64,000 nucleotides of DNA, from sequence record PP400787; one strand, given 5' to 3'. The stretch is from Escherichia phage FL23. The notes under the pieces were generated by a model. It was given only the letters and a program-made list of their open reading frames with translations, ran no database searches and was not told where the DNA came from. How positions within the stretch are numbered: position 1 is the first letter of the stretch; each line of letters opens with the position of its first letter. Below are positions 1 through 64,000 of this stretch, in pieces. The position numbers were made by a program, and so were the translations under genes.

Positions 1-1
1 A

Positions 2-184
2 GATAAAATTAAAGAATTGGTAGCTTTAATTCGCAAAGCAGATGAGGAACTTAGTGACTTTTCTTGGTTTTCGGCAGGCATTGCAAATAAAGGTATTGAA
101 AAATTTGAAGCTAAAGTTGATAATGCTTTAGAAGCGTTAGATATGTTTCTTGATGAAATTATCGATCATAATACGAGAGTTTAA
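2..184 (+). CDS. hypothetical protein, C-terminal fragment (start upstream of window)
   Basis: Open frame from window edge to TAA; same strand and packing as neighbours; no motif recognised. Confidence 0.3.
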   Translation, partial: DKIKELVALIRKADEELSDFSWFSAGIANKGIEKFEAKVDNALEALDMFLDEIIDHNTRV

Positions 185-186
185 TT

Positions 187-381
187 ATGCTAACACGTGA
201 ACAGTTTGAAAAAATTATTAAATTAGCACGTGATATTGAAATAGATTCATACCAATTAGCAGTTGAGCATTGTGAAGGATATTCATACGACGGTATAGAA
301 GCAGCTAAAAAGGATTTGGATAAATCCAAAGCTAAGTTAGTTCAATATCTTGAAATGATTAGGTGGAATAATGAAAACTGA
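187..381 (+). CDS. hypothetical protein (64 aa)
   Basis: ORF track; starts 3 nt after previous stop; acidic/helical composition. Confidence 0.4.
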   Translation: MLTREQFEKIIKLARDIEIDSYQLAVEHCEGYSYDGIEAAKKDLDKSKAKLVQYLEMIRWNNEN

Positions 382-546
382 AAAGCAGATGTTTTTAATG
401 AAGCTAATTGAAGAATATGCTAATGCAGTTTCTGACTATGAATGTTCTTCTCGGGAAAGAGGCACAGCTTTCGCTAAAGAAGAAATGAAAATCATGGTTG
501 ATGCTCACACAAAGCTTCAGAATTTTATTGAAAACGTCATTTAATG

Positions 547-583
547 GTTTACAAGTTGGCAAGATTATGATATAGTAATCTTG
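547..583 (+). promoter_or_regulatory. T4-type early promoter (GTTTAC -35, ~18 nt spacer, TATAGT -10) with dyad caagatt/aatcttg flanking the -10
   Basis: GTTTAC at 547-552; TATAGT ~571-576; same architecture as the promoter at 37371. Confidence 0.5.
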
Positions 584-711
584 TCAACTGCCAAGGAGAA
601 GAGAATGAAAGTTTTGTTTGTTGTGTATGTGATGATTCAATATAATTATCCAATGTTTACTTATAATCTGGTGAACAACATTATTGATATTATTCAAAGG
701 AGTATGTAATT

Positions 712-1269
712 GTGGGTGAGTCGAAGAGAATCAATATGAAACGATTAGTATTAGAAGTTAGTCCGCTTTTTGGTGAATTAGCTATAGAAAAAGTAAATAA
801 TATGTATCGTTTGACGCAAGAAGATGATATGTTATATTTTACGCCTAGTGAAATTGTTCGTTTAACCCAAATTGAATATGCTTATACTGATAAAATAGTA
901 AGCATCAATGATGAGCACAAAATTCATTTTTATTCTTCATGCCCAGGATTTAATATTAAAAGCGAGTCAATGTGCTTATCAATTAATAATTGGGATAATT
1001 TTATAACTAAGATTAAATATTTTTATTATTCTAATGAAAGAAAACATAGTTTAAAATGGCTCAAAAATTGCAATGCTATTATTACTAACGCTTGCAATCA
1101 GAATGATGAAACTGTTTTAAACGTATCAAAATGCTATGAAGATGGTGATGTCTTAACTATTCGTCAAATTGATGATTTTCGATCGTATATTGTCACATTT
1201 ACCAAAGACGAAGCTATTGCGTTAAAGACTTATCTCGATTCTGTTATTCCAACTATGACTTCAAAGTGA
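712..1269 (+). CDS. hypothetical protein (185 aa), paralog of the next gene
   Basis: GTG start 10 nt after AAGGAG; C-terminus (EAIALKTYLDSVIPTMTSK) resembles C-terminus of ORF 1276-1797 (EAEAMIKYLTTVTPSMKG). Confidence 0.5.
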   Translation: MGESKRINMKRLVLEVSPLFGELAIEKVNNMYRLTQEDDMLYFTPSEIVRLTQIEYAYTDKIVSINDEHKIHFYSSCPGFNIKSESMCLSINNWDNFITKIKYFYYSNERKHSLKWLKNCNAIITNACNQNDETVLNVSKCYEDGDVLTIRQIDDFRSYIVTFTKDEAIALKTYLDSVIPTMTSK

Positions 1270-1275
1270 GGAAAT

Positions 1276-1797
1276 ATGTTTATTTCAAGTGGAAGCGGTT
1301 TAATTCGTGTTGAATTTAAAAATGACATCTTTCTTATTCAAGGAGATGATATTATTAAAATGAGTTATGACGAAATCAAGAAAATTTGTCATGCTCTTGA
1401 AAGTCATGGAAAAGTGAACGCTGTTATTGATATTGGCGATTTATGGGTAACGCTTTATGAAGTATCCGAAGGATTTAACATTGAAGATGAAAATAACATT
1501 TTAGCTATTGATAAAAGAACTGATTTGTTTGATGTATTAAAAGCCTATGAGCAGTCAAATGGCGGAAGAAAAGCTGTATTGATTTATCAAAAACCGCATT
1601 CATGTGGAACTGCTTCAATCATTTCAAATATTGAAGGCGAAGTTGATACTTATATGTGTGTTTTAAAAGCTGATGGTGACCGTCATCCGGATTTTATTTC
1701 TATTCGTCAAAACAATGGAGAAATTTCATTATCAAAATCAGAAGCTGAAGCCATGATTAAGTATTTAACAACCGTTACGCCTTCAATGAAAGGATAA
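1276..1797 (+). CDS. hypothetical protein (173 aa), paralog of previous gene
   Basis: ORF track; shared C-terminal motif with 712-1269; 6-nt gap to previous gene. Confidence 0.5.
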   Translation: MFISSGSGLIRVEFKNDIFLIQGDDIIKMSYDEIKKICHALESHGKVNAVIDIGDLWVTLYEVSEGFNIEDENNILAIDKRTDLFDVLKAYEQSNGGRKAVLIYQKPHSCGTASIISNIEGEVDTYMCVLKADGDRHPDFISIRQNNGEISLSKSEAEAMIKYLTTVTPSMKG

Positions 1798-1799
1798 TT

Positions 1800-2261
1800 A
1801 TGATTATTAATGAAAACTCTTGGCACTATAAATTATTCAAATTGTTTAACGATGAATGGCAACGACCTAAGACACTATGCGCATATTTTTGGTCTATTGC
1901 CATTCCTACATTTTTCGTTTCTATTTTTGGATGTGCTATACTCGTAGGTCTAACAATTATTTGTGCAGAAAGCCTACAGCGTTGGATTATTTTTGGTAGT
2001 TTATGGACTTTGCTTCCATCAGCATTTATACTTGCGCTTTTGGTTGTTTTACTTATTATCGGTTCATTTGTTATTCCTGCACATTTGCGTGAAAAATATA
2101 AAGATTATAAATGGAAAAAGGATTATGCTTTACACGTAGAAAATATTGATAGGGCGTATAAAGGTTTATCTCCTATTCAACCCAAGAAATCGGTTATCGT
2201 TGAATTTTTAAAAGCTCGTAAAGCTAAAGTATGTCCTGTTATTGAATATAAGGCTGAATGA
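1800..2261 (+). CDS. small membrane protein (about 2 predicted TM helices)
   Basis: Two long hydrophobic stretches (IAIPTFFVSIFGCAILVGLTIICA and LLPSAFILALLVVLLIIGSFVIPA); stop overlaps start of next gene (ATGA). Confidence 0.5.
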   Translation: MIINENSWHYKLFKLFNDEWQRPKTLCAYFWSIAIPTFFVSIFGCAILVGLTIICAESLQRWIIFGSLWTLLPSAFILALLVVLLIIGSFVIPAHLREKYKDYKWKKDYALHVENIDRAYKGLSPIQPKKSVIVEFLKARKAKVCPVIEYKAE

Positions 2262-3271
2262 TGAAAACAGTAATGAAAAGTTATTTTGGTAGTCATCTTT
2301 ATGGAACTTCTACCCCAGAATCTGATGTAGATTTTAAAGAAATCTTTGTTCCTCCTGCTCGCGATATTCTTATCGGAAATGTTAAAGAGCATATGAGTAA
2401 AAATACTAACAATACATCATCTAAAAACACTAAAGATGATATTGACCATGAACTATACAGTCTTAAATATTTCTTTAAATTAGCAGCAGATGGTGAAACT
2501 GTAGCATTGGATATGCTTCACACTCCACCTGAACTAGTGGTTAAATCTGATTTGCCTGATGTGTGGAAGTTTATTCAAGACAACCGTTCTCGTTTTTATA
2601 CGACTAACATGAAATCCTATTTAGGATATGTCCGCAAGCAAGCTTCTAAATACGGTGTCAAGGGTTCTCGTTTGGCTGCATTACGTGATGTATTGAAAGT
2701 AGTTAATCAAATCCCTGAGCAGTGGATTGATTACCAAGAAGATGGTTCTATTAAGCAGCGTCGCACTAAAGTTGAAGATATTAAGCATCGTCTTCCAGAA
2801 AACGAATTCTGTGAATGGGTGTTCCATAATCATGAGAAAACAGGCCCACAAACGTTCTACACTGTGTTGGGTCGTAAATATCAGACAACGCTTTCTCTTA
2901 TTGAGCTTAAGCAGTCACTGAACAAATTAGATGCTGAATATGGTGAACGTGCTCGTAAGGCCGAAGCCAATGAAGGTATTGACTGGAAAGCTCTGAGTCA
3001 TGCTTGCCGTGGTGGACTCCAACTATTGGAAATTTACAAAACTGGTGACTTGGTTTATCCACTCCAAGATGCTCCATTTATTCTCGACGTGAAGTTGGGT
3101 AAACATCCATTTAAAACGGTTCAAGAGTTTTTGGAAGATGTGGTCGATCAAGTAGAAGCAGCATCTACTGAAGCTTCTAAGAACGGTATGCAGCAAAAAG
3201 TAGACATGGGTTTCTGGGATGACTTCCTTGAGAAGGTCTATCTTGAAAACCATCGAAGTTATTATAAATGA
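2258..3271 (+). CDS. Pol-beta-superfamily nucleotidyltransferase-like protein (337 aa)
   Basis: N-terminal YFGSHLYGTSTPESDVDF = G-S-x10-D-x-D nucleotidyltransferase signature; candidate third carboxylate in VALDMLH; helical C-terminal half. Confidence 0.6.
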   Translation: MMKTVMKSYFGSHLYGTSTPESDVDFKEIFVPPARDILIGNVKEHMSKNTNNTSSKNTKDDIDHELYSLKYFFKLAADGETVALDMLHTPPELVVKSDLPDVWKFIQDNRSRFYTTNMKSYLGYVRKQASKYGVKGSRLAALRDVLKVVNQIPEQWIDYQEDGSIKQRRTKVEDIKHRLPENEFCEWVFHNHEKTGPQTFYTVLGRKYQTTLSLIELKQSLNKLDAEYGERARKAEANEGIDWKALSHACRGGLQLLEIYKTGDLVYPLQDAPFILDVKLGKHPFKTVQEFLEDVVDQVEAASTEASKNGMQQKVDMGFWDDFLEKVYLENHRSYYK

Positions 3272-3272
3272 T

Positions 3273-3300
3273 AGGGAGCCTTCGGGCTCCCTTTTTTATT
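3273..3300 (+). terminator. rho-independent terminator (GC hairpin with UUCG loop plus T-run)
   Basis: agggagccTTCGggctccc followed by ttttttattt. Confidence 0.65.
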
Positions 3301-3303
3301 TCA

Positions 3304-3385
3304 AAAATTTTTCACAAAACTGTTTACAAGCATAAAGCTTTATGGTACTATACAACTATCAACTGATACGGATTTGGAGAATAAA
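3304..3385 (+). repeat. early promoter plus conserved leader cassette, copy 1
   Basis: aaaattttttcacaaaactGTTTAC...tggTACTATacaactatcaactgatacggatttGGAGaataaa; near-identical copies at 31884, 58641, 62275 and variants at 5458, 59148, 50480. Confidence 0.6.
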
Positions 3386-4354
3386 ATGAAAACTGTAACT
3401 ATCAATAAGGGTATCTACTTCGGTAAAGAAATCTCTGGAACTTTTGAGCTCTTAGGCGAATGGTTCCCAGATAATGCTCCGGTAGATGCACAAGGAGATG
3501 GTAAAGTTTTTGTTGAAATTGACGGTAAACGTCGCGGTGTTTGGGTTTACAAATCAGACATTTCATATGATGGTGTAAAAGTTGAAGAAGTTAAAGAATC
3601 ATATGAAGATATGAAAACCCGCATTAATAAAAGATTTAATGTTATGGGAATGATGACGAATGGTATTATTAACGGAAACATTCGTTCATTAATTATCTCT
3701 GGTGCGGCGGGTATTGGTAAAACGTATTCTTTAGATAAAGCTTTGAATAAAGCAAATGATAATGGATACATTGAGTATAAAAGCATTAATGGTAAAATCT
3801 CTGGTATCGGTCTTTATGAACAGCTTTGGAATAATCGTGAAGAGAATTCTGTCCTTTTGATTGATGATGTGGATGTTTTCTCTGATATGGACATTCTTAA
3901 TCTTCTGAAAGCTGCTCTGGACACTGGAGAGACCCGTAAAGTCTGCTGGAGCACTGCATCTTCTTACTTAGAAGAAAAAGGCATTGAGCGTGAGTTTGAA
4001 TTTAAAGGAACGATTGTTTTTATCACAAACGTTGACATTGACCGCGAATTAGACCGTGGTACTAAACTTGCTCCACATTTACAAGCATTAGTGTCCCGCT
4101 CAGTTTATTTAGATTTGGGTGTTCACACTAATGAAGAAATTATGGTCAGGGTTGAAGATGTTATTCTTTCAACTGACATGATGCAAAAGCGCGGTCTTTC
4201 TGATGAAGAAACTTATAAAGCATTATCATGGATGAAAGTCAATGTTAATCGTTTACGCAATGTTTCACTGCGTACTGCTCTTTATCTTGCTGACTTTATT
4301 ATGACCGACAAAAACCATTGGGAAGAAATCGCTGAAACGGTATTATTAAAATGA
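3386..4354 (+). CDS. AAA+/P-loop ATPase (323 aa)
   Basis: Walker A GAAGIGKT, Walker B VLLIDDVD; ATG 6 nt after GGAG of the conserved leader. Confidence 0.6.
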   Translation: MKTVTINKGIYFGKEISGTFELLGEWFPDNAPVDAQGDGKVFVEIDGKRRGVWVYKSDISYDGVKVEEVKESYEDMKTRINKRFNVMGMMTNGIINGNIRSLIISGAAGIGKTYSLDKALNKANDNGYIEYKSINGKISGIGLYEQLWNNREENSVLLIDDVDVFSDMDILNLLKAALDTGETRKVCWSTASSYLEEKGIEREFEFKGTIVFITNVDIDRELDRGTKLAPHLQALVSRSVYLDLGVHTNEEIMVRVEDVILSTDMMQKRGLSDEETYKALSWMKVNVNRLRNVSLRTALYLADFIMTDKNHWEEIAETVLLK

Positions 4355-5070
4355 AAAAATATTTTACTATCTATAAAACTGAAATATTAAATTTAAAGAC
4401 AGGTATTAAGAAATACTATTATGGTCGACATATAACTAATAATACCAATGATTCGTATGTTGGTAGTGGAAATTATATAGAACGTGTAAAAGTGTCAAAT
4501 GACCACATATTATCAAAAACGGTTTTAGAAGTTTTTGATAATTATGATAAAATGGTACAAGCTGAAATATTATATATCATGGCAGGTAAATTGAAATATG
4601 GGAAAAACTGTGTTAACCTGTCATACGGGGGTGAAGGAGGAAAGGTTGCAGATGAAACTAGGATAAAATGCAAAAAGCATTCTATAAATTTATGGAAAAA
4701 TCCTAATCATATACAGCATATGAAGAAAAAGATGAAAGAGGTCACATCCACGCCGGAAGCTAAATTAAACACTTCAATAAAAACTTCGCAACGATATAAG
4801 GACCCGGTTTTTGTTAGAAAAGTTAGTAATATTATTAAAAAGAAACTAAGCAATCCTGCAGTAAAAGAAAAGCATATTAATGGAATTAAAGCTGCAAAGC
4901 GTTCTCATTTAACTATATGGCAGTATGAAGATGAATTATTCGAGCTCTGGAAAGAAACTAAATGTGGATGGAGAAAATTTACAAAGGAAGCTATAAAACA
5001 CGGATATCCAAATGAACCGTATCGTAGTATGGTATCAACTTTTCAGAAAAGACATTTAGAAGAATCCTAA
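4351..5070 (+). CDS. free-standing GIY-YIG homing endonuclease (Seg-like)
   Basis: N-terminal IYKTEILNLKTGIKKYYYGRH ... YVGSG module shared with the segF-like ORF at 40822; K/N-rich C-terminal DNA-binding repeats; ATGA overlap with upstream gene. Confidence 0.6.
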   Translation: MKKYFTIYKTEILNLKTGIKKYYYGRHITNNTNDSYVGSGNYIERVKVSNDHILSKTVLEVFDNYDKMVQAEILYIMAGKLKYGKNCVNLSYGGEGGKVADETRIKCKKHSINLWKNPNHIQHMKKKMKEVTSTPEAKLNTSIKTSQRYKDPVFVRKVSNIIKKKLSNPAVKEKHINGIKAAKRSHLTIWQYEDELFELWKETKCGWRKFTKEAIKHGYPNEPYRSMVSTFQKRHLEES

Positions 5071-5140
5071 GACAAAAAGGCAGTTCAGAAATAGATTATA
5101 TGGACTGCCATCAAAAAGATGACTAGAATTAAACTGGTAA

Positions 5141-5455
5141 ATGGAGGTAATGATGTTATACTCAAAGGCTCGTGAAATTTACGAAACTAAAATTAAAGAA
5201 GCAGTATTTAAGTTCGCAACGACAATGCGATGGACAAATGACTGGGAGTATTCAAAAAATCATAAGAAGCCCATGGTGACAAGAAAGGCTCATATGTTAG
5301 TGTTAATAGACCGTGAGCAGATTAAAGCCCGAGAAGCCCTCCAGAATCATAAAAAGGCTGCCTTTGAATGGTTTATGGATAACACTGCTCCTGAGACTAA
5401 GAAAGCAGTGAGTGCATGGTTCAGTGGAAAAAATTGTGAAAGAAGTTTCTTTTAG
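5141..5455 (+). CDS. hypothetical protein (104 aa)
   Basis: ORF track only. Confidence 0.4.
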   Translation: MEVMMLYSKAREIYETKIKEAVFKFATTMRWTNDWEYSKNHKKPMVTRKAHMLVLIDREQIKAREALQNHKKAAFEWFMDNTAPETKKAVSAWFSGKNCERSFF

Positions 5456-5457
5456 TG

Positions 5458-5515
5458 GTTTACAAGACTGTTCCTCTGTGGTACTATACAACTATCAACT
5501 ACGGAGGAACAGAAA
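5458..5515 (+). repeat. early promoter/leader cassette, variant class (identical to copy at 59148)
   Basis: GTTTACaagactgttcctctgtggTACTATacaactatcaactacGGAGGaacagaaa-ATG; arms ctgttcctc/gaggaacag are inverted repeats. Confidence 0.6.
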
Positions 5516-6043
5516 ATGAACGCTAAAGATATTTTCAACCTGGTAAATTACAACGATGGTAAATTTAAATCTGAAGCACAAAGCAAGTTCTTTAATGACA
5601 TCTCAATCGGAGGTGAAATCACGGTTGATGGAGGACAAATTTACAAATCCCGTTGGAATTGGATCGTTATTATCGATGAGATTGGTATTGTAGAAATTTA
5701 CAAGAATACGAATAAAAATCGTACATTACACTGGTCTCGTGATACTAACGAACAATACAAAAAGGATAAAGCATCTAAATTATCTCGTGTAACTCAAGAA
5801 GATATTGAGTTCATCAAGAAAGATATTTTGATGTATGATAACTTAATTGCTGAAGAGCAAGCTGTTATTGATAAATTTGATGAGATTAAAGCTTCTCGTG
5901 AAATTCCTGATTTTATGAAAGAATCAGTAAATGAACGATACACTCTCATTTCAGAGCGTATCGAAACTTACAAAAAGCAAAGAGCTGAACGCCAAAATAC
6001 TCTTCGGAAGTTTGAAGAACGGTTAAAGACGGTACTCGCATAA
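5516..6043 (+). CDS. hypothetical protein (175 aa)
   Basis: ORF track; ATG directly after cassette SD. Confidence 0.5.
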   Translation: MNAKDIFNLVNYNDGKFKSEAQSKFFNDISIGGEITVDGGQIYKSRWNWIVIIDEIGIVEIYKNTNKNRTLHWSRDTNEQYKKDKASKLSRVTQEDIEFIKKDILMYDNLIAEEQAVIDKFDEIKASREIPDFMKESVNERYTLISERIETYKKQRAERQNTLRKFEERLKTVLA

Positions 6044-6098
6044 CCGCTTTATACCAAGGATGGTATAATGGTTCTAAGCCCTTTTAATTGAGATTATT

Positions 6099-6332
6099 AT
6101 GAAACGGTTGATAATTAAAAGATTGAATTTATTGATATGTTGTTTATGTGTAGTAGTTGCATATGGTTATTACGCAATTAATGATTATATGCACTATAAA
6201 GATTATGATGTTACTGTAGTTAATACCCTTACAGGAACTCAAGGAAAGGGGTCTAGTTTATTGCTGTATATGAACTCAAAGACGGTTATAGATTTAGCGA
6301 ATATATTTCACCGGAGATGTATTCTTCAATAG
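6099..6332 (+). CDS. small hydrophobic protein (77 aa)
   Basis: ORF track; N-terminal hydrophobic segment LNLLICCLCVVVAYGYYAI. Confidence 0.4.
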   Translation: MKRLIIKRLNLLICCLCVVVAYGYYAINDYMHYKDYDVTVVNTLTGTQGKGSSLLLYMNSKTVIDLANIFHRRCILQ

Positions 6333-6499
6333 AAAAAGGTGATAATATTACTGTAAGTTTACGTCCTTTCGACGTAAAACAGACATGGTTTGATAATATT
6401 GTTTGGTTCTTTGGAATGGTATTAGTTCAATCTGTGTGTGGTGCTTATATAGTCTGTTCTATCTTATTCTGTATATTTAGTAAAATTGAAATTGAGTGA
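6317..6499 (+). CDS. small hydrophobic protein (60 aa)
   Basis: ORF track; C-terminal hydrophobic segment. Confidence 0.3.
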   Translation: MYSSIEKGDNITVSLRPFDVKQTWFDNIVWFFGMVLVQSVCGAYIVCSILFCIFSKIEIE

Positions 6500-6506
6500 G
6501 GAAAAT

Positions 6507-7394
6507 ATGTCAGTAGTAATTAATAATGTCAATGCAGTAATTAAATCTTTAGTTAATAAAAAATTGAATGAATGGACTGTACTTTGTCGTGGAGAGCCAG
6601 ATAAATTTTTTCATAGATTTAACCCAACTTTGGATTTGAATGTTATTGACAGAGATGTTCATGCCAAAATTTTAGATAAATTTAAAGTTGATATTGGATT
6701 TGGATTAGAAAAACATTTACAGCGAACAAACGGGTCTGGAATGAGTTTATCTAATCGCATTATGAAAGCCCTTAATAAAATTGGAGCGTTGTCTCGTATT
6801 AATGCGAGTGAAATTCTTCGTAATTATAATAAAGGATATGACCTTTATGGTCGACTAATGCCGAAGTTATCATTTGACCAAATGATTGCAGATTTGTGGG
6901 AAAATCAGCGACGATTATTAGCATTAGGCGCTCGATTGGCTAAAGGTCTAGATAAACAAATGATTTTTAAGACCAATAATACAGAAGACCTTAAATGCTT
7001 TAAATTTAGTATTCGCGGAGATGATTATTACATCAGAGCTCACTCTACAGATTATGTTAATATGGGGCATCATCTCTGTTTAGCTTTTGAAGTTTTAAAA
7101 GAAGCTGGAACATTAGAATATACGTCTGGTGCTAAATGCCCGATTGGTTCAAATTGTATTTTGATTTATCGCCCGGATGAATCCAGTTCAACTAAATTGC
7201 CTACGAAACCTGTACCAGTTCGTAGTAATGAAAAACATTCTGAACAAATTGATTATTTTAATAAACAGATTGAAGAGCTGAATATTTCTATTCAACAATA
7301 TGATGATGAAATTTTCAGACTATCTGGATTGAGTAGTAAAGCTAAATCTGAGCGTGAAAAGTTAATTAAAATTGTTGATTTACTTAAATCTTAA
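6507..7394 (+). CDS. hypothetical protein with C-terminal coiled coil, tandem paralog 1 of 4
   Basis: ATG after GAGG; central RRLLALGARLAKG-type motif and heptad-like C-terminal tail shared with next three genes. Confidence 0.5.
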   Translation: MSVVINNVNAVIKSLVNKKLNEWTVLCRGEPDKFFHRFNPTLDLNVIDRDVHAKILDKFKVDIGFGLEKHLQRTNGSGMSLSNRIMKALNKIGALSRINASEILRNYNKGYDLYGRLMPKLSFDQMIADLWENQRRLLALGARLAKGLDKQMIFKTNNTEDLKCFKFSIRGDDYYIRAHSTDYVNMGHHLCLAFEVLKEAGTLEYTSGAKCPIGSNCILIYRPDESSSTKLPTKPVPVRSNEKHSEQIDYFNKQIEELNISIQQYDDEIFRLSGLSSKAKSEREKLIKIVDLLKS

Positions 7395-7402
7395 GGAACA
7401 CC

Positions 7403-8431
7403 ATGAAAACTCGTTCTCAAATTGAAGATATGGTTCGTACTGCCAGCGATACTCGTAATGTTATGACATTTTTGTGTGAAAATAATTTAGACCCTGATAA
7501 AGTTAATCGTGCTATTCATCACTTTAAATATCTAAATAGCAGTGAATGGTTACGTCATTTTAGTAAAGCGGGGTATATTACACAAATGACTGCTCGTGAG
7601 CAGCTCACCGATTTCTGTAAAACTATTGATTATAAAAATCCTCTATTTGTTCAAGGCGTTGGTCAAAGTAAGGTCGATTTATCATCTGGATTTTTCAATC
7701 CAAATCATTATCGTATTGAATGGAGATTTATTGCTCTGTTCCGTAGACAATTAAAGCAAATTTTATCAACTGCGAGTCGATTGAAAGGTTCTGATATTAA
7801 CTTAAAGAACCTGAAATTTGATGGTTATACTCTTCAGATGGAAGTAAGACCATTAAAAGAAAATAACAGAACTGCACGAATTAGCTTTAAACCTAATACA
7901 AAAAATTCTCTTTCAATTTGCGAATGCCTTAAATCGCAGTTGACAGAAGCATTTAAGTATATGGACGTTGTTGCTGCTGTCCAGTCTAAGATTTTACCTC
8001 GTTTTGAGCGATTTAAATTAGACACAACAACATATGAACTTGATATGATCGTTTCATTTAAATACGATTTTTTGAGAAAGGACGAAGTCACGCAAGAGAA
8101 AAAGCAAGAAGTGCAAGATAACTTAAATTTAAATTTATCCAATTACTCATCAAACGATCCTAAATTTTGGATGTATAGTTCAGGTAATAAGGATGCATGG
8201 AAATTCAATAAAGTGAATTTTCTTCCTGTTGAAAATCCGAGTCTTAAACCTGTTGAAAAATGGCATGCCGATGCGATTGAGAAGTCTATCAAGGCAGTAG
8301 ATGATGAACTCGTTAAAGCAACTAATGAAGTGCTAGAAGCTGAAAAGATGCTAGAAAAAGCTCAAGAAAAAGTCAAAAATCTTACGAAGCAACGTTCTAA
8401 ACTGAACAATGCACTAAATGCACTAAACTAG
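7403..8431 (+). CDS. hypothetical protein with C-terminal coiled coil, tandem paralog 2 of 4
   Basis: ORF track; motif RRQLKQILSTASRLKG; coiled-coil tail. Confidence 0.5.
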   Translation: MKTRSQIEDMVRTASDTRNVMTFLCENNLDPDKVNRAIHHFKYLNSSEWLRHFSKAGYITQMTAREQLTDFCKTIDYKNPLFVQGVGQSKVDLSSGFFNPNHYRIEWRFIALFRRQLKQILSTASRLKGSDINLKNLKFDGYTLQMEVRPLKENNRTARISFKPNTKNSLSICECLKSQLTEAFKYMDVVAAVQSKILPRFERFKLDTTTYELDMIVSFKYDFLRKDEVTQEKKQEVQDNLNLNLSNYSSNDPKFWMYSSGNKDAWKFNKVNFLPVENPSLKPVEKWHADAIEKSIKAVDDELVKATNEVLEAEKMLEKAQEKVKNLTKQRSKLNNALNALN

Positions 8432-8460
8432 TTTACTTTTCCACAAGGATGTGGTATAAT
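8431..8460 (+). promoter_or_regulatory. T4-type early promoter
   Basis: GTTTAC-ttttccacaaggatgtgg-TATAAT; same element upstream of rIIA.1 at 54166. Confidence 0.55.
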
Positions 8461-8488
8461 GTTCTTACTTTCTACTGAGGAGATTAAT

Positions 8489-9490
8489 ATGACTCGTAAC
8501 GAATATATCAAATCATTCAATAGTGTTATTGATGATAAAGCTATACCGATGTTTGGTCAAAATATCGTTCTTTCTATTATCAATCAATGGCTCAATAGTG
8601 TTGATGCAAGTATTGTTTCTTCTGCTAAATTTATTCATGAAATTCGTAAAATTTCTAGCCGTGTAGATAAAGATAATATCAAGAAAACCTTTAAAGAGTC
8701 TCGTCTTCTTTCATATTTGGTTAATCGGGATATTCTTGGTAATTTTGGGAAAGAAATTAAACGAACCAAAGATGTAGTAGGATATAATTGGTTCGGTGAT
8801 GTTAATTCTTATCATCTTAATAATAAAGAAGACCCTGAGAATATTTTTACTCGTCGTTGGATTAGTAATTTCAGACTTTTTAAGAAACAAATTCTAAAAT
8901 CAGCTTCTAAATTATGTTATGGCGATTATCGTCAAATTCATCCTTTGGCTTCTGATATGATTATCATAAAAGAATATGAACTTGATAAAAATAAAGCAGC
9001 TATTTTTGTGAATTATGAATTTTTTACACCAGAAGCTAATCAAAAGAACATTAATAAATTTTTCTCAATTGCTAGTGATACAACTCGTCAGTTAGAGACT
9101 GCATTACTTTGTATGGAAACGGTAGAAAATATTCATACTTATCCTTTTAAGAATATATGCGGTTGGGAAGGATATAAAATTGTAGTTAGTCTTCGTGAAG
9201 TAAAGTGCGCGTACTCACCTACTAATAAAGAAATTTATCAACAAAAATGTGAAGAAATTGTGAATACCCCTAAAGAAGAAACTACTCTTGAGGAACTAAT
9301 GGATAATCTTGATGATTCACCTGAATCGGTAGAAATTCGTCCAGAAGTTATTGCATTAGAAAAAGCTTATAAAGAAGTTCTAGAAATTTCTAATAAAGCA
9401 CAGAAAGAATATGAGCAGGCTAAAAGGATTTGGGAAGAATCTGTTAATCGCCTGGATCGTCTTGAACAAGCTTTACAGTTAATTAAGTAA
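8489..9490 (+). CDS. hypothetical protein with C-terminal coiled coil, tandem paralog 3 of 4
   Basis: ATG after GAGGAG; motif KKQILKSASKLCYG; coiled-coil tail. Confidence 0.5.
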   Translation: MTRNEYIKSFNSVIDDKAIPMFGQNIVLSIINQWLNSVDASIVSSAKFIHEIRKISSRVDKDNIKKTFKESRLLSYLVNRDILGNFGKEIKRTKDVVGYNWFGDVNSYHLNNKEDPENIFTRRWISNFRLFKKQILKSASKLCYGDYRQIHPLASDMIIIKEYELDKNKAAIFVNYEFFTPEANQKNINKFFSIASDTTRQLETALLCMETVENIHTYPFKNICGWEGYKIVVSLREVKCAYSPTNKEIYQQKCEEIVNTPKEETTLEELMDNLDDSPESVEIRPEVIALEKAYKEVLEISNKAQKEYEQAKRIWEESVNRLDRLEQALQLIK

Positions 9491-9542
9491 TTTAAAGCCA
9501 AGGATGGCTCGGAGTATAAACCATTAACCAAGTGAGAAGAAC

Positions 9543-10472
9543 ATGAAAACTCGTAAACATTATATTGATTATTTTGACAGTCTTATTACTAAACATCGTA
9601 ATTATCAGATAGGACACAGGGCAGTAATCAATAATATTCTTCGTGATTTCCTTCAATATGTTGGCCAGGAAAATCATATCTGTAAAGATACTCAAAACGC
9701 TTATTCTCATTCGTTAGGCAATTTGCTTCAATGGTTTAAACGTTCTCGTCTGTTATCTTCTACTGTAGCTAGTGATAACATTAAAAACTTTATGAAGCCG
9801 AGCTTCATTAAATCTGAGACATCTATAACCGATTTGGTTGAATTTACTATTGTTAACGATGTTAAAAAGACCCATTTGGCTGATTGGTTATCTACCATTC
9901 CCGAAACTAAATTTGCTGATAAATTCGCTTGTCAATTCAATGACCAAGTGAATATGCTTTTTAAGCATGCTCGTAAACTATTTACCGCGGGCGATGACCG
10001 TACAAATACAGTTCATGTTAAGGATTGGGTTATTGCTGATGAAGTAACACACAAGCCAGGTGGTTCATCAGTATTAATTAATATCCAGGTTCCTTATTAT
10101 TACTCACGTAATCTCGGCACCATGACAGCTAGAGAAATTAATAAGCACAACAAAATTATTCGTTCGTTGTCTTATAAACTCTGCACGATGGTGGAGATGA
10201 TGGACGTAGTGGAAATGTATGACGAAACCGAAGATAATGGTTCAATGCTGTACAGTTCACGCATTCTAATTAAACTGAAGAACCCTAATACATATAAGCA
10301 AGTTGTAAAAGAACCTAAAGCAGAAAAGGCTGATAATCTGAGTGAAGAACGCGAATATCTCAATGCTCGTTTGATTGAAGTTGAAGCCCAAATTGCAGAA
10401 CACACCAAATTGTTAAAAGCTCTTAATGCAAAAGCAAATGGTTTACGTAATGCTATTGAGGTATTGAAATGA
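9543..10472 (+). CDS. hypothetical protein with C-terminal coiled coil, tandem paralog 4 of 4
   Basis: ORF track; motif FKHARKLFTAGDD; coiled-coil tail. Confidence 0.5.
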   Translation: MKTRKHYIDYFDSLITKHRNYQIGHRAVINNILRDFLQYVGQENHICKDTQNAYSHSLGNLLQWFKRSRLLSSTVASDNIKNFMKPSFIKSETSITDLVEFTIVNDVKKTHLADWLSTIPETKFADKFACQFNDQVNMLFKHARKLFTAGDDRTNTVHVKDWVIADEVTHKPGGSSVLINIQVPYYYSRNLGTMTAREINKHNKIIRSLSYKLCTMVEMMDVVEMYDETEDNGSMLYSSRILIKLKNPNTYKQVVKEPKAEKADNLSEEREYLNARLIEVEAQIAEHTKLLKALNAKANGLRNAIEVLK

Positions 10473-10783
10473 AAAAGCGTCTATTAGAAGACATTGCAGC
10501 TTCAAGTAATTCCAGTTTAATTAAAATTATTATGGCCGGTGAAGAAGACGATTTGGAAATGCGTGGAAAGATTCATGGTTGTGATGATTATAGCAGCCCT
10601 ATTAATTGGGATTCTGTAATGGTCATGGTTGAACGCCGCGAACGTGCTTCTAAAAACGTTCCTAATTGCCCTGAATGTGGAACTGAACAGGTGCAATTGG
10701 TCCATTGGCAGACTAGTAATCTTCGTTATAAATGTCGCCATTGTAAACACCGATTTGACCGAGAAGAAAATGACCAAGCGTAA
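10469..10783 (+). CDS. small zinc-ribbon protein (104 aa)
   Basis: CPECG ... CRHCKH four-Cys pattern; ATGA overlap with upstream gene. Confidence 0.45.
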
Positions 10784-11012
10784 AGAATATATGGAGACTG
10801 CTGAAAAGGCAGTCCGTGAATTAGCAATAGCTTATTATAATGAACATGGTAAATTTCCTGATAGATACAGCGTGCTTAAATCTGCTTTAACTCGTTCATA
10901 TAAAAATATGCTATCAGAAGTAAGTGATATTATATACAAACATAAAGAACAAACGGGCCAAAGTCTTGATTACGACGAGACTTTTAAACAAGTATTAGGA
11001 ATTAAGGAATAA
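10770..11012 (+). CDS. hypothetical protein (80 aa); start uncertain
   Basis: In-frame ATG inside track ORF 10629-11012 chosen to reduce overlap with previous gene. Confidence 0.35.
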
Positions 11013-11013
11013 T

Positions 11014-11277
11014 ATGTTTAAAGTATATGGTTATGATAGCAACATCCACAAATGCGTGTATTGCGATAATGCAAAACGTCTCTTGACTGTGAAGAAACAG
11101 CCGTTTGAATTTATCAACATTATGCCGGAAAAAGGTGTTTTTGATGATGAGAAAATTGCTGAGCTTCTGACTAAACTAGGTCGTGATACTCAAATAGGCT
11201 TGACAATGCCTCAGGTATTTGCTCCTGATGGAAGTCATATTGGTGGATTTGACCAATTGCGGGAATACTTTAAATGA
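11014..11277 (+). CDS. nrdC: glutaredoxin (T4 NrdC thioredoxin)
   Basis: 87 aa; MFKVYGYDSNIHKCVYCDNAKRLL with CxxC; matches recalled T4 NrdC. Confidence 0.9.
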   Translation: MFKVYGYDSNIHKCVYCDNAKRLLTVKKQPFEFINIMPEKGVFDDEKIAELLTKLGRDTQIGLTMPQVFAPDGSHIGGFDQLREYFK

Positions 11278-11489
11278 TGCTCGAAGGAACTGACTATATT
11301 CATGATTACCGCGGAAGCGCGGTATATGTAGGTGATGAAGTTGCAGTTTATTATGGGTATGGAACTTTGATGACAGCCAAGGTTATTCAAATTAAAAATA
11401 ATCGTGCTAAACTCGAAGTTTATTATTCTAATGGTGAAAAGTCTATTTCTAAGTGGAAATACGGTGATTGCATGGTCAAACTGGGGTAA
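11274..11489 (+). CDS. hypothetical protein (71 aa)
   Basis: ORF track; ATGA overlap with nrdC. Confidence 0.4.
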   Translation: MMLEGTDYIHDYRGSAVYVGDEVAVYYGYGTLMTAKVIQIKNNRAKLEVYYSNGEKSISKWKYGDCMVKLG

Positions 11490-11784
11490 ATATGATATAC
11501 GATATTAGTGCAGCAAGAGCTCCATCAATGGTTACTATTCCTGTTGAAGAATTAGATCGTCTTCATAAAATTGAAGAACTTCTTTGGGAAATTGAATGTG
11601 ACCTGCCATCAGGATTAGAATCCTGGGTTGATTATGAAGAACTTAATAAGCTTCGGGGTTAAACCTTGGTGGGCGGCTAGATGGGAAACTGTAGAGCCAG
11701 AGCCGGAAGAACCGGTTTACACTGATGAAGAAACAGTATATAATGAACCAACGATAAATGACTTAATTGATATGGAGATGGGAC

Positions 11785-12270
11785 ATGATTACAGTAGATA
11801 AGTGGTTTAGAATTAATCGTGCTGATACAGGGCTATGTAATTACTGGCCGGAACTTAGTGCAGGTACTGTCTTTAAAGTTCGTGAACTTGCAAAAGAATG
11901 TGAAGATGATATAGAACCTGATACTGGAATTATTGAAATTGAACTTTCTGATGGAAAGATTATTAATATCTACGATAAGCCAATTACGTATTGGTGTTTG
12001 TGGAATACTGAATCAGTCGAAAATGGCGAAATTGAAGAAGTTGTAGAGCGAACTAATCAAGTTGTTCAGAAGCCTAAAGCTGGTTTTCAAGGTGAACGTA
12101 TTTCATACGCGTTAGCTAAATTAGCTGCACAAGAAAATAACGATGGCTATGAAGGAAATTTAATGCAAGCTGCCGCAGAGTACATTGAATGGCTTGAAAC
12201 TCAAATTTCTTTTTCTGACCGAATGATTCAGCAATATAAGCGATTGCATCAAATGTTTTACAATACTTGA
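11785..12270 (+). CDS. pin: protease inhibitor PinA-like (161 aa)
   Basis: Position between nrdC and gene 49 and length equal to T4 Pin when started at the internal ATG; sequence identity not verified. Confidence 0.6.
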   Translation: MITVDKWFRINRADTGLCNYWPELSAGTVFKVRELAKECEDDIEPDTGIIEIELSDGKIINIYDKPITYWCLWNTESVENGEIEEVVERTNQVVQKPKAGFQGERISYALAKLAAQENNDGYEGNLMQAAAEYIEWLETQISFSDRMIQQYKRLHQMFYNT

Positions 12271-12282
12271 AAATAATAAATA

Positions 12283-12311
12283 CCCTTATCTATTTAAGGT
12301 AAGGGTTTATT
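12283..12311 (+). terminator. probable rho-independent terminator
   Basis: accctta...taagggt hairpin followed by TTTATT. Confidence 0.4.
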
Positions 12312-12785
12312 ATGTTATTGACTGGCAAATTATATAAAGAAGAAAAACAAAAATTTTATAATGCACAAAACGGTAAATGCTTAATTTGCCAACGAGAACT
12401 AAATCCTGATGTTCAAGCTAATCATCTTGATCATGACCATGAATTAAATGGACCAAAAGCAGGAAAGGTACGTGGATTGCTTTGTAATCTTTGCAATGCT
12501 GCAGAAGGTCAAATGAAGCACAAATTTAATCGTTCTGGCTTAAAGGGACAAGGTGTTGATTATCTTGAATGGTTAGAAAATTTACTTACTTACTTAAAAT
12601 CCGATTACACCCAAAATAATATTCACCCTAACTTTGTTGGAGATAAATCAAAGGAATTTTCTCGTTTAGGAAAAGAGGAAATGATGGCTGAGATGCTTCA
12701 AAGAGGATTTGAATATAATGAATCTGACACCAAAACACAGTTAATAGCTTCATTTAAGAAGCAGCTTAGAAAGAGTTTAAAATGA
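12312..12785 (+). CDS. 49: endonuclease VII (Holliday-junction resolvase)
   Basis: 157 aa; Cys-rich CLICQ ... HLDHDHE ... CNLCN zinc site; matches recalled T4 gp49. Confidence 0.85.
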   Translation: MLLTGKLYKEEKQKFYNAQNGKCLICQRELNPDVQANHLDHDHELNGPKAGKVRGLLCNLCNAAEGQMKHKFNRSGLKGQGVDYLEWLENLLTYLKSDYTQNNIHPNFVGDKSKEFSRLGKEEMMAEMLQRGFEYNESDTKTQLIASFKKQLRKSLK

Positions 12786-13319
12786 CAATTGAAAAAGAAA
12801 TTGAAGGATTGATTCATAAAACTAATAAAGACCTTTTAAACGAGAATGCTAATAAAGATTCTCGTGTTTTTCCAACTCAACGGGACCTTATGGCTGGTAT
12901 TGTGTCTAAACACATTGCCAAAAATATGGTCCCGTCTTTTATTATGAAAGCGCATGAAAGCGGAATTATTCATTTCCATGATATTGATTATTCCCCTGCT
13001 CTTCCATTTACTAATTGCTGTTTAGTAGATTTAAAAGGAATGCTTGAAAACGGATTTAAGCTAGGTAATGCACAGATTGAAACTCCTAAATCAATTGGCG
13101 TTGCTACTGCAATTATGGCACAAATTACTGCACAGGTTGCTTCTCACCAATATGGCGGAACTACATTTGCTAATGTCGATAAAGTACTTTCTCCTTATGT
13201 TAAACGCACCTATGCAAAACATATTGAGGATGCAGAAAAATGGCAAATCGCTGATGCGTTGAATTATGCTCAATCTAAAACAGAAAAAGACGTATACGAT
13301 GCATTCCAGGCGTATGAGT
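12782..13319 (+). CDS. nrdD: anaerobic ribonucleoside-triphosphate reductase, exon 1
   Basis: N-terminal NrdD sequence; reading frame ends just after QAYE; exon end placed after a U to satisfy group I rule and a 605-aa product. Confidence 0.75.
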
Positions 13320-13532
13320 TAATTTAATTCAGGCTCATGTAAAACCGGTCTAAACGGGGAACCTCTCTAGTAGACAATCCCGTGCTAAATGTTTTTAGAA
13401 AAACTAAATGCCTAACGACTAACCGTGATGAATGTAGCGGTGTAGAATAGAAGCTAATGCTATTCGAAACGGCCGGCATCGAAAGATGAAGATATAGTCT
13501 AATCTGCATGGCGACATGCAGCAGTCATCTTG

Positions 13533-13540
13533 TATAAATA
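13533..13540 (+). promoter_or_regulatory. T4 late promoter (TATAAATA) inside intron, upstream of the intron endonuclease gene
   Basis: Exact TATAAATA 30 nt upstream of the HEG ATG. Confidence 0.5.
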
Positions 13541-13569
13541 AGATTATCTTATGAATACGAGGTGAAACA

Positions 13570-14340
13570 ATGAAATGGATAAAAAGACGTTGTACTAAAA
13601 TAAAAGATAAAGACGCATTTACATACTTAGTTAAGTTTTCTAATGGCGACATTTATATCGGTTATAAAAAATTTAGAACAATTAAAAACAAGCCCACAAA
13701 CTGGAAAACTTACACAACGTCATCTAAGTATATAAATGAACGCTTAAAAACTGATACACCTACTAAATGGATAATTTTAAAAACATTTGATAGTTATAAA
13801 GATGCATTAAAACATGAAGAAGAGGTCATACGTAAATATTTTTATAGCAAAAAATGTTTAAATAAATCCATAGGCGGTAAAAAGTTTTATAAGCATCCGG
13901 ATACTGAAGAACATATTCAAAAATTAAGAGATGCTCATAAGGGTAAAGTGTTATCCGAATCTCATAAAAACAATATAAAATCTTCTGTAGCTGAATATTA
14001 TGCTAAAAACGGAAGATCTAAGGAACATGTGCAAAATAATATCAATAGTCGAAAAAGTAAAAAACAAATATCGATAAAGCTTAAAAATAAAACTTTTAGA
14101 AGTTTTAAAAAAGCAGCGGAATATTTAAATTGCACTGAAAGTGAAGTCGAAACTCATCCTCTTGTTTTGAGTATTAAGACTACTATTCATAAAGTTCCTG
14201 AATATGTGGTTGTTGACGGTATTAAGTATACGTCTTATATAGAAGCAGCTAAAGCGCTAAATTTTCATCCTAGCACTATAAAAGAACGTTGCATATCTAT
14301 GGACTATCCAAATTTTGTTGTTTCATATAAACGGGCATGA
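13570..14340 (+). CDS. intron-encoded GIY-YIG homing endonuclease (I-TevII-like)
   Basis: 256 aa ORF wholly inside the nrdD intron; YLVKFSNGDIYIGYK GIY-YIG-like module; size close to T4 I-TevII. Confidence 0.65.
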   Translation: MKWIKRRCTKIKDKDAFTYLVKFSNGDIYIGYKKFRTIKNKPTNWKTYTTSSKYINERLKTDTPTKWIILKTFDSYKDALKHEEEVIRKYFYSKKCLNKSIGGKKFYKHPDTEEHIQKLRDAHKGKVLSESHKNNIKSSVAEYYAKNGRSKEHVQNNINSRKSKKQISIKLKNKTFRSFKKAAEYLNCTESEVETHPLVLSIKTTIHKVPEYVVVDGIKYTSYIEAAKALNFHPSTIKERCISMDYPNFVVSYKRA

Positions 14341-14366
14341 ATTTGCGACTCATGCTGAATATAATG

Positions 14367-15646
14367 ATGAAGTAAATACACTTTTCAGCTCTAATGGGCA
14401 GACTCCTTTTGTAACAATTACATTTGGTACAGGAACTGACTGGACTGAACGAATGATTCAGAAAGCAATTCTGAAAAATCGTATTAAAGGTCTTGGTCGT
14501 GATGGGATAACTCCTATTTTCCCTAAGCTTGTTATGTTTGTTGAAGAAGGTGTTAATCTTTATAAAGACGATCCGAACTATGATATTAAGCAGCTTGCTC
14601 TAGAGTGCGCAAGCAAAAGAATGTATCCTGATATTATTTCAGCTAAGAACAATAAAGCTATCACTGGTTCATCTGTTCCTGTTTCTCCAATGGGTTGCCG
14701 TAGTTTCTTGAGCGTATGGAAAGATTCGACTGGTAATGAAATTCTTGATGGACGTAATAATCTTGGTGTTGTAACACTGAATCTTCCTCGTATCGCATTA
14801 GATTCTTATATTGGAACACAGTTCAATGAACAGAAATTTGTTGAATTGTTCAATGAACGAATGGATTTATGTTTTGAAGCTTTGATGTGTAGAATTAGTT
14901 CCTTAAAAGGAGTTAAAGCTACTGTTGCTCCTATTCTTTACCAAGAAGGTGCATTTGGGGTTCGTCTTAAACCTGATGACGATATAATTGAGTTATTTAA
15001 AAACGGTAGAAGTTCAGTGTCTTTAGGATACATTGGTATTCACGAATTGAATATTCTTGTCGGTCGTGATATTGGACGAGAAATTTTAACTAAAATGAAT
15101 GCTCATCTTAAACAGTGGACTGAAAGAACCGGATTTGCTTTTAGTTTATATTCGACTCCTGCTGAAAACCTTTGTTATCGCTTCTGTAAACTCGATACAG
15201 AAAAATATGGAAGCGTAAAAGATGTTACCGATAAAGGCTGGTACACTAACAGTTTCCATGTCTCAGTAGAAGAAAATATTACTCCGTTTGAAAAGATTTC
15301 TCGTGAAGCGCCATATCATTTCATTGCGACAGGTGGTCACATTTCTTATGTTGAACTTCCTGATATGAAAAATAACTTGAAAGGTCTTGAGGCCGTATGG
15401 GATTATGCTGCACAACATTTAGATTATTTTGGTGTTAATATGCCAGTGGATAAATGTTTTACATGCGGAAGTACCCATGAAATGACTCCTACTGAAAACG
15501 GATTTGTTTGTTCTATTTGTGGAGAAACTGATCCTAAAAAGATGAATACAATAAGAAGAACATGTGGCTATCTTGGAACTCCTAGCGTTGTTCCATGGAA
15601 TTTAGGTAAAATGAAAGAAATGGTAAAACGAGTAAAACATGCATAG
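14367..15646 (+). CDS. nrdD: anaerobic ribonucleoside-triphosphate reductase, exon 2
   Basis: Continues NrdD frame (EVNTLFSSNGQTPFVTITFGTG ...); C-terminal CxxC ... CxxC zinc ribbon; exon1+exon2 = 605 aa. Confidence 0.75.
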
Positions 15647-16469
15647 ATATTATATAATTTATAAAATAACAAATATAATTAATTCAAAGGAATATATCGG
15701 TGCGCATAGCACCGATAACATAAATGACGGTTATATGGGGTCAGGAACATTGATTCGTGCCGCTTTATTAAAATATGGTAGAAAAAATTTTAATAAAGAA
15801 ATTTTACATGTTTTTGATAATGAAAAACAAATGTATGATAAAGAAGCTGAACTTGTAACCGAAGAGTATTGTCTAAAAGAAAATACATATAATATTAAAC
15901 CTGGTGGAAAAGGTGGAACTGCTTATGAACAGACACTTGAACATCGCCACAAAAATAGTTTGGCAAATAAAGGTAAAAAGAAAACAGAAAAAACTAAAAT
16001 AGCTATTTCACGCGCTTTAAAGAAATATAAACGTACGCCAGAGCATCAAGCAAATTTAAATAAAGCTGTAAGCATAGCTATGAAGCGAAAAGATGTTAGA
16101 AGTAAATTAGTTGGAGAGCGGTCTGAGAAAGATAAATTATCTATATCAAACGGTGTTAAAAAATATTACAATTCTTTGAGCGAAGAAGAACGCGTTCTTC
16201 TTCGCAAGCGAATTATTGAAGGTAAAAAGAATTCTCCCATGTCATTGGAATCTAGACAAAAGCTTTCAAAAGCTTTAAAAGGACTTCAAGTTGGTTCAAA
16301 AAATCCAATGTATGGAAAAATTTCTCCAACTAGCAAAACCGTTTCAGTTGACGGTATTAAATATGATTCAATTAAAAAGTGCTCAAATGCCATAAAAGTT
16401 TCTAGACATCTTATACTAAAACGCTGTAATTCTACTGATGAAGCTTGGAAAAATTGGATATTATTATGA
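15639..16469 (+). CDS. free-standing GIY-YIG homing endonuclease between nrdD and nrdG
   Basis: YYIIYKITNIINSKEYIGAH ... GYMGSG; repeated K-rich NUMOD-like C-terminal repeats; overlaps nrdD stop and nrdG start. Confidence 0.65.
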   Translation: MHRYYIIYKITNIINSKEYIGAHSTDNINDGYMGSGTLIRAALLKYGRKNFNKEILHVFDNEKQMYDKEAELVTEEYCLKENTYNIKPGGKGGTAYEQTLEHRHKNSLANKGKKKTEKTKIAISRALKKYKRTPEHQANLNKAVSIAMKRKDVRSKLVGERSEKDKLSISNGVKKYYNSLSEEERVLLRKRIIEGKKNSPMSLESRQKLSKALKGLQVGSKNPMYGKISPTSKTVSVDGIKYDSIKKCSNAIKVSRHLILKRCNSTDEAWKNWILL

Positions 16470-16936
16470 ATTATGACAGAATATACCCGTGCTGCTTTGT
16501 GAATGGCCCTGGCTGCAGGACCGTTCTTTTCGTTACAGGTTGTTTGCATAAATGCGAAGGGTGTTATAATAAATCAACATGGAATGCTAGAAATGGTATT
16601 CCATTTACTGGTGAAACACTAGAACAATTAATTGAATGTTTGAATAATGATTATATAGAAGGATTAACTATAACTGGAGGAGACCCTCTTTATCCTGATA
16701 ACAGAGACGTGATTCATTGCATTGTTCAAACAGTAAAAAATCTTTATCCCAATAAAAGCATTTGGTTGTGGACAGGATATAAATTTGAAGATATTAAACA
16801 ACTAGAAATGCTTAAATATGTTGATGTTATTATTGATGGGAAGTATGAGAAAAATCTTCCGACTAAAAAGCTGTGGCGAGGATCAGATAATCAGCGACTT
16901 TGGTCAAATACCGATGGGGTGTGGAAACATGATTAA
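16466..16936 (+). CDS. nrdG: anaerobic RNR activating enzyme (radical SAM)
   Basis: 156 aa from internal ATG; Cys cluster CCFVNGPGC ... GCLHKCEGC. Confidence 0.85.
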   Translation: MNYDRIYPCCFVNGPGCRTVLFVTGCLHKCEGCYNKSTWNARNGIPFTGETLEQLIECLNNDYIEGLTITGGDPLYPDNRDVIHCIVQTVKNLYPNKSIWLWTGYKFEDIKQLEMLKYVDVIIDGKYEKNLPTKKLWRGSDNQRLWSNTDGVWKHD

Positions 16937-17054
16937 ATTGAATTATATTATGGATACTATAAATGATATGATTTTTCATTTTGGTCCAGAATTTTATTCG
17001 CAATATAGTTTAGTGCTTATCAATGCTTGGTTAATCAATTAAAGGTAAATGTAA

Positions 17055-17267
17055 ATGTATAAATTTCGTAAAGGTTTAGCTGATTTTCTTACAACTGTAA
17101 CATTCTTTCTGTTTATGGCAGTTGGAGCTATTTTCCTTATTCCTTTTATTGCTATATTTTTCGTGATTAGTTTGATTTCTCCAGAAAAGGGTTTATCTTC
17201 TAGCGAGTTCAATGAGCGTCTGGATAAAATTACTAACAAGCTGAATGCTGCTCTTAGTAAGGAATAG
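17055..17267 (+). CDS. small membrane protein (70 aa)
   Basis: Hydrophobic core FFLFMAVGAIFLIPFIAIFFVISLI. Confidence 0.4.
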   Translation: MYKFRKGLADFLTTVTFFLFMAVGAIFLIPFIAIFFVISLISPEKGLSSSEFNERLDKITNKLNAALSKE

Positions 17268-17269
17268 TT

Positions 17270-17578
17270 GTGAAACAAAATAAGATTGAAGTCTATGGAA
17301 TTCCAGATGAAGTAGGTCGTTGTCCTGGATGTCAATCAGTTACAAAACTTCTAAAGGAGCTCAATGCTCCTTTTACTTTCTATAAAGTTCTTACAAATAA
17401 TGGTAAGATTGAGTATGATCGTCCACTGATTGTATCTCTTGCTAAACGAGCTGGATTCACATCTCTTAACATTCGTTATCCAGTCATTTTCATTAATGAT
17501 TCTAGACAAAAGAACATTAAACACTTCAAAGAAACTCTCATTTCACTTGGATATGATAGAGATATCATAGAAGACTAA
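17270..17578 (+). CDS. nrdH: glutaredoxin/thioredoxin-fold protein (NrdH-like)
   Basis: 102 aa, CPGC redox motif, GTG start; position equivalent to T4 nrdH. Confidence 0.65.
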   Translation: MKQNKIEVYGIPDEVGRCPGCQSVTKLLKELNAPFTFYKVLTNNGKIEYDRPLIVSLAKRAGFTSLNIRYPVIFINDSRQKNIKHFKETLISLGYDRDIIED

Positions 17579-17605
17579 GACGGGCCCTCTGGGCCTTTCT
17601 TTCTT
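17579..17605 (+). terminator. rho-independent terminator
   Basis: ggccc-tct-gggcc hairpin followed by T-rich run. Confidence 0.5.
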
Positions 17606-17905
17606 ACATTCTGTATATTACCATTCTAAGCTATCGTTCCCTTCTTATCATTCCCTAAAATAATTTTCACAAAGTTGTTTACAACGAGCTCAAACTGTGG
17701 TATTATTAACATATGAATTACCTTTGAGGAATTGATATGATTGATAAAGAGATTAAAATTGACCAGTATTATCGTGTTAACGGACATATCGTTATTGTTA
17801 CAGCAGTCGATGATCTAGATGTTCATTATACTGTGATTAAATGGAACAAACGTATGATTTGTGATCGTGCTGTATTTAGTTCAGTTGCTAAGGAAATTAA
17901 ACTCC

Positions 17906-18199
17906 ATGGGTAAAACGTATCGTCGTAAAGACTTAAAAGTGCGTGATTATGACTATTTTGGAAAGCGTAAAGCTCCTGATGGTGTAAGTCATAAAGATAT
18001 GGTTGAAAACATTTTTCGCTCAGATAAGTGGCGTAGAATGAAAGGCATTGATTCAGAAGTTAAAGATGAGCTAAATCGTCAATTACGCGGTGAAGTAAGA
18101 AAGTTGAAAAAATCAGTTTACATTGACGATGATTTTGATTATAATACTTCTCAACGAGTTGCTAAACGTAAATCAAACGAGTGTTATCGTTACAGCTGA
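17906..18199 (+). CDS. small highly basic protein (97 aa)
   Basis: K/R-rich throughout (GKTYRRKDLKVRDYDYFGKRK ...); start chosen at internal ATG. Confidence 0.35.
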   Translation: MGKTYRRKDLKVRDYDYFGKRKAPDGVSHKDMVENIFRSDKWRRMKGIDSEVKDELNRQLRGEVRKLKKSVYIDDDFDYNTSQRVAKRKSNECYRYS

Positions 18200-18338
18200 G
18201 GAAAATATGAATATCAAACGAATGCTTTTTAAACAAGGACTATATACTTTAAATGTTACTCCAAAAGGCGATACGACCAAGTGGTCAGTAAATGACTGGA
18301 TTAAATTTATTGATGAAAATGGCAATTGGGAAATTTAA

Positions 18339-18539
18339 ATGAATCCTGAATCTAAATTATCGCAGCGAATTGCCGAAGCTCGTCGTCAGTTCTTTGAAAA
18401 TATGATAGCCCAAGGTATTGATGACGAAGTTTTTCTAAACTGGTTTTGGAACCACAAATATTCAAGTTGCTCAGGAGCAATATTATTATCAGCCGCAATG
18501 ATGTATGAAGGCTGGAAGGGTGCCAAAAAGTTTAGCTAA
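18339..18539 (+). CDS. hypothetical protein (66 aa)
   Basis: ORF track; followed by terminator. Confidence 0.4.
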   Translation: MNPESKLSQRIAEARRQFFENMIAQGIDDEVFLNWFWNHKYSSCSGAILLSAAMMYEGWKGAKKFS

Positions 18540-18563
18540 GGGCTTCGGCCCTTTTTTGGATAA
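18540..18563 (+). terminator. rho-independent terminator (gggcTTCGgccc + T-run)
   Basis: aagggcttcggcccttttttgg. Confidence 0.65.
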
Positions 18564-18592
18564 TAAAATTTTAACGTAATTGAGGATAATGT

Positions 18593-18919
18593 ATGACTAT
18601 TCAAATTAAAAACGCCATCAATTCTTACGCATATGATAAAGTAGTTTCTTTGCTAGAAAAAGGCGATATTGTAACTCCTCAAATTTTGGATAAATGGGAA
18701 AAAGAGCTTCATCAGATGATGAAACAGAATGATCAGAAGATTGGACGCAATACTGTCCGTGAATTGTTGGTTCAATATATCTTGTCAGAATTTGATGTTA
18801 AAGCTTTCGGTGTAGAATCTAAAGCTTATCAAAAGCATGAAATTTCCGATAAAACTATTCGTCGCATGAAAAATCAACGCAAGAAAAAATTTGCAGACCT
18901 GAAAATTACTAAGGTATAA
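18593..18919 (+). CDS. hypothetical protein (108 aa)
   Basis: ORF track. Confidence 0.4.
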   Translation: MTIQIKNAINSYAYDKVVSLLEKGDIVTPQILDKWEKELHQMMKQNDQKIGRNTVRELLVQYILSEFDVKAFGVESKAYQKHEISDKTIRRMKNQRKKKFADLKITKV

Positions 18920-18921
18920 TT

Positions 18922-19137
18922 ATGAACGAAGCTCTTATTAACGATTTGCGTCTTGCTGGATATGAAGTAAATACAAATGGCATTGGTTTAACTCAAATTG
19001 AAGGAAACGGATTCATCCTTGAGTATGAATTTAGCCAATGGTGGTTATATGCCAATTACGGCGAATTGATTGAATATGTTGACCAATTTGATTCACTAGA
19101 TGCAGCTCTTGAAGCGGCTAAGTTGATGAATGTATGA
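18922..19137 (+). CDS. hypothetical protein (71 aa)
   Basis: ORF track. Confidence 0.4.
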   Translation: MNEALINDLRLAGYEVNTNGIGLTQIEGNGFILEYEFSQWWLYANYGELIEYVDQFDSLDAALEAAKLMNV

Positions 19138-19382
19138 AATTTATTAATATTTCTATTACTATTGAAAATTATGGCATTTTCTATGTTGACCAATACATGA
19201 AAATTTCATTTTTCCCAAATAAGACTGGTGTTGGATATTGGGAAAGCCATGTTTCTGAATTAAATGAAAGTGAATATGTTAATACACATGAAAAGTTTTT
19301 AGACTTTTTATATCATGCTGATTTAACTAGTCATTATATAGATATTCATGAATTTAAAAAGATGATGGAAAAAGTATTCTAA
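19134..19382 (+). CDS. hypothetical protein (82 aa)
   Basis: ORF track; ATGA overlap. Confidence 0.4.
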   Translation: MKFINISITIENYGIFYVDQYMKISFFPNKTGVGYWESHVSELNESEYVNTHEKFLDFLYHADLTSHYIDIHEFKKMMEKVF

Positions 19383-19481
19383 GCATACTGTTTACTTAGA
19401 TAACTGATATCCTCTATGCTTTAAGATAGATCTTCAAATATTATGATATAATAGATCTATGAATTGAGCTAAGAGGTGAAA

Positions 19482-20039
19482 ATGTCAGAAACTAAGCCTA
19501 AATATAATTACGTAAACAATAAAGAGCTTTTACAAGCTATTATTGATTGGAAAACAGAATTAGCAAATAATAAAGACCCAAATAAAGTAGTTCGTCAAAA
19601 TGATACTATCGGATTAGCCATTATGCTTATTGCAGAAGGCTTATCTAAACGTTTCAACTTTTCAGGATACACCCAGTCTTGGAAACAAGAAATGATTGCA
19701 GATGGTATAGAAGCTTCTATTAAGGGGCTTCATAATTTTGATGAAACGAAATATAAAAACCCACATGCGTATATAACTCAAGCTTGTTTTAATGCATTCG
19801 TCCAACGTATTAAAAAAGAACGTAAGGAAGTTGCAAAGAAATATAGTTACTTCGTTCACAATGTCTATGACAGCCGTGACGACGATATGGTTGCGTTAGT
19901 AGATGAAACTTTTATTCAAGACATCTACGATAAAATGACGCATTACGAAGAATCAACCTATAGAACACCGGGGGCTGAAAAGAAAAGTGTTGTAGACGAT
20001 TCTCCTAGTTTGGATTTTTTATATGAGGCTAACGATTAA
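19482..20039 (+). CDS. 55: late-transcription sigma factor gp55
   Basis: 185 aa from [24 protein letters not shown]; matches recalled T4 gp55. Confidence 0.9.
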
Positions 20040-20241
20040 CCTCTCCGGATTCTTGGAAGAAATACCTGAAGTTGAAGCTATTCCCTATTTACTTAAAATG
20101 TATCTCAGGGAAGTTTTAGCTCTTGACATTGATATTGATCCAGAAAATCCGTATGATACCGCTTTTAAATCTAATGGTGTAGAATTAAACTATCGGTATC
20201 ATTTAACAGATGATGATTTTTATTTTATATTAGAGAAATAA
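20023..20241 (+). CDS. hypothetical protein (72 aa)
   Basis: ORF track; overlaps end of gene 55. Confidence 0.35.
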
Positions 20242-20242
20242 T

Positions 20243-20560
20243 ATGACTGATAAACCCGAAATTAATGATGAAGTGGAAAAGCTTATTTCTTCTATTGAAG
20301 AAAAGAACCGTCTTGAAGCAGAAAGAAAAGCAAATAAGTTATTGTCTAAAAACAAACGCGAACTGAATCGTCTTTATAAGCACGCTCAGATTGCAGCTGA
20401 AAATAATAATTTTGCTCAATACGAATATGCTATCAAGAAAAGTCGGGATATTCTGAAACAGCCATATAACGATGAACTCATCAGTATTCTTTGGAAGACT
20501 ACTAGATCGCAAATTGAGGATATGATTGATGCTTACACACGTAAAATTCAAGCGTCTTAA
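20243..20560 (+). CDS. hypothetical protein (105 aa)
   Basis: ORF track. Confidence 0.4.
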   Translation: MTDKPEINDEVEKLISSIEEKNRLEAERKANKLLSKNKRELNRLYKHAQIAAENNNFAQYEYAIKKSRDILKQPYNDELISILWKTTRSQIEDMIDAYTRKIQAS

Positions 20561-20732
20561 AATTAATGCAGGATTTACTGAATCTTTGAATGGTCATCTT
20601 TGTGTGAAAATTTCTGAAAAAGAATACCATGATAGTTCAATTAAAGAAGTTAATCCTCCTATTGTAAGAGCAGACCCTAATATGAAAGTGTGGGTTGATT
20701 CCTATCAAGTCAAAAAATGGTGGCAACTGTGA
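20526..20732 (+). CDS. hypothetical protein (68 aa)
   Basis: ORF track. Confidence 0.35.
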   Translation: MMLTHVKFKRLKINAGFTESLNGHLCVKISEKEYHDSSIKEVNPPIVRADPNMKVWVDSYQVKKWWQL

Positions 20733-20880
20733 AAGATGAACACCCAGACTTCTGAAATAGATTATAATAAAATTCGTTCCTCTAAAGTAGAAGGAACTAT
20801 AACATATAAGCGCATAAAATTTAAAAGTTCTAACGAGCCTCTGTATGGCGTATTATGCGGATAGGGGCTTCGGCTCCTAT

Positions 20881-20907
20881 ATTGCTTTATAAATTTTTGG
20901 TAAAATA
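20881..20907 (+). promoter_or_regulatory. MotA-dependent middle promoter (MotA box TTGCTTTA + -10 TAAAAT)
   Basis: tTGCTTTAtaaatttttggTAAAAT upstream of alpha-gt. Confidence 0.5.
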
Positions 20908-20930
20908 AACCAAAACAAAGAGGATATTAA

Positions 20931-22133
20931 ATGAAAGTATGTATTTTTATGGCTCGAGGTCTTGAAGGTTGTGGTGTAACTAAATTTTCTCTTGAGCAAC
21001 GTGATTGGTTTATTAAAAATGGTCATGAAGTAACTTTGGTTTATGCTAAAGATAAATCATTTACTCGTAATTGCGCGCATGATTATAAATCATTTTCAAT
21101 TCCGGTTTTATTGGCAAAAGAATACGATAAAACACTTAAGCTGGTAAATGATTGTGATATTCTAATTATCAATTCAGTTCCTGCTACTTCGGTTGAAGAA
21201 GACACTATTAATAACTATAAAAAAATTATTGATAACATTAAACCTTCTGTTCGTGTTGTAGTTTATCAGCATGACCATTCTTCTCTTTCTTTGCGTCGAA
21301 ATTTGGGATTAGAAGAAACTGTTCGTCGAGCTGATGTTATTTTTAGCCATTCTGATAATGGCGATTTTAATAAAGTTCTGATGAAAGAATGGTATCCAGA
21401 AACTGTTTCTCTGTTTGATGATATTGAAGAAGCACCGACAGTATATAACTTTCAGCCTCCTATGGATATTGCGAAGGTTCGGTCAACTTACTGGAAAGAT
21501 GTTTCTGAAATTAACATGAATATCAACCGTTGGATTGGTCGTACGACTACATGGAAAGGTTTTTATCAGATGTTTGATTTTCACGAAAAACATCTTAAAC
21601 CTGCAGGACTAAGTACTATTATGGAAGGTCTGGAACGTTCTCCAGCGTTCATTCCTATTAAAGAAAAAGGAATTCCATACGAGTATTATCGTCTTCATCA
21701 AGTAGACCAAATTAAAATTGCTCCTAATTTGCCAACGCAAATTCTTGACCGTTATGTAAATAGCGAAATGCTTGAACGCATGAGTAAATCCGGATTTGGT
21801 TATCAGTTGAGTAAGTTGGATAAAAAATATCTGCAACGTTCTTTAGAATATACTCATCTCGAGCTTGGTGCTTGCGGTACAATTCCTGTTTTCTGGAAAT
21901 CTACTGGCGAAAATTTAAAATTCCGTGTTGATAATACTCCTTTGACCTCGCATGATAGCGGTATCATTTGGTTTGATGAAAATGATATGGAATCAACGTT
22001 TGAACGTATTAAAGAACTGTCATCTGACCGAACTCTTTATGACCGTGAGCGAGAAAAAGCATATGAATTTTTGTATCAGCATCAAGATTCAAGCTTCTGC
22101 TTTAAAGAACAGTTTGACATTATTACAAAATAA
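20931..22133 (+). CDS. agt: DNA alpha-glucosyltransferase
   Basis: 400 aa; MKVCIFMARGLEGCGVTKFSLEQRDWFIKNGHEVTLVYAK closely matches recalled T4 AGT. Confidence 0.85.
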   Translation: MKVCIFMARGLEGCGVTKFSLEQRDWFIKNGHEVTLVYAKDKSFTRNCAHDYKSFSIPVLLAKEYDKTLKLVNDCDILIINSVPATSVEEDTINNYKKIIDNIKPSVRVVVYQHDHSSLSLRRNLGLEETVRRADVIFSHSDNGDFNKVLMKEWYPETVSLFDDIEEAPTVYNFQPPMDIAKVRSTYWKDVSEINMNINRWIGRTTTWKGFYQMFDFHEKHLKPAGLSTIMEGLERSPAFIPIKEKGIPYEYYRLHQVDQIKIAPNLPTQILDRYVNSEMLERMSKSGFGYQLSKLDKKYLQRSLEYTHLELGACGTIPVFWKSTGENLKFRVDNTPLTSHDSGIIWFDENDMESTFERIKELSSDRTLYDREREKAYEFLYQHQDSSFCFKEQFDIITK

Positions 22134-22156
22134 AGGGCTTCGGCCCTTTAGCTTTA
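22134..22156 (+). terminator. rho-independent terminator fused to a MotA-box-like promoter
   Basis: aaagggcTTCGgcccttt then aGCTTTA ... TATAAT. Confidence 0.55.
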
Positions 22157-22172
22157 TACGGAGTTTGATATA

Positions 22173-22313
22173 ATGATATTTCTTGGATATGTGATACTTT
22201 TTCTTGCATTTTATCTATTCACTAGAGCATGCTGGATTGGTTTCTTTAGCACACCAGATGGGTTTATTTCAATAATTTTATTTTGCATTTCAATGACGGT
22301 TCTTGATATATGA
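22173..22313 (+). CDS. small membrane protein (46 aa)
   Basis: Hydrophobic; stop overlaps gene 47 ATG; below ORF-track size cutoff, coordinates approximate. Confidence 0.3.
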   Translation: MIFLGYVILFLAFYLFTRACWIGFFSTPDGFISIILFCISMTVLDI

Positions 22314-23329
22314 AAATTTTAAATTTAGGTGATTGGCATTTAGGCGTTAAAGCTGATGATGAGTGGATTCGTGGTATTCAAATTGATGGAATTAAACAAG
22401 CGATAGAATATTCTAAGAAAAATGGAATTACTGTATGGATTCAATATGGTGATATTTTTGATGTGCGAAAAGCAATCACGCATAAAACTATGGAGTTTGC
22501 CCGTGAAATAGTTCAAATGCTTGATGGTGCTGGAATCACATTACATACTATTGTAGGAAATCACGATCTCCACTATAAAAATGTAATGCATCCAAATGCC
22601 TCTACTGAGCTTTTGGCTAAATATCCTAATGTTAAAGTATATGATAAGCCTACTACAGTAGATTTTGACGGATGTTTAATTGATTTAATTCCTTGGATGT
22701 GTGAAGAAAATACTGGTGAAATTCTTGAGCATATCAAAACTTCATCTGCTTCTTTTTGTGTTGGTCACTGGGAACTGAATGGATTTTATTTTTATAAAGG
22801 AATGAAATCTCATGGTCTTGAACCTGATTTCCTTAAGACTTATAAAGAAGTGTGGTCTGGTCACTTCCATACTATTTCTGAGGCTGCTAACGTCAGATAT
22901 ATTGGGACACCATGGACACTAACAGCAGGTGACGAGAATGACCCTCGTGGGTTCTGGATGTTTGATACAGAAACAGAACGAATGGAATTTATTCCAAATA
23001 ATACTACCTGGCATCGTAGAATTCATTATCCATTTAAAGGAAAAATTGACTATAAAGATTTTACAAATCTATCAGTACGTGTTATAGTAACTGAAGTAGA
23101 CAAAAATCTGATGAAGTTCGAATCTGAACTAGAGAAAGTTGTGCATTCATTACGAGTTGTGTCAAAGATTGATAACTCTGTCGAGTCAGATGACAGCGAA
23201 GAGGTTGAAGTTCAATCTCTTCAGACGTTGATGGAAGAATACATTAATGCAATTCCAGACATCACCGATTCTGACCGTGAAGCACTTATTCAATATGCAA
23301 ATCAGCTATATGTAGAGGCAACACAATGA
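22310..23329 (+). CDS. 47: recombination/repair nuclease subunit gp47 (Mre11/SbcD-like)
   Basis: 339 aa; phosphoesterase motifs GDWHLG, GNHD; T4 gp47 length. Confidence 0.9.
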   Translation: MKILNLGDWHLGVKADDEWIRGIQIDGIKQAIEYSKKNGITVWIQYGDIFDVRKAITHKTMEFAREIVQMLDGAGITLHTIVGNHDLHYKNVMHPNASTELLAKYPNVKVYDKPTTVDFDGCLIDLIPWMCEENTGEILEHIKTSSASFCVGHWELNGFYFYKGMKSHGLEPDFLKTYKEVWSGHFHTISEAANVRYIGTPWTLTAGDENDPRGFWMFDTETERMEFIPNNTTWHRRIHYPFKGKIDYKDFTNLSVRVIVTEVDKNLMKFESELEKVVHSLRVVSKIDNSVESDDSEEVEVQSLQTLMEEYINAIPDITDSDREALIQYANQLYVEATQ

Positions 23330-23589
23330 CTTTTGATGAATTTAAAAATGTTATGATGAGTCAGCATTTTGAATGCGAAGTAAAAGATGATATTGGGCAT
23401 AAAGAAATTATTGAATATTGGTTTGAACCGCTAGAGGTTGAAGATAATTGTATTAAAAAGGTTACGGTCTGCACTGACTGGGCTGTATCCTTTAACTTCA
23501 ACATTTTAGATAATGACACACCTAAATCATTACGAGATATGGCCGTATCTTGTATTAAGGATGCATACTGTGAAGTTTTCGACATTTGA
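23326..23589 (+). CDS. hypothetical protein (87 aa)
   Basis: ORF track; ATGA overlap with gene 47. Confidence 0.4.
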   Translation: MTFDEFKNVMMSQHFECEVKDDIGHKEIIEYWFEPLEVEDNCIKKVTVCTDWAVSFNFNILDNDTPKSLRDMAVSCIKDAYCEVFDI

Positions 23590-23776
23590 CATTAATGATG
23601 AATTCATAGCAAACATTGATTATACCGAAGAAGATTCTAGATATGTTGGAATAATTTATATTACATCAAAAACAGCACAAGGCGTTGTTTGCATGGCTGA
23701 ATTTGATGAATACTTTTTAGATTATGATGATATGATAGAATGGTCTAAAAGATACATTAAAAGGAATCTTTTGTGA
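23513..23776 (+). CDS. hypothetical protein; true start probably internal
   Basis: Track ORF overlaps previous gene by 77 nt; likely begins near 23564. Confidence 0.3.
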   Translation: MTHLNHYEIWPYLVLRMHTVKFSTFDINDEFIANIDYTEEDSRYVGIIYITSKTAQGVVCMAEFDEYFLDYDDMIEWSKRYIKRNLL

Positions 23777-25455
23777 AGAATTTTAAACTTAATAGAGTAA
23801 AATATAAAAATATAATGTCAGTTGGTCAAAATGGGATTGACATTCAATTAGATAAGGTTCAAAAAACTCTTATTACTGGACGAAATGGCGGTGGTAAGTC
23901 TACTATGCTAGAAGCCATCACATTTGGGCTTTTTGGCAAGCCATTTCGTGATGTAAAGAAAGGTCAATTAATAAACAGCACAAATAAGAAAGAACTTTTA
24001 GTTGAACTGTGGATGGAATATGATGAGAAAAAATACTATATCAAAAGAGGACAAAAACCAAACGTTTTCGAAATCACCGTTAACGGTACACGTCTTAATG
24101 AATCTGCCAGCAGTAAAGATTTCCAAGCAGAATTTGAACAGCTTATCGGAATGTCATATGCCAGTTTCAAGCAGATTGTTGTCCTTGGTACAGCAGGGTA
24201 TACCCCTTTCATGGGTTTGTCGACCCCTGCGCGAAGAAAGCTTGTGGAAGACCTGCTTGAGGTAGGAACATTAGCTGAAATGGATAAGCTTAATAAAGCA
24301 CTAATACGTGAATTAAATTCGCAGAACCAAGTGCTTGATGTTAAAAAAGATAGTATTATCCAACAAATTAAAATATATAATGATAACGTTGAACGCCAGA
24401 AAAAATTAACGGGTGACAACCTTACTCGTCTGCAAAATATGTATGATGATTTGGCAAAAGAAGCTAGAACGCTAAAATCTGAAATAGAAGAAGCTAATGA
24501 AAGATTAGTTAATATTGTTTTAGATGAAGACCCGACTGATGCATTTAATAAAATCGGTCAAGAAGCAGTTTTAATTAAATCAAAAATTGACTCGTATAAT
24601 AAAGTCATTAATATGTATCACGAAGGTGGATTATGTCCAACCTGTTTGTCACAATTAAGTTCCGGTGATAAAGTTGTTTCTAAAATTAAAGATAAAGTTT
24701 CTGAATGTACGCATTCGTTTGAACAGCTTTCAACACACCGTGATAATTTAAAAGTTCTTGTTGATGAATACCGAGATAATATTAAAACCCAACAGTCGTT
24801 GGCAAATGATATTCGCAATAAAAAGCAATCTCTGATCGCAGCAGTAGATAAAGCTAAAAAGGTTAAAGCGGCTATAGAAAAAGCATCTTCTGAGTTTATT
24901 GACCATGCTGATGAAATAGCACTGCTTCAAGAAGAACTTGATAAAATTGTTAAGACAAAAACTAATTTAGTAATGGAAAAATACCACCGAGGAATTTTGA
25001 CTGATATGCTCAAAGATTCTGGTATTAAAGGTGCTATTATTAAAAAGTACATTCCATTATTTAATAAGCAGATTAACCATTATCTTAAAATAATGGAAGC
25101 GGATTATGTGTTTACATTAGATGAAGAATTTAATGAGACAATTAAATCCCGTGGTCGCGAAGATTTTAGTTATGCTTCATTTAGTGAAGGTGAAAAAGCG
25201 CGAATTGATATTGCTCTTTTATTTACTTGGCGTGATATTGCTTCTATTGTATCTGGTGTTAGTATTAGTACATTAATACTCGATGAAGTGTTTGATGGGT
25301 CATTTGATGCCGAAGGTATTAAAGGTGTAGCTAATATTATAAATTCAATGAAAAACACTAATGTTTTTATAATTTCGCATAAAGACCATGACCCGCAAGA
25401 ATACGGTCAGCATCTTCAAATGAAGAAAGTTGGTCGATTTACTGTAATGGTTTAA
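23773..25455 (+). CDS. 46: recombination/repair ATPase gp46 (Rad50/SbcC-like)
   Basis: 560 aa, GTG start; Walker A GRNGGGKST; long coiled-coil; matches T4 gp46. Confidence 0.9.
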   Translation: MKNFKLNRVKYKNIMSVGQNGIDIQLDKVQKTLITGRNGGGKSTMLEAITFGLFGKPFRDVKKGQLINSTNKKELLVELWMEYDEKKYYIKRGQKPNVFEITVNGTRLNESASSKDFQAEFEQLIGMSYASFKQIVVLGTAGYTPFMGLSTPARRKLVEDLLEVGTLAEMDKLNKALIRELNSQNQVLDVKKDSIIQQIKIYNDNVERQKKLTGDNLTRLQNMYDDLAKEARTLKSEIEEANERLVNIVLDEDPTDAFNKIGQEAVLIKSKIDSYNKVINMYHEGGLCPTCLSQLSSGDKVVSKIKDKVSECTHSFEQLSTHRDNLKVLVDEYRDNIKTQQSLANDIRNKKQSLIAAVDKAKKVKAAIEKASSEFIDHADEIALLQEELDKIVKTKTNLVMEKYHRGILTDMLKDSGIKGAIIKKYIPLFNKQINHYLKIMEADYVFTLDEEFNETIKSRGREDFSYASFSEGEKARIDIALLFTWRDIASIVSGVSISTLILDEVFDGSFDAEGIKGVANIINSMKNTNVFIISHKDHDPQEYGQHLQMKKVGRFTVMV

Positions 25456-25467
25456 TTTATAAGAGAT

Positions 25468-25494
25468 TATGCTTTAATTTATTAGAGTATAATC
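25468..25494 (+). promoter_or_regulatory. MotA-dependent middle promoter
   Basis: aTGCTTTAa-11nt-TATAAT upstream of 25511 ORF. Confidence 0.5.
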
Positions 25495-25510
25495 TCTATG
25501 GAGGAAAAAC

Positions 25511-25699
25511 ATGGAATATTCAACCGGACAGCATCTATTAACTATTCCTGAAATAAAACGATATATTCTGAGAAATAATTTTTCTAATGAAGAGCATATA
25601 GTTACTGAATCTATGCTTAGGAATGCATTTAAAGCAGAATATACAAAAATAATGTCCAATAGAAATGAAGCTTGGACTGTTACTGATTATTATGACTAA
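25511..25699 (+). CDS. hypothetical protein (62 aa)
   Basis: ORF track; strong GGAGGA SD. Confidence 0.45.
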   Translation: MEYSTGQHLLTIPEIKRYILRNNFSNEEHIVTESMLRNAFKAEYTKIMSNRNEAWTVTDYYD

Positions 25700-25708
25700 A
25701 GGTGTATT

Positions 25709-26098
25709 ATGACTAAAATTACTGTGAATTATACTGTTGATGTAAAAGATATTCAGCCAAAACACGTGCGTTCTGAATCAAATCCACAAAACCAAAATAA
25801 AATTCGTCGAGCATGGGTTTTGTCTCTTTCTGATAACGCAATGGAAGTTATTCAGAACAAAATTAAATCTGCACCTGCTCGTCATGCGTATTATGAAGCT
25901 ATCGATCGTGAAGTAAGTAATAAATGGATTGAACTAATGCGCAAACATACTACAGAATCCCTAAACGCCGGTGCTAAATTTATTATGACTTCATGTGGTG
26001 AACGCCTTGAAGATGATTATTGTGGTAATGCAGATGAACGTCTAATTGTTGCTGCTCAAATTGTTGCGGAAACAATTGCGGCTGATTTTAATCGTTAA
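25709..26098 (+). CDS. rpbA: RNA polymerase-binding protein RpbA
   Basis: 129 aa; position between 46 and 45 and length equal to T4 RpbA. Confidence 0.75.
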
Positions 26099-26123
26099 TT
26101 GCTTTATTAAATTAGTTATAAAA
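26098..26123 (+). promoter_or_regulatory. MotA-dependent middle promoter of gene 45
   Basis: TTGCTTTA MotA box then TATAAA about 10 nt downstream. Confidence 0.5.
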
Positions 26124-26153
26124 TTAAATCTCATTTGAATTGAAGGAAATTAC

Positions 26154-26840
26154 ATGAAACTGTCTAAAGATACTACTGCTTTGCTTAAAAATTTCGCTAC
26201 TATTAACTCCGGTATTATGCTTAAATCCGGTCAATTTATTATGACTCGCGCAGTTAATGGTACAACTTATGCGGAAGCAAATATTTCTGACGTTATTGAT
26301 TTTGATGTAGCAATTTACGATTTGAACGGTTTTCTCGGCATTCTGTCTCTAGTTAATGATGATGCAGAAATTTCCCAGTCAGAAGATGGAAATATTAAAA
26401 TTGCTGATGCCCGCTCAACAATTTTTTGGCCAGCAGCCGATCCGAGTACAGTAGTTGCTCCTAATAAACCAATTCCATTCCCGGTAGCATCTGTTGTTAC
26501 TGAAATTAAAGCTGAAGACCTTCAACAGCTGTTGCGTGTATCTCGCGGTCTGCAGATTGATACAATTGCTATCACAGTAAAAGAAGGTAAAATCGTAATT
26601 AACGGTTTTAATAAAGTAGAAGATTCTGCTCTGACCCGTGTTAAATATTCTTTGACTCTTGGTGATTATGATGGTGAAAACACATTTAATTTCATTATCA
26701 ATATGGCAAATATGAAAATGCAACCAGGAAATTATAAACTTCTGCTTTGGGCAAAAGGTAAACAAGGCGCTGCTAAATTTGAAGGTGAACATGCGAATTA
26801 TGTAGTAGCTCTTGAAGCTGATTCTACCCATGATTTTTAA
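26154..26840 (+). CDS. 45: sliding clamp gp45
   Basis: 228 aa; sequence matches recalled T4 gp45. Confidence 0.9.
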   Translation: MKLSKDTTALLKNFATINSGIMLKSGQFIMTRAVNGTTYAEANISDVIDFDVAIYDLNGFLGILSLVNDDAEISQSEDGNIKIADARSTIFWPAADPSTVVAPNKPIPFPVASVVTEIKAEDLQQLLRVSRGLQIDTIAITVKEGKIVINGFNKVEDSALTRVKYSLTLGDYDGENTFNFIINMANMKMQPGNYKLLLWAKGKQGAAKFEGEHANYVVALEADSTHDF

Positions 26841-26842
26841 TA

Positions 26843-26864
26843 GAGGGCTTCGGCCCTTTATAAT
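26843..26864 (+). terminator. rho-independent terminator (gggcTTCGgccc)
   Basis: agagggcttcggcccttt. Confidence 0.6.
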
Positions 26865-26891
26865 TTACACTAAAACTTGAATGAGGAAATT

Positions 26892-27851
26892 ATGATTACT
26901 GTAAATGAAAAAGAACACATTCTTGAACAGAAATATCGTCCATCTACTATCGATGAATGTATTCTTCCCGCCTTTGATAAAGAAACCTTTAAATCTATTA
27001 CAAGTAAAGGTAAGATTCCACATATTATTCTTCATTCTCCTTCTCCAGGAACAGGTAAAACAACTGTAGCAAAAGCATTGTGTCATGATGTAAATGCTGA
27101 TATGATGTTTGTGAATGGGTCAGATTGTAAAATTGATTTCGTTCGTGGTCCTTTGACTAATTTTGCCAGTGCAGCTTCATTTGATGGTCGTCAAAAAGTA
27201 ATCGTTATTGATGAATTTGACCGCTCAGGGTTAGCAGAGTCTCAGCGACATCTTCGTTCCTTTATGGAAGCTTATAGTTCAAACTGTAGTATTATTATTA
27301 CTGCTAACAATATTGATGGTATTATTAAACCTCTCCAGTCACGCTGCCGAGTTATTACATTCGGTCAACCGACCGATGAAGATAAAATTGAAATGATGAA
27401 GCAGATGATTCGTCGATTGACTGAAATCTGCAAGCATGAAGGAATTGCTATAGCTGATATGAAAGTTGTAGCAGCTTTGGTTAAAAAGAATTTTCCTGAT
27501 TTTCGTAAAACTATTGGTGAGCTCGATAGTTATTCATCTAAAGGTGTTTTGGATGCTGGTATTTTATCACTGGTTACTAACGATCGTGGTGCTATTGATG
27601 ATGTTCTTGAGTCTCTCAAAAATAAAGATGTTAAACAACTCAGAGCTTTAGCACCAAAATATGCAGCTGATTATTCGTGGTTCGTGGGTAAACTTGCCGA
27701 AGAAATCTATTCACGTGTAACTCCACAAAGTATTATTCGTATGTACGAAATTGTTGGTGAAAATAATCAGTATCATGGTATTGCAGCTAACACTGAATTA
27801 CATTTAGCTTATCTTTTCATTCAATTAGCATGTGAAATGCAGTGGAAGTGA
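26892..27851 (+). CDS. 44: clamp loader large subunit gp44 (AAA+)
   Basis: 319 aa from internal ATG; Walker [10 protein letters not shown]; matches T4 gp44. Confidence 0.9.
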
Positions 27852-27852
27852 T

Positions 27853-28416
27853 ATGAGCTTATTTGAAGATGATATTCAATTAAACGAGCATCAAGTTGCT
27901 TGGTATTCAAAAGATTGGACAGCTGTCCAATCTGCTGCTGATTCTTTTAAGGAAAAAGCTGAAAATGAATTTTTTGAAATAATTGGAGCTATTAATAATA
28001 AAACTAAATGCTCTATTGCTCAAAAAGATTATTCAAAATTCATGGTTGAAAATGCATTATCACAATTTCCAGAGTGCATGCCAGCTGTATATGCAATGAA
28101 TTTAATCGGTTCTGGATTAAGTGATGAATCTCATTTTAATTATCTAATGGCTGCAGTTCCTCGTGGTAAAAGATATGGTAAATGGGCAAAACTGGTTGAA
28201 GATTCCACCGAAGTATTGATTATTAAGTTACTTGCTAAACAGTATCAAGTTAATACAAATGATGCAATTAACTATAAATCAATTCTTACTAAAAATGGAA
28301 AACTTCCTTTAGTATTAAAAGAACTAAAAGGTTTAGTCACGGATGATTTTTTGAAAGAAGTGACTAAGAACGTAAAAGAACAGAAACAACTCAAAAAACT
28401 AGCATTGGAATGGTAA
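27853..28416 (+). CDS. 62: clamp loader small subunit gp62
   Basis: 187 aa from [18 protein letters not shown]; matches T4 gp62. Confidence 0.9.
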
Positions 28417-28417
28417 A

Positions 28418-28786
28418 ATGATTGAAATTACTCTTAAAAAACCTGAAGATTTTCTGAAAGTAAAAGAAACTTTGACTCGCATGGGAATTGCTAATAATAA
28501 AGATAAAGTTCTGTATCAGTCCTGCCACATTCTCCAGAAAAAAGGACTATACTATATCGTTCATTTTAAAGAAATGCTTCGTATGGATGGCCGTCAGGTT
28601 GAAATGACAGAAGAAGATGAAGTTCGTCGTGATTCGATTGCATGGCTGTTAGAAGATTGGGGACTGATTGAAATCGCTCCTGGTCAAAGAACTTTTATGA
28701 AAGATTTAACTAATAACTTCCGAGTTATTTCTTTTAAACAAAAACATGAATGGAAACTCGTTCCTAAATATACGATTGGTAATTAA
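28418..28786 (+). CDS. regA: translational repressor RegA
   Basis: 122 aa; MIEITLKKPEDFLKVKETLTRMGIANNKDKVLYQSCHILQ matches T4 RegA. Confidence 0.9.
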   Translation: MIEITLKKPEDFLKVKETLTRMGIANNKDKVLYQSCHILQKKGLYYIVHFKEMLRMDGRQVEMTEEDEVRRDSIAWLLEDWGLIEIAPGQRTFMKDLTNNFRVISFKQKHEWKLVPKYTIGN

Positions 28787-28787
28787 T

Positions 28788-29009
28788 ATGACTGCTATAA
28801 CTCCACAAGAATACATGGCGTCTCTTAAAGAAAAATATAATCTTTCTGCAACAGAAACACTTTTCGATTTACCAGAAAACCTTCAACTAAAATTTCAGGT
28901 AGAATTTCAAAAATTAATTCACCCAGAACAAAAACACTTTACTGCGGTCGTTAAGTCAATTAATGCAGATGGAATGACAATTTTTCACCGACAAATAGCA
29001 CTAATTTAA
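28788..29009 (+). CDS. hypothetical protein (73 aa) between regA and gene 43
   Basis: Internal ATG of track ORF 28746-29009 placed just after regA stop. Confidence 0.35.
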   Translation: MTAITPQEYMASLKEKYNLSATETLFDLPENLQLKFQVEFQKLIHPEQKHFTAVVKSINADGMTIFHRQIALI

Positions 29010-29035
29010 GCAAGGGGCTTCGGCCCCTTATTTGG
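29010..29035 (+). terminator. rho-independent terminator (ggggcTTCGgcccc)
   Basis: aaggggcttcggccccttatttgg. Confidence 0.6.
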
Positions 29036-29049
29036 AGTATAATATATCA

Positions 29050-29087
29050 AGAGCCTAATAACTCGGGCTATAAACTAAGGAATATCT
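29050..29087 (+). promoter_or_regulatory. gene 43 translational operator (autogenous repression hairpin)
   Basis: AGCCU-AAUAACUC-GGGCU hairpin 18 nt upstream of the gene 43 ATG; loop AAUAACUC is the classical T4 gp43 operator loop. Confidence 0.7.
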
Positions 29088-31784
29088 ATGAAAGAATTTT
29101 ATATCTCTATCGAAACAGTCGGAAATAACATTGTTGAACGTTATATTGATGAAAACGGAAAGGAACGTACTCGTGAAGTAGAATATCTTCCGACTATGTT
29201 TAGGCATTGTAAGGAAGAGTCAAAGTACAAAGACATCTATGGTAAAAATTGCGCTCCTCAAAAATTTCCATCAATGAAAGATGCTCGAGATTGGATGAAG
29301 CGAATGGAAGACATCGGTCTCGAAGCTCTCGGTATGAACGATTTTAAACTCGCTTATATCAGTGATACATATGGTTCAGAAATTGTTTATGACCGAAAAT
29401 TTGTTCGTGTAGCTAACTGTGACATTGAGGTTACTGGTGATAAATTTCCTGACCCAATGAAAGCTGAATATGAAATTGATGCTATCACTCATTATGATTC
29501 AATTGACGATCGTTTTTATGTTTTCGACCTTTTGAATTCAATGTATGGTTCAGTATCAAAATGGGATGCAAAGTTAGCTGCTAAGCTTGACTGTGAAGGT
29601 GGTGATGAAGTTCCTCAAGAAATTCTTGACCGAGTAATTTATATGCCATTCGATAATGAGCGTGATATGCTCATGGAATATATCAATCTTTGGGAACAGA
29701 AACGACCTGCTATTTTTACTGGTTGGAATATTGAGGGATTTGACGTTCCGTATATCATGAATCGCGTTAAAATGGTTCTCGGTGAACGTAGTATGAAACG
29801 CTTCTCTCCAATCGGTCGGGTAAAATCTAAACTAATTCAAAATATGTACGGTAGCAAAGAAATTTATTCTATTGATGGCGTATCTATTCTTGATTATTTA
29901 GATTTGTACAAGAAGTTCGCATTTACTAATTTGCCGTCATTCTCTTTGGAATCAGTTGCTCAACATGAAACCAAAAAAGGTAAATTACCATACGACGGTC
30001 CTATTAATAAACTCCGTGAGACTAATCATCAACGATACATTAGTTATAACATCATTGACGTAGAATCAGTTCAAGCAATTGATAAAATTCGCGGGTTTAT
30101 CGATCTAGTTTTAAGTATGTCTTATTACGCTAAAATGCCTTTTTCTGGTGTAATGAGTCCTATTAAAACTTGGGATGCTATTATTTTTAACTCATTGAAA
30201 GGTGAACACAAGGTTATTCCTCAACAAGGTTCGCACGTTAAACAAAGTTTTCCGGGTGCATTTGTATTTGAACCTAAACCAATTGCTCGTCGATATATTA
30301 TGAGTTTTGACTTGACGTCTCTGTATCCGAGCATTATTCGTCAGGTTAACATTAGTCCTGAGACTATTCGTGGGCAGTTTAAAGTTCATCCAATTCATGA
30401 ATATATCGCAGGAACAGCTCCTAAACCGAGTGATGAATATTCTTGTTCTCCGAATGGATGGATGTATGATAAGCATCAAGAAGGTATCATTCCAAAGGAA
30501 ATCGCTAAAGTATTTTTCCAGCGTAAAGACTGGAAAAAGAAAATGTTCGCTGAAGAAATGAATGCCGAAGCTATTAAAAAGATTATTATGAAAGGCGCAG
30601 GGTCTTGTTCAACTAAACCAGAAGTTGAACGATATGTTAAGTTCAGTGATGATTTCTTAAATGAACTATCGAATTATACTGAATCTGTTCTCAATAGTCT
30701 GATTGAGGAATGTGAAAAAGCAGCTACACTTGCTAATACAAATCAGCTGAACCGTAAAATTCTTATTAACAGTCTTTATGGTGCTCTTGGTAATATTCAT
30801 TTCCGTTACTATGATTTGCGAAATGCTACTGCTATCACAATTTTTGGCCAAGTCGGTATTCAGTGGATTGCTCGTAAAATTAATGAATATCTGAATAAAG
30901 TATGCGGAACTAATGATGAAGATTTCATTGCAGCAGGTGATACTGATTCGGTATATGTTTGCGTAGATAAAGTTATTGAAAAAGTTGGTCTTGACCGATT
31001 CAAAGAGCAGAACGATTTAGTTGAATTCATGAATCAGTTCGGTAAGAAAAAGATGGAACCTATGATTGATGTTGCATATCGTGAGTTATGTGATTATATG
31101 AATAACCGCGAGCATCTGATGCATATGGACCGTGAAGCTATTTCTTGCCCTCCACTTGGTTCAAAGGGCGTCGGCGGATTTTGGAAAGCGAAAAAGCGTT
31201 ATGCTCTGAACGTTTATGATATGGAAGATAAACGATTTGCTGAACCGCATCTAAAAATCATGGGTATGGAAACTCAGCAGAGTTCAACACCAAAGGCAGT
31301 GCAAGAAGCTCTCGAAGAAAGTATTCGTCGTATTCTTCAGGAAGGTGAAGAGTCTGTCCAAGAATATTACAAGAACTTCGAGAAAGAATATCGTCAACTT
31401 GACTATAAAGTTATTGCTGAAGTAAAAACTGCGAACGATATAGCGAAATATGATGATAAAGGTTGGCCAGGATTTAAATGTCCGTTCCATATTCGTGGTG
31501 TGCTAACTTATCGTCGAGCTGTTAGTGGTCTGGGTGTAGCTCCAATTTTGGATGGAAATAAGGTAATGGTTCTTCCATTACGTGAAGGAAATCCATTTGG
31601 TGATAAGTGCATTGCTTGGCCGTCGGGTACAGAACTTCCAAAAGAAATTCGTTCTGATGTACTGTCTTGGATTGACTACTCAACTTTGTTCCAAAAATCG
31701 TTTGTTAAACCGCTTGCAGGTATGTGTGAATCGGCTGGTATGGACTATGAAGAAAAAGCTTCGTTAGACTTCCTGTTTGGCTGA
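29088..31784 (+). CDS. 43: DNA polymerase gp43
   Basis: 898 aa; near-identical to recalled T4 gp43 (exonuclease and polymerase motifs, e.g. DTDS, SLYPS). Confidence 0.95.
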   Translation: MKEFYISIETVGNNIVERYIDENGKERTREVEYLPTMFRHCKEESKYKDIYGKNCAPQKFPSMKDARDWMKRMEDIGLEALGMNDFKLAYISDTYGSEIVYDRKFVRVANCDIEVTGDKFPDPMKAEYEIDAITHYDSIDDRFYVFDLLNSMYGSVSKWDAKLAAKLDCEGGDEVPQEILDRVIYMPFDNERDMLMEYINLWEQKRPAIFTGWNIEGFDVPYIMNRVKMVLGERSMKRFSPIGRVKSKLIQNMYGSKEIYSIDGVSILDYLDLYKKFAFTNLPSFSLESVAQHETKKGKLPYDGPINKLRETNHQRYISYNIIDVESVQAIDKIRGFIDLVLSMSYYAKMPFSGVMSPIKTWDAIIFNSLKGEHKVIPQQGSHVKQSFPGAFVFEPKPIARRYIMSFDLTSLYPSIIRQVNISPETIRGQFKVHPIHEYIAGTAPKPSDEYSCSPNGWMYDKHQEGIIPKEIAKVFFQRKDWKKKMFAEEMNAEAIKKIIMKGAGSCSTKPEVERYVKFSDDFLNELSNYTESVLNSLIEECEKAATLANTNQLNRKILINSLYGALGNIHFRYYDLRNATAITIFGQVGIQWIARKINEYLNKVCGTNDEDFIAAGDTDSVYVCVDKVIEKVGLDRFKEQNDLVEFMNQFGKKKMEPMIDVAYRELCDYMNNREHLMHMDREAISCPPLGSKGVGGFWKAKKRYALNVYDMEDKRFAEPHLKIMGMETQQSSTPKAVQEALEESIRRILQEGEESVQEYYKNFEKEYRQLDYKVIAEVKTANDIAKYDDKGWPGFKCPFHIRGVLTYRRAVSGLGVAPILDGNKVMVLPLREGNPFGDKCIAWPSGTELPKEIRSDVLSWIDYSTLFQKSFVKPLAGMCESAGMDYEEKASLDFLFG

Positions 31785-31797
31785 TAGAATAAATCTA

Positions 31798-31822
31798 GGG
31801 ACCTCCGGGTCCCTTTTTCATA
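31798..31822 (+). terminator. rho-independent terminator
   Basis: gggacc-tccg-ggtccc then TTTTT. Confidence 0.6.
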
Positions 31823-31883
31823 CAAGTAATATAAATCTATACTTATGAAAAACAGATGATTCTGGATCCTTTGAATTCATTAA

Positions 31884-31965
31884 AAATTTTTTCACAAAAC
31901 TGTTTACATCCTTGTTCTTCCATGGTACTATACAACTATCAACTGATACGGATTTGGAGAATGAA
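31884..31965 (+). repeat. early promoter plus conserved leader cassette, copy 2
   Basis: Same aaaattttttcacaaaactGTTTAC ... ggtactatacaactatcaactgatacggatttggaga block as 3304-3385. Confidence 0.6.
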
Positions 31966-32346
31966 ATGAAAATCGCTATTTTGGTTATTGCATTAGGTCT
32001 TACTGGTTGTGTATCTCAAGGACCGGTAGTAAATCAGTCTGATGTAGGAAAAATTGTAAACTGTTCAAGCAAATTTTATAATCCTAATGTCAAGTGTTAT
32101 AAAGAAGCTCCAAAACAGACAGTAGAACAAATGCAGGCGAATTTTGACGAAGCTATTCGTCCAGATGAATCTGCTCAAGCATATCGTAATTCGGATGTAA
32201 TTACACGCGAAGAAAAAATTGAAAATTACTGCGCCGTGCTTTGGGCAAATTGGGCTAATAATTACCAGTTGCGTACTGGTAAAAATGCTCCAATGGAGTA
32301 TGTAGTGAATTCTTATAATTCATGCGTAAAAAATTTAACTAAGTGA
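31966..32346 (+). CDS. predicted lipoprotein (126 aa; T4 imm.1 position)
   Basis: Signal peptide with lipobox LTGC (MKIAILVIALGLTGCVSQG). Confidence 0.6.
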   Translation: MKIAILVIALGLTGCVSQGPVVNQSDVGKIVNCSSKFYNPNVKCYKEAPKQTVEQMQANFDEAIRPDESAQAYRNSDVITREEKIENYCAVLWANWANNYQLRTGKNAPMEYVVNSYNSCVKNLTK

Positions 32347-32353
32347 GGAAAAC

Positions 32354-32605
32354 ATGGAAACTTTAGTAGCAGGTTCAATTTTTATGGTTTTAGTTTCAGG
32401 CGTGTTGGCTATTATTATATACATGCTTCCATGGTTCATCGCCTTGATGCGTGGGTCAAAATCGACAGTAGGAATCTTTTTCACGTCTTTACTGTTTAAC
32501 TGGTCAATTATTGGTTGGTTTATTACATTTATTTGGTCAATTGCGGGTGAAACTAAAAAGTCTGCACAGCCAAATCAAGTAATTATCATCAGAGAGAAGG
32601 AATGA
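32354..32605 (+). CDS. imm: immunity to superinfection membrane protein Imm
   Basis: 83 aa, two TM helices; position and length as T4 Imm. Confidence 0.75.
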   Translation: METLVAGSIFMVLVSGVLAIIIYMLPWFIALMRGSKSTVGIFFTSLLFNWSIIGWFITFIWSIAGETKKSAQPNQVIIIREKE

Positions 32606-32758
32606 AAAGCAAAATTATAGCAGTGTTGCTTTTAATCTTGATGATTATAATAAGTATATACTATAGTGTAACGGTTCCTCTTATGATTCCAACTATTATT
32701 TTAGGTTGGGGTTTATTACTGTTACAAGTTAAATATGAATGTATCAATTGAGGTTTAA

Positions 32759-33499
32759 ATGATTAGTGACTCTATGACAGTTGAAGAAATCCGTCTTCAT
32801 TTGGGGCTTGCATTAAAGGAAAAAGATTTCGTAGTTGATAAAACTGGTGTTAAAACTATTGAAATTATTGGCGCATCATTTGTAGCAGATGAACCGTTTA
32901 TTTTTGGCGCTCTTAATGATGAATACATTCAGCGTGAACTTGAATGGTATAAATCTAAGAGCTTGTTTGTTAAAGATATTCCAGGTGAAACACCAAAGAT
33001 TTGGCAGCAGGTAGCATCTTCTAAAGGCGAAATTAACTCGAATTATGGTTGGGCTATCTGGTCAGAAGATAACTATGCTCAGTATGATATGTGTTTAGCT
33101 GAACTTGGTCAAAATCCTGATTCTCGACGTGGTATCATGATTTATACTCGTCCATCCATGCAATTTGACTACAATAAAGATGGTATGTCAGATTTCATGT
33201 GTACGAATACAGTACAGTACCTGATTCGTGATAAGAAAGTCAATGCAGTAGTAAGCATGCGCTCAAATGACGTGGTCTTCGGATTCCGTAATGATTATGC
33301 ATGGCAAAAATACGTATTAGATAAATTAGTATCTGATTTGAATGCAGGCGATTCAACTCGTCAGTATAAAGCAGGTTCTATTATATGGAATGTTGGAAGT
33401 CTTCATGTATATTCTCGTCATTTTTACTTGGTTGATCATTGGTGGAATACTGGCGAAACTCATATTGTGAAAAAAGATTATAACGGTGAGTGGAAATGA
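32759..33499 (+). CDS. 42: dCMP hydroxymethylase gp42
   Basis: 246 aa; thymidylate-synthase-like fold region; T4 gp42 length and position. Confidence 0.85.
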   Translation: MISDSMTVEEIRLHLGLALKEKDFVVDKTGVKTIEIIGASFVADEPFIFGALNDEYIQRELEWYKSKSLFVKDIPGETPKIWQQVASSKGEINSNYGWAIWSEDNYAQYDMCLAELGQNPDSRRGIMIYTRPSMQFDYNKDGMSDFMCTNTVQYLIRDKKVNAVVSMRSNDVVFGFRNDYAWQKYVLDKLVSDLNAGDSTRQYKAGSIIWNVGSLHVYSRHFYLVDHWWNTGETHIVKKDYNGEWK

Positions 33500-34338
33500 T
33501 TCAATTCGTAATTCCAAGTTATCAACGTGTAGGGGCAGTTTCTGCCCTTGATATGTTTCCGACTGATTATGAACCACATATTGTAGTACGTGAACACGAA
33601 GAAGAAGCTTATTATGATGCTTATGGGTCTAGAGCTAAAATTGTAACTATTCCTGATGATGTTAATGGAATTGCCGGTACTCGTAAAGCAATTACTGATA
33701 TGTATGCAGGTCAACGAATCTGGATGATTGACGATGATACTACTATTCGTATGAGTTCAATACGAAAGAGAGACGATAAACGGCGCGTAGATAAAATTAA
33801 TCAATTAACTCGTGAACAGTTCTATGAATTAATTCAATACGTTGAGGATGCTATGGATTGCGGGTATTATCACGGTCATGCTCGTCTACCAATTTTTAAA
33901 ATTACTTCATCTTGGGGTAATTATCGTGAAAACTCATATGGATTCACGAATACATGGTATGACCTCGGAAAACTTACGACAGAACAAATTGGGTATGGAA
34001 AAATTGATTTATGTGAAGATATGTATGCATTTCTCAATTTAATTAATCAAGGTTATCCGCATTTGGCCTTGTTCAAATATCTAGTTGTATCTGGAAAATC
34101 ACACGCTCCCGGTGGGTGTAGTTCAATTCGTAGTAATTCTAAACATAATAGAGCTCTTGAGCAAATCAATAGAGAGTTTCCAGAGCAAGCTCGTTGGAAA
34201 ACATCGAATATTGAAAAACGAAAATCGTTGGGTGAAGAAGACGAGCCATTAAAGGTTCTTCGCATGTGTGTTTCGCGTAAAGAAAAATCAGAAGCATTTC
34301 ATAAGTTTAATGCTATTCATCCAATAGCAGTTGATTAA
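33496..34338 (+). CDS. GT-A-fold glycosyltransferase in the T4 beta-gt slot (candidate glucosyl-HMC glucosyltransferase of T2/T6 type)
   Basis: N-terminal VIPSYQR and MIDDD (DxD) motifs; not similar to T4 beta-glucosyltransferase; located between 42 and uvsX. Confidence 0.55.
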   Translation: MIQFVIPSYQRVGAVSALDMFPTDYEPHIVVREHEEEAYYDAYGSRAKIVTIPDDVNGIAGTRKAITDMYAGQRIWMIDDDTTIRMSSIRKRDDKRRVDKINQLTREQFYELIQYVEDAMDCGYYHGHARLPIFKITSSWGNYRENSYGFTNTWYDLGKLTTEQIGYGKIDLCEDMYAFLNLINQGYPHLALFKYLVVSGKSHAPGGCSSIRSNSKHNRALEQINREFPEQARWKTSNIEKRKSLGEEDEPLKVLRMCVSRKEKSEAFHKFNAIHPIAVD

Positions 34339-34415
34339 TGCCTAAATTTATTGTGTTATAATTACTTTATCTTTAACCAGTGAGGAAAATATAATGATGC
34401 CTATGGAAAAAATGA

Positions 34416-35597
34416 ATGTCTATTGCAGATTTAAAATCCCGTTTGATTAAAGCTTCCACTTCTAAAATGACTGCTGAACTGACTACATCTAAATTCTTTA
34501 ATGAAAAGGATGTAATCCGTACAAAAATCCCAATGCTTAATATCGCTATTTCCGGCGCGATTGATGGTGGTATGCAGTCTGGTTTAACCATTTTTGCAGG
34601 TCCTTCTAAACACTTTAAATCAAATATGTCTTTGACTATGGTTGCGGCGTATTTGAACAAATATCCTGACGCGGTTTGTCTATTTTATGATAGTGAATTT
34701 GGTATTACTCCAGCTTATTTGCGATCCATGGGAGTTGACCCTGAACGAGTAATTCATACGCCAATTCAGTCAGTTGAACAACTGAAAATTGATATGGTGA
34801 ATCAGCTTGAAGCTATTGAGCGCGGTGAAAAGGTTATTGTATTCATCGACTCAATCGGTAATATGGCTTCTAAGAAAGAAACGGAAGATGCCTTGAATGA
34901 AAAATCTGTGGCAGATATGACTCGTGCTAAATCACTGAAGTCATTATTCCGTATTGTTACTCCTTATTTTAGTATTAAAAACATTCCATGCGTTGCGGTT
35001 AACCATACAATTGAAACAATTGAAATGTTTAGTAAAACCGTGATGACAGGCGGTACAGGCGTAATGTATTCGGCTGATACTGTATTCATTATCGGTAAAC
35101 GTCAGATTAAAGATGGTTCTGATCTTCAGGGGTATCAATTTGTTCTAAATGTAGAAAAATCTCGTACCGTTAAAGAAAAAAGTAAATTCTTTATTGATGT
35201 TAAATTTGACGGTGGTATCGATCCTTATTCTGGATTGTTAGATATGGCTCTTGAATTAGGATTTGTAGTAAAACCTAAAAATGGTTGGTATGCTCGTGAA
35301 TTTCTTGACGAAGAAACTGGCGAGATGATTCGCGAAGAAAAATCTTGGCGTGCAAAAGATACCAATTGCACTACATTCTGGGGTCCTTTATTTAAGCATC
35401 AGCCATTCCGAGATGCTATTAAACGCGCTTATCAGTTAGGTGCTATTGATAGTAATGAAATTGTTGAAGCTGAAGTCGACGAATTGATTAACTCAAAGGT
35501 TGAAAAATTTAAATCTCCAGAAAGTAAAAGTAAATCAGCTGCTGATTTAGAAACTGACCTAGATCAGTTAAGTGATATGGAAGAATTTAATGAATAA
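34416..35597 (+). CDS. uvsX: RecA-like recombinase UvsX
   Basis: 393 aa; Walker A GPSKHFKS; matches recalled T4 UvsX. Confidence 0.9.
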   Translation: MSIADLKSRLIKASTSKMTAELTTSKFFNEKDVIRTKIPMLNIAISGAIDGGMQSGLTIFAGPSKHFKSNMSLTMVAAYLNKYPDAVCLFYDSEFGITPAYLRSMGVDPERVIHTPIQSVEQLKIDMVNQLEAIERGEKVIVFIDSIGNMASKKETEDALNEKSVADMTRAKSLKSLFRIVTPYFSIKNIPCVAVNHTIETIEMFSKTVMTGGTGVMYSADTVFIIGKRQIKDGSDLQGYQFVLNVEKSRTVKEKSKFFIDVKFDGGIDPYSGLLDMALELGFVVKPKNGWYAREFLDEETGEMIREEKSWRAKDTNCTTFWGPLFKHQPFRDAIKRAYQLGAIDSNEIVEAEVDELINSKVEKFKSPESKSKSAADLETDLDQLSDMEEFNE

Positions 35598-35934
35598 AGA
35601 TGATTTGGATTTAGATCTAGAAATTATCGACGAATCCCCCTCTTCGGAGGGGGAAGAAGAAAGAAAAGAACGTCTTTTTAATGAATCTCTTAAGATAATT
35701 AAATCTGCCATGGAAAATGTTATCCAGGAGATTGTCATTAAACTAGAAGACGGTTCTACACACATTGTGTATGTGACAAAATTAGATTGGGTTGATGGAA
35801 AAGTCGTAATGGACTTTGCTGTTCTTGACCAAGAAAGAAAAGCTGAGTTAGCTCCTCATGTAGAAAAATGTATTACAATGCAACTACAAGATGCATTTAA
35901 TAAAAGGTCAAAGAAAAAATTTAAATTCTTTTAA
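35590..35934 (+). CDS. 40: gp40-like protein (head vertex assembly)
   Basis: Position between uvsX and 41; start at internal ATG overlapping uvsX stop. Confidence 0.6.
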   Translation: MNKDDLDLDLEIIDESPSSEGEEERKERLFNESLKIIKSAMENVIQEIVIKLEDGSTHIVYVTKLDWVDGKVVMDFAVLDQERKAELAPHVEKCITMQLQDAFNKRSKKKFKFF

Positions 35935-35943
35935 GGAGTAAGT

Positions 35944-37371
35944 GTGGTAGAAATTATTCTTTCTCATCTCATATTTGATCAAGCTTATTTTTCAAAAGTT
36001 TGGCCATATATGGATTCAGAATATTTTGAAAGTGGTCCAGCTAAAAATACATTCAAATTAATTAAATCTCATGTTAACGAGTACCATAGCGTTCCATCTA
36101 TTAATGCGTTAAATGTTGCGTTAGAAAATAGTTCATTTACTGAAACAGAATATTCTGGTGTAAAAACACTTATTTCAAAACTGGCCGATTCTCCGGAAGA
36201 CCATAGCTGGTTAGTAAAAGAAACAGAAAAATATGTTCAGCAAAGGGCGATGTTTAACGCCACATCTAAAATAATCGAAATTCAAACTAATGCTGAGCTT
36301 CCTCCGGAAAAACGAAATAAGAAAATGCCAGATGTAGGTGCTATTCCTGATATCATGCGTCAAGCATTATCAATTTCATTTGATAGCTACGTTGGTCATG
36401 ATTGGATGGATGACTACGAAGCACGCTGGCTATCTTATATGAATAAAGCTCGTAAGATTCCATTTAAACTCAGAATTCTAAACAAAATTACTAAAGGCGG
36501 AGCTGAGACTGGAACACTGAACGTTTTAATGGCTGGCGTTAACGTTGGTAAGTCATTAGGATTGTGTTCATTGGCAGCAGATTATTTGCAGCTCGGACAT
36601 AATGTTCTTTACATTTCTATGGAAATGGCAGAAGAAGTCTGTGCTAAACGTATTGATGCTAATATGCTTGATGTTTCTCTTGATGACATTGATGACGGGC
36701 ATATTTCTTACGCTGAGTATAAAGGAAAAATGGAAAAATGGCGCGAGAAATCTACTCTCGGTCGTTTAATCGTTAAGCAATATCCTACTGGTGGAGCAGA
36801 CGCTAATACATTTCGATCGCTTTTAAACGAATTGAAGCTCAAGAAGAATTTTGTTCCAACAATCATTATTGTCGACTATCTAGGTATTTGTAAATCTTGC
36901 CGCATCAGAGTTTACTCAGAAAATAGTTACACAACTGTTAAAGCCATCGCAGAAGAATTGCGTGCTCTGGCTGTTGAAACCGAAACTGTTCTTTGGACTG
37001 CAGCACAGGTTGGTAAACAAGCTTGGGACTCTTCCGATGTTAACATGAGCGATATTGCAGAATCTGCCGGTCTTCCAGCAACAGCTGATTTTATGCTTGC
37101 GGTCATTGAAACCGAGGAGCTAGCAGCTGCTGAACAACAACTCATTAAGCAAATCAAATCACGATACGGTGATAAGAATAAGTGGAATAAGTTTTTGATG
37201 GGTGTTCAAAAAGGAAATCAAAAATGGGTAGAAATTGAACAAGATTCTACTCCAACTGAAGTGAGTGAGGTAGCAGGTTCACAACAGATACAAGCTGAGC
37301 AGAATCGCTATCAAAGAAATGAATCCACTCGAGCTCAGTTAGATGCTTTGGCAAATGAATTAAAATTTTAG
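35944..37371 (+). CDS. 41: replicative DNA helicase gp41
   Basis: 475 aa, GTG start; matches recalled T4 gp41; Walker A GVNVGKS. Confidence 0.9.
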   Translation: MVEIILSHLIFDQAYFSKVWPYMDSEYFESGPAKNTFKLIKSHVNEYHSVPSINALNVALENSSFTETEYSGVKTLISKLADSPEDHSWLVKETEKYVQQRAMFNATSKIIEIQTNAELPPEKRNKKMPDVGAIPDIMRQALSISFDSYVGHDWMDDYEARWLSYMNKARKIPFKLRILNKITKGGAETGTLNVLMAGVNVGKSLGLCSLAADYLQLGHNVLYISMEMAEEVCAKRIDANMLDVSLDDIDDGHISYAEYKGKMEKWREKSTLGRLIVKQYPTGGADANTFRSLLNELKLKKNFVPTIIIVDYLGICKSCRIRVYSENSYTTVKAIAEELRALAVETETVLWTAAQVGKQAWDSSDVNMSDIAESAGLPATADFMLAVIETEELAAAEQQLIKQIKSRYGDKNKWNKFLMGVQKGNQKWVEIEQDSTPTEVSEVAGSQQIQAEQNRYQRNESTRAQLDALANELKF

Positions 37372-37407
37372 TTTACAAGCTGACAAGACTATAGTATAGT
37401 AGTCTTG
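37371..37407 (+). promoter_or_regulatory. T4-type early promoter with dyad caagact/agtcttg flanking the -10
   Basis: GTTTAC-18nt-TATAGT upstream of dmd. Confidence 0.5.
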
Positions 37408-37429
37408 TTGGTTAAATGAGGAGATTGTT

Positions 37430-37612
37430 ATGGAATTAGTAAAGGTAGTATTTATGGGGTGGTTTAAGAATGAAAGCATGTTTACTAAAGAAACCACAAT
37501 GATGAAAGATGATGTTCAATGGGCTACTACTCAATATGCTGAAGTTAATAAAGCACTAGTTAAAGCTTTCATTGATGACAAGAAAGTATGTGAAGTGGAT
37601 TGCCGAGGATAA
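37430..37612 (+). CDS. dmd: Dmd, inhibitor of RnlA/LsoA toxins
   Basis: 60 aa; MELVKVVFMGWFKNESMFTKE matches recalled T4 Dmd. Confidence 0.8.
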   Translation: MELVKVVFMGWFKNESMFTKETTMMKDDVQWATTQYAEVNKALVKAFIDDKKVCEVDCRG

Positions 37613-37613
37613 T

Positions 37614-37871
37614 ATGCATATTGTTTTATTTAAACCTACTCCGTATAACGTCAGGAAAAATACGCAATTCAAAGCACTTATTGCAGATACGTGGGAATTG
37701 GTGTTAGATATTCCAGCAGAAGAAAGTCCTCCATTTGGTCGAGTGGAATTTATTAAGTTTGCTGTACGTCCTACGAAGAGGCAGATTCGTCAGTGTAAAA
37801 GGTATTTTCGTAAGATCGTCAAGTTAGAGAAACAGTTTGTAACATGTGATTATGCAAAAGTTTTAAAATAA
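37614..37871 (+). CDS. hypothetical protein (85 aa; T4 61.4 position)
   Basis: Internal ATG of track ORF 37572-37871 immediately after dmd stop. Confidence 0.45.
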   Translation: MHIVLFKPTPYNVRKNTQFKALIADTWELVLDIPAEESPPFGRVEFIKFAVRPTKRQIRQCKRYFRKIVKLEKQFVTCDYAKVLK

Positions 37872-37931
37872 CTGTTTACTTTTATTGGAAATTGAGATAC
37901 TATATAAACATAAACTACTGAGGAGATTATC

Positions 37932-38225
37932 ATGAAAAAATTTATCTTTGCTACAGTTTTTGCTTTAGCTTCTTGTGCTGCTCAGCCTGCTATGGCAGGT
38001 TATGATAAAGATTTGTGCGAATGGTCTATGACTGCGGATCAGACTGAGGTTGAAACTCAAATTGAAGCAGATATTATGAATATCGTTGAGCGCGATCGTC
38101 CTGAAATGAAAGCTGAAGTGCAAAAACAACTTAAGTCTGGTGGTGTAATGCAGTATAATTATGTTCTGTATTGCGATAAAAACTTCAATAATAAAAATAT
38201 CATCGCTGAAGTAGTAGGTGAATAA
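37932..38225 (+). CDS. sp: periplasmic Spackle (superinfection exclusion / lysozyme control)
   Basis: 97 aa with cleavable signal peptide MKKFIFATVFALASCAAQPAMA; T4 sp position. Confidence 0.75.
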   Translation: MKKFIFATVFALASCAAQPAMAGYDKDLCEWSMTADQTEVETQIEADIMNIVERDRPEMKAEVQKQLKSGGVMQYNYVLYCDKNFNNKNIIAEVVGE

Positions 38226-38851
38226 TGCTTTATCAAATGCACAAGTGTAAAGACACGTACAAATATAAAGGTGCCCAGTGTTATATCATTAATCGTGAAA
38301 ACGCAGGTCCAGGTCATTCGCATCAATCACGGTTTGTATTCGTTAAAAATAATGAAATTATAGCAGTTGCCAATTATATGCTTGTGACCAATGATGTTAA
38401 TCCGGTGCCTTTCACATATGACAATCTAATGGACTTGGCATATGATTATAATTGGTTTAATCATGACAATTTAGTTCATATTGAAGGTGTAGGATTTGAC
38501 ATCTCTTATTCTAGTTATTCGTTGTGCCCTATGAGCCGAGCTCATAAAGAGCCTGAATATTTTTCATTTCGTCGGCGTGTAGACTTTAAACGCAGCACAG
38601 AGTATGTCGGTGGAATCTTTGTTAAAGATAATCGAATTACTCGCATTATTTATCCTTTGGGCTGTGGTCAAAAAGATATTGATGTTGATTTAGACTTTAC
38701 TGAAAACATCATTAATCATATTGCTTCTGTGTATTTTGATATTGATCACAAAATTGTAATATGTGGATATGAATTACCATCAGAAAAACAGTCTAAAGTA
38801 AATGTTTCTATTGATGACCAAATTTTTAATGCTTTTATGAATAGAGGTTAA
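38225..38851 (+). CDS. 61.2-like protein (position of T4 anti-DarT factor AdfA)
   Basis: 208 aa, position between sp and 61; assignment by synteny and size only. Confidence 0.5.
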   Translation: MLYQMHKCKDTYKYKGAQCYIINRENAGPGHSHQSRFVFVKNNEIIAVANYMLVTNDVNPVPFTYDNLMDLAYDYNWFNHDNLVHIEGVGFDISYSSYSLCPMSRAHKEPEYFSFRRRVDFKRSTEYVGGIFVKDNRITRIIYPLGCGQKDIDVDLDFTENIINHIASVYFDIDHKIVICGYELPSEKQSKVNVSIDDQIFNAFMNRG

Positions 38852-39019
38852 TATGAAAACATATAAAGAATTTATCAAAGAAGATATGGTCGCTGGAGAT
38901 TCAGGTGGTAATCCTGAAAATATCTCTACCGGAACAACGTCAGGCGCTGTAGTAAATAAAGGTCCTGAACAGATTCCTAAAAAGAAAAAAGAGGAATCTA
39001 AAGAAAAAGAAGAGTAAAA

Positions 39020-40048
39020 ATGTCATCAATACCTTGGATTGATAATGAGTTTGCGTATCGTGCATTAGCTCATTTACCTAAATTCACACAAGTAAATAAT
39101 AGTTCAACTTTTAAATTACGGTTTAGATGCCCTGTTTGTGGAGATTCAAAAACCGACCAGAATAAAGCTCGTGGATGGTATTATGGTGATAATAATGAAG
39201 GAAATATTCATTGTTATAACTGTAACTATCATGCACCAATCGGAATATATTTAAAGGAGTTTGAACCCGATTTATATCGTGAGTATATCTTTGAAATAAG
39301 AAAAGAAAAAGGTAAAAGTCGTCCAGTAGAAAAACCTAAAGAACTTCCTAAACAACCTGAGAAGAAAATAATTAAATCTCTTCCGTCATGCGTTAGATTA
39401 GATAAACTGGCGGAAGACCATCCAATTATAAAATATGTAAAAGCTCGCTGTATTCCAAAGGATAAATGGAAATATCTTTGGTTTACAACCGAATGGCCTA
39501 AATTAGTTAATAGCATAGCACCGGGAACATATAAAAAGGAAATACCTGAGCCTCGTCTTGTTATTCCAATTTATAATGCTAATGGAAAAGCTGAGTCTTT
39601 TCAAGGACGTGCATTAAAGAAAGATGCTCCTCAAAAATATATCACCATCAAAGCTTATCCTGAGGCAACAAAAATTTATGGAGTTGAACGAGTCAAAGAT
39701 GGTGATGTATATGTTCTAGAAGGACCTATAGATTCACTTTTTATTGAAAATGGTATAGCTATTACGGGTGGTCAATTAGACCTAGAAGTTGTTCCATTTA
39801 AAGATAGGCGTGTGTGGGTTTTAGATAATGAACCTCGTCATCCTGACACTATTAAGCGAATGACTAAATTAGTTGATGCAGGAGAAAGGGTTATGTTTTG
39901 GGATAAATCTCCCTGGAAATCAAAAGATGTTAATGATATGATTAGAAAGGAAGGTGCAACCCCTGAACAAATTATGGAATATATGAAAAATAATATTGCC
40001 CAAGGGTTGATGGCTAAAATGCGGCTATCTAAATATGCTAAGATTTAA
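39020..40048 (+). CDS. 61: DNA primase gp61
   Basis: 342 aa; N-terminal zinc ribbon CPVCGDS ... CYNCNYH; Toprim region; T4 gp61. Confidence 0.9.
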   Translation: MSSIPWIDNEFAYRALAHLPKFTQVNNSSTFKLRFRCPVCGDSKTDQNKARGWYYGDNNEGNIHCYNCNYHAPIGIYLKEFEPDLYREYIFEIRKEKGKSRPVEKPKELPKQPEKKIIKSLPSCVRLDKLAEDHPIIKYVKARCIPKDKWKYLWFTTEWPKLVNSIAPGTYKKEIPEPRLVIPIYNANGKAESFQGRALKKDAPQKYITIKAYPEATKIYGVERVKDGDVYVLEGPIDSLFIENGIAITGGQLDLEVVPFKDRRVWVLDNEPRHPDTIKRMTKLVDAGERVMFWDKSPWKSKDVNDMIRKEGATPEQIMEYMKNNIAQGLMAKMRLSKYAKI

Positions 40049-40245
40049 ATTAACCCAACCAAAGCAAATGCTAAATCTACGAATGTATCAAGAGTAATTA
40101 CTGGAATATTAACACCATGAGCAATAGCAATTGGTGATAAAACAAAATTCCAGAGTAAAATTCCTACCATAGCAGAAATAGTAAAAGCTATACGTTTCTT
40201 ATTACCTTTTATGGCATTAACAAGTGCCATTAATTTTTGTACCAT
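40045..40245 (-). CDS. small membrane protein, antisense orientation (66 aa)
   Basis: Only minus-strand ORF lying in an intergenic gap; GGAGGA 4 nt before ATG on minus strand; two hydrophobic segments. Confidence 0.4.
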   Translation of the reverse strand: MVQKLMALVNAIKGNKKRIAFTISAMVGILLWNFVLSPIAIAHGVNIPVITLDTFVDLAFALVGLI

Positions 40246-40316
40246 ATGTCCTCCTTATTGCTTTATATATTTATTGTATAATTAATCTACTAACCCATGA
40301 ATTGAAAGGAAAAATA

Positions 40317-40832
40317 ATGGCTTACTTTAATGAATGTTCACAACTGATTGAAGGCGCTGATAAAGCTCAAAATGAATACTGGGATATTCTCGGTGATGAA
40401 AAAGACCCGCTGCAGGTTATGCTTGATATGCAGAAATCTTTACAGGTTCGTTTAGCAAATGACCGCGAATACTGTTATCATCCAGATAAATTAGAAACTG
40501 CCGGTGATGTTGTTTCTTGGATGCGTGAACAAAAAGACTGTATTGATGATGAATTCCGCGAACTTCTGACTTCTCTTGGTGAAATGTCACGTGGTGAAAA
40601 AGATGCATCGGCAGTTTGGAAAAAATGGAAAGCACGTTATATTGAAGCGCAAGAAAAACGCATTGATGAAATGTCCCCAGAAGATCAGCTCGAAATTAAA
40701 TTTGAGCTTGTGGATATATTTCATTTCGTATTAAATATGTTTGCTGGCCTTGGAATGAATGCGGAAGAAATCTTTAAACTTTATTATTTGAAAAATAAAC
40801 ATAATTTTGAACGTCAAGATAATGGGTATTAA
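40317..40832 (+). CDS. 56: dCTP pyrophosphatase gp56
   Basis: 171 aa from MAYFNECSQLIEGADKAQNEYWDILGDEKDPLQVMLD; matches recalled T4 gp56. Confidence 0.9.
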   Translation: MAYFNECSQLIEGADKAQNEYWDILGDEKDPLQVMLDMQKSLQVRLANDREYCYHPDKLETAGDVVSWMREQKDCIDDEFRELLTSLGEMSRGEKDASAVWKKWKARYIEAQEKRIDEMSPEDQLEIKFELVDIFHFVLNMFAGLGMNAEEIFKLYYLKNKHNFERQDNGY

Positions 40833-41496
40833 ACAAAAATTTTATAGAACATATATCGTAAAAGTTAGGACGCCGAAAGGCGTCTTTTGGTACGCTGGGA
40901 AACATGAATCATTTATTGTAAATCCATATGATGATAAATATCCGGGGTCAGGCAAAATACTATGGAACATATATCGTAAGTATGGTTTTAATTATAAAAT
41001 ACGTTGGTCAAAATGCCATGGTTCTAGAGAAAAATCATATGAAGTTGAACGCGAGCTAATATCTGCATTAAAACGTAAACACCCAGATACTTGCATTAAT
41101 ATTTCTCCTGGTGGTCAGGGTGGAGAAGGAAGAAAATGGACTGAGCAACAACGATTAGAACATAAACTTAGATTAAACAATCCTGAAACAAAAACTCGGA
41201 TGAAGAATTCACAACGTATAGCCCAAAATAGAGCAGAACGAAAAGCTCGGCAATCTGAAGTAATGAAAAAGTTTTATTCGAATGGCGGAAATAAAAAGAT
41301 TTCAGAAGGAACTTCAAGGGCGCAAAGAAAAGCGCCGCATTGGAATGAACCGCTTAAAAGCGAAATACATGAGTTATGGGTTTCTTTAGGTAAACCAGCA
41401 ACAGGCCCGGTTGTAAAGGCGCTTAAAGGAAAATATGATGTAACAAGTTCAGCTCTTAAGAATTTAATTTACTTATTCAGAAAAGAAGATGTATAA
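40822..41496 (+). CDS. segF: GIY-YIG homing endonuclease, SegF-like
   Basis: 224 aa from internal ATG; YRTYIVKVRTPKGVFWYAGKH ... YPGSG; immediately downstream of gene 56 as T4 segF. Confidence 0.65.
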   Translation: MGIKQKFYRTYIVKVRTPKGVFWYAGKHESFIVNPYDDKYPGSGKILWNIYRKYGFNYKIRWSKCHGSREKSYEVERELISALKRKHPDTCINISPGGQGGEGRKWTEQQRLEHKLRLNNPETKTRMKNSQRIAQNRAERKARQSEVMKKFYSNGGNKKISEGTSRAQRKAPHWNEPLKSEIHELWVSLGKPATGPVVKALKGKYDVTSSALKNLIYLFRKEDV

Positions 41497-41529
41497 ATAA
41501 TCATGTAATTTAAATAAAAGGAGAATTAC

Positions 41530-41775
41530 ATGGCTAGTACTCGCGGTTATGTTAATATTAAAACATTTGAGCAGAAATTAGATGGAAATAAGAAAATTGA
41601 AGGAAAGGAAATTTCTGTAGCTTTCCCTCTTTATTCTGACGTTCACAAAATTTCTGGTGCTCATTACCAGACGTTCCCTTCAGAAAAAGCAGCATATACT
41701 ACTGTATATGAAGAAAATCAGCGTACTGAATGGATTGCTGCAAACGAAGATTTGTGGAAAGTAACTGGTGGTTAA
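41530..41775 (+). CDS. soc: small outer capsid protein Soc
   Basis: MASTRGYVNIKTFEQKLDGNKKIEGKEISVAFPLYSDVHK matches recalled T4 Soc. Confidence 0.9.
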   Translation: MASTRGYVNIKTFEQKLDGNKKIEGKEISVAFPLYSDVHKISGAHYQTFPSEKAAYTTVYEENQRTEWIAANEDLWKVTGG

Positions 41776-41780
41776 TAATT

Positions 41781-41808
41781 CAAGGACTCCTTCGGGAGTC
41801 CTTTTTTC
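41781..41808 (+). terminator. rho-independent terminator
   Basis: ggactccTTCGggagtcc followed by TTTTTT. Confidence 0.65.
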
Positions 41809-41873
41809 ATTTAAATGGTTTACTTTCCAAAATGAGTATGGTATAATAGAATTATCTTATAGAGGAGAGCACT

Positions 41874-42080
41874 ATGTTAAATCGTTGGATTAAACCGAAT
41901 GAAGATTTAGATATTATCATTTCACGGCATGTAATGAAGAAATATGAACTACAGCCATGGTCTACAGAAGTTGTTGTGCATTCATTTATGATGTACGCAG
42001 ATGGTTCTGTTGAATTTAATGCAGAGATTCGATACGATTATGGCGAGAAGCAAGTTGAATTCAAAAGAGGCTTTTTGTAA
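41874..42080 (+). CDS. hypothetical protein (68 aa)
   Basis: ORF track. Confidence 0.4.
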   Translation: MLNRWIKPNEDLDIIISRHVMKKYELQPWSTEVVVHSFMMYADGSVEFNAEIRYDYGEKQVEFKRGFL

Positions 42081-42421
42081 TGTTTATCTTTAATTGGTTT
42101 AAAAGTTTCTTTACGGATTTTTTCTCTACAACTCCCGGAGAAGGTGTAGTTCCTATTTCAAATGATTACCTTCCTTTAACTGTAGTTGAATATGTTTATA
42201 TGGGAGATGGAACAGTAGAAGCAGTTACTATGACTTATGAAGAAGCCCAAGAATATTATAAAAATCCTTGGCGCTGGTCAACACCTACTACATCATCTAA
42301 TACGCAGAATACACAGTCTAGTTCTGATTCATATGACACTAATGTTCCTGTTCATGTATGGACGGGCGATTCATGTGGAAGTTCTTGCGATTCTAGTTGT
42401 TCATCTACATCTTGTGATTGA
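42080..42421 (+). CDS. hypothetical protein with Ser/Thr-rich linker and Cys/Ser/Asp-rich C-terminal tail
   Basis: C-terminus [18 protein letters not shown]. Confidence 0.4.
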
Positions 42422-42915
42422 GGAAAATTATGGAAGCGATTTTGTTTGAAATGTCTATCAATAGTATTAGTATGGCGTTTGTCAAGGATGTTCCAATTAC
42501 CGTAGCAGTAATGATTGATAAAAGATATGACAATAACATGTATCTAGTAGAAGATTTTATTTCAATGCCAATTCCAGAAGATGTTGAAATAAAACTTAAA
42601 AAGATCGGAATTATTGAAACTGTACAAAATTCTCCATTTATGGCAATTCAAGCATTTACTAAATCTAACTATATTGATGTTAGTGAAGCATATTATAATA
42701 ATAAACCATTGTCCTTCTATTCATATGATTCAATATATGACTGGAAAATAGATAAGGGAAATAAATTTATAATTACGGAAGAAAATGCGCTATCATATTT
42801 TATTACCTCTTTATGGAATAATTTAAATCCAAATTTACTCAAAATTCATAAATTTGACGATGCTCCTACTATTGTTTTAGGTAAAATAAATGAAAGCTCT
42901 CAAGAAGATTCTTGA
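42418..42915 (+). CDS. hypothetical protein (165 aa)
   Basis: ORF track; ATGA overlap. Confidence 0.45.
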
Positions 42916-43093
42916 ATGGTTCAATAGACCAAACTCAATGTACATTGACGATGGTTGGGTTGAACAAGCAAATAAAGAAATGCAAAACGAATCAGAAGAA
43001 TGGATGAAATCAATGATTAGTGCTGAGAAAGAAAAGAAATTAGAACGCTCAGCGCTTAAATTGATGAGAGACATCTATGGGGATAAATCATGA
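42890..43093 (+). CDS. hypothetical protein (67 aa)
   Basis: ORF track. Confidence 0.35.
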
Positions 43094-43246
43094 ACAGAGA
43101 TATGACGCTAGAAGAGGCCAAGGCTAAAGCAAATGAAGCATTGGATTTGCTTCTTAAAATTGGCAGTAAAATGATGGAAGAAAATGAGAAATATATCCAG
43201 GAAAACAAAATTCCTGACGGCCCATTAGTAGGCAAGAGGAAATCAC

Positions 43247-43717
43247 ATGATTGAAGTAGCAAAACATTATTCAATAGAATTTATGTCTAAAGAAGGTAAA
43301 TCGGTAAATACACTTGATAAAAAGTGCTCATTAATTATTCCTTTAGCAGAAAATCCGGATATTTTAATTAAAGATATAAAAGAAAGAAAATATCCAGAAA
43401 ATGTTATTCTAATTATAAAGCATACTGAAGATATTTTGCAGAACACTGATTCACCATTTTCTTCTTCTGAAGCTTTAACTATTAAAGGCTATAAAAGAGC
43501 TCATGAATATGGTCTTTTTGACCTGTTTGAAGACGATAAAGTTAAATTAGTTAGTCAACCTTCTAAAAGTAAAACATTCATTATTGAAGATATTAAAGAT
43601 ATAAATGCATTTGTTAAGATGGTCTGGGCTCATTTTGATGTTGGACTACGCTGGAGAATGTCCGAAGAAGAAAGAAAGATTATTGAAACTAATCGTTATT
43701 TTGGTTTTTATCGCTAG
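43247..43717 (+). CDS. hypothetical protein (156 aa)
   Basis: ORF track. Confidence 0.45.
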
Positions 43718-43725
43718 GAATTAAT

Positions 43726-43908
43726 ATGGATTTATTTGAGATGTTAGAAGATAATCATTCTACGAATATCCAGAATGATTCTAGTGATTATAAGAAAGAG
43801 TACCGTATAGTATTACAGAATTATGGAATTGAAGCCCCAGATGCTCTTTTAGAAGAACTAGCTTCATACCATCTTGACCCTCCGCCCTGGGCTCCCTGGG
43901 CAAAATAA
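43726..43908 (+). CDS. hypothetical protein (60 aa)
   Basis: ORF track. Confidence 0.35.
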   Translation: MDLFEMLEDNHSTNIQNDSSDYKKEYRIVLQNYGIEAPDALLEELASYHLDPPPWAPWAK

Positions 43909-43975
43909 TTCAAAAAGTTGTTTACTTTCCTTCCTAACAATGATATGATAGCTTCTGAAGTATATGGAGGCTATC

Positions 43976-44599
43976 ATGATTATTAATCTTGCAGATGTTG
44001 AACAGTTATCTATAAAAGCTGAAAGTGTCGATTTTCAATATGATATGTATAAAAAGGTCTGTGAAAAATTTACTGACTTTGAACAGTCAGTTCTTTGGCA
44101 ATGTATGGAAGCCAAAAAGAATGAAGCTCTTCATCGGCAGTTGAATAAAATCATTAAAAAGCATTTAACTGAATCACCTTATCAGTTATATCGTGGTATA
44201 TCAAAATCGACAAAAGAACTTATTAAAGATTTACAAGTTGGAGAAGTGTTTTCAACGAACAGAGTAGATTCATTTACTACTAGTTTGCATACAGCGTGTT
44301 CTTTTTCTTATGCTGAATATTTCACTGAAATAGTACTTCGCTTAAAAACTGATAAAGCTTTTAATTACTCTGACCATATCAGCGATATTATACTTTCTTC
44401 TCCTAATACTGAGTTTAAGTACACGTATGAAGATACTGATGGATTAGATTCAGAGCGTACTGATAACTTAATGATGATTGTGCATGAACAAGAATGGATG
44501 ATTCCAATTGGAAAGTATAAAATAACTTCTATTTCAAAAGAAAAATTACACAATTCATTTGGAACATTTAAAGTTTATGATATTGAGGTAGTTGAATGA
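43976..44599 (+). CDS. modB: ADP-ribosyltransferase ModB
   Basis: 207 aa from ATG with GGAGG SD; R-S-E ART motifs (YRGI, STxxS, EQEWMIP); T4 modB position. Confidence 0.7.
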   Translation: MIINLADVEQLSIKAESVDFQYDMYKKVCEKFTDFEQSVLWQCMEAKKNEALHRQLNKIIKKHLTESPYQLYRGISKSTKELIKDLQVGEVFSTNRVDSFTTSLHTACSFSYAEYFTEIVLRLKTDKAFNYSDHISDIILSSPNTEFKYTYEDTDGLDSERTDNLMMIVHEQEWMIPIGKYKITSISKEKLHNSFGTFKVYDIEVVE

Positions 44600-45198
44600 A
44601 ATACTCAGTAATGCAACTAAAAGATTTTAAAATAAAATCAATGGATGCATCGGTGCGTGCTTCTATTCGTGAAGAATTACTTTCTGAAGGGTTTAATTTA
44701 TCTGAAATTGAACTTTTAATTCATTGTATTACCAACAAACCAGATGACCATACTTGGTTAAATGAAATAATCAAATCTCGTTTGGAACCAAACGATAAAC
44801 CTCTTTGGAGAGGTGTTCCAGCTGAGACTAAACAAGTATTAAATCAAGGAATTGATATTATTAAATTTGATAAAGTAGTATCAGCTTCATATGATAAAAA
44901 TATAGCTCTACATTTTGCTTCCGGTTTAGAGTATAACACACAAGTTATTTTTGAATTCAAAGCTCCTATGGTATTCAATTTCCAGGAGTATGCTATAAAA
45001 GCTCTACGCTGTAAAGAATACAATCCAAACTTTAAGTTTCCGGATAGTCATCGTTATCGTAATATGGAATTAGTTTCAGATGAACAAGAAGTAATGATAC
45101 CAGCTGGAAGTGTATTTAGAATTGCAGATAGATATGAGTACAAAAAGTATTCAACATACACTATCTATACTCTTGAATTTGAAGGATTTAATCTATAA
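44596..45198 (+). CDS. modA: ADP-ribosyltransferase ModA
   Basis: 200 aa; paralog of ModB with WRGV ... SASY ... EQEVMIP motifs. Confidence 0.7.
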   Translation: MKYSVMQLKDFKIKSMDASVRASIREELLSEGFNLSEIELLIHCITNKPDDHTWLNEIIKSRLEPNDKPLWRGVPAETKQVLNQGIDIIKFDKVVSASYDKNIALHFASGLEYNTQVIFEFKAPMVFNFQEYAIKALRCKEYNPNFKFPDSHRYRNMELVSDEQEVMIPAGSVFRIADRYEYKKYSTYTIYTLEFEGFNL

Positions 45199-45321
45199 TG
45201 GAAGGACTTAGATTCATTATACCATGAAAGTTTTAAAGCATTTTTACATAAAGTTGTTTACAAGTTAAGGTAAAAATGTTATAGTATAAGTAGTTAACCG
45301 TCCGTAAGATGTGAGAAAAAT

Positions 45322-46068
45322 ATGAAGCTGTCTAATAATCAAATTCGTAAAATTAAACGTCGTCTAGAGCATACTCAGGCATCTGCAAAAAGACGTTCTA
45401 AAGATTTTAACTTAGACTTCAATTACATTAAGAACATTTTAGATCAGAAAGTTTGTGCTTACTCGGGAGAACCTTTTGATAATCGTATTGAAGGAGAGAA
45501 ATTATCATTAGAACGTTTTGATAATAACGTTGGATACATTAAAGGGAATGTTATTGCAGTAAAGAAAAAGTATAATACATTTCGTTCTGATTATACTTTA
45601 GAAGAGTTGATTGAAAAGCGTGATTTATTTGCTTTGCGAATTGGTCGTTCATCTGCGAAAAAAGTTCATAAACTAAATTTAGATGAAAAGAAATGGGCTA
45701 AAATCAAAAAGACTTATAATCAAATTAAAGCTATACAGAAAAAACGTGAAAACCGAATTGAACACATTTCTCAGCTTTCTAAATCAAAACAGACCTCTGA
45801 CATTAAGCTAAGGATTATAGCGCTTAAAGCTCGTATTGATGGTTCTCGCATAGCAGAAGGCGTTGAAGTTGTTAAATTGAACGTTCTTCTTAAAGGCTCG
45901 GATTGGAAAATTGTGAAAAAGTTGTCAGAAGCAGAAATGCAATATGATATGTGTGATAAAATTATTCAAGGTGTAGAGCGGTATCAAAACTTGTCTTTTA
46001 TTGATAAACTTAAACTGAAAAGAGGATATCCGCTAAATTGTTCAATTTTTAAACTTATCCGAGGATAA
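45322..46068 (+). CDS. srd: Srd-like protein (by position between modA and dda.1)
   Basis: 248 aa; synteny with T4 srd; sequence identity not verified. Confidence 0.5.
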   Translation: MKLSNNQIRKIKRRLEHTQASAKRRSKDFNLDFNYIKNILDQKVCAYSGEPFDNRIEGEKLSLERFDNNVGYIKGNVIAVKKKYNTFRSDYTLEELIEKRDLFALRIGRSSAKKVHKLNLDEKKWAKIKKTYNQIKAIQKKRENRIEHISQLSKSKQTSDIKLRIIALKARIDGSRIAEGVEVVKLNVLLKGSDWKIVKKLSEAEMQYDMCDKIIQGVERYQNLSFIDKLKLKRGYPLNCSIFKLIRG

Positions 46069-46069
46069 T

Positions 46070-46381
46070 ATGGTTTATGTATATGCGATAGTTTACCGAG
46101 ACAAAGACGGATTTACGGCGCCAGTTCCGCTTGATGAACATCGTCCTGCTGTATTTTTTGAATGGAAGATTGCTGATAAAGTATTTACCACTCTTAAAGA
46201 GCAGTATCAACTAGCTTTAGGTAAGGGAATTCCAAGATTAGTTGAGACTCCACGTAAATTTTGGTTTAATAAAATAGAAGTTAAACATGTTAAGCCTGAC
46301 GTAGACACACAAAGATTATATCAGCGAATTTTAGATACTGGGCGTATTGTTAGTATACCAATTGCAGGGAATTTACGATGA
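46070..46381 (+). CDS. hypothetical protein (103 aa; dda.1 position)
   Basis: ORF track; overlaps dda start. Confidence 0.45.
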   Translation: MVYVYAIVYRDKDGFTAPVPLDEHRPAVFFEWKIADKVFTTLKEQYQLALGKGIPRLVETPRKFWFNKIEVKHVKPDVDTQRLYQRILDTGRIVSIPIAGNLR

Positions 46382-47697
46382 CATTTGATGATTTGACCGA
46401 AGGCCAGAAAAATGCCTTTAACATTGTTATGAAGGCTATTAAAGAAAAGAAACATCATGTAACTATTAATGGACCTGCTGGTACTGGTAAGACTACTCTT
46501 ACCAAGTTCATCATTGAAGCTTTAATATCTACGGGTGAAACTGGTATTATTTTAGCAGCTCCTACTCATGCAGCTAAAAAGATTCTTTCAAAACTATCAG
46601 GGAAAGAAGCAAGTACTATTCATAGTATTCTTAAAATTAACCCAGTAACATATGAAGAAAATGTTCTTTTTGAACAGAAGGAAGTACCAGATTTAGCTAA
46701 ATGCAGAGTATTAATCTGCGACGAAGTGTCAATGTATGATAGAAAGCTATTTAAAATTTTGCTTTCAACTATTCCACCATGGTGTACTATAATTGGAATA
46801 GGAGATAATAAGCAAATTAGACCTGTTGACCCAGGAGAAAACACTGCTTATATCAGTCCATTCTTTACACATAAAGATTTTTATCAGTGTGAACTCACTG
46901 AAGTTAAACGCAGTAATGCTCCTATTATTGATGTAGCTACTGATGTTCGCAACGGTAAGTGGATTTATGATAAAATTGTTGACGGGCATGGAGTACGTGG
47001 ATTTACTGGTGATACCGCTTTACGCGATTTTATGGTAAATTATTTTTCAATCGTAAAATCACTAGATGATTTGTTTGAAAATCGCGTAATGGCATTTACG
47101 AATAAATCTGTTGACAAGTTAAATAGCATTATTCGCAAAAAGATTTTTGAAACTGATAAAGATTTTATCGTTGGTGAAATTATTGTAATGCAGGAACCAT
47201 TAATTAAAACATATAAAATTGATGGAAAGCCTGTGTCAGAAATTATTTTTAATAACGGACAATTAGTTCGTATTATAGAAGCAGAGTATACATCAACGTT
47301 TGTTAAAGCTCGTGGTGTTTCTGGAGAATATCTAATTCGTCATTGGGATTTAACAGTAGAAACTTACGGCGATGATGAATATTATCGTGAAAAGATTAAA
47401 ATAATTTCATCTGATGAAGAGCTGTATAAGTTTAACTTATTTTTAGGTAAAACGGCAGAAACTTATAAAAATTGGAATAAAGGTGGAAAAGCTCCATGGA
47501 GTGATTTTTGGGATGCTAAATCGCAGTTTAGTAAAGTGAAAGCACTTCCTGCATCAACATTCCATAAAGCTCAGGGCATGTCTGTAGACCGTGCTTTTAT
47601 CTATACGCCTTGTATTCATTATGCAGATGCTGAACTAGCTCAGCAGCTTCTTTATGTTGGTGTAACACGTGGTCGTTATGATGTGTTTTACGTATGA
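46378..47697 (+). CDS. dda: SF1 DNA helicase Dda
   Basis: 439 aa; Walker A GPAGTGKT; T4 Dda length and position. Confidence 0.9.
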   Translation: MTFDDLTEGQKNAFNIVMKAIKEKKHHVTINGPAGTGKTTLTKFIIEALISTGETGIILAAPTHAAKKILSKLSGKEASTIHSILKINPVTYEENVLFEQKEVPDLAKCRVLICDEVSMYDRKLFKILLSTIPPWCTIIGIGDNKQIRPVDPGENTAYISPFFTHKDFYQCELTEVKRSNAPIIDVATDVRNGKWIYDKIVDGHGVRGFTGDTALRDFMVNYFSIVKSLDDLFENRVMAFTNKSVDKLNSIIRKKIFETDKDFIVGEIIVMQEPLIKTYKIDGKPVSEIIFNNGQLVRIIEAEYTSTFVKARGVSGEYLIRHWDLTVETYGDDEYYREKIKIISSDEELYKFNLFLGKTAETYKNWNKGGKAPWSDFWDAKSQFSKVKALPASTFHKAQGMSVDRAFIYTPCIHYADAELAQQLLYVGVTRGRYDVFYV

Positions 47698-47718
47698 TTA
47701 AATTCGAGGAAGCTATTC

Positions 47719-47964
47719 GTGGAAATAACTAAAGACCAGTTTTATCTGCTCCAAGATAAAGTAAGCGAAATTTATGAAATAGCTTATAGCAAAAATCGCA
47801 AAAATGTGAAAACTGAATCAGGCAAGTTAATGCTTCAATTGGAAGAAATCGAACGAGATTTGATTGCGTTAGAATTCTTTTGTGGTGAAGTAAAAACTGT
47901 TACAATCAGTGATTACATTTTAGGTGAAATTAGCCATCTTTATAAGGCGGTTATTAATGATTGA
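47719..47964 (+). CDS. hypothetical protein (81 aa), paralog of next ORF
   Basis: GTG start; LEEIERDL ... ISDYILGEISHLYKAV resembles next ORF. Confidence 0.4.
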   Translation: MEITKDQFYLLQDKVSEIYEIAYSKNRKNVKTESGKLMLQLEEIERDLIALEFFCGEVKTVTISDYILGEISHLYKAVIND

Positions 47965-48199
47965 ATTAAGTTGGTGTCAGTTTAAATCTCTTATGACAAA
48001 TGTTAAAGCTGTCATTGAGGAAAATCCAGGACCTGATAATGTTACTATTCGCGAAAAAGCTTCAAAGATAGTATACAGTCTTGAAGAGATACAAAAAGAT
48101 ATTGAATCTATGACAAAATTTATTGATGAGCCCATTAATAAAGTTTATATCCAAGATTATACTGTAGGTCAAATTCGCGATTTAGCAAGGAAAATTTAA
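47924..48199 (+). CDS. hypothetical protein (91 aa)
   Basis: LEEIQKDI ... IQDYTVGQIRDLARKI; paralog of previous. Confidence 0.4.
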   Translation: MKLAIFIRRLLMIELSWCQFKSLMTNVKAVIEENPGPDNVTIREKASKIVYSLEEIQKDIESMTKFIDEPINKVYIQDYTVGQIRDLARKI

Positions 48200-48882
48200 T
48201 GTTTGATTTTATTATAGATTTTGAAACAATGGGAAGTGGTGAAAAAGCAGCTGTTATTGATTTGGCTGTTATTGCCTTTGACCCTAATCCAGAAGTAGTT
48301 GAAACATTTGATGAATTAGTTTCACGTGGCATTAAAATCAAATTTGATTTAAAAAGCCAAAAAGGACATCGTCTTTTTACTAAAAGCACTATTGAATGGT
48401 GGAAAAATCAGTCTCCTGAAGCTCGAAAAAATATTGCGCCATCAGATGAAGATGTAAGCACCATCGATGGTATTGCAAAATTTAATGATTACATCAATGC
48501 GCATAACATCGATCCTTGGAAATCTCAAGGCTGGTGCCGTGGAATGTCATTTGATTTTCCAATTTTAGTCGATCTCATTCGCGATATTCAACGTCTTAAT
48601 GGCGTTTCTGAGAATGAACTTGACACATTTAAGTTAGAACCATGTAAATTCTGGAATCAGCGTGATATTCGTACCAGAATTGAAGCACTTCTTCTTGTTC
48701 GTGATATGACCACGTGTCCTCTTCCAAAGGGAACTTTAGATGGATTCGTTGCACATGATTCTATTCATGACTGTGCGAAAGACATCCTGATGATGAAGTA
48801 TGCTTTGCGATATGCTATGGGTCTTGAAGATGCTCCGTCAGAGGAAGAGTGCGATCCTCTGTCTCTTCCAACAAAACGATAA
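48199..48882 (+). CDS. dexA: exonuclease A
   Basis: 227 aa; DEDDh-type exonuclease residues; T4 DexA length and position. Confidence 0.8.
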   Translation: MFDFIIDFETMGSGEKAAVIDLAVIAFDPNPEVVETFDELVSRGIKIKFDLKSQKGHRLFTKSTIEWWKNQSPEARKNIAPSDEDVSTIDGIAKFNDYINAHNIDPWKSQGWCRGMSFDFPILVDLIRDIQRLNGVSENELDTFKLEPCKFWNQRDIRTRIEALLLVRDMTTCPLPKGTLDGFVAHDSIHDCAKDILMMKYALRYAMGLEDAPSEEECDPLSLPTKR

Positions 48883-48945
48883 AAAGTTGTTTACTTCCTC
48901 GGTTAGTTGTGGTATTATAACACCATAGCTACTGAGGATAATAAA

Positions 48946-49446
48946 ATGAAAATTTATCGTGTTGAATCATCTTTTAGTATTCTTAATTATGAAGATGCTA
49001 TAACAATACGTCGAAATCTTTGTGTTCAAATAACGCCGTACAGGAGTATAATAGATTCATGGAGCGAAGAGTGGTTATTACACGTAGGTTATGATAGACC
49101 TAATTTTATGCATCATAGCGATAATAATAAAAGAATTCCTTTACCACACGAAGATAAACTATTAGTTAAAAACGCTAATATAGTAATTAATACTAAGTTC
49201 AAGAAAGATTATGTTGGAGTAGAATATCATATTCCCGGATGGTTTATAGGTCTTTATCATTTTGCTTTCGCTAGTGAATATGATATGATGAGATGGTTCA
49301 CACGAGAAGAGCGTGAAGAATTAGCTTCTAAAGGATTTTATCTTGCTGTATACGAAGTTCCTGAAGATGAAGTTATCATTGGCGGGCACCAAGTAATGTT
49401 CCGCAAATCGCATGCTGAATTAAAAGGCTTTATTACCTTAGATTAA
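48946..49446 (+). CDS. hypothetical protein (166 aa; motB position)
   Basis: Internal ATG after early promoter at ~48888; synteny only. Confidence 0.4.
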   Translation: MKIYRVESSFSILNYEDAITIRRNLCVQITPYRSIIDSWSEEWLLHVGYDRPNFMHHSDNNKRIPLPHEDKLLVKNANIVINTKFKKDYVGVEYHIPGWFIGLYHFAFASEYDMMRWFTREEREELASKGFYLAVYEVPEDEVIIGGHQVMFRKSHAELKGFITLD

Positions 49447-49456
49447 AGAGAAAATT

Positions 49457-49891
49457 ATGATTAAAATTAATACTACGTATCAAATGAAAAAACCGTCTGA
49501 AATTGATTTTCAGACAATGTCGAATACGACTGATAGCAAGTTTTGGGAACTTCTTGGTACAACTGGCGGATATCCTTTTACTGTTATTAGTGTTAATAGC
49601 GGAATTCTCATTGGTACAGTGTACATGGAAATTAGAAACTATTATGGAAGGGTATCATCATTCATCATCTATGAAGAAGATTTTAATCTATTGACAGAAA
49701 TTGAAAAATATGAAGACCCGACTGATTTGTTGTGTAAGGCAGTTTATATTCGTCGTCCATTCGCGAATCCGATTGGCGGTTGGGTAACTGACCAGTGGAT
49801 TGAAGATGGCGTTGAACTTCTTAATGTAGTTCATGCTGGAGAGTATTCTGTCGTTCCTCGCAGCGCAGTGATTAATGTTCGTGTAAGCTAG
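49457..49891 (+). CDS. hypothetical protein (144 aa), paralog of 49965-50462
   Basis: C-terminal motif GGWVTDQWIEDGVELLNVVHAGEY shared with next gene (AYITDQWVEDGVKLYNAVFLGTY). Confidence 0.45.
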   Translation: MIKINTTYQMKKPSEIDFQTMSNTTDSKFWELLGTTGGYPFTVISVNSGILIGTVYMEIRNYYGRVSSFIIYEEDFNLLTEIEKYEDPTDLLCKAVYIRRPFANPIGGWVTDQWIEDGVELLNVVHAGEYSVVPRSAVINVRVS

Positions 49892-49926
49892 TTTACAAAC
49901 TCTTGGGACCAGAGTATAATGGTCCC
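49891..49926 (+). promoter_or_regulatory. T4-type early promoter with 6-bp dyad gggacc/ggtccc bracketing the -10 TATAAT
   Basis: GTTTACaaactcttGGGACCagagTATAATGGTCCC. Confidence 0.5.
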
Positions 49927-49964
49927 GCGGAGTATAAAATCTTTTTAACAAGTGAGAAATAACT

Positions 49965-50462
49965 ATGATTATTAATATTGGTGAATTAGCTCGTGTATCT
50001 GATAAATCCCGCTCTAAAGCAGCAGGAAAATTGGTCGAAATTGTAAGCATTCAGCTTAAACATGGCGTTAAAGATGAAGATTCTGAAGTAAAAGTGCGTA
50101 TCATTCCTAAAGATGGAAAGTCTAAACCCCAGTTTGGCTATGTTCGTGCGAAATTTCTTGAATCTGCGTTTTTGAAAGCTGTTCCTGCTAAAGGAATTGA
50201 AACGATTGATACTTCGCATGTAGGCGTAGACTTTAAGTGGAAACTCGGTCAAGCTATTAAGTTCGTTGCTCCTTATGAATTCGAATTTACTGAAGATGAG
50301 GAAGGGGTTGTTCAAAAACACCGTACTCGTGCTATGTGCGCATACATTACCGATCAGTGGGTAGAAGATGGTGTTAAGCTGTACAACGCGGTATTTTTAG
50401 GAACATACAAAGTCATTCCTGAAAGTTGGATTAAACACTACAGCAAAGCTCGTTGTGCATAA
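49965..50462 (+). CDS. hypothetical protein (165 aa), paralog of 49457-49891
   Basis: ORF track; shared C-terminal motif. Confidence 0.45.
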   Translation: MIINIGELARVSDKSRSKAAGKLVEIVSIQLKHGVKDEDSEVKVRIIPKDGKSKPQFGYVRAKFLESAFLKAVPAKGIETIDTSHVGVDFKWKLGQAIKFVAPYEFEFTEDEEGVVQKHRTRAMCAYITDQWVEDGVKLYNAVFLGTYKVIPESWIKHYSKARCA

Positions 50463-50558
50463 AGTTTAAATTTTTTCATAAAACTATATACATCAGTAGT
50501 TGATTATGGTACTATATCAATATCAACTACTGATACAGAAAACAACTTGGAGAATAAA

Positions 50559-50828
50559 ATGGAAAACTTAATTATCATCGAGCAATCTTTTAATGATTAT
50601 GGTATGGCTTACGGTTATCGTGCGATAATGGAAGATTCTCGTGGATGTGTTATCGATATTGCTGAATGTAAAGATTTACTGCAGCTTTTGAAGATTGTTC
50701 GTAAAAATTGGGATTGTGAAAACATTAAAGTTCGTGTTGTAACGGAAGAAGAAACTGTTTTTCATGATGTAAAATTTGCCAAAGGTGCTGCTACTCTTCT
50801 GAAACGCATCGCTCCACTGTTCAATTAA
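50559..50828 (+). CDS. hypothetical protein (89 aa)
   Basis: ATG after degenerate copy of the leader cassette. Confidence 0.4.
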   Translation: MENLIIIEQSFNDYGMAYGYRAIMEDSRGCVIDIAECKDLLQLLKIVRKNWDCENIKVRVVTEEETVFHDVKFAKGAATLLKRIAPLFN

Positions 50829-50841
50829 TGAGGAAATTGTA

Positions 50842-51057
50842 ATGAAACGTAAAACTGTTCAGAAATGCACTAATGACGAATTTGAAGATGTATTATTCGA
50901 TCCAGATTTGGTAGTGGTTCAAAAGGAACACACTGCTAAGTTTACTCACTTGACTTCAGTTTATGTGTATGAAAAGGTTGGTGATAAACAACCGATTTAT
51001 GGTGTATTCCGTGAAATCACTGAAGACTGTACAACTTACTGGAAGGAAATTTATTAA
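50842..51057 (+). CDS. hypothetical protein (71 aa)
   Basis: ORF track. Confidence 0.4.
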
Positions 51058-51461
51058 TGGCTATTAGATTTGAAGTTAATAAATGGTATCAATTTAAAAA
51101 TAAACAAGCTCAAGAAGCTTTTATTAAAGACCATACTGATAACGGAATCTACGCACGCCGTTTAGGTATGGAACCTTTTAAAATTTTAGATGTTGACCAT
51201 CTCAGTCGTCCTACTAAAATTGTGACATCCACAGGTGTACTCAAACGTTGTGCCGGCGCTGATATCCTTGACGAAAACTTTATCTGGCTCTCTACTAACG
51301 AAGCTGAGTTCTTTGATGAAGTGGAAAATCCATACCAAGCTTCTGAAGAGCAAGAACAGATAGAAGATTTTACAGAATTCCCGGTAATGAAAGTTACTAT
51401 TGAAAATAATGAACATGCATGGTCCTTGTATCAGATGTTGAAAGCACATTTTAAGGAATAA
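51057..51461 (+). CDS. hypothetical protein (134 aa)
   Basis: ORF track. Confidence 0.4.
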
Positions 51462-51642
51462 TTATGCCAATGTATGATTATAAATGCCAATCCGAAGATT
51501 GCGGGCATGAATATGAAAAAATTAAAAAGATTTCTGAACGAGAAAATGATGTTTGCCCTAAATGTCATCGTCTGTCTATTCGTCGGCCTTCTGCTCCTAA
51601 GCATGTGAATGGCGGTTTTTACGACTTACTTAAAGGGTAATT

Positions 51643-52014
51643 ATGTTTAAAATCGGTAAGAAGTATCGTATTCGCGAAGGCGAAGAAAAGAAATATCTAT
51701 TTTCTGCTATTTATAGGAATGGTTCTATTAGTAATGTAATATCTACAAGCGAATTTATCGTTGAAGATATGAAGGGTAATAATGTTACAATGATTAGTAC
51801 AGCATCTGGAAATGATGGAAAAATTCTTCACAGTTTTCAGAGTAATGTTCTAATTTATGATGAAGAGTTTGACCTATTTGAAGAAGTTACAGAAGATTTT
51901 GATTTTGGATGCACCATCACTATGAAATCTGGTGACCCTCTTTCTTTTACAGTTAAAGATGAAAGAAGTCGCTTGAGAATTATTAGTCTCCTTCAAGCCA
52001 TTAAATTTGAGTGA
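51643..52014 (+). CDS. hypothetical protein (123 aa)
   Basis: ORF track. Confidence 0.4.
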   Translation: MFKIGKKYRIREGEEKKYLFSAIYRNGSISNVISTSEFIVEDMKGNNVTMISTASGNDGKILHSFQSNVLIYDEEFDLFEEVTEDFDFGCTITMKSGDPLSFTVKDERSRLRIISLLQAIKFE

Positions 52015-52018
52015 AATT

Positions 52019-52279
52019 ATGAAATATGTTAATCGTTCTATCGCGGCATTAGTATTAGCAGTATCTTTAGTAGGATGTACTGATGCTGATAATGCAACCA
52101 AAGTTTTGTCTTCAAGTGGTTTTACTAATATTGAAATTACTGGATATAATTGGTTCGGTTGCTCTGAAAATGATTTCCAACATACTGGATTTCGTGCTAT
52201 TGGACCTACCGGGCAGAAAGTAGAAGGAACCGTATGTTCTGGTCTATTCTTCAAGGATTCGACTATCCGCTTTAAATAA
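52019..52279 (+). CDS. predicted lipoprotein (86 aa)
   Basis: Signal peptide with lipobox LVGC (MKYVNRSIAALVLAVSLVGCTD). Confidence 0.5.
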   Translation: MKYVNRSIAALVLAVSLVGCTDADNATKVLSSSGFTNIEITGYNWFGCSENDFQHTGFRAIGPTGQKVEGTVCSGLFFKDSTIRFK

Positions 52280-52322
52280 AAGGCCTTCGGGCCTTTAGCT
52301 TTATGATTACTGGAGTATAATA
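52280..52322 (+). promoter_or_regulatory. terminator hairpin (ggccTTCGggcc) fused to MotA-box-like middle promoter of gene 39
   Basis: aaaggccttcgggccttt-aGCTTTA-12nt-TATAAT. Confidence 0.5.
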
Positions 52323-52348
52323 TTCCCGAAACCAAACGAGGATAAGTG

Positions 52349-54166
52349 ATGATTAAGAATGAAATTAAAATTCTGAGCGATATTGAACATATCAAAAAGC
52401 GTAGCGGCATGTATATTGGCTCTTCTGCTAATGAAATGCATGAGCGCTTTCTGTTTGGTAAATGGGAAAGTGTTCAGTATGTACCTGGTCTTGTTAAGCT
52501 TATTGATGAAATTATCGATAACTCAGTAGATGAAGGTATTCGTACTAAGTTTAAATTCGCGAATAAAATTAATGTTACTATTAAAAACAATCAAGTAACA
52601 GTTGAAGATAACGGTCGTGGTATTCCACAGGCGATGGTTAAAACACCTACCGGTGAAGAAATTCCTGGTCCTGTTGCTGCATGGACTATTCCAAAAGCAG
52701 GTGGTAACTTCGGTGATGACAAAGAACGCGTCACTGGCGGTATGAACGGTGTTGGTTCTAGTTTAACTAACATTTTTTCTGTGATGTTTGTCGGTGAAAC
52801 TGGCGACGGTCAAAATAATATTGTAGTTCGTTGTTCAAACGGCATGGAAAATAAATCATGGGAAACTATTCCTGGAAAATGGAAAGGAACTCGCGTTACT
52901 TTCATTCCTGATTTTATGTCATTTGAAACTAATGAGCTATCTCAAGTTTATCTTGACATTACACTAGATCGTCTCCAGACACTTGCAGTAGTTTATCCTG
53001 ATATTCAATTTACCTTTAATGGTAAAAAGGTTCAGGGCAATTTTAAGAAGTATGCACGCCAGTATGATGAGCATGCTATCGTTCAAGAACAGGAAAATTG
53101 CTCTATTGCGGTTGGTCGTTCACCGGATGGTTTTCGTCAATTAACATACGTCAATAACATTCATACTAAGAATGGTGGTCATCACATTGACTGTGTTATG
53201 GATGATATTTGTGAAGACCTTATTCCACAAATCAAACGTAAATTTAAAATTGATGTAACTAAAGCACGCGTTAAAGAATGTTTGACTATCGTCATGTTTG
53301 TTCGTGATATGAAAAACATGCGATTTGATTCTCAAACTAAAGAGCGTTTGACTTCTCCATTTGGTGAAATTCGTAGTCATATTCAGCTTGATGCTAAAAA
53401 GATTTCACGTGCTATTTTAAATAATGAAGCAATTTTAATGCCAATTATTGAAGCTGCTTTGGCTCGTAAATTGGCGGCAGAAAAAGCAGCAGAAACTAAA
53501 GCAGCTAAAAAGGCTTCTAAAGCTAAGGTTCATAAACATATTAAAGCGAATCTTTGTGGTAAAGATGCTGACACTACTCTTTTCTTGACTGAGGGTGATT
53601 CCGCTATCGGATATCTTATTGATGTTCGTGATAAAGAACTTCATGGTGGTTATCCATTACGTGGTAAAGTTCTCAACAGTTGGGGTATGTCATATGCTGA
53701 TATGCTTAAAAACAAAGAACTGTTTGATATTTGCGCAATCACTGGATTGGTTCTTGGTGAAAAAGCTGAAAACTTAAATTATCATAATATTGCAATTATG
53801 ACCGATGCTGACCATGATGGTCTAGGAAGCATTTATCCTTCTCTGCTCGGATTTTTCAGTAATTGGCCAGAACTGTTTGAACAAGGAAGAATTCGCTTTG
53901 TCAAAACTCCTGTAATCATCGCTCAGGTCGGTAAAAAACAAGAATGGTTTTATACAGTCGCTGAATATGAGAGTGCTAAAGATGCTCTACCTAAACATAG
54001 CATCCGTTATATTAAGGGACTTGGCTCTTTGGAAAAATCTGAATATCGTGAGATGATTCAAAATCCAGTATATGATGTTGTTAAACTTCCTGAGAATTGG
54101 AAAGAGCTTTTTGAAATGCTCATGGGAGATAATGCTGACCTTCGTAAAGAATGGATGAGCCAGTAG
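52349..54166 (+). CDS. 39: type II DNA topoisomerase large (GyrB-like ATPase) subunit gp39, unsplit form
   Basis: 605 aa single ORF (GHKL ATPase plus Toprim); T4 splits this into genes 39 and 60, here no gene 60. Confidence 0.9.
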   Translation: MIKNEIKILSDIEHIKKRSGMYIGSSANEMHERFLFGKWESVQYVPGLVKLIDEIIDNSVDEGIRTKFKFANKINVTIKNNQVTVEDNGRGIPQAMVKTPTGEEIPGPVAAWTIPKAGGNFGDDKERVTGGMNGVGSSLTNIFSVMFVGETGDGQNNIVVRCSNGMENKSWETIPGKWKGTRVTFIPDFMSFETNELSQVYLDITLDRLQTLAVVYPDIQFTFNGKKVQGNFKKYARQYDEHAIVQEQENCSIAVGRSPDGFRQLTYVNNIHTKNGGHHIDCVMDDICEDLIPQIKRKFKIDVTKARVKECLTIVMFVRDMKNMRFDSQTKERLTSPFGEIRSHIQLDAKKISRAILNNEAILMPIIEAALARKLAAEKAAETKAAKKASKAKVHKHIKANLCGKDADTTLFLTEGDSAIGYLIDVRDKELHGGYPLRGKVLNSWGMSYADMLKNKELFDICAITGLVLGEKAENLNYHNIAIMTDADHDGLGSIYPSLLGFFSNWPELFEQGRIRFVKTPVIIAQVGKKQEWFYTVAEYESAKDALPKHSIRYIKGLGSLEKSEYREMIQNPVYDVVKLPENWKELFEMLMGDNADLRKEWMSQ

Positions 54167-54195
54167 TTTACTTTACCACAAGGATGTGGTATAAT
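54166..54195 (+). promoter_or_regulatory. T4-type early promoter
   Basis: GTTTAC-tttaccacaaggatgtgg-TATAAT. Confidence 0.55.
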
Positions 54196-54220
54196 TAATT
54201 GGGCAAATGAGGATATTGAA

Positions 54221-54424
54221 ATGAAATCATATAAAGTAAATTTAGAACTTTTTGATAAAGCAGTTCATCGAGAATATAGAATCATTCAACGCTTTTTCGA
54301 TATGGGAGAAGCCGAAGAGTTTAAAAACCGCTTTAAGGATATTAGAGATAAAATTCAATCCGACACTGCAACTAAAGATGAACTACTAGAAGTTGCTGAA
54401 GTTATTAAACGCAATATGAATTAA
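54221..54424 (+). CDS. hypothetical protein (67 aa; rIIA.1 position)
   Basis: ORF track. Confidence 0.45.
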
Positions 54425-54434
54425 TGAGGAAATT

Positions 54435-56612
54435 ATGATTATCACCACTGAAAAAGAAACAATTCTTGGTAATGGTTCTAAATCAAAGGCATTTAGCATC
54501 ACAGCATCTCCTAAAGTATTTAAAATTTTGTCATCTGATTTGTATACAAACAAGATTCGCGCAGTAGTCCGCGAATTGATTACCAACATGATTGATGCCC
54601 ATGCTCTCAATGGAAATCCTGAAAAATTTATCATTCAAGTTCCAGGACGATTAGATCCGCGATTTGTTTGTCGAGATTTTGGTCCAGGTATGAGCGATTT
54701 TGATATTCAAGGTGATGATAATTCTCCTGGGTTGTATAATTCATACTTCAGTTCATCTAAAGCTGAATCTAACGATTTCATTGGTGGATTTGGTTTAGGT
54801 TCTAAATCTCCATTTAGTTATACTGATACGTTTAGTATTACTTCATATCATAAAGGTGAAATTCGTGGTTATGTAGCTTATATGGATGGTGATGGTCCAC
54901 AGATTAAACCTACATTCGTAAAAGAAATGGGTCCAGATGATAAAACTGGTATTGAAATCGTAGTTCCAGTTGAAGAAAAAGACTTTAGAAACTTTGCTTA
55001 TGAAGTTTCTTATATCATGCGACCGTTCAAAGATTTGGCTATCATTAATGGTCTTGACCGCGAAATTGATTATTTTCCGGATTTTGATGATTATTATGGC
55101 GTAAATCCAGAAAGATACTGGCCAGATCGTGGTGGATTGTACGCTATCTATGGTGGTATTGTTTATCCTATTGACGGTGTTATTAGAGACCGTAACTGGT
55201 TAAGCATTCGCAATGAAGTGAATTATATTAAGTTTCCAATGGGTTCACTTGATATTGCTCCATCGCGTGAGGCTCTTTCGCTGGATGATCGTACTCGTAA
55301 AAATATTATTGAGCGTGTTAAAGAGCTTAGTGAGAAGGCATTCAATGAAGATGTAAAACGATTTAAAGAATCTACATCTCCTCGTCATACATACCGTGAA
55401 TTGATGAAGATGGGATATTCTGCTCGAGATTATATGATTAGCAATTCAGTCAAATTCACGACTAAAAATCTGTCATATAAAAAGATGCAGAGCATGTTTG
55501 AACCTGACAGTAAGTTATGCAATGCAGGGGTTGTGTATGAAGTAAATCTTGACCCTCGACTGAAACGCATTAAGCAAAGCCATGAAACTTCAGCCGTTGC
55601 GTCAAGCTATCGTCTGTTTGGTATTAATACGACAAAAATTAATATTGTTATTGATAATACTAAAAATCGTGTTAATATTGTCCGTGGATTAGCACGCGCG
55701 TTAGATGATAGTGAATTTAATAACACTTTGAATATTCATCACAATGAGCGGCTTCTGTTTATTAATCCGGAAGTAGAATCACAGATTGATTTACTCCCTG
55801 ATATTATGGCAATGTTTGAAAGTGATGAAGTTAACATTCATTATTTGTCAGAAATTGAAGCTTTAGTTAAAAGTTATATTCCAAAGGCAGTAAAAAGTAC
55901 AGCTCCTCGTCCTAAAGCTGCTACTGCATTTAAGTTTGAAATTAAAGACGGGCGCTGGGAAAAAGAGGAACTATTTACGCTCACATCAGAAGCAGATGAA
56001 ATTACTGGTTATGTAGCATACATGCATCGTTCTGATATTTTCTCTATGGATGGTACTACATCGCTTTGTCATCCATCTACGAGTATTTTGACTCGTATGG
56101 CTAATCTTATTGGCATTAATGAATTTTATGTTATTCGTCCGCTTTTGCAGAAAAAGGTAAAAGAACTCGGTCAGTGTCAATGTATTTTTGAAACTCTACG
56201 TGATTTATATGTAGATGCTTTTGATGCTGTAGATTATGATAAGTATGTAGGTTATTCAAGTTCAGCTAAACGATACATTGATAAAATTATCAAGTATCCT
56301 GAGTTAGATTTTATGATGAAGTACTTCAGTGTAGATGAAGTTTCTGAAGAATATACACGACTCGCTAATATGGTTAGTTCATTACAGGGTGTATATTTCA
56401 ACGGTGGAAAAGATACCATCGGTCATGACATCTGGACAGTAACTAATCTTTTTGATGTATTATCAAATAATGCTTCAAAAAACAGTGATAAAATGGTTGC
56501 TGAGTTTACCAAGAAATTCCGTATTGTTTCCGACTTCATCGGTTATCGCAACTCTTTAAGTGATGATGAAGTTTCCCAAATCGCTAAAACTATGAAGGCC
56601 CTTGCGGCCTAA
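54435..56612 (+). CDS. rIIA: rIIA protein
   Basis: 725 aa; N-terminal GHKL-like ATPase region ([15 protein letters not shown]); T4 rIIA length. Confidence 0.9.
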
Positions 56613-56623
56613 TAAGGAAAATT

Positions 56624-57562
56624 ATGTACAATATTAAATGCCTGACCAAAAACGAACAAGCTGAAATTGTCAAACTGTATTCAAGTGGTAATTACACCCA
56701 ACAGGAATTGGCTGATTGGCAAGGTGTATCGGTGGACACAATCCGTCGTGTTTTGAAAAATGCTGAAGAAGCTGAGCGCTCCAAAGTTACCATTAGCGGT
56801 GACATTACAGTTACAGTTAATAGCGATGCAGTTATTGCTCCAGTTGCTAAATCTGATATTGTTTGGAATGCATCTAAAAAATTCATTTCAATTACCGTTG
56901 ACGGCGTAACTTATAACGCAACTCCTAATACTCATTCAAACTTCCAAGAAATTCTTAATCTGCTTGTTGCAGATAAATTGGAAGAAGCTGCGCAAAAAAT
57001 TAACGTTCGTCGCGCTGTTGAAAAATATATTTCCGGTGATGTTCGAATTGAAGGTGGAAGCTTGTTCTATCAAAACATTGAATTACGGTCTGGTTTAGTT
57101 GATCGTATTCTCGATTCGATGGAAAAAGGTGAAAACTTTGAATTTTATTTTCCGTTCCTGGAAAATCTGCTGGAAAACCCAAGCCAAAAAGCAGTATCTC
57201 GACTCTTTGATTTCTTGGTAGCAAATGATATTGAAATTACAGAAGATGGTTACTTCTATGCTTGGAAAGTAGTTCGCAGCAATTACTTTGATTGTCACTC
57301 AAATACCTTTGATAACAGCCCTGGTAAAGTAGTTAAAATGCCACGTACTCGCGTGAATGACGATGATACGCAAACTTGTTCTCGTGGTCTGCATGTGTGT
57401 TCTAAATCTTATATTCGTCACTTTGGCAGTTCAACCAGCCGAGTTGTAAAAGTTAAAGTACATCCTCGCGATGTAGTATCAATTCCGATTGATTATAACG
57501 ACGCTAAAATGCGTACCTGCCAATACGAAGTAGTTGAAGACGTTACTGAACAATTTAAATAA
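56624..57562 (+). CDS. rIIB: rIIB protein
   Basis: 312 aa; immediately downstream of rIIA; T4 rIIB length. Confidence 0.85.
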   Translation: MYNIKCLTKNEQAEIVKLYSSGNYTQQELADWQGVSVDTIRRVLKNAEEAERSKVTISGDITVTVNSDAVIAPVAKSDIVWNASKKFISITVDGVTYNATPNTHSNFQEILNLLVADKLEEAAQKINVRRAVEKYISGDVRIEGGSLFYQNIELRSGLVDRILDSMEKGENFEFYFPFLENLLENPSQKAVSRLFDFLVANDIEITEDGYFYAWKVVRSNYFDCHSNTFDNSPGKVVKMPRTRVNDDDTQTCSRGLHVCSKSYIRHFGSSTSRVVKVKVHPRDVVSIPIDYNDAKMRTCQYEVVEDVTEQFK

Positions 57563-57582
57563 GGGCTTCGGCCCTTAACTAA
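57563..57582 (+). terminator. rho-independent terminator (gggcTTCGgccc)
   Basis: aagggcttcggccctt. Confidence 0.55.
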
Positions 57583-57590
57583 GGAAAATT

Positions 57591-57785
57591 ATGTTAGGTT
57601 ATCAAGCACGAGTAAAAGAAGAATACGATCAATTAATGCTCAAAATTAATGCACTGAGCAAATTTTTAGAAAGTGAAAAGTTTTCAACGGTTAATGCAGT
57701 TGAGCAAGAACTGTTGCTTTCGCAGTTCATCTCAATGAAATCTTACGCGGATTGTTTAGAGAAAAGAATTGCACAGTTCAAATAA
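57591..57785 (+). CDS. hypothetical protein (64 aa)
   Basis: ORF track; flanked by two terminator hairpins. Confidence 0.4.
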   Translation: MLGYQARVKEEYDQLMLKINALSKFLESEKFSTVNAVEQELLLSQFISMKSYADCLEKRIAQFK

Positions 57786-57789
57786 AATA

Positions 57790-57815
57790 AGGGGCTTCGG
57801 CCCTTTTGTTTTAAG
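57790..57815 (+). terminator. rho-independent terminator (ggggcTTCGgccc + T-run)
   Basis: aaggggcttcggcccttttgtttt. Confidence 0.6.
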
Positions 57816-57823
57816 GAAAAATT

Positions 57824-58153
57824 ATGATTTATTGTATGAATATCGGTGATTCCGACATAAAAGAGATTAAACTGCACGGAAATCATCACGCTAATATTGT
57901 GTACTGCAATAAATTTGAGTTTGGTCATGAAAAACTTGGGGTTCTTTATTGCAATGATGTTATAATCATGGATAAAAAGGAACTCGATGAACTCGACCGT
58001 GAGTCTTTAGATGAAAATGACAGAATTTATTATGGTACTCTTAAAGTATATAACGCTTATCTTAGCGGTAAAAAGGAAAGTCTAAATGCAGAAAACGAAT
58101 CCGGGTTTACAGAGACTATTTCAGATTCCGACATTTACCCTATCGAACAATGA
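57824..58153 (+). CDS. hypothetical protein (109 aa)
   Basis: ORF track. Confidence 0.4.
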   Translation: MIYCMNIGDSDIKEIKLHGNHHANIVYCNKFEFGHEKLGVLYCNDVIIMDKKELDELDRESLDENDRIYYGTLKVYNAYLSGKKESLNAENESGFTETISDSDIYPIEQ

Positions 58154-58643
58154 TTTGACTAGTGAAATGAAGGTCAAAATTGCTGATACAGCAAGATACT
58201 CTTTAAAACAAAACCCAAACCAGGATAAAGCAGAAGTCATTGAAAGATGTCGTATCGCTGTGTACGCAGAATTTTTTGTAGCAGATTGGCTGAGCGGGTA
58301 TGTTAACAAAGGCCAAGAGGATGTTAATGACCCATATACATATGCGTGGGATGTATTGGCGCATCCAAGATATTGCGGGCTTCGTGTAGAAGTCAAAACA
58401 CACCAAACTGACTCACGTTGGATTTCTGTAACAACAGGATGCAGCGGAGAGTATCCATACGGTTCTGGAATAAATCTAGGGCCCATTCTGAATCATCAGG
58501 TCGCTGACTGTATAATTATATTCAACACTAAAGAAATTCATCCAGGTGTCATCCAGTACACTCCGAAGTTCATCGGTGATAGAGAAGACCTTCGTAAGGT
58601 TGTAAGAAAAAGCAACTACAACGGATGGTATCTTTCCATTTAA
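58086..58643 (+). CDS. denB: endonuclease IV (DenB)-like
   Basis: 185 aa, same length and position (between rIIB and ndd) as T4 DenB; overlaps previous ORF by 68 nt so start is uncertain. Confidence 0.55.
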   Translation: MQKTNPGLQRLFQIPTFTLSNNDLTSEMKVKIADTARYSLKQNPNQDKAEVIERCRIAVYAEFFVADWLSGYVNKGQEDVNDPYTYAWDVLAHPRYCGLRVEVKTHQTDSRWISVTTGCSGEYPYGSGINLGPILNHQVADCIIIFNTKEIHPGVIQYTPKFIGDREDLRKVVRKSNYNGWYLSI

Positions 58644-58723
58644 AAATTTTCACAAAACGGTTTACATACCACAAGGACTGTGGTACTATACAACTATCAA
58701 CTGATACGGATTTGGAGAACAAA
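58641..58723 (+). repeat. early promoter plus conserved leader cassette, copy 3
   Basis: GTTTACataccacaaggactgtggTACTATacaactatcaactgatacggatttggagaacaaa. Confidence 0.6.
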
Positions 58724-58930
58724 ATGTTTACTACAGCTGAATTAAAACGAGCAAAAGCTAAGAAAGGGCAAGGAAAATATAAAGCTGAATTAGTTAAAGA
58801 ACTTCAGTTTGCTGAGGCTGAATTGAATTCAATGATTATTCAAAATGCTCCAGAAGCTGAAATCGCTCTTAAACGTATTGCGAATAAGTGTCTTCGTGAT
58901 GCAATCGTCGATCTTTTAGCGGATTATTGA
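58724..58930 (+). CDS. hypothetical protein (68 aa)
   Basis: ATG after cassette SD. Confidence 0.45.
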   Translation: MFTTAELKRAKAKKGQGKYKAELVKELQFAEAELNSMIIQNAPEAEIALKRIANKCLRDAIVDLLADY

Positions 58931-59147
58931 GTAAAATGAAAATCGTTGAGATTGAACTATGAGTTCACTATGGTGGTGTTTTGTTTGGTTAATTAGTATT
59001 CCAGTAATTTGTTTAACATTTACTTTTGTAGTGAGGTTATTATGAAAATTTTGAATTCTGTACTTATTGCTTGCGCGTGGTGGGTTGCACAGGTTTCAGC
59101 GGTAGTAGTTGGTATTCACATTTATTACGAATATTTTTAAAAAAGTT

Positions 59148-59205
59148 GTTTACAAGACTGTTCCTCTGTGGTACTATACAACTATCAACTACGGAGGAAC
59201 AGAAA
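59148..59205 (+). repeat. early promoter/leader cassette, variant class (identical to 5458-5515)
   Basis: 58-nt block identical to copy at 5458. Confidence 0.6.
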
Positions 59206-59319
59206 ATGAAAAAGATTGTTAAAGCTATATGGAATGTAGTTATAATATTAGTAGTTTTGAGTATATTCCCAATCGTTTTAATGATTGATGTATTAAACGC
59301 TTACTTTGGATTTATGTGA
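59206..59319 (+). CDS. membrane micro-protein (37 aa)
   Basis: MKKIVKAIWNVVIILVVLSIFPIVLMIDVLNAYFGFM. Confidence 0.4.
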   Translation: MKKIVKAIWNVVIILVVLSIFPIVLMIDVLNAYFGFM

Positions 59320-59326
59320 GGAAAAT

Positions 59327-59524
59327 ATGAAGCGTAAACGCAGTGCTTTTACATTTATTGAATGGTTTTTCGATAATATTTTTCCAGCTTTATTCATTTT
59401 CATGCTGATTTTCGCCTTGGGTTCAGTTGTAGTTGGAATCTATTTGATGGCAGTTGTCGGAATGGACATTCATCAAAATGGCTTAAAATCTGTAGTTGAA
59501 ACAATTTGGAATGGTGTAAAATGA
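59327..59524 (+). CDS. small membrane protein (65 aa)
   Basis: Hydrophobic core FPALFIFMLIFALGSVVVGIYLMAVVG. Confidence 0.4.
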   Translation: MKRKRSAFTFIEWFFDNIFPALFIFMLIFALGSVVVGIYLMAVVGMDIHQNGLKSVVETIWNGVK

Positions 59525-59639
59525 TGAATTTGCTGAGTGGTTGGTTTTATATTCTTATGTTTTACATTGGCGCAAATTTTCCATATTGGATGGGATGGTC
59601 AACAACTGCATTTGGATTTTATACTCCTTGAGGTGAATT

Positions 59640-59855
59640 ATGAAAATCTTTAAAGATGTAAAAGTTGGTGAAATTTTTTGTTTAGATAATGGTGATCAGT
59701 TAATTCGTATTTCGCCCCTTAAAAGCACTAGCGAGAAAATGACAGTTAACGCTACTTTAGCAAATAACAGCAATGAACGTTTCTGTATTGAAAATGATAC
59801 TGAAACTTATACTGTAGAAGAGTTCTGGGAATTAATCGTCGCAGTCGACGATTAA
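59640..59855 (+). CDS. hypothetical protein (71 aa)
   Basis: ORF track. Confidence 0.4.
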   Translation: MKIFKDVKVGEIFCLDNGDQLIRISPLKSTSEKMTVNATLANNSNERFCIENDTETYTVEEFWELIVAVDD

Positions 59856-59915
59856 TTTATCGGCCGTATGTATTCATGCGGCCTTGGAGTAGAAAATAAT
59901 TTAGAGGAAATTAAT

Positions 59916-60374
59916 ATGAAATACATGACTGTTACTGATCTGAATAATGCAGGCGCTACTGTTATTGGTACAATCAAGGGTGGTGAGTGGTTTTTGGGAA
60001 TTCCACATAAAGATATTTTATCTAAACCTGGATTTTACTTTTTGGTGAGTAAATTAGATGGTCGTCCATTTAGTAATCCGTGTGTGTCTGCACGATTTTA
60101 TGTAGGTAATCAGCGTTCTAAGCAAGGATTTAGTGCGGTTCTAAGTCATATTCGTCAACGTCGGTCTCAGCTTGCGCGTACTATTGCAAATAACAATGTT
60201 CCATACACAGTATTTTATCTGCCTGCTTCTAAGATGAAACCTCTGACGACGGGATTTGGAAAAGGACAGTTAGCTTTAGCGTTTACTCGTAATCATCATT
60301 CTGAGTATCAAACACTTGAAGAAATGAACCGTATGTTGGCTGATAACTTTAAATTTGTTTTGCAGGCATATTAA
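59916..60374 (+). CDS. ndd: nucleoid disruption protein Ndd
   Basis: About 152 aa from [18 protein letters not shown]; position and size as T4 Ndd. Confidence 0.7.
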
Positions 60375-60454
60375 TGAGTAATTTCCATAACGAACATGTG
60401 ATGCAGTTCTATCGTAATAATCTTAAAACTAAAGGCGTCTTCGGACGCCAGTGA
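60374..60454 (+). CDS. stp: Stp peptide (activator of host PrrC/EcoprrI anticodon nuclease system)
   Basis: 26-aa [29 protein letters not shown] matches recalled T4 Stp; overlaps ndd stop. Confidence 0.8.
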
Positions 60455-60461
60455 GGAAAAT

Positions 60462-60620
60462 ATGAATATCGCAAAATTATTAGGAGTTATTTCATTTATT
60501 TGTTGGATAGTAGCATGTGTTTTAACTATCTGTATTGATGCCAGCAGCGTGTTTTCACAAGCTTTAGCTCAGGGTATGTGTGCATATTTAACATTTGTGT
60601 TGTTATCTACTAATGATTAA
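60462..60620 (+). CDS. ac: Ac (acridine sensitivity) membrane peptide
   Basis: 52-aa hydrophobic ORF after stp; T4 ac position. Confidence 0.6.
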   Translation: MNIAKLLGVISFICWIVACVLTICIDASSVFSQALAQGMCAYLTFVLLSTND

Positions 60621-60753
60621 GAAAATCTTGGGCTACTCAGTAGCCCTTGCTGCTTTATTGGTAGCACTATATTATGGAGTAATGTTCGGATTAATTCAAG
60701 TCGTGCTTTTCATTTCTGATGTTATTATGGCACTACATTCACTAGTATGGTAA
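60613..60753 (+). CDS. membrane micro-protein (46 aa; 52.1 position)
   Basis: Hydrophobic; coordinates derived by codon arithmetic. Confidence 0.35.
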   Translation: MIKKILGYSVALAALLVALYYGVMFGLIQVVLFISDVIMALHSLVW

Positions 60754-60757
60754 ATTT

Positions 60758-62086
60758 ATGCAACTGAATAATCGCGATTTAAAAAGTATCATTGATAATG
60801 AAGCATTGGCTTATGCTATGTACACGGTTGAAAATCGTGCTATCCCAAATATGATTGACGGATTTAAGCCAGTCCAACGATTTGTTATTGCTCGAGCTCT
60901 TGATTTGGCACGAGGAAATAAAGATAAGTTTCACAAACTTGCTTCTATTGCAGGTGGTGTAGCGGACCTTGGATATCATCATGGTGAAAACTCTGCGCAA
61001 GACGCAGGTGCTTTGATGGCTAACACTTGGAATAATAACTTTCCTCTGTTAGATGGTCAAGGAAACTTCGGTTCTCGTACCGTTCAAAAAGCAGCAGCAA
61101 GTCGTTATATTTTTGCTCGTGTAAGTAAAAATTTCTATAACGTATATAAAGATACTGAATATGCTCCGGTACATCAAGATAAAGAACACATTCCGCCTGC
61201 TTTCTATTTGCCTATTATTCCTACTGTTCTTCTTAATGGCGTTTCCGGTATTGCAACTGGTTATGCAACTTACATTCTTCCTCATAGTGTTTCTTCTGTC
61301 AAGAAAGCTGTACTACAAGCTCTTCAAGGAAAGAAAGTAACTAAACCGAAGGTAGAATTCCCAGAATTTCGTGGTGAAGTCGTTGAAATTGACGGTCAAT
61401 ATGAAATTCGTGGAACATACAAGTTTACTTCACGAACTCAAATGAATATCACTGAGATTCCATATAAGTATGATCGTGAAACTTATGTGAGTAAAATCTT
61501 AGACCCACTTGAAGATAAAGGCTTCATTACATGGGATGATGCTTGCGGTGAGCACGGTTTTGGATTCAAAGTTAAATTCCGCAAAGAATACTCTTTGAGC
61601 GATAACGAAGAAGAACGCCATGCAAAAATCATGAAAGACTTCGGGTTGATTGAGCGTCGTTCACAGAATATTACTGTTATTAATGAGAAAGGAAAGCTGC
61701 AAGTTTACGACAACGTAGTTGATTTAATTAAAGACTTCGTTGAAGTTCGTAAAACTTATGTCCAAAAACGAATTGATAACAAAATCAAAGAAACTGAATC
61801 AGCATTTCGTTTAGCCTTTGCCAAGGCGCATTTCATTAAGAAAGTAATTTCAGGTGAAATTGTTGTACAAGGTAAAACTCGCAAAGAACTGACCGAAGAA
61901 CTTTCTAAAATTGAGATGTATTCTTCTTATGTTGATAAACTAGTCGGAATGAATATTTTTCATATGACTTCTGATGAAGCAAAGAAACTTGCTGAAGAAG
62001 CTAAAGCTAAGAAAGAAGAAAACGAATATTGGAAAACTACTGATGTAGTTACCGAATACACTAAAGATTTAGAGGAAATCAAATGA
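60758..62086 (+). CDS. 52: type II DNA topoisomerase medium subunit gp52 (GyrA-like)
   Basis: 442 aa; T4 gp52 length. Confidence 0.9.
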   Translation: MQLNNRDLKSIIDNEALAYAMYTVENRAIPNMIDGFKPVQRFVIARALDLARGNKDKFHKLASIAGGVADLGYHHGENSAQDAGALMANTWNNNFPLLDGQGNFGSRTVQKAAASRYIFARVSKNFYNVYKDTEYAPVHQDKEHIPPAFYLPIIPTVLLNGVSGIATGYATYILPHSVSSVKKAVLQALQGKKVTKPKVEFPEFRGEVVEIDGQYEIRGTYKFTSRTQMNITEIPYKYDRETYVSKILDPLEDKGFITWDDACGEHGFGFKVKFRKEYSLSDNEEERHAKIMKDFGLIERRSQNITVINEKGKLQVYDNVVDLIKDFVEVRKTYVQKRIDNKIKETESAFRLAFAKAHFIKKVISGEIVVQGKTRKELTEELSKIEMYSSYVDKLVGMNIFHMTSDEAKKLAEEAKAKKEENEYWKTTDVVTEYTKDLEEIK

Positions 62087-62235
62087 GTCCATTCATTGGT
62101 ATTACAAGCGCGGCATTAGTATCTGGTAGCATTTTACTGGCGGGTTTAGGTGTTGTTCCAGCCGTAGCAGGAGGTCTTCTTGCGTTTGGAATTCAACGTG
62201 TTATCATGACAGTTATCACAGTCATGCAGTAATTT

Positions 62236-62265
62236 TAGGGAGAGCCTCGGCTCTCCCTTTTTTAT
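62236..62265 (+). terminator. rho-independent terminator
   Basis: gggagagccTCGGctctccc followed by TTTTTTATTTT. Confidence 0.65.
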
Positions 62266-62274
62266 TTTAAAATT

Positions 62275-62361
62275 TTTTTTTCACAAAACGGTTTACAACC
62301 AAAGCATACTGTGGTACTATACAACTATCAACTACTGATACAGAATTACGGAGATTAGAAA
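62275..62361 (+). repeat. early promoter plus leader cassette, copy upstream of motA
   Basis: tttttttcacaaaacgGTTTACaaccaaagcatactgtggTACTATacaactatcaact ... GGAG. Confidence 0.6.
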
Positions 62362-62997
62362 ATGTCTAAAGTAACTTACATCATCAAAGCTTCTAACGAT
62401 GTTCTGAATGAAAAAACTGCTGCGATTTTAATTACCATTGCTAAGAAAGATTTCATTACAGCTGCAGAAGTTCGTGAGGTGCATCCAGATTTAGGTAACG
62501 CAGTAGTTAATAGTAATATTGGGGTATTGATTAAAAAAGGCCTGGTGGAGAAATCTGGTGATGGATTAATCATTACAGGTGAAGCTCAGGATATCATTTC
62601 AAATGCAGCAACTTTATATGCGCAGGAAAACGCTCCAGAACTGCTGAAAAAACGAGCAACTCGTAAAGCTCGCGAAATTACTTCTGATATGGAAGAAGAT
62701 AAAGACTTCATGTTAAAACTTTTAGATGAAAATGGATTTGTTCTTAAAAAGGTTGAAACTTATCGTAGTAACTATCTCGCTATTTTAGAAAAACGCACTC
62801 ACGGAATTCGCAATTTTGAAATTAACAACAATGGAAATATGCGAATTTTTGGATACAAAATGATGGAACATCATATTCAGAAATTTACTGATATCGGAAT
62901 GTCATGCAAAATCGCTAAAAATGGTAATGTGTATCTTGACATTAAACGCTCGGCAGAAAACATTGAAGCAGTAATCACCGTAGCATCTGAACTGTGA
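62362..62997 (+). CDS. motA: middle-transcription activator MotA
   Basis: 211 aa; MSKVTYIIKASNDVLNEKTAAILITIAKKDFITAAEVREVHPDLG matches recalled T4 MotA. Confidence 0.9.
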   Translation: MSKVTYIIKASNDVLNEKTAAILITIAKKDFITAAEVREVHPDLGNAVVNSNIGVLIKKGLVEKSGDGLIITGEAQDIISNAATLYAQENAPELLKKRATRKAREITSDMEEDKDFMLKLLDENGFVLKKVETYRSNYLAILEKRTHGIRNFEINNNGNMRIFGYKMMEHHIQKFTDIGMSCKIAKNGNVYLDIKRSAENIEAVITVASEL

Positions 62998-63007
62998 GGA
63001 ATAAATA

Positions 63008-63337
63008 ATGAACAAGTTAGAAATTGTTAATGAACTTCGTCGTTGTGCAGAACCCACTCAAGAGGGGTGGGACATCTGGTATCATGGAGCTTATCTTGGA
63101 ACTATCGTAAAGATTAAGACTGGTAAATACATGATTATTCGTGAAAGTAAAGATGCTCCAGTAGGTATTCGCAATAATTTTATGGCAGCGATAAGTTCAT
63201 TTACGGATGCAGCTTACGAAATTTACCTTGCCGATTATAAAGAATTCCAGGAATCTCAACCGGTTATTCGTTCAATTGGTGTTAACAAAGCTCAGCAGAA
63301 AACTTTGTGGCAACGTATTAAAGGATGGTTTAAATGA
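63008..63337 (+). CDS. hypothetical protein (109 aa)
   Basis: ORF track. Confidence 0.4.
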
Positions 63338-63795
63338 ACCCATTTATTAATCGTTTAAAAATGCTGAATGTTCCTTTATCTCGTGAAACTCCAGAAAGTC
63401 TTGTTGAAAAATTTAAAGCGCATGGTTATAAATGCGCAGAAGAAGATATTCTGAAAGAAGTTCCTGAAATCTGTTGGCAGACTGCGTATTGGGATGAAAA
63501 CCAAAAGTATCAACGACGAATTGTCTGTGCAGCCAACCGTTTTAAATTAAAAGATGGACGAACTCTTATTATTCCAGGTGCTCGTCATTATTCTAAAGAT
63601 ATGGCAGAAGTTTTAGATGTAGTTAAACCCCAATTAGTTACTCAGCAAGTTTGTGATGATGACCAAGGGTTTATTGACCAATATAGTAATTATTGGACAC
63701 GTGAAGAAGCAATGATTATTGCAACTTATGCTGGACAAGTACGTATTGAACGTGGTGGTAGTGAAAAAGAACTTTACTCTGAGGACCTTTACTAA
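63334..63795 (+). CDS. hypothetical protein (153 aa)
   Basis: ORF track; ATGA overlap. Confidence 0.4.
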
Positions 63796-64000
63796 TGAAT
63801 ATTAAAAAGTTTCAAATTGATGGAATTATGAATCAAATTCAGGCGCTGGAATATGCCAATAAAATGATGTCAACTAAATGGGGAATTTATGCCAATGAAC
63901 CAGCATTTCAGTTCTGTAATATGGAATTCACTAAAAAGCTCGTAGGAAAAGATTATGTATGTCCATTTAGTTCTCCAGCAAATGGAATGCTAAAACCTGC
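63795..64000 (+). CDS. hypothetical protein, N-terminal fragment (runs off window)
   Basis: ATG overlapping previous stop; open to window end. Confidence 0.3.
   Translation, partial: MNIKKFQIDGIMNQIQALEYANKMMSTKWGIYANEPAFQFCNMEFTKKLVGKDYVCPFSSPANGMLKP

Follow-up and report, generated by a model that had tools for sequence, protein, structure and literature searches.

A group I intron with an I-TevII-like endonuclease gene in nrdD, and a segH gene between nrdD and nrdG, in Escherichia phage FL23

Genes at the nrdD–nrdG locus

The window (the whole 64,000-nt stretch analysed, from Escherichia phage FL23, PP400787) showed 100% identity to the Tequatrovirus Escherichia phage FL44. On its plus strand, as for all features below unless noted, the anaerobic ribonucleotide reductase gene nrdD is divided into exon 1 (12782–13319; codons 1–179 and the first base of codon 180, from the ORF list) and exon 2 (14367–15646), the latter including the glycyl-radical motif RRTCGYLG (Gly_radical, E 6.9e-25). 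An earlier note, made from the letters of this DNA, had placed a break in the NrdD frame after QAYE at 13319 and its resumption at 14367. All of its coordinates held: the exon 1 frame reaches a stop at 13327, within the intron, and joining 12782–13319 to 14367–15646 yields 1818 nt encoding a 605-aa protein. This product reads ...QAYE|YEVNT... across the junction, matched Pfam NRDD over the full length (E 1.3e-171), and is colinear with the intronless gene of T6, which is continuous precisely across the 13319|14367 boundaries.

The intervening DNA, a group I intron (13320–14366; 1047 nt, described earlier as a gap of about 1.05 kb), contains a gene for an I-TevII-like GIY-YIG homing endonuclease (13570–14340, 256 aa). 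A second GIY-YIG gene, segH (15639–16469, 276 aa), overlaps both of its neighbors as the earlier note had reported, with 8 nt shared at the nrdD stop and 4 nt at the nrdG ATG (16466). It is followed by the activase gene nrdG (16466–16936; Pfam Fer4_12 and Radical_SAM). In the FL44 GenBank record, nrdD appears as two unjoined large-subunit CDS, the intron is without annotation, both endonucleases are without a name, and a spurious 61-aa ORF is called within the ribozyme core. This minus-strand ORF (13324–13509) was rejected as a gene as it lies wholly inside the conserved core.

The two endonucleases are different proteins, as had been proposed, with a sole and marginal similarity in a 33-aa C-terminal stretch (E 4e-4). 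The 256-aa intron ORF shared 56% amino acid identity with T4 I-TevII (258 aa) over the full length, with the TY..YIG, EE, and N residues invariant. It matched SegE_GIY-YIG (27.8 bits, cut-off 25, residues 9–106), NUMOD1 (25 bits, cut-off 22.8), and phrog_314, and had no match in NCBIfam; by homology it is a GIY-YIG enzyme related to I-TevII. For segH, nucleotide identity to GenBank entries named ‘segH’ was 99.1% (T6) and 98.5% (LZ2), and 272 of 276 residues matched T6 SegH, with the same neighbor overlaps. NUMOD3 scored above its cut-off and phrog_314 was matched at 8e-59, while a search of PDB sequences with SegH returned no matches. As the GIY-YIG models scored below their cut-offs (Pfam SegE_GIY-YIG, 18.6 vs 25; TIGR01453, 46.9 vs 56), what carries the SegH assignment is its near-identity to published SegH, together with the IY..YxG and YNI motifs visible in an alignment to I-TevI (IYKITN...YIG...YNI). 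On that basis the gene at 15639–16469 is taken to be SegH, a free-standing GIY-YIG endonuclease, in the slot that holds the HNH gene mobC in T4, an occupant named in the earlier note and confirmed in the T4 record. The mobC insertion site between nrdG and nrdD in T4 is listed in Table 1 of PMC2988022, and the replacement of mobC by segH is stated in the title of Sandegren, Nord and Sjoberg (2005, NAR 33:6203).

Ribozyme core and expression signals of the intron

The ribozyme core is of the IA type and occupies 13320–13525 (P1-P3-P4-P5-P6-P6a-P7-P7.1-P7.2-P8-P9). A covariance-model match to RF00028 (71.4 bits, gathering score 50, E 7.7e-18) spanned 13284–13521. The match was obtained with a 1.3-kb scan; a scan of the whole window against Rfam at the gathering threshold had no match, and the intron locus of phage JB75 was likewise missed in a multi-locus scan, so a large Rfam scan without a match is not evidence of absence. 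A consensus fold of five related introns contained 56 pairs in 11 helices, including P1–P9, P7.1/P7.2, and the P7 pseudoknot, with 97.4% of cells paired (32–41% in slid controls). Changes on both sides of a pair occurred in 24 of the 56 core pairs compared to 2–5 in slid controls, and none of 500 shuffles reached 24; P7 is invariant. With this covariation and the RF00028 match, a group I core is clearly detectable and the earlier proposal of a group I intron in nrdD stands.

P1 (13313–13339) pairs the exon sequence UAUGAGU (13313–13319) with the internal guide GCUCAUG (13333–13339), placing a U13319·G13333 wobble pair at the 5′ splice site (from reading of the sequence and helix 1 of the consensus fold). 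At the other boundary, G14366 lies immediately 5′ of exon 2 as the terminal (omega) G of the intron. Near this end the folds placed a 3′-terminal hairpin (14334–14356; GGCAUGA/UCAUGCU with a GCGA-containing loop) that holds the stop codon of the endonuclease ORF. The equivalent T4 stem, GUAGAG/CUCUAC, differs by fully compensatory changes, and similar GCGA-loop hairpins occur in the introns of JEP1 and UAB_1. These hairpins were compared by direct reading and folds; a MAFFT alignment of four introns placed the stems out of register. The nrdD introns of Vequintavirus and Justusliebigvirus were considered as occupants of the same homing site and rejected, being inserted elsewhere, at ..SMG|CRSF...

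The claim that the endonuclease gene is internal to the intron stood in part: it lies within the intron but outside the catalytic core, 3′ of P9 and between the core and the conserved terminal hairpin. The exact T4-type late promoter previously reported ahead of it, TATAAATA, was found at 13533–13540, 30 nt 5′ of the ATG. The window has fewer copies of this motif (3) than expected (10.7 ± 3.0), thus its position before the ORF is unlikely to be accidental. The promoter falls in the 5′ arm and loop of a hairpin predicted to sequester the ribosome-binding site (RBS; 13525–13565), with an 11-bp outer stem (13525–13535 with 13555–13565; 8 bp in the T4 equivalent) and a minimum free energy of −19.1 kcal/mol (z −4.9), compared to only −3.7 kcal/mol for an RNA starting past the promoter. 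The late-promoter and hairpin arrangement has been described for I-TevII and autorepressor operators have been proposed for it (PMC2988022). A putative operator of this kind, the homing-site-like CTTATGAATACGAGGT (13548–13563), overlaps the RBS and matches the intronless T6 site CTTATGAAT|ATGAAGT at 14 of 16 bases. Though it is the sole 16-mer match with two mismatches in the 64 kb (0.13 expected), the operator reading leans mostly on position, as the chance of such a match in the whole window is 12 in 100. A 20-mer homing-site probe with up to three mismatches had no match in the window.

Allelic context, proposed mechanism, and alternative readings

The comparison of nrdD–nrdG junctions in relatives, suggested earlier as a check, identified uninterrupted versions of both sites. 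JB75 has an empty segH slot, where nrdD and nrdG overlap directly, and T6 is uninterrupted at the intron site. Linked to segH is a recoded nrdD 3′ end (15550–15646), in which the last 22 residues are TPSVVPWNLGKMKEMVKRVKHA in place of NPNERGFNLGKNKEIMHRVKHQ. Nucleotide identity over this stretch was 63–77% to JB75 (empty site) as well as to T4 (mobC) and 97–98% between those two phages, and the FL44 version is common to the segH carriers T6 and BYEP01. On the other flank, the first ~56 nt of nrdG include a cluster of 11 differences (16477–16521) from the empty-site allele. Exon 1 was 97–100% identical to JB75, and the first 60 nt of exon 2 had 85% identity compared to 97–100% farther along. 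Divergence near the elements was limited to the segH flanks and these 60 nt, a confinement of the kind expected if co-conversion or target immunity had shaped the locus.

The FL23 intron type was present in 45 phage records and the T4 intron type in 25, with the FL23-type intron ORF at ≥99% identity in 44 of the 45 records carrying it. segH occurred in about 70 phage records among ~570 closely related records, and 13 distinct phages (FL44 and 12 others) carried both segH and the FL23 intron type. The elements assort freely, with the intron only in JB75, segH only in T6, a T4-type intron with segH in fPS-2, and both elements in FL44; some relatives have three endonuclease genes stacked at the locus. 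Both elements are patchy among genomes otherwise 96–98% identical, and each lineage is ≥99% identical internally, which suggests their recent horizontal spread.

By homology with the T4 system, the nrdD pre-mRNA would form P1 around the U·G pair 13319/13333, an exogenous G would attack the 5′ splice site, omega G 14366 would set the 3′ splice site, and exon ligation would yield a message for the intact 605-aa NrdD. On early read-through transcripts the endonuclease RBS would be buried in the 11-bp hairpin; initiation at the late promoter inside the hairpin would give late transcripts that lack the 5′ arm and would therefore be translatable. The intron endonuclease would cut intronless nrdD alleles of co-infecting phages, and repair from the intron-bearing copy would transfer the intron and nearby exon sequence. 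segH overlaps nrdD and nrdG, is without its own promoter, and is therefore probably translated from operon mRNA by coupling. SegH reportedly cleaves site-specifically close to its own locus. In FL23 it would cut segH-less alleles near the nrdD/nrdG junction, with repair copying segH in, and the segH allele would be shielded from its own product by the recoding of nrdD at its 3′ end and of nrdG at its 5′ end.

Overall, the identification of both elements by homology bears out the earlier view of two selfish elements stacked at one locus, and the reading that the nrdD–nrdG operon of a T4-like phage hosts two independent homing elements is given a probability of roughly 93%. One alternative is cooperative mobility, by which a break made for one element would co-convert the other, 1.3 kb away, so that the pair spreads as a module. 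There is a published precedent in the trans-homing of a defunct I-TevIII intron driven by mobE (PMC2790892), and 13 of roughly 35 phages with the FL23 intron type have segH against a background of about 70 in ~570 records, a roughly threefold excess over independence that is uncorrected for shared ancestry and may come from shared ancestry alone. All four combinations of intron and segH exist, and no obligatory joint conversion tract is visible, as the exon 2 sequence between the elements is 97–100% identical to phages without one or the other. Cooperative mobility is considered rather unlikely.

Another alternative is that of fossil elements, in which one or both endonucleases, like T4 I-TevIII, are inactive or immobile while the intron still splices, and the elements survive for no other reason than the rarity of precise loss. 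BYEP01 keeps the core yet has the intron ORF deleted, the segH-slot gene of fPS-2 is annotated as only 735 nt compared to 831 nt in FL23, and all copies are so nearly identical (≥99%) that there is little evidence for purifying selection on the endonuclease ORFs. Fossil elements are nonetheless judged distinctly improbable given that the two ORFs reach full length when set beside characterized homologs (256 vs 258 aa; 276 vs 276 aa), their expression signals are intact, and their patchy occurrence and internal identity are as described above. Barely credible is an unspliced split gene, with NrdD as two assembling polypeptides around a mere endonuclease cassette. In its favor, the FL44 record has two separate CDS, and split ribonucleotide reductase genes working without an intron are documented (e.g., Aeh1 nrdA/mobE; see also PMC3045599). 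Against it, the two halves flank an entire group I core with covariation, the T6 reading frame is recovered exactly when they are joined at the intron boundaries, the exon 2 junction is without a start codon (in the FL44 record the second CDS starts 86 nt into exon 2, which would cost conserved residues), and in T4, where the homologous intron is described as self-splicing (PMC2988022), nrdD is given as a joined CDS.

Two homing elements in nrdD–nrdG, the intron and SegH, thus remain a correct observation of an ordinary kind, both being well-known selfish elements in T4-like phages. Minor points are that the intron belongs to a second lineage and that a run of P4–P6 is identical to the td intron (42/42 nt). 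One account would join these: a second and more widespread intron lineage acquired P4–P6 from td by recombination, the two lineages may differ in how they recognize the homing site and may compete for it, and SegH, 1.3 kb downstream, may co-mobilize the intron within a single selfish module; taken together this is doubtful. A literature search on intron domain shuffling found no papers. Bryk and Belfort are said to have treated the subject in 1990.

The main value of the finding lies in the correct annotation of the nrdD locus, and it opens no new question. The ribonucleotide reductase genes of T4-like phages are hotspots for stacked homing elements, of which FL23 provides one more example. 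The locus offers natural material for studies of competition and cooperation between homing elements, with one site shared by two intron lineages, a slot that is filled by segH or mobC or left empty, and relatives with a third endonuclease gene.

Comparison with known systems

The closest counterpart is the T4 nrdD (sunY) intron with I-TevII (1033 vs 1047 nt), which shares the insertion point, the internal guide sequence, and an IA-type core with P7.1 and P7.2; its mobility and self-splicing have been published (self-splicing, PMC2988022). In both, the ORF lies 3′ of P9 and is followed by a terminal hairpin, and encodes a GIY-YIG enzyme of about the same length and the same module order, with a late promoter inside an RBS-masking hairpin. 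Nucleotide identity is about 66%. The stems of P6a, P7.2, P8, and the 3′ hairpin differ in sequence with pairing kept, the FL23 hairpin has a 9-nt insertion that adds an inner stem, and the FL23 P4–P6 segment, unlike that of T4 nrdD, is identical to that of the td intron.

SegH of T6 and LZ2 (AY262137, AY262139) has the same nrdD–nrdG location, 8-nt and 4-nt overlaps, and recoded nrdD 3′ end. T6 SegH differs from that of FL23 by four amino acid substitutions, and FL23 adds the nrdD intron at a site where the T6 entry is continuous. T4 mobC occupies the same slot, also as a free-standing endonuclease gene without its own promoter, but is of the HNH family (633 nt) and does not align to this part of the window, where the T4 alignment stops at 15621 and restarts at 16458. 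Further, what goes with mobC is a divergent block within nrdG and not a recoded nrdD end.

Like the FL23 intron, the T4 td intron with I-TevI is of the IA type and encodes a GIY-YIG endonuclease whose expression is controlled through a late promoter, a hairpin, and an operator (putative in FL23), and SegH is similar to I-TevI at both ends. The td intron resides in another host gene, and its ORF lies between the 5′ and 3′ core segments and not, as in FL23, after P9.

Structure and boundaries of the nrdD intron

The region 12700–16950 was a 100% match to Escherichia phage FL44 (PP400790.1, Tequatrovirus), which stands in for FL23 below, and shared 96–98% identity with a dozen further T4-like phages. 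On the + strand the genes here run pin, gene 49 (endonuclease VII; 12312–12785), exon 1 of the anaerobic ribonucleotide reductase gene nrdD (12782–13319), an intron with its ORF, nrdD exon 2 (14367–15646), a 276-aa ORF, the activase gene nrdG, and nrdH. An earlier note had described an interrupted nrdD frame, and all of its coordinates were correct on checking. The frame that opens at 12782 meets a stop at 13327 and resumes at 14367; joining 12782–13319 to 14367–15646 (1818 nt) gives a 605-aa protein (...DAFQAYE-Y-EVNTLF... across the junction) with an end-to-end match to Pfam NRDD (E 1.3e-171), as well as the glycyl-radical domain. The gap between the exons is 1047 nt, with the 5' splice site directly after U13319 and G14366 as the last intron base. 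In P1, exon UAUGAGU pairs with the guide GCUCAUG (13333–13339), U13319/G13333 forming a wobble pair. These boundaries are supported by the intronless nrdD of T6 (GenBank AY262137), which is continuous (...GCTTATGAAT|ATGAAGTAAAT...) precisely at this position, and by the T4 nrdD intron (1033 nt), which has the identical insertion point. In the GenBank FL44 record, nrdD appears as two unjoined CDS, the second of which (14453–15646) begins 86 nt into exon 2, and a minus-strand 'hypothetical protein' of 61 aa (13324–13509) lies wholly within the ribozyme core; both look like annotation artefacts.

A covariance-model search of 13200–14500 recovered the group I core (RF00028, 71.4 bits, gathering score 50; E 7.7e-18) at 13284–13521, with the whole model spanned. 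Scanning the whole 64-kb window at the Rfam gathering threshold gave zero matches, and further structured RNAs in the window could have been missed by the same scan. Five cores were aligned (FL44, JB75, T4, the terminase-gene intron of an Aeromonas phage, and the nrdD intron of Salmonella phage UAB_1), and the P1–P9 fold suggested as a check was obtained: the consensus has P1, P3, P4, P5, P6, P6a, P7.1, P7.2, P8, and P9, to which the P7 pseudoknot was added before pairs were counted. P7.1 and P7.2 together form the IA-type arrangement common to the T4 introns. Across the five cores, standard pairs occupied 97.4% of cells, compared to 32–41% with partners slid by 1–3 columns, and 24 of 56 pairs had changes on both sides (2–5 in the slid controls); none of 500 shuffles reached any of these measures. 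A core is therefore detectable from both RF00028 and covariation, its absence having been named beforehand as the outcome that would count against an intron.

A terminal hairpin (14334–14356; GGCAUGA/UCAUGCU) lies 3' of the intron ORF and includes its stop codon. At the equivalent place the T4 intron has GUAGAG/CUCUAC, a fully compensatory replacement of the stem with the GCGA-containing loop retained; the introns of phages JEP1 and UAB_1 have the same GCGA-containing loop on stems that are different again. Every membership test applicable to sequence was positive for the nrdD intron.

The intron endonuclease and its predicted control

The intron ORF (13570–14340) encodes 256 aa and, as anticipated, belongs to the GIY-YIG family (SegE_GIY-YIG, 27.8 bits; cut-off, 25); it also holds a NUMOD1 module. 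Full-length identity to I-TevII, the endonuclease of the T4 nrdD intron, is 56% (256 vs 258 aa) with invariant motif residues, marking the product as an I-TevII homologue. An exact late promoter, TATAAATA, precedes the ORF at 13533–13540, 30 nt ahead of the ATG, in agreement with the first reading of the sequence. The octamer is under-represented in the window (3 copies vs 10.7 ± 3.0 expected; ~3.5-fold vs shuffles), and its placement 30 nt before the ATG is therefore unlikely to be accidental. The only two remaining exact copies in the 64-kb window are at 41492–41499 (+) and 51708–51715 (−).

The ribosome-binding site of the ORF (GAGG, 13559–13562) is enclosed in a predicted 11-bp stem (13525–13535 with 13555–13565; −19.1 kcal/mol, z −4.9), the T4 counterpart of which has 8 bp. 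Because the late promoter is located in the 5' arm and loop of this hairpin, an RNA begun just past the promoter would be without the 5' arm, and its predicted fold is merely −3.7 kcal/mol. The 16-mer CTTATGAATACGAGGT (13548–13563) has 14 of its 16 bases in common with the intronless homing site and is the sole such match in the window (0.13 expected). A review (PMC2988022) describes this late-promoter arrangement for I-TevII and also proposes an operator for autorepression; CTTATGAATACGAGGT fits a putative autorepressor operator by its position, the statistics being weak.

segH and the divergence of its flanks

The ORF between nrdD and nrdG (15639–16469, + strand, 276 aa) overlaps both neighbours, as had been noticed: 8 nt at the nrdD stop and 4 nt at the nrdG ATG (16466). 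Its DNA is 99.1% and 98.5% identical to the CDS of T6 and LZ2 named segH, a free-standing GIY-YIG endonuclease gene, the protein is identical to T6 SegH at 272 of 276 residues, and the T6 entry has segH overlapping nrdD and nrdG exactly as here; on this similarity, the gene is segH itself. SegH has NUMOD3 above cut-off and matches phrog_314 (8e-59); it falls below the cut-offs of the GIY-YIG models (Pfam, 18.6 vs 25; TIGR01453, 46.9 vs 56), and its motifs IYKITN...YIG...YNI align with I-TevI. SegH and the intron enzyme are different genes, as claimed, since only a 33-aa C-terminal stretch is common to the two. The statement that T4 has the HNH gene mobC in this slot was borne out by the T4 locus and by Table 1 of PMC2988022. 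In the title of the published segH study (Sandegren, Nord and Sjoberg 2005), segH is given as replacing mobC. In RB3 (KM606994.1 / NC_025419.1) and RB9 (KM606998.1), a segH at record positions 39720–40537 (98.4% identical to that of FL44) carries the GenBank name 'segD', apparently in error.

Comparison of nrdD–nrdG junctions, proposed in the earlier note as a route to the uninterrupted site, located it in JB75, which has the FL44 intron type and nothing between nrdD and nrdG (stop/start overlap, CAATGA). FL44 is 95–100% identical to this empty-site allele over most of exon 2 and nrdG, compared to 63–77% in the 3'-terminal ~95 nt of nrdD beside segH (15550–15646), and the opening 56 nt of nrdG contain 11 mismatches. 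Because JB75 and T4 are 97–98% identical over the nrdD 3' segment, the divergence of the nrdD end is assigned to the segH allele; the divergent end is also present in T6 and BYEP01. The NrdD tail is altered from NPNERGFNLGKNKEIMHRVKHQ to TPSVVPWNLGKMKEMVKRVKHA with its length unchanged. We infer that, in phages without segH, SegH has its target in or near these nrdD/nrdG flanks, and that a carrier is protected by its recoded flanks; alternatively, a more distant donor may have supplied the flanks along with the cassette. The intron surroundings have a similar but weaker signature, exon 2 being 85% identical to T4 up to nt 60 and 97–100% identical beyond. Separately, the central block of T4 nrdG adjoining mobC (equivalent to 16556–16736 of the window) is only 45–68% identical to FL44 and JB75, possibly a mobC-linked patch of divergence; the T4 nrdD end beside mobC is 97–98% identical to the empty-site allele.

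Distribution and relation to known introns

The FL44-type intron ORF was found in 45 records (≥99% identity in 44) and T4-type I-TevII in 25 (≥99% in all), while segH, over at least 80% of its length, occurred in 70 (≥90%) and mobC in 32 (≥99% in all). With 66% nucleotide identity to the T4 nrdD intron, the FL44-type intron is a second lineage that is commoner than the T4 type among sequenced phages. The intron occurs without segH in JB75, segH without the intron in T6, a T4-type intron with segH in fPS-2 (which has a third endonuclease gene separating gene 49 from nrdD), and the FL44-type intron together with segH in 13 distinct phages. All combinations were found, and the two elements therefore move independently, the pairing seen in FL44 being common. 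By analogy with mobE, which mobilises the I-TevIII intron (PMC2790892), cooperative mobility of the intron and segH would be possible, though the sequence between them gives no sign of it.

The third homing-endonuclease gene of fPS-2 (283–1104, ~820 nt) brings the number of endonuclease genes to three within 5 kb, and Lv5cm and F26 have an extra ~810 nt that is a candidate third endonuclease gene. BYEP01 (1169–1260) has an FL44-type intron minus 702 nt, with nearly the whole endonuclease ORF gone and the ribozyme core and 3' hairpin intact (Rfam, 72 bits). Related group I introns also occur in nrdD of Vequintavirus and Justusliebigvirus (JEP1, 330–1170; UAB_1, 340–680), with 69–82% core identity and the same 3' tail GAACAUAAUG and GCGA-loop terminal hairpin, at a different insertion site (..SMG|CRSF..); the P6 loop of one holds an HNH ORF, and the other is without an ORF.

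Within the core, 13349–13390 (P4–P5 and the start of P6) is identical at 42 of 42 nt to the td intron that many T-even phages carry, whereas the T4 nrdD intron matches td at only 17 of 19 nt in the P4–P6 segment, which hints at a past domain exchange between nrdD and td introns. Overall, judged from its sequence, the nrdD intron would work like the T4 nrdD (sunY) intron, and the departures from the T4 textbook case are refinements inside a well-described system.

Follow-up and report, generated by a model that had tools for sequence, protein, structure and literature searches.

In T-even phages, the modification of cytosine runs from gp56 and gp42 through alpha-gt to ba-gt (PMC13216743; PMC11078745; bioRxiv 10.64898/2026.02.25.707755). 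The last of these, also referred to as ggt, g-gt, or TAGT, is a beta-glucosyl-HMC-alpha-glucosyltransferase whose gene, fold, product, distribution, and role in defense have already been published (PMC13216743; PMC11078745). By HPLC/MS, the DNA of phages EL, Geo, and BGP contains 5-hydroxymethylcytosine (5hmC or hmC) and its alpha-glucosyl and alpha-gentiobiosyl derivatives at approximately 1:2:2 and no beta-glucosyl derivative, and in NR1 and six other Tequatroviruses approximately one third is 5hmdC and approximately two thirds is gentiobiosylated (PMC13390438). Deletion of ba-gt in T6 was reported to leave only alpha-glucosyl-hmC (approximately 75% of cytosines, on the presumption of the authors) and to make the phage more sensitive to the alpha-glucosyl-hmC glycosylase Brig1 (PMC11078745). 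T4 has a beta-gt at the equivalent genome position. Like ba-gt, T4 beta-gt takes glucose from UDP-glucose, attaches it in beta linkage, and has hmC-containing phage DNA as its substrate; however, it has a GT-B fold (PMC13216743) and no sequence similarity to ba-gt, and it acts on bare hmC, whereas ba-gt acts on alpha-glucosyl-hmC. Modeling has assigned the TAGT family to the GT-A fold, as a sister of GT2 (PMC13216743). Other TAGTs are found alongside TET/JBP dioxygenases or on their own, and their substrate is probably 5hmC itself, in contrast to ba-gt, which acts after alpha-gt.

We compared these systems with the corresponding locus in a stretch of 64,000 nt from Escherichia phage FL23 (sequence record PP400787), hereafter referred to as the window; all genes, motifs, and RNA structures located below are on its plus strand. 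The initial annotation had placed a 280-aa protein between gene 42 and uvsX, and this is what we find: an intact ORF runs from an ATG at 33496 to a TAA at 34336–34338 (CDS 33496–34338) and is the sole long ORF of the region. Upstream lies gene 42 (32759–33499), which matches PF00303 (Thymidylat_synt), is 99% identical to gp42 of Yersinia phage PST, and encodes the dCMP hydroxymethylase that makes the hmC precursor; downstream lies uvsX (34416–35597), the product of which is 99.7% identical to PST UvsX. An alternative in-frame start, a GTG at 33490 that is 6 bases upstream and would give a protein of 282 aa, was rejected, as ATG is used in all annotated relatives examined. We prefer the ATG at 33496 because it is the start annotated in relatives and because it forms, as read from the sequence, an ATGA overlap with the TGA stop codon of gene 42 (33496–33499). 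In the annotations of PST, T2, EL, and NR1 the two genes overlap by the same 4 nt, and the overlap suggests translational coupling of ba-gt to gene 42.

The RNA across the gene 42/ba-gt junction (33485–33557) is predicted to be structured, with a minimum free energy of −27.4 kcal/mol (z = −3.5), and none of 200 shuffled sequences folded equally well. Its first stem holds both a Shine–Dalgarno-like GGUGAG and the AUG of ba-gt, and a second hairpin of 9 bp (33530–33550), which is terminator-like in the scan, lies over ba-gt codons 12–18. This structure fits a translation of ba-gt that depends on ribosomes terminating on gene 42. We claim no promoter for ba-gt itself, given that a scan for sigma-70-like consensus sequences gave 17 against 12.2 ± 3.5 in shuffled sequence. 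In base composition, ba-gt is no different from its surroundings. Downstream of ba-gt, a spacer of 77 nt separates it from uvsX; in this spacer are TGCCTAA (34339–34345) and, 11 nt later, TATAAT (34357–34362), a pair that on inspection by eye resembles the consensus of a T4 MotA-dependent middle promoter for uvsX.

To the PF20691 (TAGT) profile the protein aligns from position 2 to position 205 of 205 with 39.7 bits, compared with a curated cut-off of 27.5 bits, and it matches PHROG 842, "beta-glucosyl-HMC-alpha-glucosyltransferase," with an e value of 3.6e-88. Alignment with the T2/T6 enzyme, which had been proposed as a check in the initial annotation, gives 96% amino acid identity to the proteins that T2 (AP018813) and T6 encode at this position. 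The protein belongs to a family of DNA glycosyltransferases, PF20691/TAGT. The T2 and T6 proteins share with it the length of 280 aa, the position between gene 42 and uvsX, the alpha-gt partner and, in T2, the ATGA overlap. In nucleotide sequence the gene is 100% identical to its counterpart in Escherichia phage FL44 (PP400790.1), a Tequatrovirus from pig feces in Denmark; with 2.5 kb on each side included, the two phages have zero mismatches over 5,843 bases. The proteins from PST, EL, Geo, and BGP differ from that in the window solely by E37K (279 of 280 residues identical), and there is no difference of substance between the window protein and any of those from FL44, EL, Geo, BGP, and PST.

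Searches with the T4 enzyme bear out the statement in the initial annotation that the protein does not resemble T4 beta-gt. A BLASTP comparison of the two proteins gave nothing better than an e value of 4.1, and the window protein did not match the T4 beta-gt model PF09198 at e values up to 10, whereas T4 beta-gt itself matches this model with an e value of 9.4e-98. A beta-gt homolog was not found anywhere in the 64-kb window by TBLASTN with T4 beta-gt (best e value 2.4). The window's own alpha-gt has no similarity to ba-gt in BLASTP, and GT2 models from Pfam, for example PF00535 (Glycos_transf_2), do not match ba-gt at e values up to 10. What ties the protein to the TAGT/GT2 branch is the full-length match to PF20691, the modeled GT-A fold, and an invariant DxD motif; by sequence it is not a member of CAZy family GT2, and its kinship to GT2 is structural only, that of a sister group (PMC13216743). 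The gene product is very probably a T2/T6-type beta-glucosyl-HMC-alpha-glucosyltransferase that functions in the gentiobiosyl pathway, and we refer to the gene as ba-gt.

A search of PDB sequences with ba-gt revealed no solved relative, the best hit being an unrelated protein with an e value of 1.6. Homologs were gathered from 96% down to approximately 30% identity, ten of them were aligned, and the AlphaFold2 model made from this alignment has a mean pLDDT of 68.9 and a pTM of 0.71, with residues 1–80 modeled confidently and residues 126–151 and 195–211 modeled poorly (pLDDT less than 50). In this model the protein has a GT-A (nucleotide-diphospho-sugar transferase) fold, in agreement with the class assigned in the initial annotation, and not the two-Rossmann-domain fold of GT-B proteins. 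Alpha-gt and beta-gt, both GT-B enzymes, are unrelated to ba-gt. Residues I6, P7, S8, Y9, R11, D79, D80, D81, D93, D121, D175, and E250 are invariant across the aligned homologs, at identities as low as 31%; the copy in the window, which is full length, has kept all of them. Both motifs on which the initial annotation had relied are present and truly conserved across the family alignment. VIPSYQR (residues 5–11, 33508–33528), with five of the invariant residues, corresponds to the first beta-strand and the following loop of the nucleotide-binding domain (strand at residues 3–7 in the model, pLDDT 87), and DDD (residues 79–81, 33730–33738) comes right after a modeled strand at residues 74–77.

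In GT-A inverting enzymes, the DxD motif holds the metal and the diphosphate, and an acidic residue serves as the general base. By analogy with this enzymology, DDD 79–81 would bind a divalent metal and the diphosphate of UDP-glucose, and the mechanism of ba-gt would be an inverting one because a beta product arises from UDP-alpha-glucose. A candidate for the motif with the catalytic base is CED (residues 173–175, 34012–34020) at the start of a modeled helix (residues 174–184), in which D175 is invariant and E174 is nearly invariant in the family alignment; we take it to be a possible counterpart of the TED motif of GT2 enzymes, and D175 may tentatively be regarded as the general base. Active-site assignments other than the DxD motif are weak because the confidence of the model is moderate and falls below a pLDDT of 50 in the two regions named above.

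The genes expected to supply the acceptor are all in the window. The primary glucosyltransferase alpha-gt (400 aa; 20931–22133), which would make the acceptor alpha-glucosyl-hmC, lies where the initial annotation had placed it and matches PF11440 (AGT) with an e value of 4.3e-237; its nucleotide sequence is 100% identical to that of FL44 alpha-gt, and the next closest is that of CM8. Gene 56, which encodes the dCTPase that excludes unmodified cytosine, was located by TBLASTN with PST gp56 (78% identity over all 172 aa) at 40317–40832, the end coordinate presuming a stop codon immediately after the aligned stretch. With dCMP hydroxymethylase, dCTPase, and alpha-gt, the acceptor-supplying pathway is complete within the window. 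From alpha-gt to 41 the genes follow the standard Tequatrovirus order, as annotated in PST: alpha-gt, 47, 46, 45, 44, 62, regA, 43, imm.1, imm, a 49-aa ORF, 42, ba-gt, uvsX, 40, and 41. The ba-gt slot is syntenic with those of PST, T2, T6, EL, and NR1. The 49-aa ORF between imm and gene 42 (32602–32751) encodes a strongly hydrophobic product, and its start overlaps the stop of imm. The annotations of PST, EL, NR1, and FL44 call it hypothetical. T4 has it intact (47 of 49 residues identical; T4 locus 7228–7377, minus strand), and the RefSeq annotation table of T4 contains no CDS between imm and gene 42.

The name of the Pfam family, which refers to TET-associated glycosyltransferases, raises the question of whether ba-gt might glycosylate bare 5hmC directly, as those TAGTs may do, or use another sugar donor, and not extend alpha-glucosyl-hmC at all. 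The family is indeed not confined to the addition of a second sugar, for solitary TAGT homologs without alpha-GT or beta-GT are found in 288 of 753 phages (PMC13216743). We consider such an activity highly improbable for the window protein given its identity to the T6 enzyme, the deletion of which was reported to leave DNA with only alpha-glucosyl-hmC (PMC11078745), and given that in phages nearly identical to this one approximately 20–33% of hmC is bare and gentiobiose is the only disaccharide found (PMC13390438). A glucosyltransferase that acts after alpha-gt remains the preferred reading.

In comparison with T4, the locus differs by a cassette of 946 nt (33482–34427): BLASTN homology to T4 breaks off at 33481, with 18 nt of gene 42 still to come, and starts again at 34428, 12 nt inside uvsX. 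At the same place T4 has 1,941 nt that encode beta-gt and the GIY-YIG homing endonuclease segA, whereas the 946 nt of the window encode ba-gt. The initial annotation had taken this as a replacement of T4 beta-gt. That an unrelated gene occupies the slot is correct; the direction of the swap, however, is probably backwards. The phage collection contains 478 records with ba-gt, compared with 29 for T4-type beta-gt. Among these 29 records, 21 have "Escherichia" as the first word of the organism name and most are T4 itself (seven of the best 10 of the 29); RB55 and RB59 are also among the matches listed. In a census published in NAR in 2026, the pairing of alpha-GT with beta-GT was found in six of 753 phages and was called probably recent (PMC13216743). 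Because ba-gt is the majority state and only these six of 753 phages pair alpha-GT with beta-GT, T4 is the outlier, and the window represents the common and probably ancestral state with T4 as the exception.

TBLASTN with T4 SegA revealed a GIY-YIG homing-endonuclease-like stretch at 15645–15917 of the window (53% identity over 91 aa) and weaker matches at 4411–5046 and 40834–41124. All three SegA-like stretches are outside the ba-gt slot, the place of segA in T4. The match at 40834–41124 is directly 3′ of gene 56, the product of which is just 78% identical to its PST counterpart.

Comparison of ba-gt among Tequatroviruses reveals two groups of alleles, with seven positions setting them apart. 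One group, comprising the window, FL44, PST, EL, Geo, and BGP, has V50, I89, K95, R97, I101, S202, and H203, and T2, T6, and NR1 have I, M, R, C, V, A, and Q, respectively; no functional difference between the two groups has been demonstrated. Among the relatives compared, FL44 aside, E37 is private to the window, and position 37 is variable in the family alignment. Because it groups with EL, Geo, and BGP, the window allele belongs to the group that was measured at approximately 40% gentiobiosyl.

The ba-gt gene of T2 (AP018813, locus 5283–6125, minus strand) has two private substitutions, R11H at a family-invariant residue and P251S at a near-invariant one. In each of the two public genome records of T6, ba-gt has a lesion, and the two lesions are different. 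In MH550421 (locus 5924–5980, minus strand) there is a TAG at codon 10, and "ggt" is annotated from M20 as a protein of 261 aa without the conserved first strand; in AP018814 (locus 5135–5974, minus strand) an in-frame deletion of 3 nt has changed the invariant DDD to DD. T6 is the textbook phage with high gentiobiosylation, and its laboratory stocks may differ in modification.

The two T6 laboratory records indicate that ba-gt can evidently be lost in culture, and a copy in a phage genome might on this account be a decayed, non-functional remnant. For the copy in the window this probability is negligible, as the gene is full length with its invariant residues intact and is identical or nearly identical in many independent environmental isolates. 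A genuine ba-gt orthologue that is weak in vivo is a different matter. The share of gentiobiosyl-hmC among phages with enzymes that are 96–100% identical is approximately 5% in T2 (from literature as quoted in PMC11078745), 40% in EL, 67% in NR1, and 72% in T6. Because the share varies this widely among such similar enzymes, the gentiobiosyl ratio is not readable from sequence, and "T2/T6-like," the term of the initial annotation, spans very unequal amounts of the second sugar, with the closest measured relatives of the window in between. T2 has an intact gene that is 96% identical to that in the window and nonetheless has little gentiobiosyl-hmC in the source quoted, so the presence of the gene is no guarantee of high activity, and the window protein has its private E37. 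With an enzyme like that of T2, the DNA would in essence contain alpha-glucosyl-hmC and bare hmC, and the second sugar would be of little weight. We nevertheless regard this as very unlikely. R11H and P251S, which could account for the low level in T2 despite its intact gene, are both absent from the window protein, and E37K, at a variable position, is the sole difference from the enzymes of EL, Geo, and BGP, in which gentiobiosylation reaches approximately 40% (PMC13390438).

The distribution of alleles also allows a more speculative proposal, which we think is rather unlikely to hold: the PST/EL/FL44 group could be a kinetically distinct ba-gt that converts approximately half of alpha-glucosyl-hmC, with the allele, and not expression or the alpha-gt partner, setting the gentiobiosyl level across Tequatrovirus and with R11H and P251S explaining the level in T2. 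If this were true, a distinct allele would keep the genome deliberately in three states, with bare hmC, alpha-glucosyl-hmC, and gentiobiosyl-hmC side by side, as a hedge against state-specific defenses.

For the chemistry of FL23 DNA and for the response of the phage to host defenses, we draw on papers on near-identical or homologous phages. According to the established T-even route described there, gp56 and gp42 would supply hmdCTP so that phage DNA is built with 5-hydroxymethylcytosine. After replication, alpha-gt would place an alpha-linked glucose on most hmC, and ba-gt, which is probably co-transcribed and through the ATGA overlap translationally coupled with gene 42, would then transfer a second glucose from UDP-glucose to the 6-OH of the alpha-glucose with inversion, so that hmC would bear a beta-1,6-linked disaccharide (gentiobiosyl). 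The initial annotation had predicted a T2/T6-like modification of alpha-glucose plus a second glucose in place of the T4 pattern, and both the orthology to the T2/T6 enzyme and the composition of EL, Geo, and BGP DNA, with alpha-glucosyl and alpha-gentiobiosyl but no beta-glucosyl forms (PMC13390438), support it. For these sister phages, the LC-MS check suggested in the initial annotation is in effect already in print. By analogy with these phages, the DNA is predicted to contain hmC, alpha-glucosyl-hmC, and alpha-gentiobiosyl-hmC and no beta-glucosyl-hmC, in a ratio that is most likely close to 1:2:2. The CM8-like alpha-gt of the window would count against a forecast of approximately 1:2:2: the nearest relative listed for NR1 is CM8 (PMC13390438), and the LC-MS profile of NR1 is a different one.

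An effect of the second sugar on glucose-dependent restriction, which the initial annotation had anticipated, is supported by the literature and already known (PMC11078745; PMC13216743; PMC13390438). Gentiobiosyl DNA is resistant to Brig1 in vitro (PMC11078745), and the glucosidase BapA releases little or no glucose from gentiobiosyl-hmC (bioRxiv 10.64898/2026.02.25.707755). Type IV enzymes of the GmrSD/BrxU type still cleave gentiobiosyl DNA (PMC13216743; PMC13390438), and a phage without beta-gt that loses alpha-gt during escape from Brig1 has no stereochemical back-up to fall back on (PMC13216743). As a discovery the locus has little weight, because ba-gt is the usual occupant of the slot in sequenced relatives and the sequence is already in GenBank in the record of FL44. 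Its practical value is one of annotation, namely the prediction that the alpha-glucosyl and gentiobiosyl forms of hmC, but not the beta-glucosyl form, are present in FL23 DNA. This prediction bears on the handling of the DNA in vitro, both with restriction enzymes and in nanopore base-calling, and on the host range of the phage with respect to Brig1-like glycosylases and GmrSD/BrxU-type restriction.

Follow-up and report, generated by a model that had tools for sequence, protein, structure and literature searches.

Two questions are raised by the interval between the DNA primase gene (gene 61) and the dCTPase gene (gene 56) of this T4-like phage: what is the small open reading frame (ORF) that lies there on the opposite strand, and does it have anything to do with the absence of the DNA adenine methyltransferase gene, dam? 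An earlier note on this DNA had linked the two, suggesting that the ORF took the place that dam holds in T4. In this study, we examined the window, namely the whole 64,000-nucleotide stretch analyzed here, with the help of the record of the Tequatrovirus FL44 (PP400790.1), which is 100% identical to the window and supplied both the annotation and the 170,664-bp genome that was searched. The window is the reverse complement of the FL44 record and spans the ends of that linear record, with window positions 1-52279 corresponding to record positions 52279-1 and window positions ~52300-64000 to record positions 170645-158944. Our comparisons make it likely that the ORF is the FL44 orthologue of T4 dam.1, a conserved late inner-membrane protein of T-even phages with its own promoter of the gp55 type, and that the absence of dam is a separate matter. 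The features on which this reading draws are collected in Table 1.

Table 1. Features of the 61-56 interval and its neighbors in window coordinates, followed by the late-type boxes of the lineages compared.
Feature	Position	Strand	Basis or remark
Gene 61 (DNA primase), convergent neighbor	39020..40048	+	FL44 annotation XAO17694.1; T4 gp61 in matching place
66-aa ORF, ATG start	40045..40245	-	Annotated XAO17693.1 in FL44; orthologue of T4 dam.1, phrog_2024
Terminator-like hairpin, 8 bp, with T-run	40211..40240	+	Inside 5' end of 66-aa ORF
Shine-Dalgarno GGAGGA	40249..40254	-	3 nt before ATG of 66-aa ORF
Empty site of dam cassette	40256..40275	none	Pairwise alignment with T4
MotA box ATTGCTTTA of gene 56 middle promoter	40257..40265	+	Aligns with T4 P(M)16.53 mot-box annotated in X01416
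T4-type late-promoter box AATAAATA (gp55-dependent type)	40268..40275	-	22 nt upstream of ATG
-10 TATAAT of gene 56 middle promoter	40277..40282	+	Aligns with T4 P(M)16.53 -10 annotated in X01416
Gene 56 (dCTPase), opposite-side neighbor	40317..40832	+	FL44 annotation, T4 comparison
Box AATAAATA			FL44, T6, L005, JK42, JS98, KpV477
Box GATAAATA			T4, T2
Box CATAAATA			VR26, TH40
Box TATAAATA (canonical)			Kosakonia 305

The 61-56 interval and the dam cassette

The basic description of the locus given by the earlier note, a 66-aa minus-strand ORF that has GGAGGA as its ribosome-binding site and runs towards the 3' end of gene 61, in a gap of ~270 bp that lacks dam, was confirmed. The interval measures 268 bp (40049-40316), and therefore there is no room for dam. 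The stop codons of the two convergent genes overlap (gene 61, 40046-40048; ORF, 40045-40047), and 4 nt are common to both genes. The accompanying statement that this is the only intergenic minus-strand ORF in 64 kb was nearly right. The window has 75 minus-strand ORFs that reach 55 aa or more, and just three of them lack plus-strand ORF cover: the 66-aa ORF and two others at 13324-13652, in an apparent intron of nrdD. Shuffling of the 272-nt interval yielded a closed ORF of at least 60 aa in 2.4% of cases; the ORF alone is therefore weak evidence, being marginally unusual, and its reality rests on conservation.

The two other uncovered minus-strand ORFs encode 61 and 77 aa, are located between two pieces of the nrdD coding sequence and lie upstream of a homing-endonuclease gene; a canonical TATAAATA occurs at 13534 (+), ~29 nt before the ATG of the endonuclease. 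The FL44 annotation contains one further opposite-strand CDS within the window, a PHANOTATE call at 13324-13509, which corresponds to one of these two ORFs and is probably spurious. No intron model was found in 12500-15000 with Rfam at the gathering threshold. On the far side of the 61-56 interval, a segF-like GIY-YIG homing endonuclease gene (40807-41496, +) overlaps gene 56 at its end, an arrangement that T4 shares, and this gene is missing from the equivalent place in some relatives (T6, JK42, JS98).

That T4 has dam between genes 61 and 56, as the earlier note had it, was borne out by the T4 record (AF158101), in which the order is gene 61, a 310-bp unannotated gap, dam, gene 56, segF and soc. 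The T4T record annotates this 310-bp gap as dam.1, a 201-bp CDS on the opposite strand with a 4-nt overlap with the gene 61 stop. In pairwise alignment, 40200-40274 matched the T4 flank on the dam.1 side, and 40257-40330 matched the T4 flank on the gene 56 side, from the MotA box of that gene's middle promoter onward; T4 carries ~860 bp that FL44 does not, comprising dam and its upstream region. In the T-even genomes that have it, the ~860-bp cassette sits between the putative late promoter of the ORF and the gene 56 MotA box. No cassette is present at the locus in FL44, T6, JK42 (a Mosigvirus) or two metagenomic lineages; T4 has dam there, and T2 has dam together with a 181-aa ORF. The 61-56 interval is a defined cassette site, which may be empty or occupied by dam or by dam plus extra ORFs. 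A T4-type Dam at no less than 90% identity was found in 182 phage records, compared with ~500 Tequatrovirus records having the ORF at >90%, which places the cassette in ~36% of Tequatrovirus records and leaves ~64% without T4-type Dam. The absence of dam is an ordinary and common cassette polymorphism.

A dam gene elsewhere in the genome had also been considered in the earlier note. A tblastn search of the whole 170,664-bp FL44 genome with T4 Dam revealed no homologue (best E = 1.0), a blastn search matched only the shared flank at the gene 56 promoter, and no methyltransferase is listed in the FL44 annotation. This lack of dam from both the interval and the entire FL44 genome is what would be expected if the ORF were the leftover of a gene replacement that removed dam, as had been proposed. 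Such an origin is almost certainly wrong, as the ORF and dam are neighbors in T4, T4T and T2. Since T4 carries both, the ORF neither occupies the place of dam nor represents a replacement remnant, and the notion that it is held "instead" of dam fails for T2 and many other phages as well. In addition, the more distant genera Mosigvirus, Kanagawavirus, Jiaodavirus and Dhakavirus carry the ORF without an adjoining dam, the ORF is intact and under selection, and the difference from T4 is a clean ~860-bp presence or absence outside the ORF. Under our preferred reading, the ORF and the missing dam are separate matters, with the cassette simply missing from FL44 and most of its relatives.

Conservation and selection on the protein

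The ORF translated from the T4 sequence is 94% identical to the 66-aa protein over the full length. The gene is named dam.1 in T4T (locus T4Tp032, ADJ39749.1) and is already annotated as hypothetical in hundreds of T4-like genomes, while it is omitted from AF158101 and NC_000866. The protein matched phrog_2024 with E = 5.4e-31 (residues 2-66 against profile positions 1-65 of 65). By tblastn, the ORF was found in 692 phage records, ~500 of them at >90% identity and ~190 at around 50%, the latter being Mosigvirus and Gaprivervirus. Remote members were detected with the family HMM in Kosakonia phage 305 (Kanagawavirus), Klebsiella phage KpV477 (Jiaodavirus) and JS98 (Dhakavirus), as was a tandem paralogue in VR26; all members match phrog_2024, at E values of 1e-15 to 1e-31. 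The family spans at least six genera of Tevenvirinae; the ORF was absent from the regions examined in Krischvirus, Aeromonas phage 25 and Klebsiella phage RCIP0002.

The position of the ORF was compared in T4, T2, T6, JK42, the two metagenomic lineages, Kosakonia 305, KpV477, JS98 and VR26. In all of those examined, it lies on the opposite strand to gene 61 and abuts or overlaps the gene 61 3' end, the exception being VR26 gp031. The Gaprivervirus VR26 has two tandem paralogues (L011, 1295-1701), of which gp032 adjoins gene 61 and gp031 lies beyond it, and the second paralogue is without a promoter box of its own. JS98 has the gp032-type copy only, which is unannotated in its record (L026, 2526-2726).

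The pattern of substitution bears the signature of a translated gene and points away from conserved non-coding DNA. Estimates of dN/dS (Nei-Gojobori) were mostly 0.1-0.3 within and between lineages, with a maximum of 0.55 for the closest Gaprivervirus pair. Between genera, synonymous sites are saturated and ~50% of residues are kept. Differences fell on codon positions in the order 3>1>>2, for example 42/29/12 between FL44 and JK42. The motifs AIKGNKK and LWNF..P.A..G...P and an acidic residue in LDTFVD persist at ~25-50% identity, the frame is open at 63-66 codons across genera, and a GGAGG or GGAGA ribosome-binding core was present in all lineages examined.

These data also bear on the possibility that the ORF is untranslated and that the interval is kept for cis elements, such as a gene 61 terminator, the dam/56 promoters or oriA-adjacent sequence. 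A plus-strand terminator-like hairpin is indeed found within the ORF, a middle promoter adjoins it, the chance rate in shuffles is that given above, and the T4 reference annotations leave the ORF out. We nevertheless consider this explanation very improbable, because the frame stays open despite synonymous saturation, dN/dS is low, second codon positions change least, and protein motifs and a strong ribosome-binding site persist. The hairpin at 40211-40240 is a possible terminator for gene 61 transcripts; it was found in the Tequatrovirus lineage only and is absent beyond it, and on account of this restriction we rejected it as the main constraint on the interval. Rfam matches over 39800-40500 were at chance level only.

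Two members of the family deserve separate mention. In the T6 record (L013, AP018814), the start codon at 1301-1303 is ATT, not ATG, and the annotated CDS begins at Met6; this may be an error in the sequence, rare use of ATT as a start codon or an allele that has been weakened. In addition, all differences between the Logan assembly protein P0036 and the family can be explained by C-to-T codon changes (A>V, T>I, S>F/L, P>L, H>Y, R>C), and P0036 looks like the product of assembling reads that had been bisulfite-converted or deaminated, and not like a natural variant.

A conserved hypothetical gene and a common dam polymorphism are of low value as discoveries. What the comparison adds is that AF158101 and NC_000866 omit a gene clearly under purifying selection, and proteomics, knock-down screens and expression atlases that use these reference records will therefore have missed the ORF. 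Digestion of the protein with trypsin would yield LMALVNAIK as the sole convenient peptide, the remainder being a single hydrophobic peptide of 48 residues, and this explains how routine proteomics would overlook the product.

The late-type promoter box and predicted opposing transcription

In 11 of the 12 lineages, a sequence of the form (T/A/G/C)ATAAATA ends 16-23 nt before the ATG and is followed by GGAGG; the exception is L008, in which there is no clear box. The sequence flanking the box is otherwise unalignable between genera. The first base is off consensus, being A in FL44 and G in T4 and T2. In a compilation of 50 T4 late promoters, 32 match the consensus perfectly and A takes the place of T at -13 in nine (Geiduschek and Kassavetis, PMC2988020), and T(-13) is poorly conserved among T4-like phages (Nolan et al., PMC1524935).

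Over both strands of the window, ATAAATA was observed nine times against 40.4 +/- 6.1 expected from shuffles, corresponding to an approximately four-fold depletion, as would be expected if stray late promoters were selected against in the early region. The nine include the known late promoter of soc, at 41493. Several others sit inside genes on the minus strand (37449, 38647 and 51708) and could start antisense late RNAs.

The orientation of the ORF points in the same direction as its box. In T4, early and middle transcripts are all counterclockwise, and late ones are of either polarity (PMC2988020). A clockwise gene at this place is therefore expected to be late, and the sequence agrees. The earlier note had offered a late-expressed or an antisense-regulated function for the ORF; of these, the late reading is favored by the conserved upstream box and by the opposing direction of early and middle transcription. 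We infer from the box and its spacing that the ORF is transcribed late in vivo, from a start near 40262 that would give a leader of ~17 nt. On the + strand of the T4 record NC_000866, the GATAAATA box is at 17,709-17,716 and the ORF at 17,738-17,938, and the predicted start would be near 17,722, 6 nt past the box. A T4 dRNA-seq preprint (bioRxiv 10.1101/2024.04.04.588121) gives 150 phage start sites, of which 22 are antisense. In the literature on dam.1, T4 ribosome profiling and T4 start-site maps, we found no statement on the ORF.

Taken together, the proposed course of expression is that a late promoter of the gp55 type, AATAAATA, would give rise to a short leader carrying GGAGGA and hence to an inner-membrane protein of 63-66 aa. 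Late in infection, the ORF would be transcribed clockwise, opposite to the early region as a whole, and the resulting RNA would converge into the 3' end of the primase gene. No minus-strand terminator was predicted downstream of the ORF in 39300-40045, and the late transcript may therefore run antisense into gene 61.

This arrangement allows for the alternative that an antisense RNA is the main product, either because the late transcript lowers primase mRNA or because early read-through from gene 61 silences the ORF. The genes converge and have 4 nt in common, and the lack of a predicted minus-strand terminator would permit such transcripts. However, the purifying selection acts on the amino-acid sequence, so the protein matters; no Rfam family matches; and in KpV477 the two stop codons are separated by a GC-rich hairpin that would halt read-through there. 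We therefore regard antisense RNA as an improbable main product. Protein and antisense roles are not mutually exclusive, and an effect of the transcript on gene 61 mRNA, in addition to the protein, is likewise judged to be unlikely. A type I toxin-antitoxin pair, in which a small hydrophobic peptide is matched by an overlapping antisense RNA, was considered as well and set aside, as the locus has no dedicated antisense RNA gene. The KpV477 hairpin itself (AAGGGGC...GCCCCT) occupies about 2523-2541 of L027, past the minus-strand ORF stop at 2545, and resembles a bidirectional terminator; the T-even group is without a hairpin of this type because the stop codons overlap there. Apart from the PHANOTATE call in the nrdD region, the ORF is the sole annotated clockwise gene in the 64-kb window, which otherwise holds counterclockwise early-region genes; owing to this lone position, it offers a clean system in which to examine whether late transcription extends antisense into a replication gene.

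On the other side of the ORF, the plus-strand middle promoter of gene 56 has an 11-bp spacer that contains the minus-strand late box, and the two promoters overlap back to back. A more far-reaching model would take the late promoter to be nested in the oriA-priming middle promoter, the firing of the two to be mutually exclusive, and late transcription to be linked in this way to the shut-off of the oriA/gene 56 promoter, with the ORF as an unrecognized late-envelope component. We rate this model as speculative and give it little credence. If it were true, a component of the late envelope program (lysis timing, lysis inhibition or membrane protection) would be missing from the T4 reference annotation.

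The predicted membrane protein and its place among known systems

The protein has a GRAVY of 1.25. The two hydrophobic segments noticed earlier were found again at residues 19-42 and 47-66, each with a mean Kyte-Doolittle value of ~2.0. A basic (KGNKKR), amphipathic N-terminus is followed by a long hydrophobic helix, a conserved HG..P turn, the acidic LDTFVD and a short C-terminal helix. The AlphaFold2 model built from an 11-sequence alignment (mean pLDDT 78) has three helices, at residues 2-14, 16-42 and 52-63, with residues 43-51 forming a loop. The product is probably a small late-expressed inner-membrane protein, which would be inserted with its N-terminus in the cytoplasm according to the positive-inside rule. 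The C-terminal hydrophobic stretch is short and contains conserved acidic residues, and its 20 residues may either re-enter the membrane to form a hairpin or be periplasmic; in the remote members it extends only 12-14 residues past the conserved acidic position, which favors a single pass. The conserved turn and acidic motif suggest that the protein may interact with a specific partner, either at the membrane or in the periplasm.

No relative outside the family emerged from Pfam, from NCBIfam or from exhaustive HMM searching of 1.84 billion representatives. Foldseek of the AlphaFold2 model against viral structures returned the family itself and two 63-aa viral proteins, one of them from Enterobacter phage CIP9; their scores (probability 0.95-0.98, E 0.19 and 0.47) are uninformative for a small helical protein. 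With no relative of known function, any functional guess is without homology support. A late role in the cell envelope, in lysis timing, lysis inhibition or membrane integrity, may be put forward tentatively, and we hold it to be possible but doubtful.

One specific version of such a role is that the product is a holin. The protein is small, hydrophobic and probably late, and members from phage OE5505 are named "Holin" in UniRef and BFVD. FL44, however, has a regular T4-type holin gene t (XAO17932.1), the protein has no Pfam holin match even at E<=10 and no NCBIfam match, and its C-terminus is hydrophobic (...AFALVGLI) and without a charged tail. The ORF is moreover distant from the lysozyme gene, not beside it, and all other sources call the product hypothetical. 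We consider a holin quite improbable, and the "Holin" label of the UniProt member was rejected on account of the phage's own holin t, the missing charged tail and the absence of a holin family match.

The ORF corresponds most closely to T4 dam.1 (phrog_2024): both lie in the same place and orientation, overlap the gene 61 stop by 4 nt and have a matching ribosome-binding site with a late-type box upstream. They differ in that the promoter-side neighbor of T4 dam.1 is dam and its box is GATAAATA, whereas in FL44 the neighbor is gene 56 and the box is AATAAATA, which, unlike that of T4 dam.1, falls within the spacer of the middle promoter of gene 56. The T4 Dam methyltransferase cassette, by comparison, occupies the adjacent site in T4, T2 and other members of Tequatrovirus, is not carried by FL44 and is unrelated to the ORF.

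The ORF is arranged like T4 late genes such as soc, 1.3 kb away, with an 8-bp box that ends ~22 nt ahead of the ATG and is followed by a short leader rich in A and T and then by a strong ribosome-binding site. Its box differs from T4 late promoters in having A, not T, as the first base, which is the commonest documented variant; and the ORF is a lone clockwise gene surrounded by a long early region that is read counterclockwise. Finally, Imm, Sp (spackle), RI and holin T are similar in kind only, as small proteins that are targeted to the inner membrane or the periplasm and affect the envelope during infection. None of them has sequence or fold similarity to the ORF, and Imm and Sp are early proteins encoded on the other strand.

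Follow-up and report, generated by a model that had tools for sequence, protein, structure and literature searches.

Five conserved genes for small hydrophobic peptides, ndd.6 to ndd.2, and their two early-promoter cassettes in the denB-ndd interval of a T4-like phage

The DNA studied here is a stretch of 64,000 nucleotides (the window) with 100% DNA identity to Escherichia phage FL44, a Tequatrovirus, of whose record it is the reverse complement. Between denB and ndd its plus strand holds five micro-ORFs of 28, 32, 37, 65 and 35/36 aa, with stp, ac, 52.1 and 52 following ndd in synteny, and the order from denB to ndd on the early strand is identical in T4, T2, T6, the RB phages and FL44. A first-pass annotation made from the letters alone had described at this place a chain of hydrophobic micro-ORFs with overlapping stop and start codons, and on both counts it was right: the five frames all lie between denB and ndd, and three ATGA stop/start overlaps were found, joining an upstream mini-ORF to ndd.6, ndd.6 to ndd.5, and the 65-aa ORF to ndd.2. 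Every micro-gene start has either a Shine-Dalgarno (SD) sequence or ATGA coupling. We are highly confident that the five are orthologues of T4 ndd.6, ndd.5, ndd.4, ndd.3 and ndd.2 and are real, conserved genes; they have the same position, order and lengths as in T4, share 92-100% amino-acid identity with the T4 peptides, and fall in the same PHROG and Pfam families. Being already catalogued in T4, they are no new kind of element, and the new details beyond the catalogued genes are a mini-ORF at the start of ndd.6 and a hairpin over the SD of ndd.4.

Upstream of the hydrophobic cluster, and outside it, lies orf68 (58724..58930; this and all features below are on the plus strand), which encodes a soluble protein of 68 aa (GRAVY -0.25, PHROG 4535) and is found in FL44, T2, RB6, UFV-AREG1 and slur02 and absent from T4, RB59 and EO1. 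Position 58936, from which the first-pass annotation had counted the cluster, is the ATG of an extra mini-ORF of 8 codons (MKIVEIEL, 58936-58962), whose TGA overlaps the ATG of ndd.6. This mini-ORF is a relic, corresponding to the final 8 codons of an 87-aa ORF that lies upstream in T6-type phages; it is found in 19/19 loci compared, has in T4 the cassette SD directly upstream of it (GGAG-N7-ATG), and is probably a translational-coupling leader for ndd.6. The ndd.6 orthologue itself (58959-59045) encodes 28 aa, MSSLWWCFVWLISIPVICLTFTFVVRLL, predicted to be nearly all transmembrane, and its homologues in Mosigvirus and Dhakavirus share with it the motif MSS..W...W...IP.IC. It is overlapped by ndd.5 (59042-59140; 32 aa), which has a GAGG SD and occurs in 490 phage records, in every one at an identity of at least 90%. 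The ndd.4 orthologue (59206-59319; 37 aa) has a KK..K N-terminus and a predicted single transmembrane segment; it has about 100 distant tblastn matches at 55-61% identity, and homologues were found in Dhakavirus, Marfavirus and an Enterobacter phage. The longest of the five, ndd.3 (59327-59524; 65 aa), consists of a KRKR N-terminus, a long hydrophobic helix of about 28 residues and a conserved C-terminal tail of 20 aa. The last, ndd.2, ends at 59631 and begins either at 59521 (36 aa), with an ATG that overlaps the ndd.3 stop, or at 59524 (35 aa); since 6 loci have ATA in place of the first of these codons, it is the second ATG that is conserved as the start. Its motif N-x-P-Y-W-[LM]-G is present in all three cross-genus sequences and is followed by W in two of them. 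Downstream context in the same transcription unit is provided by ndd.1 (59640..59855), a gene for a soluble protein of 71 aa (PHROG 2183) whose RNA and protein have both been seen early in published T4 data.

Each peptide matches a PHROG family of its own over its whole length: 8851 for ndd.6 (E-value 1e-16), 5011 for ndd.5 (4e-26), 3098 for ndd.4 (3e-21), 2401 for ndd.3 (3e-30) and 4135 for ndd.2 (9e-24). In addition ndd.3 matches Pfam PF23906 (DUF7248) scoring 71.9 bits where the cut-off is 27, and a search of NCBIfam gave zero matches. An AlphaFold2 (AF2) model of ndd.3 is all-helical, with only two helices, at 3-17 and 19-64, and a pLDDT of 79. A word-indexed search for relatives of ndd.3 outside the T4-like phages gave 8 clusters, all phage or DUF7248, and phmmer, run exhaustively over 1.84 billion representatives, added only one further relative, of 76 aa, the remaining matches being spurious ones to long hydrophobic proteins. 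Paralogy among the five peptides, or with ac, 52.1 or other genes of the window, was considered and dropped, no significant similarity being found; ndd.6 to ndd.2 are five unrelated, independently inherited micro-genes in a hyperplastic interval. Two other readings of the region were likewise set aside, that of a non-coding RNA or tRNA (the Rfam search gave no family at E<=1 and the tRNA search gave none) and that of a longer gene on the opposite strand, where the cluster holds only ORFs of 34-36 aa.

The first-pass annotation had made its claim depend on the conservation of these frames in relatives, and across 19 Tequatrovirus loci the frames are indeed kept, intact in 18/19 for ndd.6, 19/19 for ndd.5 and for ndd.4, 17/19 for ndd.3 and 16/19 for ndd.2. 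The pooled pN/pS is 0.15 (50 synonymous and 30 nonsynonymous variants; binomial p = 1.9e-16), with values of 0.12 for ndd.5 and 0.11 for ndd.3, as opposed to values mostly near or above 1 in the off-frames of the cluster. Of 592 phage records that match, 491 keep the region at 94-97% identity. Beyond the genus, diverged homologues of ndd.6, ndd.4 and ndd.2 retain discrete motifs (in Mosigvirus, Dhakavirus, Marfavirus and an Enterobacter phage), which persist at the protein level at 45-60% identity. Conservation of the five frames goes far beyond chance, and they are genuine coding genes under purifying selection. This comparative proof for peptides of 28-65 aa justifies experiments on them.

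It could still be argued that the frames are non-functional passengers, either hydrophobic ORFs that arose by chance in a T-rich spacer or selfish cargo carried by mobile promoter cassettes. The coding strand is T-rich (AT skew -0.14 to -0.20), which favours codons for Phe, Ile, Leu and Val, and among random short ORFs in the window 16% reach a hydrophobic core of 1.6; knock-downs of the genes are without phenotype, and broken copies occur now and then, in the T4 reference, one T2 record, a51, EO1 and slur02, with ndd.2 damaged in 3/19 loci. Against this reading stand the low pN/pS in the annotated frames, the 16-19 intact copies among 19 loci, the survival of motifs across genera and the presence of an SD or of ATGA coupling at every start. 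On frame conservation and pN/pS we dropped the chance-ORF version, and the passenger reading as a whole, to which we give next to no credence, is on these comparisons largely refuted already.

The first-pass annotation had added that such micro-proteins are systematically missed by annotation, which is too strong for this locus, where ndd.2-ndd.6 are annotated in T4, have PHROG and DUF7248 families and, for four of the five, appear in the FL44 record (which lacks ndd.6 and also stp); what remains of the claim is that annotation is patchy, ndd.6 being annotated in only 4 of 14 GenBank records inspected. Transferred names such as 'naphthalene 1,2-dioxygenase' occur in some records, and across hundreds of Tequatrovirus records the annotation of the block is inconsistent and sometimes wrong. 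Comparison with T4 shows several differences of detail. FL44 has the extra orf68 between the upstream promoter cassette (P1) and the relic mini-ORF. A 1-nt deletion in the T4 reference NC_000866 splits ndd.3 into ndd.3 and ndd.2a, whereas the 65-aa ndd.3 of FL44 is intact and the T4T record annotates the same 198-nt gene under the name ndd.3. Finally, T4 has ndd.4 annotated from a start further upstream, with 42 aa instead of the 37 aa of the conserved frame.

Two cassette promoters had been said to serve the cluster, and both were located, one of them upstream of the interval originally given. P1 (58644..58723, near-identical to P2 over 58660-58701) consists of a GTTTACA -35 element, a 17-nt spacer, a TG-extended TACTAT -10 element (9/12 with TG in a promoter scan), a GGAG SD and an ATG, and its GTTTACA lies 15-20 nt past the denB stop in 19/19 loci. 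P2 (59148..59205, with the near-identical stretch at 59148-59189) is an early-promoter cassette likewise picked up by the promoter scan and has an exact twin of 63 nt at 5458-5520. The motif common to the cassettes, GTTTACA-N14-TGGTACTATACAACTATCAAC, occurs in the window six times exactly and once with 3 mismatches, where 0 are expected, and every copy has T/A runs upstream. At the 3' end the cassettes run into an SD and start codon, as GGAG-N7-ATG at P1 and GGAGG-N8-ATG at P2. Four architectures, of about 106, 317, 335 and 553 nt, exist for the interval from denB to ndd.6, and the same cassette opens each of them. These features are those of the PeSL cassettes described from T4-like phages (Arbiol et al. 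2010; Comeau et al. 2014), which are repeats of about 85 nt with an AT-rich stretch, a strong sigma-70-type promoter, a stem-loop, an SD and ATG at the 3' end and a hyperplastic location at indel borders between close relatives, further marks of the type being terminator or attenuator activity of the stem and the formation of mini-circles; the ndd.4/ndd.5 locus, compared between T4 and PST, is itself a published example of PeSL-mediated exchange. P1 and P2 are PeSL-type cassettes, with the strong promoter, the AT-rich upstream sequence, the repetition, the SD and ATG and the position at indel borders. A stable stem-loop is present at P2, whereas the stem of P1 is only weak, a hairpin of 7 bp in the spacer whose fold is not significant (z = -1.1).

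The hairpin of P2 has a stem of 15 bp (59158-59172 pairing with 59188-59202), a folding energy of -23.2 kcal/mol and a z of -4.85, and its 3' arm covers the GGAGG SD of ndd.4. It is kept in 19/19 loci; of five variable stem positions, four stay paired, with C or U facing G, and change at the fifth opens no more than the terminal pair. This variation is wobble-compatible only, with no double compensatory change among the 19 loci, and the conservation could instead reflect the SD and promoter sequences themselves, or the part in recombination or attenuation that has been proposed for PeSLs. The -10 element and the transcription start are enclosed by the stem, downstream of which there is no U-tract; given this enclosure and the identity of the 3' arm with the ndd.4 SD, the structure looks like a transcript-specific translational gate and not a terminator, in which it departs from the usual PeSL stem. 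In T4 gene e (lysozyme), soc and I-TevI, RNA hairpins hide the SD in one transcript and not in the other. The stem at P2 appears to resemble these in pairing the SD with upstream sequence, and an internal promoter would likewise yield a shorter, translatable RNA without the 5' arm; in those genes, however, a late internal promoter goes with an early long RNA, whereas P1 and P2 are both of early type, and we propose that the gate would lie between two early units and not between two time classes. We considered whether the cassettes in general hide an SD in a hairpin and dropped the idea, as such a hairpin exists only at P2 and at the twin at 5458. The cassette at 50486 has a different strong hairpin, and folding of the remaining ones is no stronger than that of shuffled sequences.

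From these elements a scheme of expression can be proposed. Host sigma-70 RNA polymerase would transcribe the cluster in the first minutes of infection from both P1 and P2. The RNA from P1 would feed orf68 and then the relic mini-ORF, ndd.6 and ndd.5, chained by termination-reinitiation at the ATGA overlaps, which we propose because ndd.6 is without an SD of its own. The RNA from P2 would feed ndd.4, ndd.3, ndd.2 (coupled to ndd.3) and ndd.1. Since the P2 transcription start would lie inside the hairpin loop, the conserved hairpin would pair the P2 spacer with the ndd.4 SD, and so bury it, in read-through RNA only, and efficient translation of ndd.4 would therefore be expected from RNA started at P2 and not from P1 read-through. 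Two proposed devices of the scheme are open to test, the coupling of ndd.6 translation through a relic leader ORF and the limitation of ndd.4 translation to P2 transcripts by a hairpin. In T4 the RNAs of ndd.2-ndd.6 are classed as early and the peptides were not detected by shotgun proteomics, which is expected to miss tiny hydrophobic peptides with few tryptic sites; a literature search for ribosome profiling of T4 infection found no study. In a CRISPRi-ART screen of T4 each of ndd.2-ndd.6 was scored 'Not Fit', single knock-downs giving no fitness defect on the laboratory host, and the T4 deletion sa-delta-9 removes the whole ndd block and leaves the phage viable, so that any role of the peptides must be accessory or conditional. 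A phage transposon-mutagenesis preprint does not cover ndd.2-ndd.6, and a paper on intercalators and abortive infection makes no mention of them.

The single-transmembrane character ascribed to each peptide by the first-pass annotation is borne out for four of them, whose best 19-residue Kyte-Doolittle means are 2.2-3.05, a threshold of 2.0 being reached by only 8.9% of the ATG-ORFs of 25-71 aa in the window; ndd.2 falls short, with a core of 1.17, zero charged residues and 34% aromatic residues. On these predictions the peptides are likely to be single-pass proteins of the inner membrane. Each product is predicted to form one helix inserted in the inner membrane of the host; the positive-inside rule predicts N-in/C-out for ndd.5, ndd.4 and ndd.3, ndd.6 would be C-in through its lone C-terminal Arg, and ndd.2 may sit at the membrane interface. 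In the literature searched no report on localisation or interaction of ndd.2-ndd.6 was found. Databases place the peptides elsewhere, T4 and PHROG product names reading 'outer membrane protein' for ndd.6, ndd.5 and ndd.2 and 'periplasmic protein' for ndd.3/ndd.2a, and one form of this alternative would make ndd.5 a lipoprotein processed at L-I-A-C (residues 8-11), which stands behind an N-terminal Lys and fits the lipobox pattern [LVI][ASTVI][GAS]C. The putative signal peptide would, however, have only 10 residues instead of the usual 15 or so or more, which leaves the rest of ndd.5 still a hydrophobic helix, and the positional counterpart of ndd.5 in Mosigvirus is without a lipobox. In ndd.6 and ndd.2 there is no lipobox (Gly, Ala or Ser before Cys) and no apparent cleavable signal peptide, and KRKR followed by the long hydrophobic helix in ndd.3 is characteristic of a membrane anchor that stays uncleaved. 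The labels were predicted by computation and copied between records, no experiment behind them being found in the literature searched, and we regard it as very unlikely that they are right.

What the peptides do can be approached by way of small membrane proteins of bacteria, such as AcrZ, MgrB, MgtS, CydX and KdpF, which are regulatory proteins of the inner membrane. The phage peptides are predicted to resemble them in length (below 50-65 aa), in having one hydrophobic helix (the four high cores, and with less confidence ndd.2) and in their short flanks. The same likeness extends to the neighbouring Ac, a membrane protein of 51 aa encoded about 0.8 kb downstream for which an action on the AcrAB-TolC pump, by binding, has been proposed; the peptides share sequence similarity with neither Ac nor 52.1, nor with one another, and the likeness is one of possible mode of action, not of membership. 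By this analogy the peptides would most likely bind and tune larger host envelope proteins or lipid synthesis, with a benefit that would show only on particular hosts or under particular conditions. That they are conditional modulators of host envelope components is a tentative reading to which we assign somewhat less than an even chance. The explanation that we prefer overall, in which ndd.6-ndd.2 are genes expressed from two cassettes with a hairpin gate, and encode single-pass peptides with a conditional role in the envelope, we consider slightly favoured.

Two more specific roles can be set beside conditional modulation of the envelope. The first-pass annotation had suggested that micro-proteins of this sort often serve host takeover or exclusion, which for ndd.6-ndd.2 would have to be an accessory or conditional role. 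Just as the neighbouring rIIA/B act against Rex and Stp activates PrrC, the peptides may serve to block systems of abortive infection or exclusion that are membrane-associated and belong to particular hosts or prophages, or may incidentally trip them. It would agree with this that the peptides are dispensable on the laboratory K-12 host yet under purifying selection, that each has its own patchy, genus-specific distribution, and that the cluster lies in a hyperplastic region shuffled by way of promoter cassettes, in a locus rich in host-interaction genes; in the literature searched, however, no escape-mutant or host-range data on ndd.2-ndd.6 were found, and such a role overlaps our preferred explanation instead of excluding it. 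We consider it unlikely. The other role concerns the stimulation of phosphatidylglycerol by the phage, a phenotype known since 1968-69: at least one of the peptides would be an early T4 function that sustains phospholipid synthesis and stimulates phosphatidylglycerol after infection, its target being the lipid-synthesis machinery or bulk membrane properties and not a specific protein partner. The effect needs protein made within 5 min of infection, which agrees with the early RNAs of ndd.2-ndd.6, and it is abolished by sa-delta-9, which removes 52.1 through denB, including ndd.1-ndd.6, and lost also in the partly overlapping deletion rII-delta-DD2; a role in lipids is known for none of the deleted genes, several of which are hydrophobic. 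The deletions also take denB, ndd, ac, stp, 52.1 and ndd.1, however, and the strains tested bore further mutations, and we think a lipid-synthesis effector among the peptides improbable. In its boldest form the idea is that at least one of the five is the long-sought T4 reprogrammer of host phospholipid synthesis, acting directly on a lipid-synthesis enzyme of the inner membrane, and more broadly that each peptide may bind a different host inner-membrane machine; this too is a conjecture with only a small chance of being correct. The identification of the five genes nonetheless narrows the candidate list for this unexplained stimulation.

The micro-ORFs between denB and ndd are real, conserved genes and correspond to the already known ndd.2-ndd.6 block of T4, which lies in a hyperplastic region of known type with known promoter-early stem-loop (PeSL) cassettes. 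Window positions 58600-59900 are 100% identical, as the reverse complement, to Escherichia phage FL44 (PP400790.1, Tequatrovirus), and the locus lies in the classical non-essential T4 region from rIIB to gene 52, in the order denB (58086-58643), a soluble 68-aa ORF (orf68), the micro-ORFs, ndd.1, ndd, stp, ac, 52.1 and gene 52. All the frames listed in the first-pass annotation were found in place on the plus strand: 28 aa at 58959-59045, 32 aa at 59042-59140, 37 aa at 59206-59319, 65 aa at 59327-59524, and 36 or 35 aa from 59521 or 59524 to 59631. The T4 reference (NC_000866) has the same order, ndd.6 (28 aa), ndd.5 (32 aa), ndd.4, ndd.3 plus ndd.2a, ndd.2 (36 aa) and ndd.1, and the five proteins match PHROGs 8851 (ndd.6), 5011 (ndd.5), 3098 (ndd.4), 2401 (ndd.3) and 4135 (ndd.2) over their full length, with the 65-aa ndd.3 belonging also to Pfam DUF7248. 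Position 58936, formerly taken as the start of the cluster, is the ATG of an extra 8-codon ORF, MKIVEIEL.

The overlapping stop and start codons described earlier take the form of ATGA at three junctions. GAGG or GGAGG lies 7-9 nt 5' of the starts of ndd.5, ndd.4, the 65-aa ORF and ndd.1, while ndd.6 and ndd.2, without a good Shine-Dalgarno (SD) sequence, both start on ATGA overlaps. The first ATG of ndd.2 is ATA in six of the 19 aligned loci, so that the conserved start is 59524. RegB of T4 cleaves GGAG in early SDs, and the GGAG-containing SDs of the cluster could be targets of this enzyme. The minus strand within the cluster has no ORF longer than 36 aa, and neither an Rfam family nor a tRNA was found in the micro-ORF region.

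Conservation of the frames in relatives, proposed earlier as a check, was examined in an alignment of 19 Tequatrovirus loci (14 from GenBank records, 5 from IMG/VR contigs), where ndd.6 is intact in 18, ndd.5 and ndd.4 in all 19, ndd.3 in 17 and ndd.2 in 16. With every distinct single-nucleotide variant scored a single time in its codon column, the five ORFs together hold 50 synonymous variants over 119 sites and 30 nonsynonymous variants over 472 sites, a pooled pN/pS of 0.15 (binomial p = 1.9e-16 against neutrality, 19 loci). Read in the other two frames, the same columns contain many stops, and their ratios mostly lie close to 1 or higher, except in ndd.4, where only five variable sites leave the off-frame ratios uninformative. 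At least 80% of the block is present at ~94-97% DNA identity in 491 of 592 matching phage records. Several losses and rearrangements were also seen: a 12-nt deletion in a51 (locus record L011, 1289-1388) and EO1 (L013) removes the ndd.2 start and first four codons (compare window 59521-59535), the a51 record annotating a 31-aa ORF in another frame instead; ndd.2 is frameshifted in slur02; and gp120 of Shigella phage Sf25 (P0007, 62 aa) joins the first 31 residues of ndd.4 in frame to the last 31 of ndd.3, bearing both PF23906 and PF26889, the latter being an ndd.4 family, missing from the Pfam copy used in our profile search.

The two cassette promoters said to serve the cluster are present as early-type promoters on the plus strand, P1 (58660-58701) upstream of orf68 and P2 (59148-59189) upstream of ndd.4, each with GTTTACA, a 17-nt spacer and a TG-extended TACTAT. 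The window holds seven copies of the cassette (six of them exact, zero expected), every copy terminating in an SD and ATG, and the cassette matches the PeSL cassettes of T4-like hyperplastic regions; the ndd.4/ndd.5 locus has itself served as a published example of PeSL-mediated exchange (Comeau et al. 2014). Consistent with such exchange, the interval from denB to ndd.6 has four architectures behind one and the same cassette: ~106 nt in T4, RB59 and EO1; ~317 nt with orf68 in FL44, T2 and RB6; ~335 nt with either an 87-aa ORF or an ORF variant unrelated to it (a51, PM105); and ~553 nt with both. Two exact 63-nt direct repeats 53.7 kb apart (5458-5520 and 59148-59210) span the complete P2 cassette, from the promoter through the hairpin to SD and ATG, and in T4 this pairing is seen in a CRISPRi guide for nrdC.8 that has a predicted off-target on ndd.4. 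A degenerate copy at 50486-50545 (+) has a damaged -35 element (ATATACA) and a different strong hairpin (13 + 5 bp, -20.2 kcal/mol, z = -4.9).

The mini-ORF MKIVEIEL corresponds to the final eight codons of the 87-aa ORF (C-terminus ...EMKIAEIEL) and is kept in 19 of 19 loci. In T4 it follows the cassette SD immediately, with its TGA overlapping the ndd.6 ATG; in FL44 it begins 5 nt past the orf68 stop. Such a relic leader probably hands ribosomes to ndd.6 by termination-reinitiation. At P2, a 15-bp hairpin (59158-59172/59188-59202, -23.2 kcal/mol, z = -4.85, with 0 of 200 shuffles folding as well) has its 5' arm in the promoter spacer and its 3' arm over the GGAGG SD of ndd.4. The predicted P2 RNA start (~59184) falls within the loop, and thus the stem can form only in read-through RNA from P1. 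All 19 loci retain the stem, with a more variable loop; four of the stem's five variable positions still pair (C/U opposite G) and the fifth opens the terminal pair only. Because no double compensatory change occurs among the 19 loci, we can only infer that the hairpin hides the SD; cassettes other than P2 and its twin at 5458 lack such a stem.

Single-TM character had been attributed to every peptide. In four the hydrophobic core is strong, the highest 19-residue Kyte-Doolittle means being 2.17-3.05, on a scale where 2.0 is reached by just 8.9% of all short ATG-ORFs in the window; the weaker case is ndd.2 (1.17), which has zero charged residues, 34% aromatic residues and a conserved N-x-P-Y-W-[LM]-G. 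Charge patterns predict N-in/C-out insertion for ndd.4 (N-terminal KK..K), ndd.3 (N-terminal KRKR) and ndd.5 (K2, acidic C-terminus); in ndd.6 the pattern consists of a C-terminal Arg or Lys alone. The part of ndd.3 most conserved across 59-61%-identical relatives is its C-terminal tail, NGLKSV..T.WNG.K, predicted to be periplasmic, and AlphaFold models the protein as two helices (3-17 and 19-64, pLDDT 79). A lipobox-like L-I-A-C follows only 10 residues of ndd.5; the other four have neither a lipobox nor an apparent cleavable signal peptide. The labels 'outer membrane protein' and 'periplasmic protein' in databases look like inherited computational predictions. The hydrophobic island extends 3' of ndd: ac (52 aa) and 52.1 (46 aa, annotated ATG) at 60462-60753 (+) bring the predicted membrane peptides to at least seven within ~1.8 kb.

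By tblastn, ndd.6 was found in 640 phage records (147 below 60% identity), ndd.5 in 490 (all at least 90%, no distant matches), ndd.4 in 595 (about 100 distant), ndd.3 in 499 (7 distant) and ndd.2 in 518 (about 31 distant, including Klebsiella phages). Homologues share short motifs: MSS..W...W...IP.IC for ndd.6 in Mosigvirus and Dhakavirus, ..VL.I.P.V..[MF]IDV for ndd.4 in Dhakavirus, Marfavirus and an Enterobacter phage, and N-x-P-Y-W-[LM]-G for ndd.2 in Marfavirus and the same Enterobacter phage, where two of the three sequences have a W next. These conserved motifs point to specific contacts more than to bulk hydrophobicity. The possibility that the five are paralogues of each other, or of ac or 52.1, was rejected, as no relationship was found; this, together with their differing phyletic patterns, indicates independent modules and not an obligate complex. 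Dhakavirus IME08 (L014) carries unannotated homologues of ndd.6 (2387-2476, 29 aa, apparently starting at a TTG that overlaps the stop of the ORF before it) and ndd.4 (2524-2646, 40 aa), and its annotated 'ndd.1' begins at a TTG 14 codons 5' of the conserved MKLFKDV start.

The five peptides are most likely early, single-pass inner-membrane proteins. In T4, transcripts of ndd.2, ndd.2a, ndd.3, ndd.4, ndd.5 and ndd.6 are 'early' with protein not detected (NA), and ndd and ndd.1 are early as both transcript and protein (Wolfram-Schauerte et al. 2022, Table S2); our literature search found no ribosome-profiling data for T4. Knock-down of each of ndd.2-ndd.6 by CRISPRi-ART was scored 'Not Fit' (Adler et al. 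2025), and the genes are therefore dispensable on the laboratory host. As for the suggested part in host takeover or exclusion, published T4 data give no phenotype of ndd.2-ndd.6 in laboratory infections. With the sa-delta-9 deletion, which runs from 52.1 to denB and takes in ndd.1-ndd.6, phage production still reaches ~50% of wild type, and phospholipid synthesis, above all that of phosphatidylglycerol, is no longer stimulated after infection; the partly overlapping rII-delta-DD2 deletion likewise loses this stimulation (Kutter et al. 2018). That one of the five is the effector of this lipid shift seems to us unlikely. The neighbouring 51-aa membrane protein Ac has been proposed to act on AcrAB-TolC (2025 preprint on Ac). 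On our best reading, the five peptides would tune host envelope proteins or lipid synthesis, with a benefit limited to certain hosts or conditions.

The expectation that these micro-proteins had escaped annotation does not hold: they are annotated in T4 as ndd.2-ndd.6, and of the five the FL44 record omits only ndd.6. What is new is small, namely the relic leader ORF, the putative SD-hiding hairpin at P2 and some annotation errors. The split of the 65-aa gene in NC_000866 results only from a 1-nt deletion after codon 2, yielding an off-frame 'ndd.3' (26 aa, 3549-3629 of locus record L003), expected therefore to be a singleton in PHROGs, as it is, and 'ndd.2a' (40 aa, internal Met, 3433-3555). 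The intact 198-nt ndd.3 is found in T4T (HM137666, annotated 'ndd.3'), a third T4 assembly, RB59 and almost all relatives. Records of relatives (T6, L010; EO1, L013; and database matches H2, H52, H132 and H148) carry spurious transferred names in this block: 'naphthalene 1,2-dioxygenase' for ndd, ndd.2 or ndd.4, apparently through a clash of gene symbols, and, in the T6 record, 'dNMP kinase' for ndd.3 and 'chaperone for long tail fiber formation' for ndd.2. Stp (26 aa, 60374-60454, +), which in T4 activates the host anticodon nuclease PrrC, is encoded yet unannotated in the FL44 record, which goes from ndd to ac. The ndd.1/ndd spacer holds a 9-bp GC-rich hairpin, GGCCGUAUG/CAUGCGGCC (59862-59883, fragment -16.7 kcal/mol, z = -2.6), and the FL44 ndd (168 aa, 59868-60374) starts at an ATG inside it, whereas the T4 start MKYMTV... 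is at 59916 (152 aa, GAGG SD). In AugustSocin (Bas38; L018, 1681-2106) ndd is annotated in two parts, which suggests that this nucleoid-disruption gene is frameshifted.
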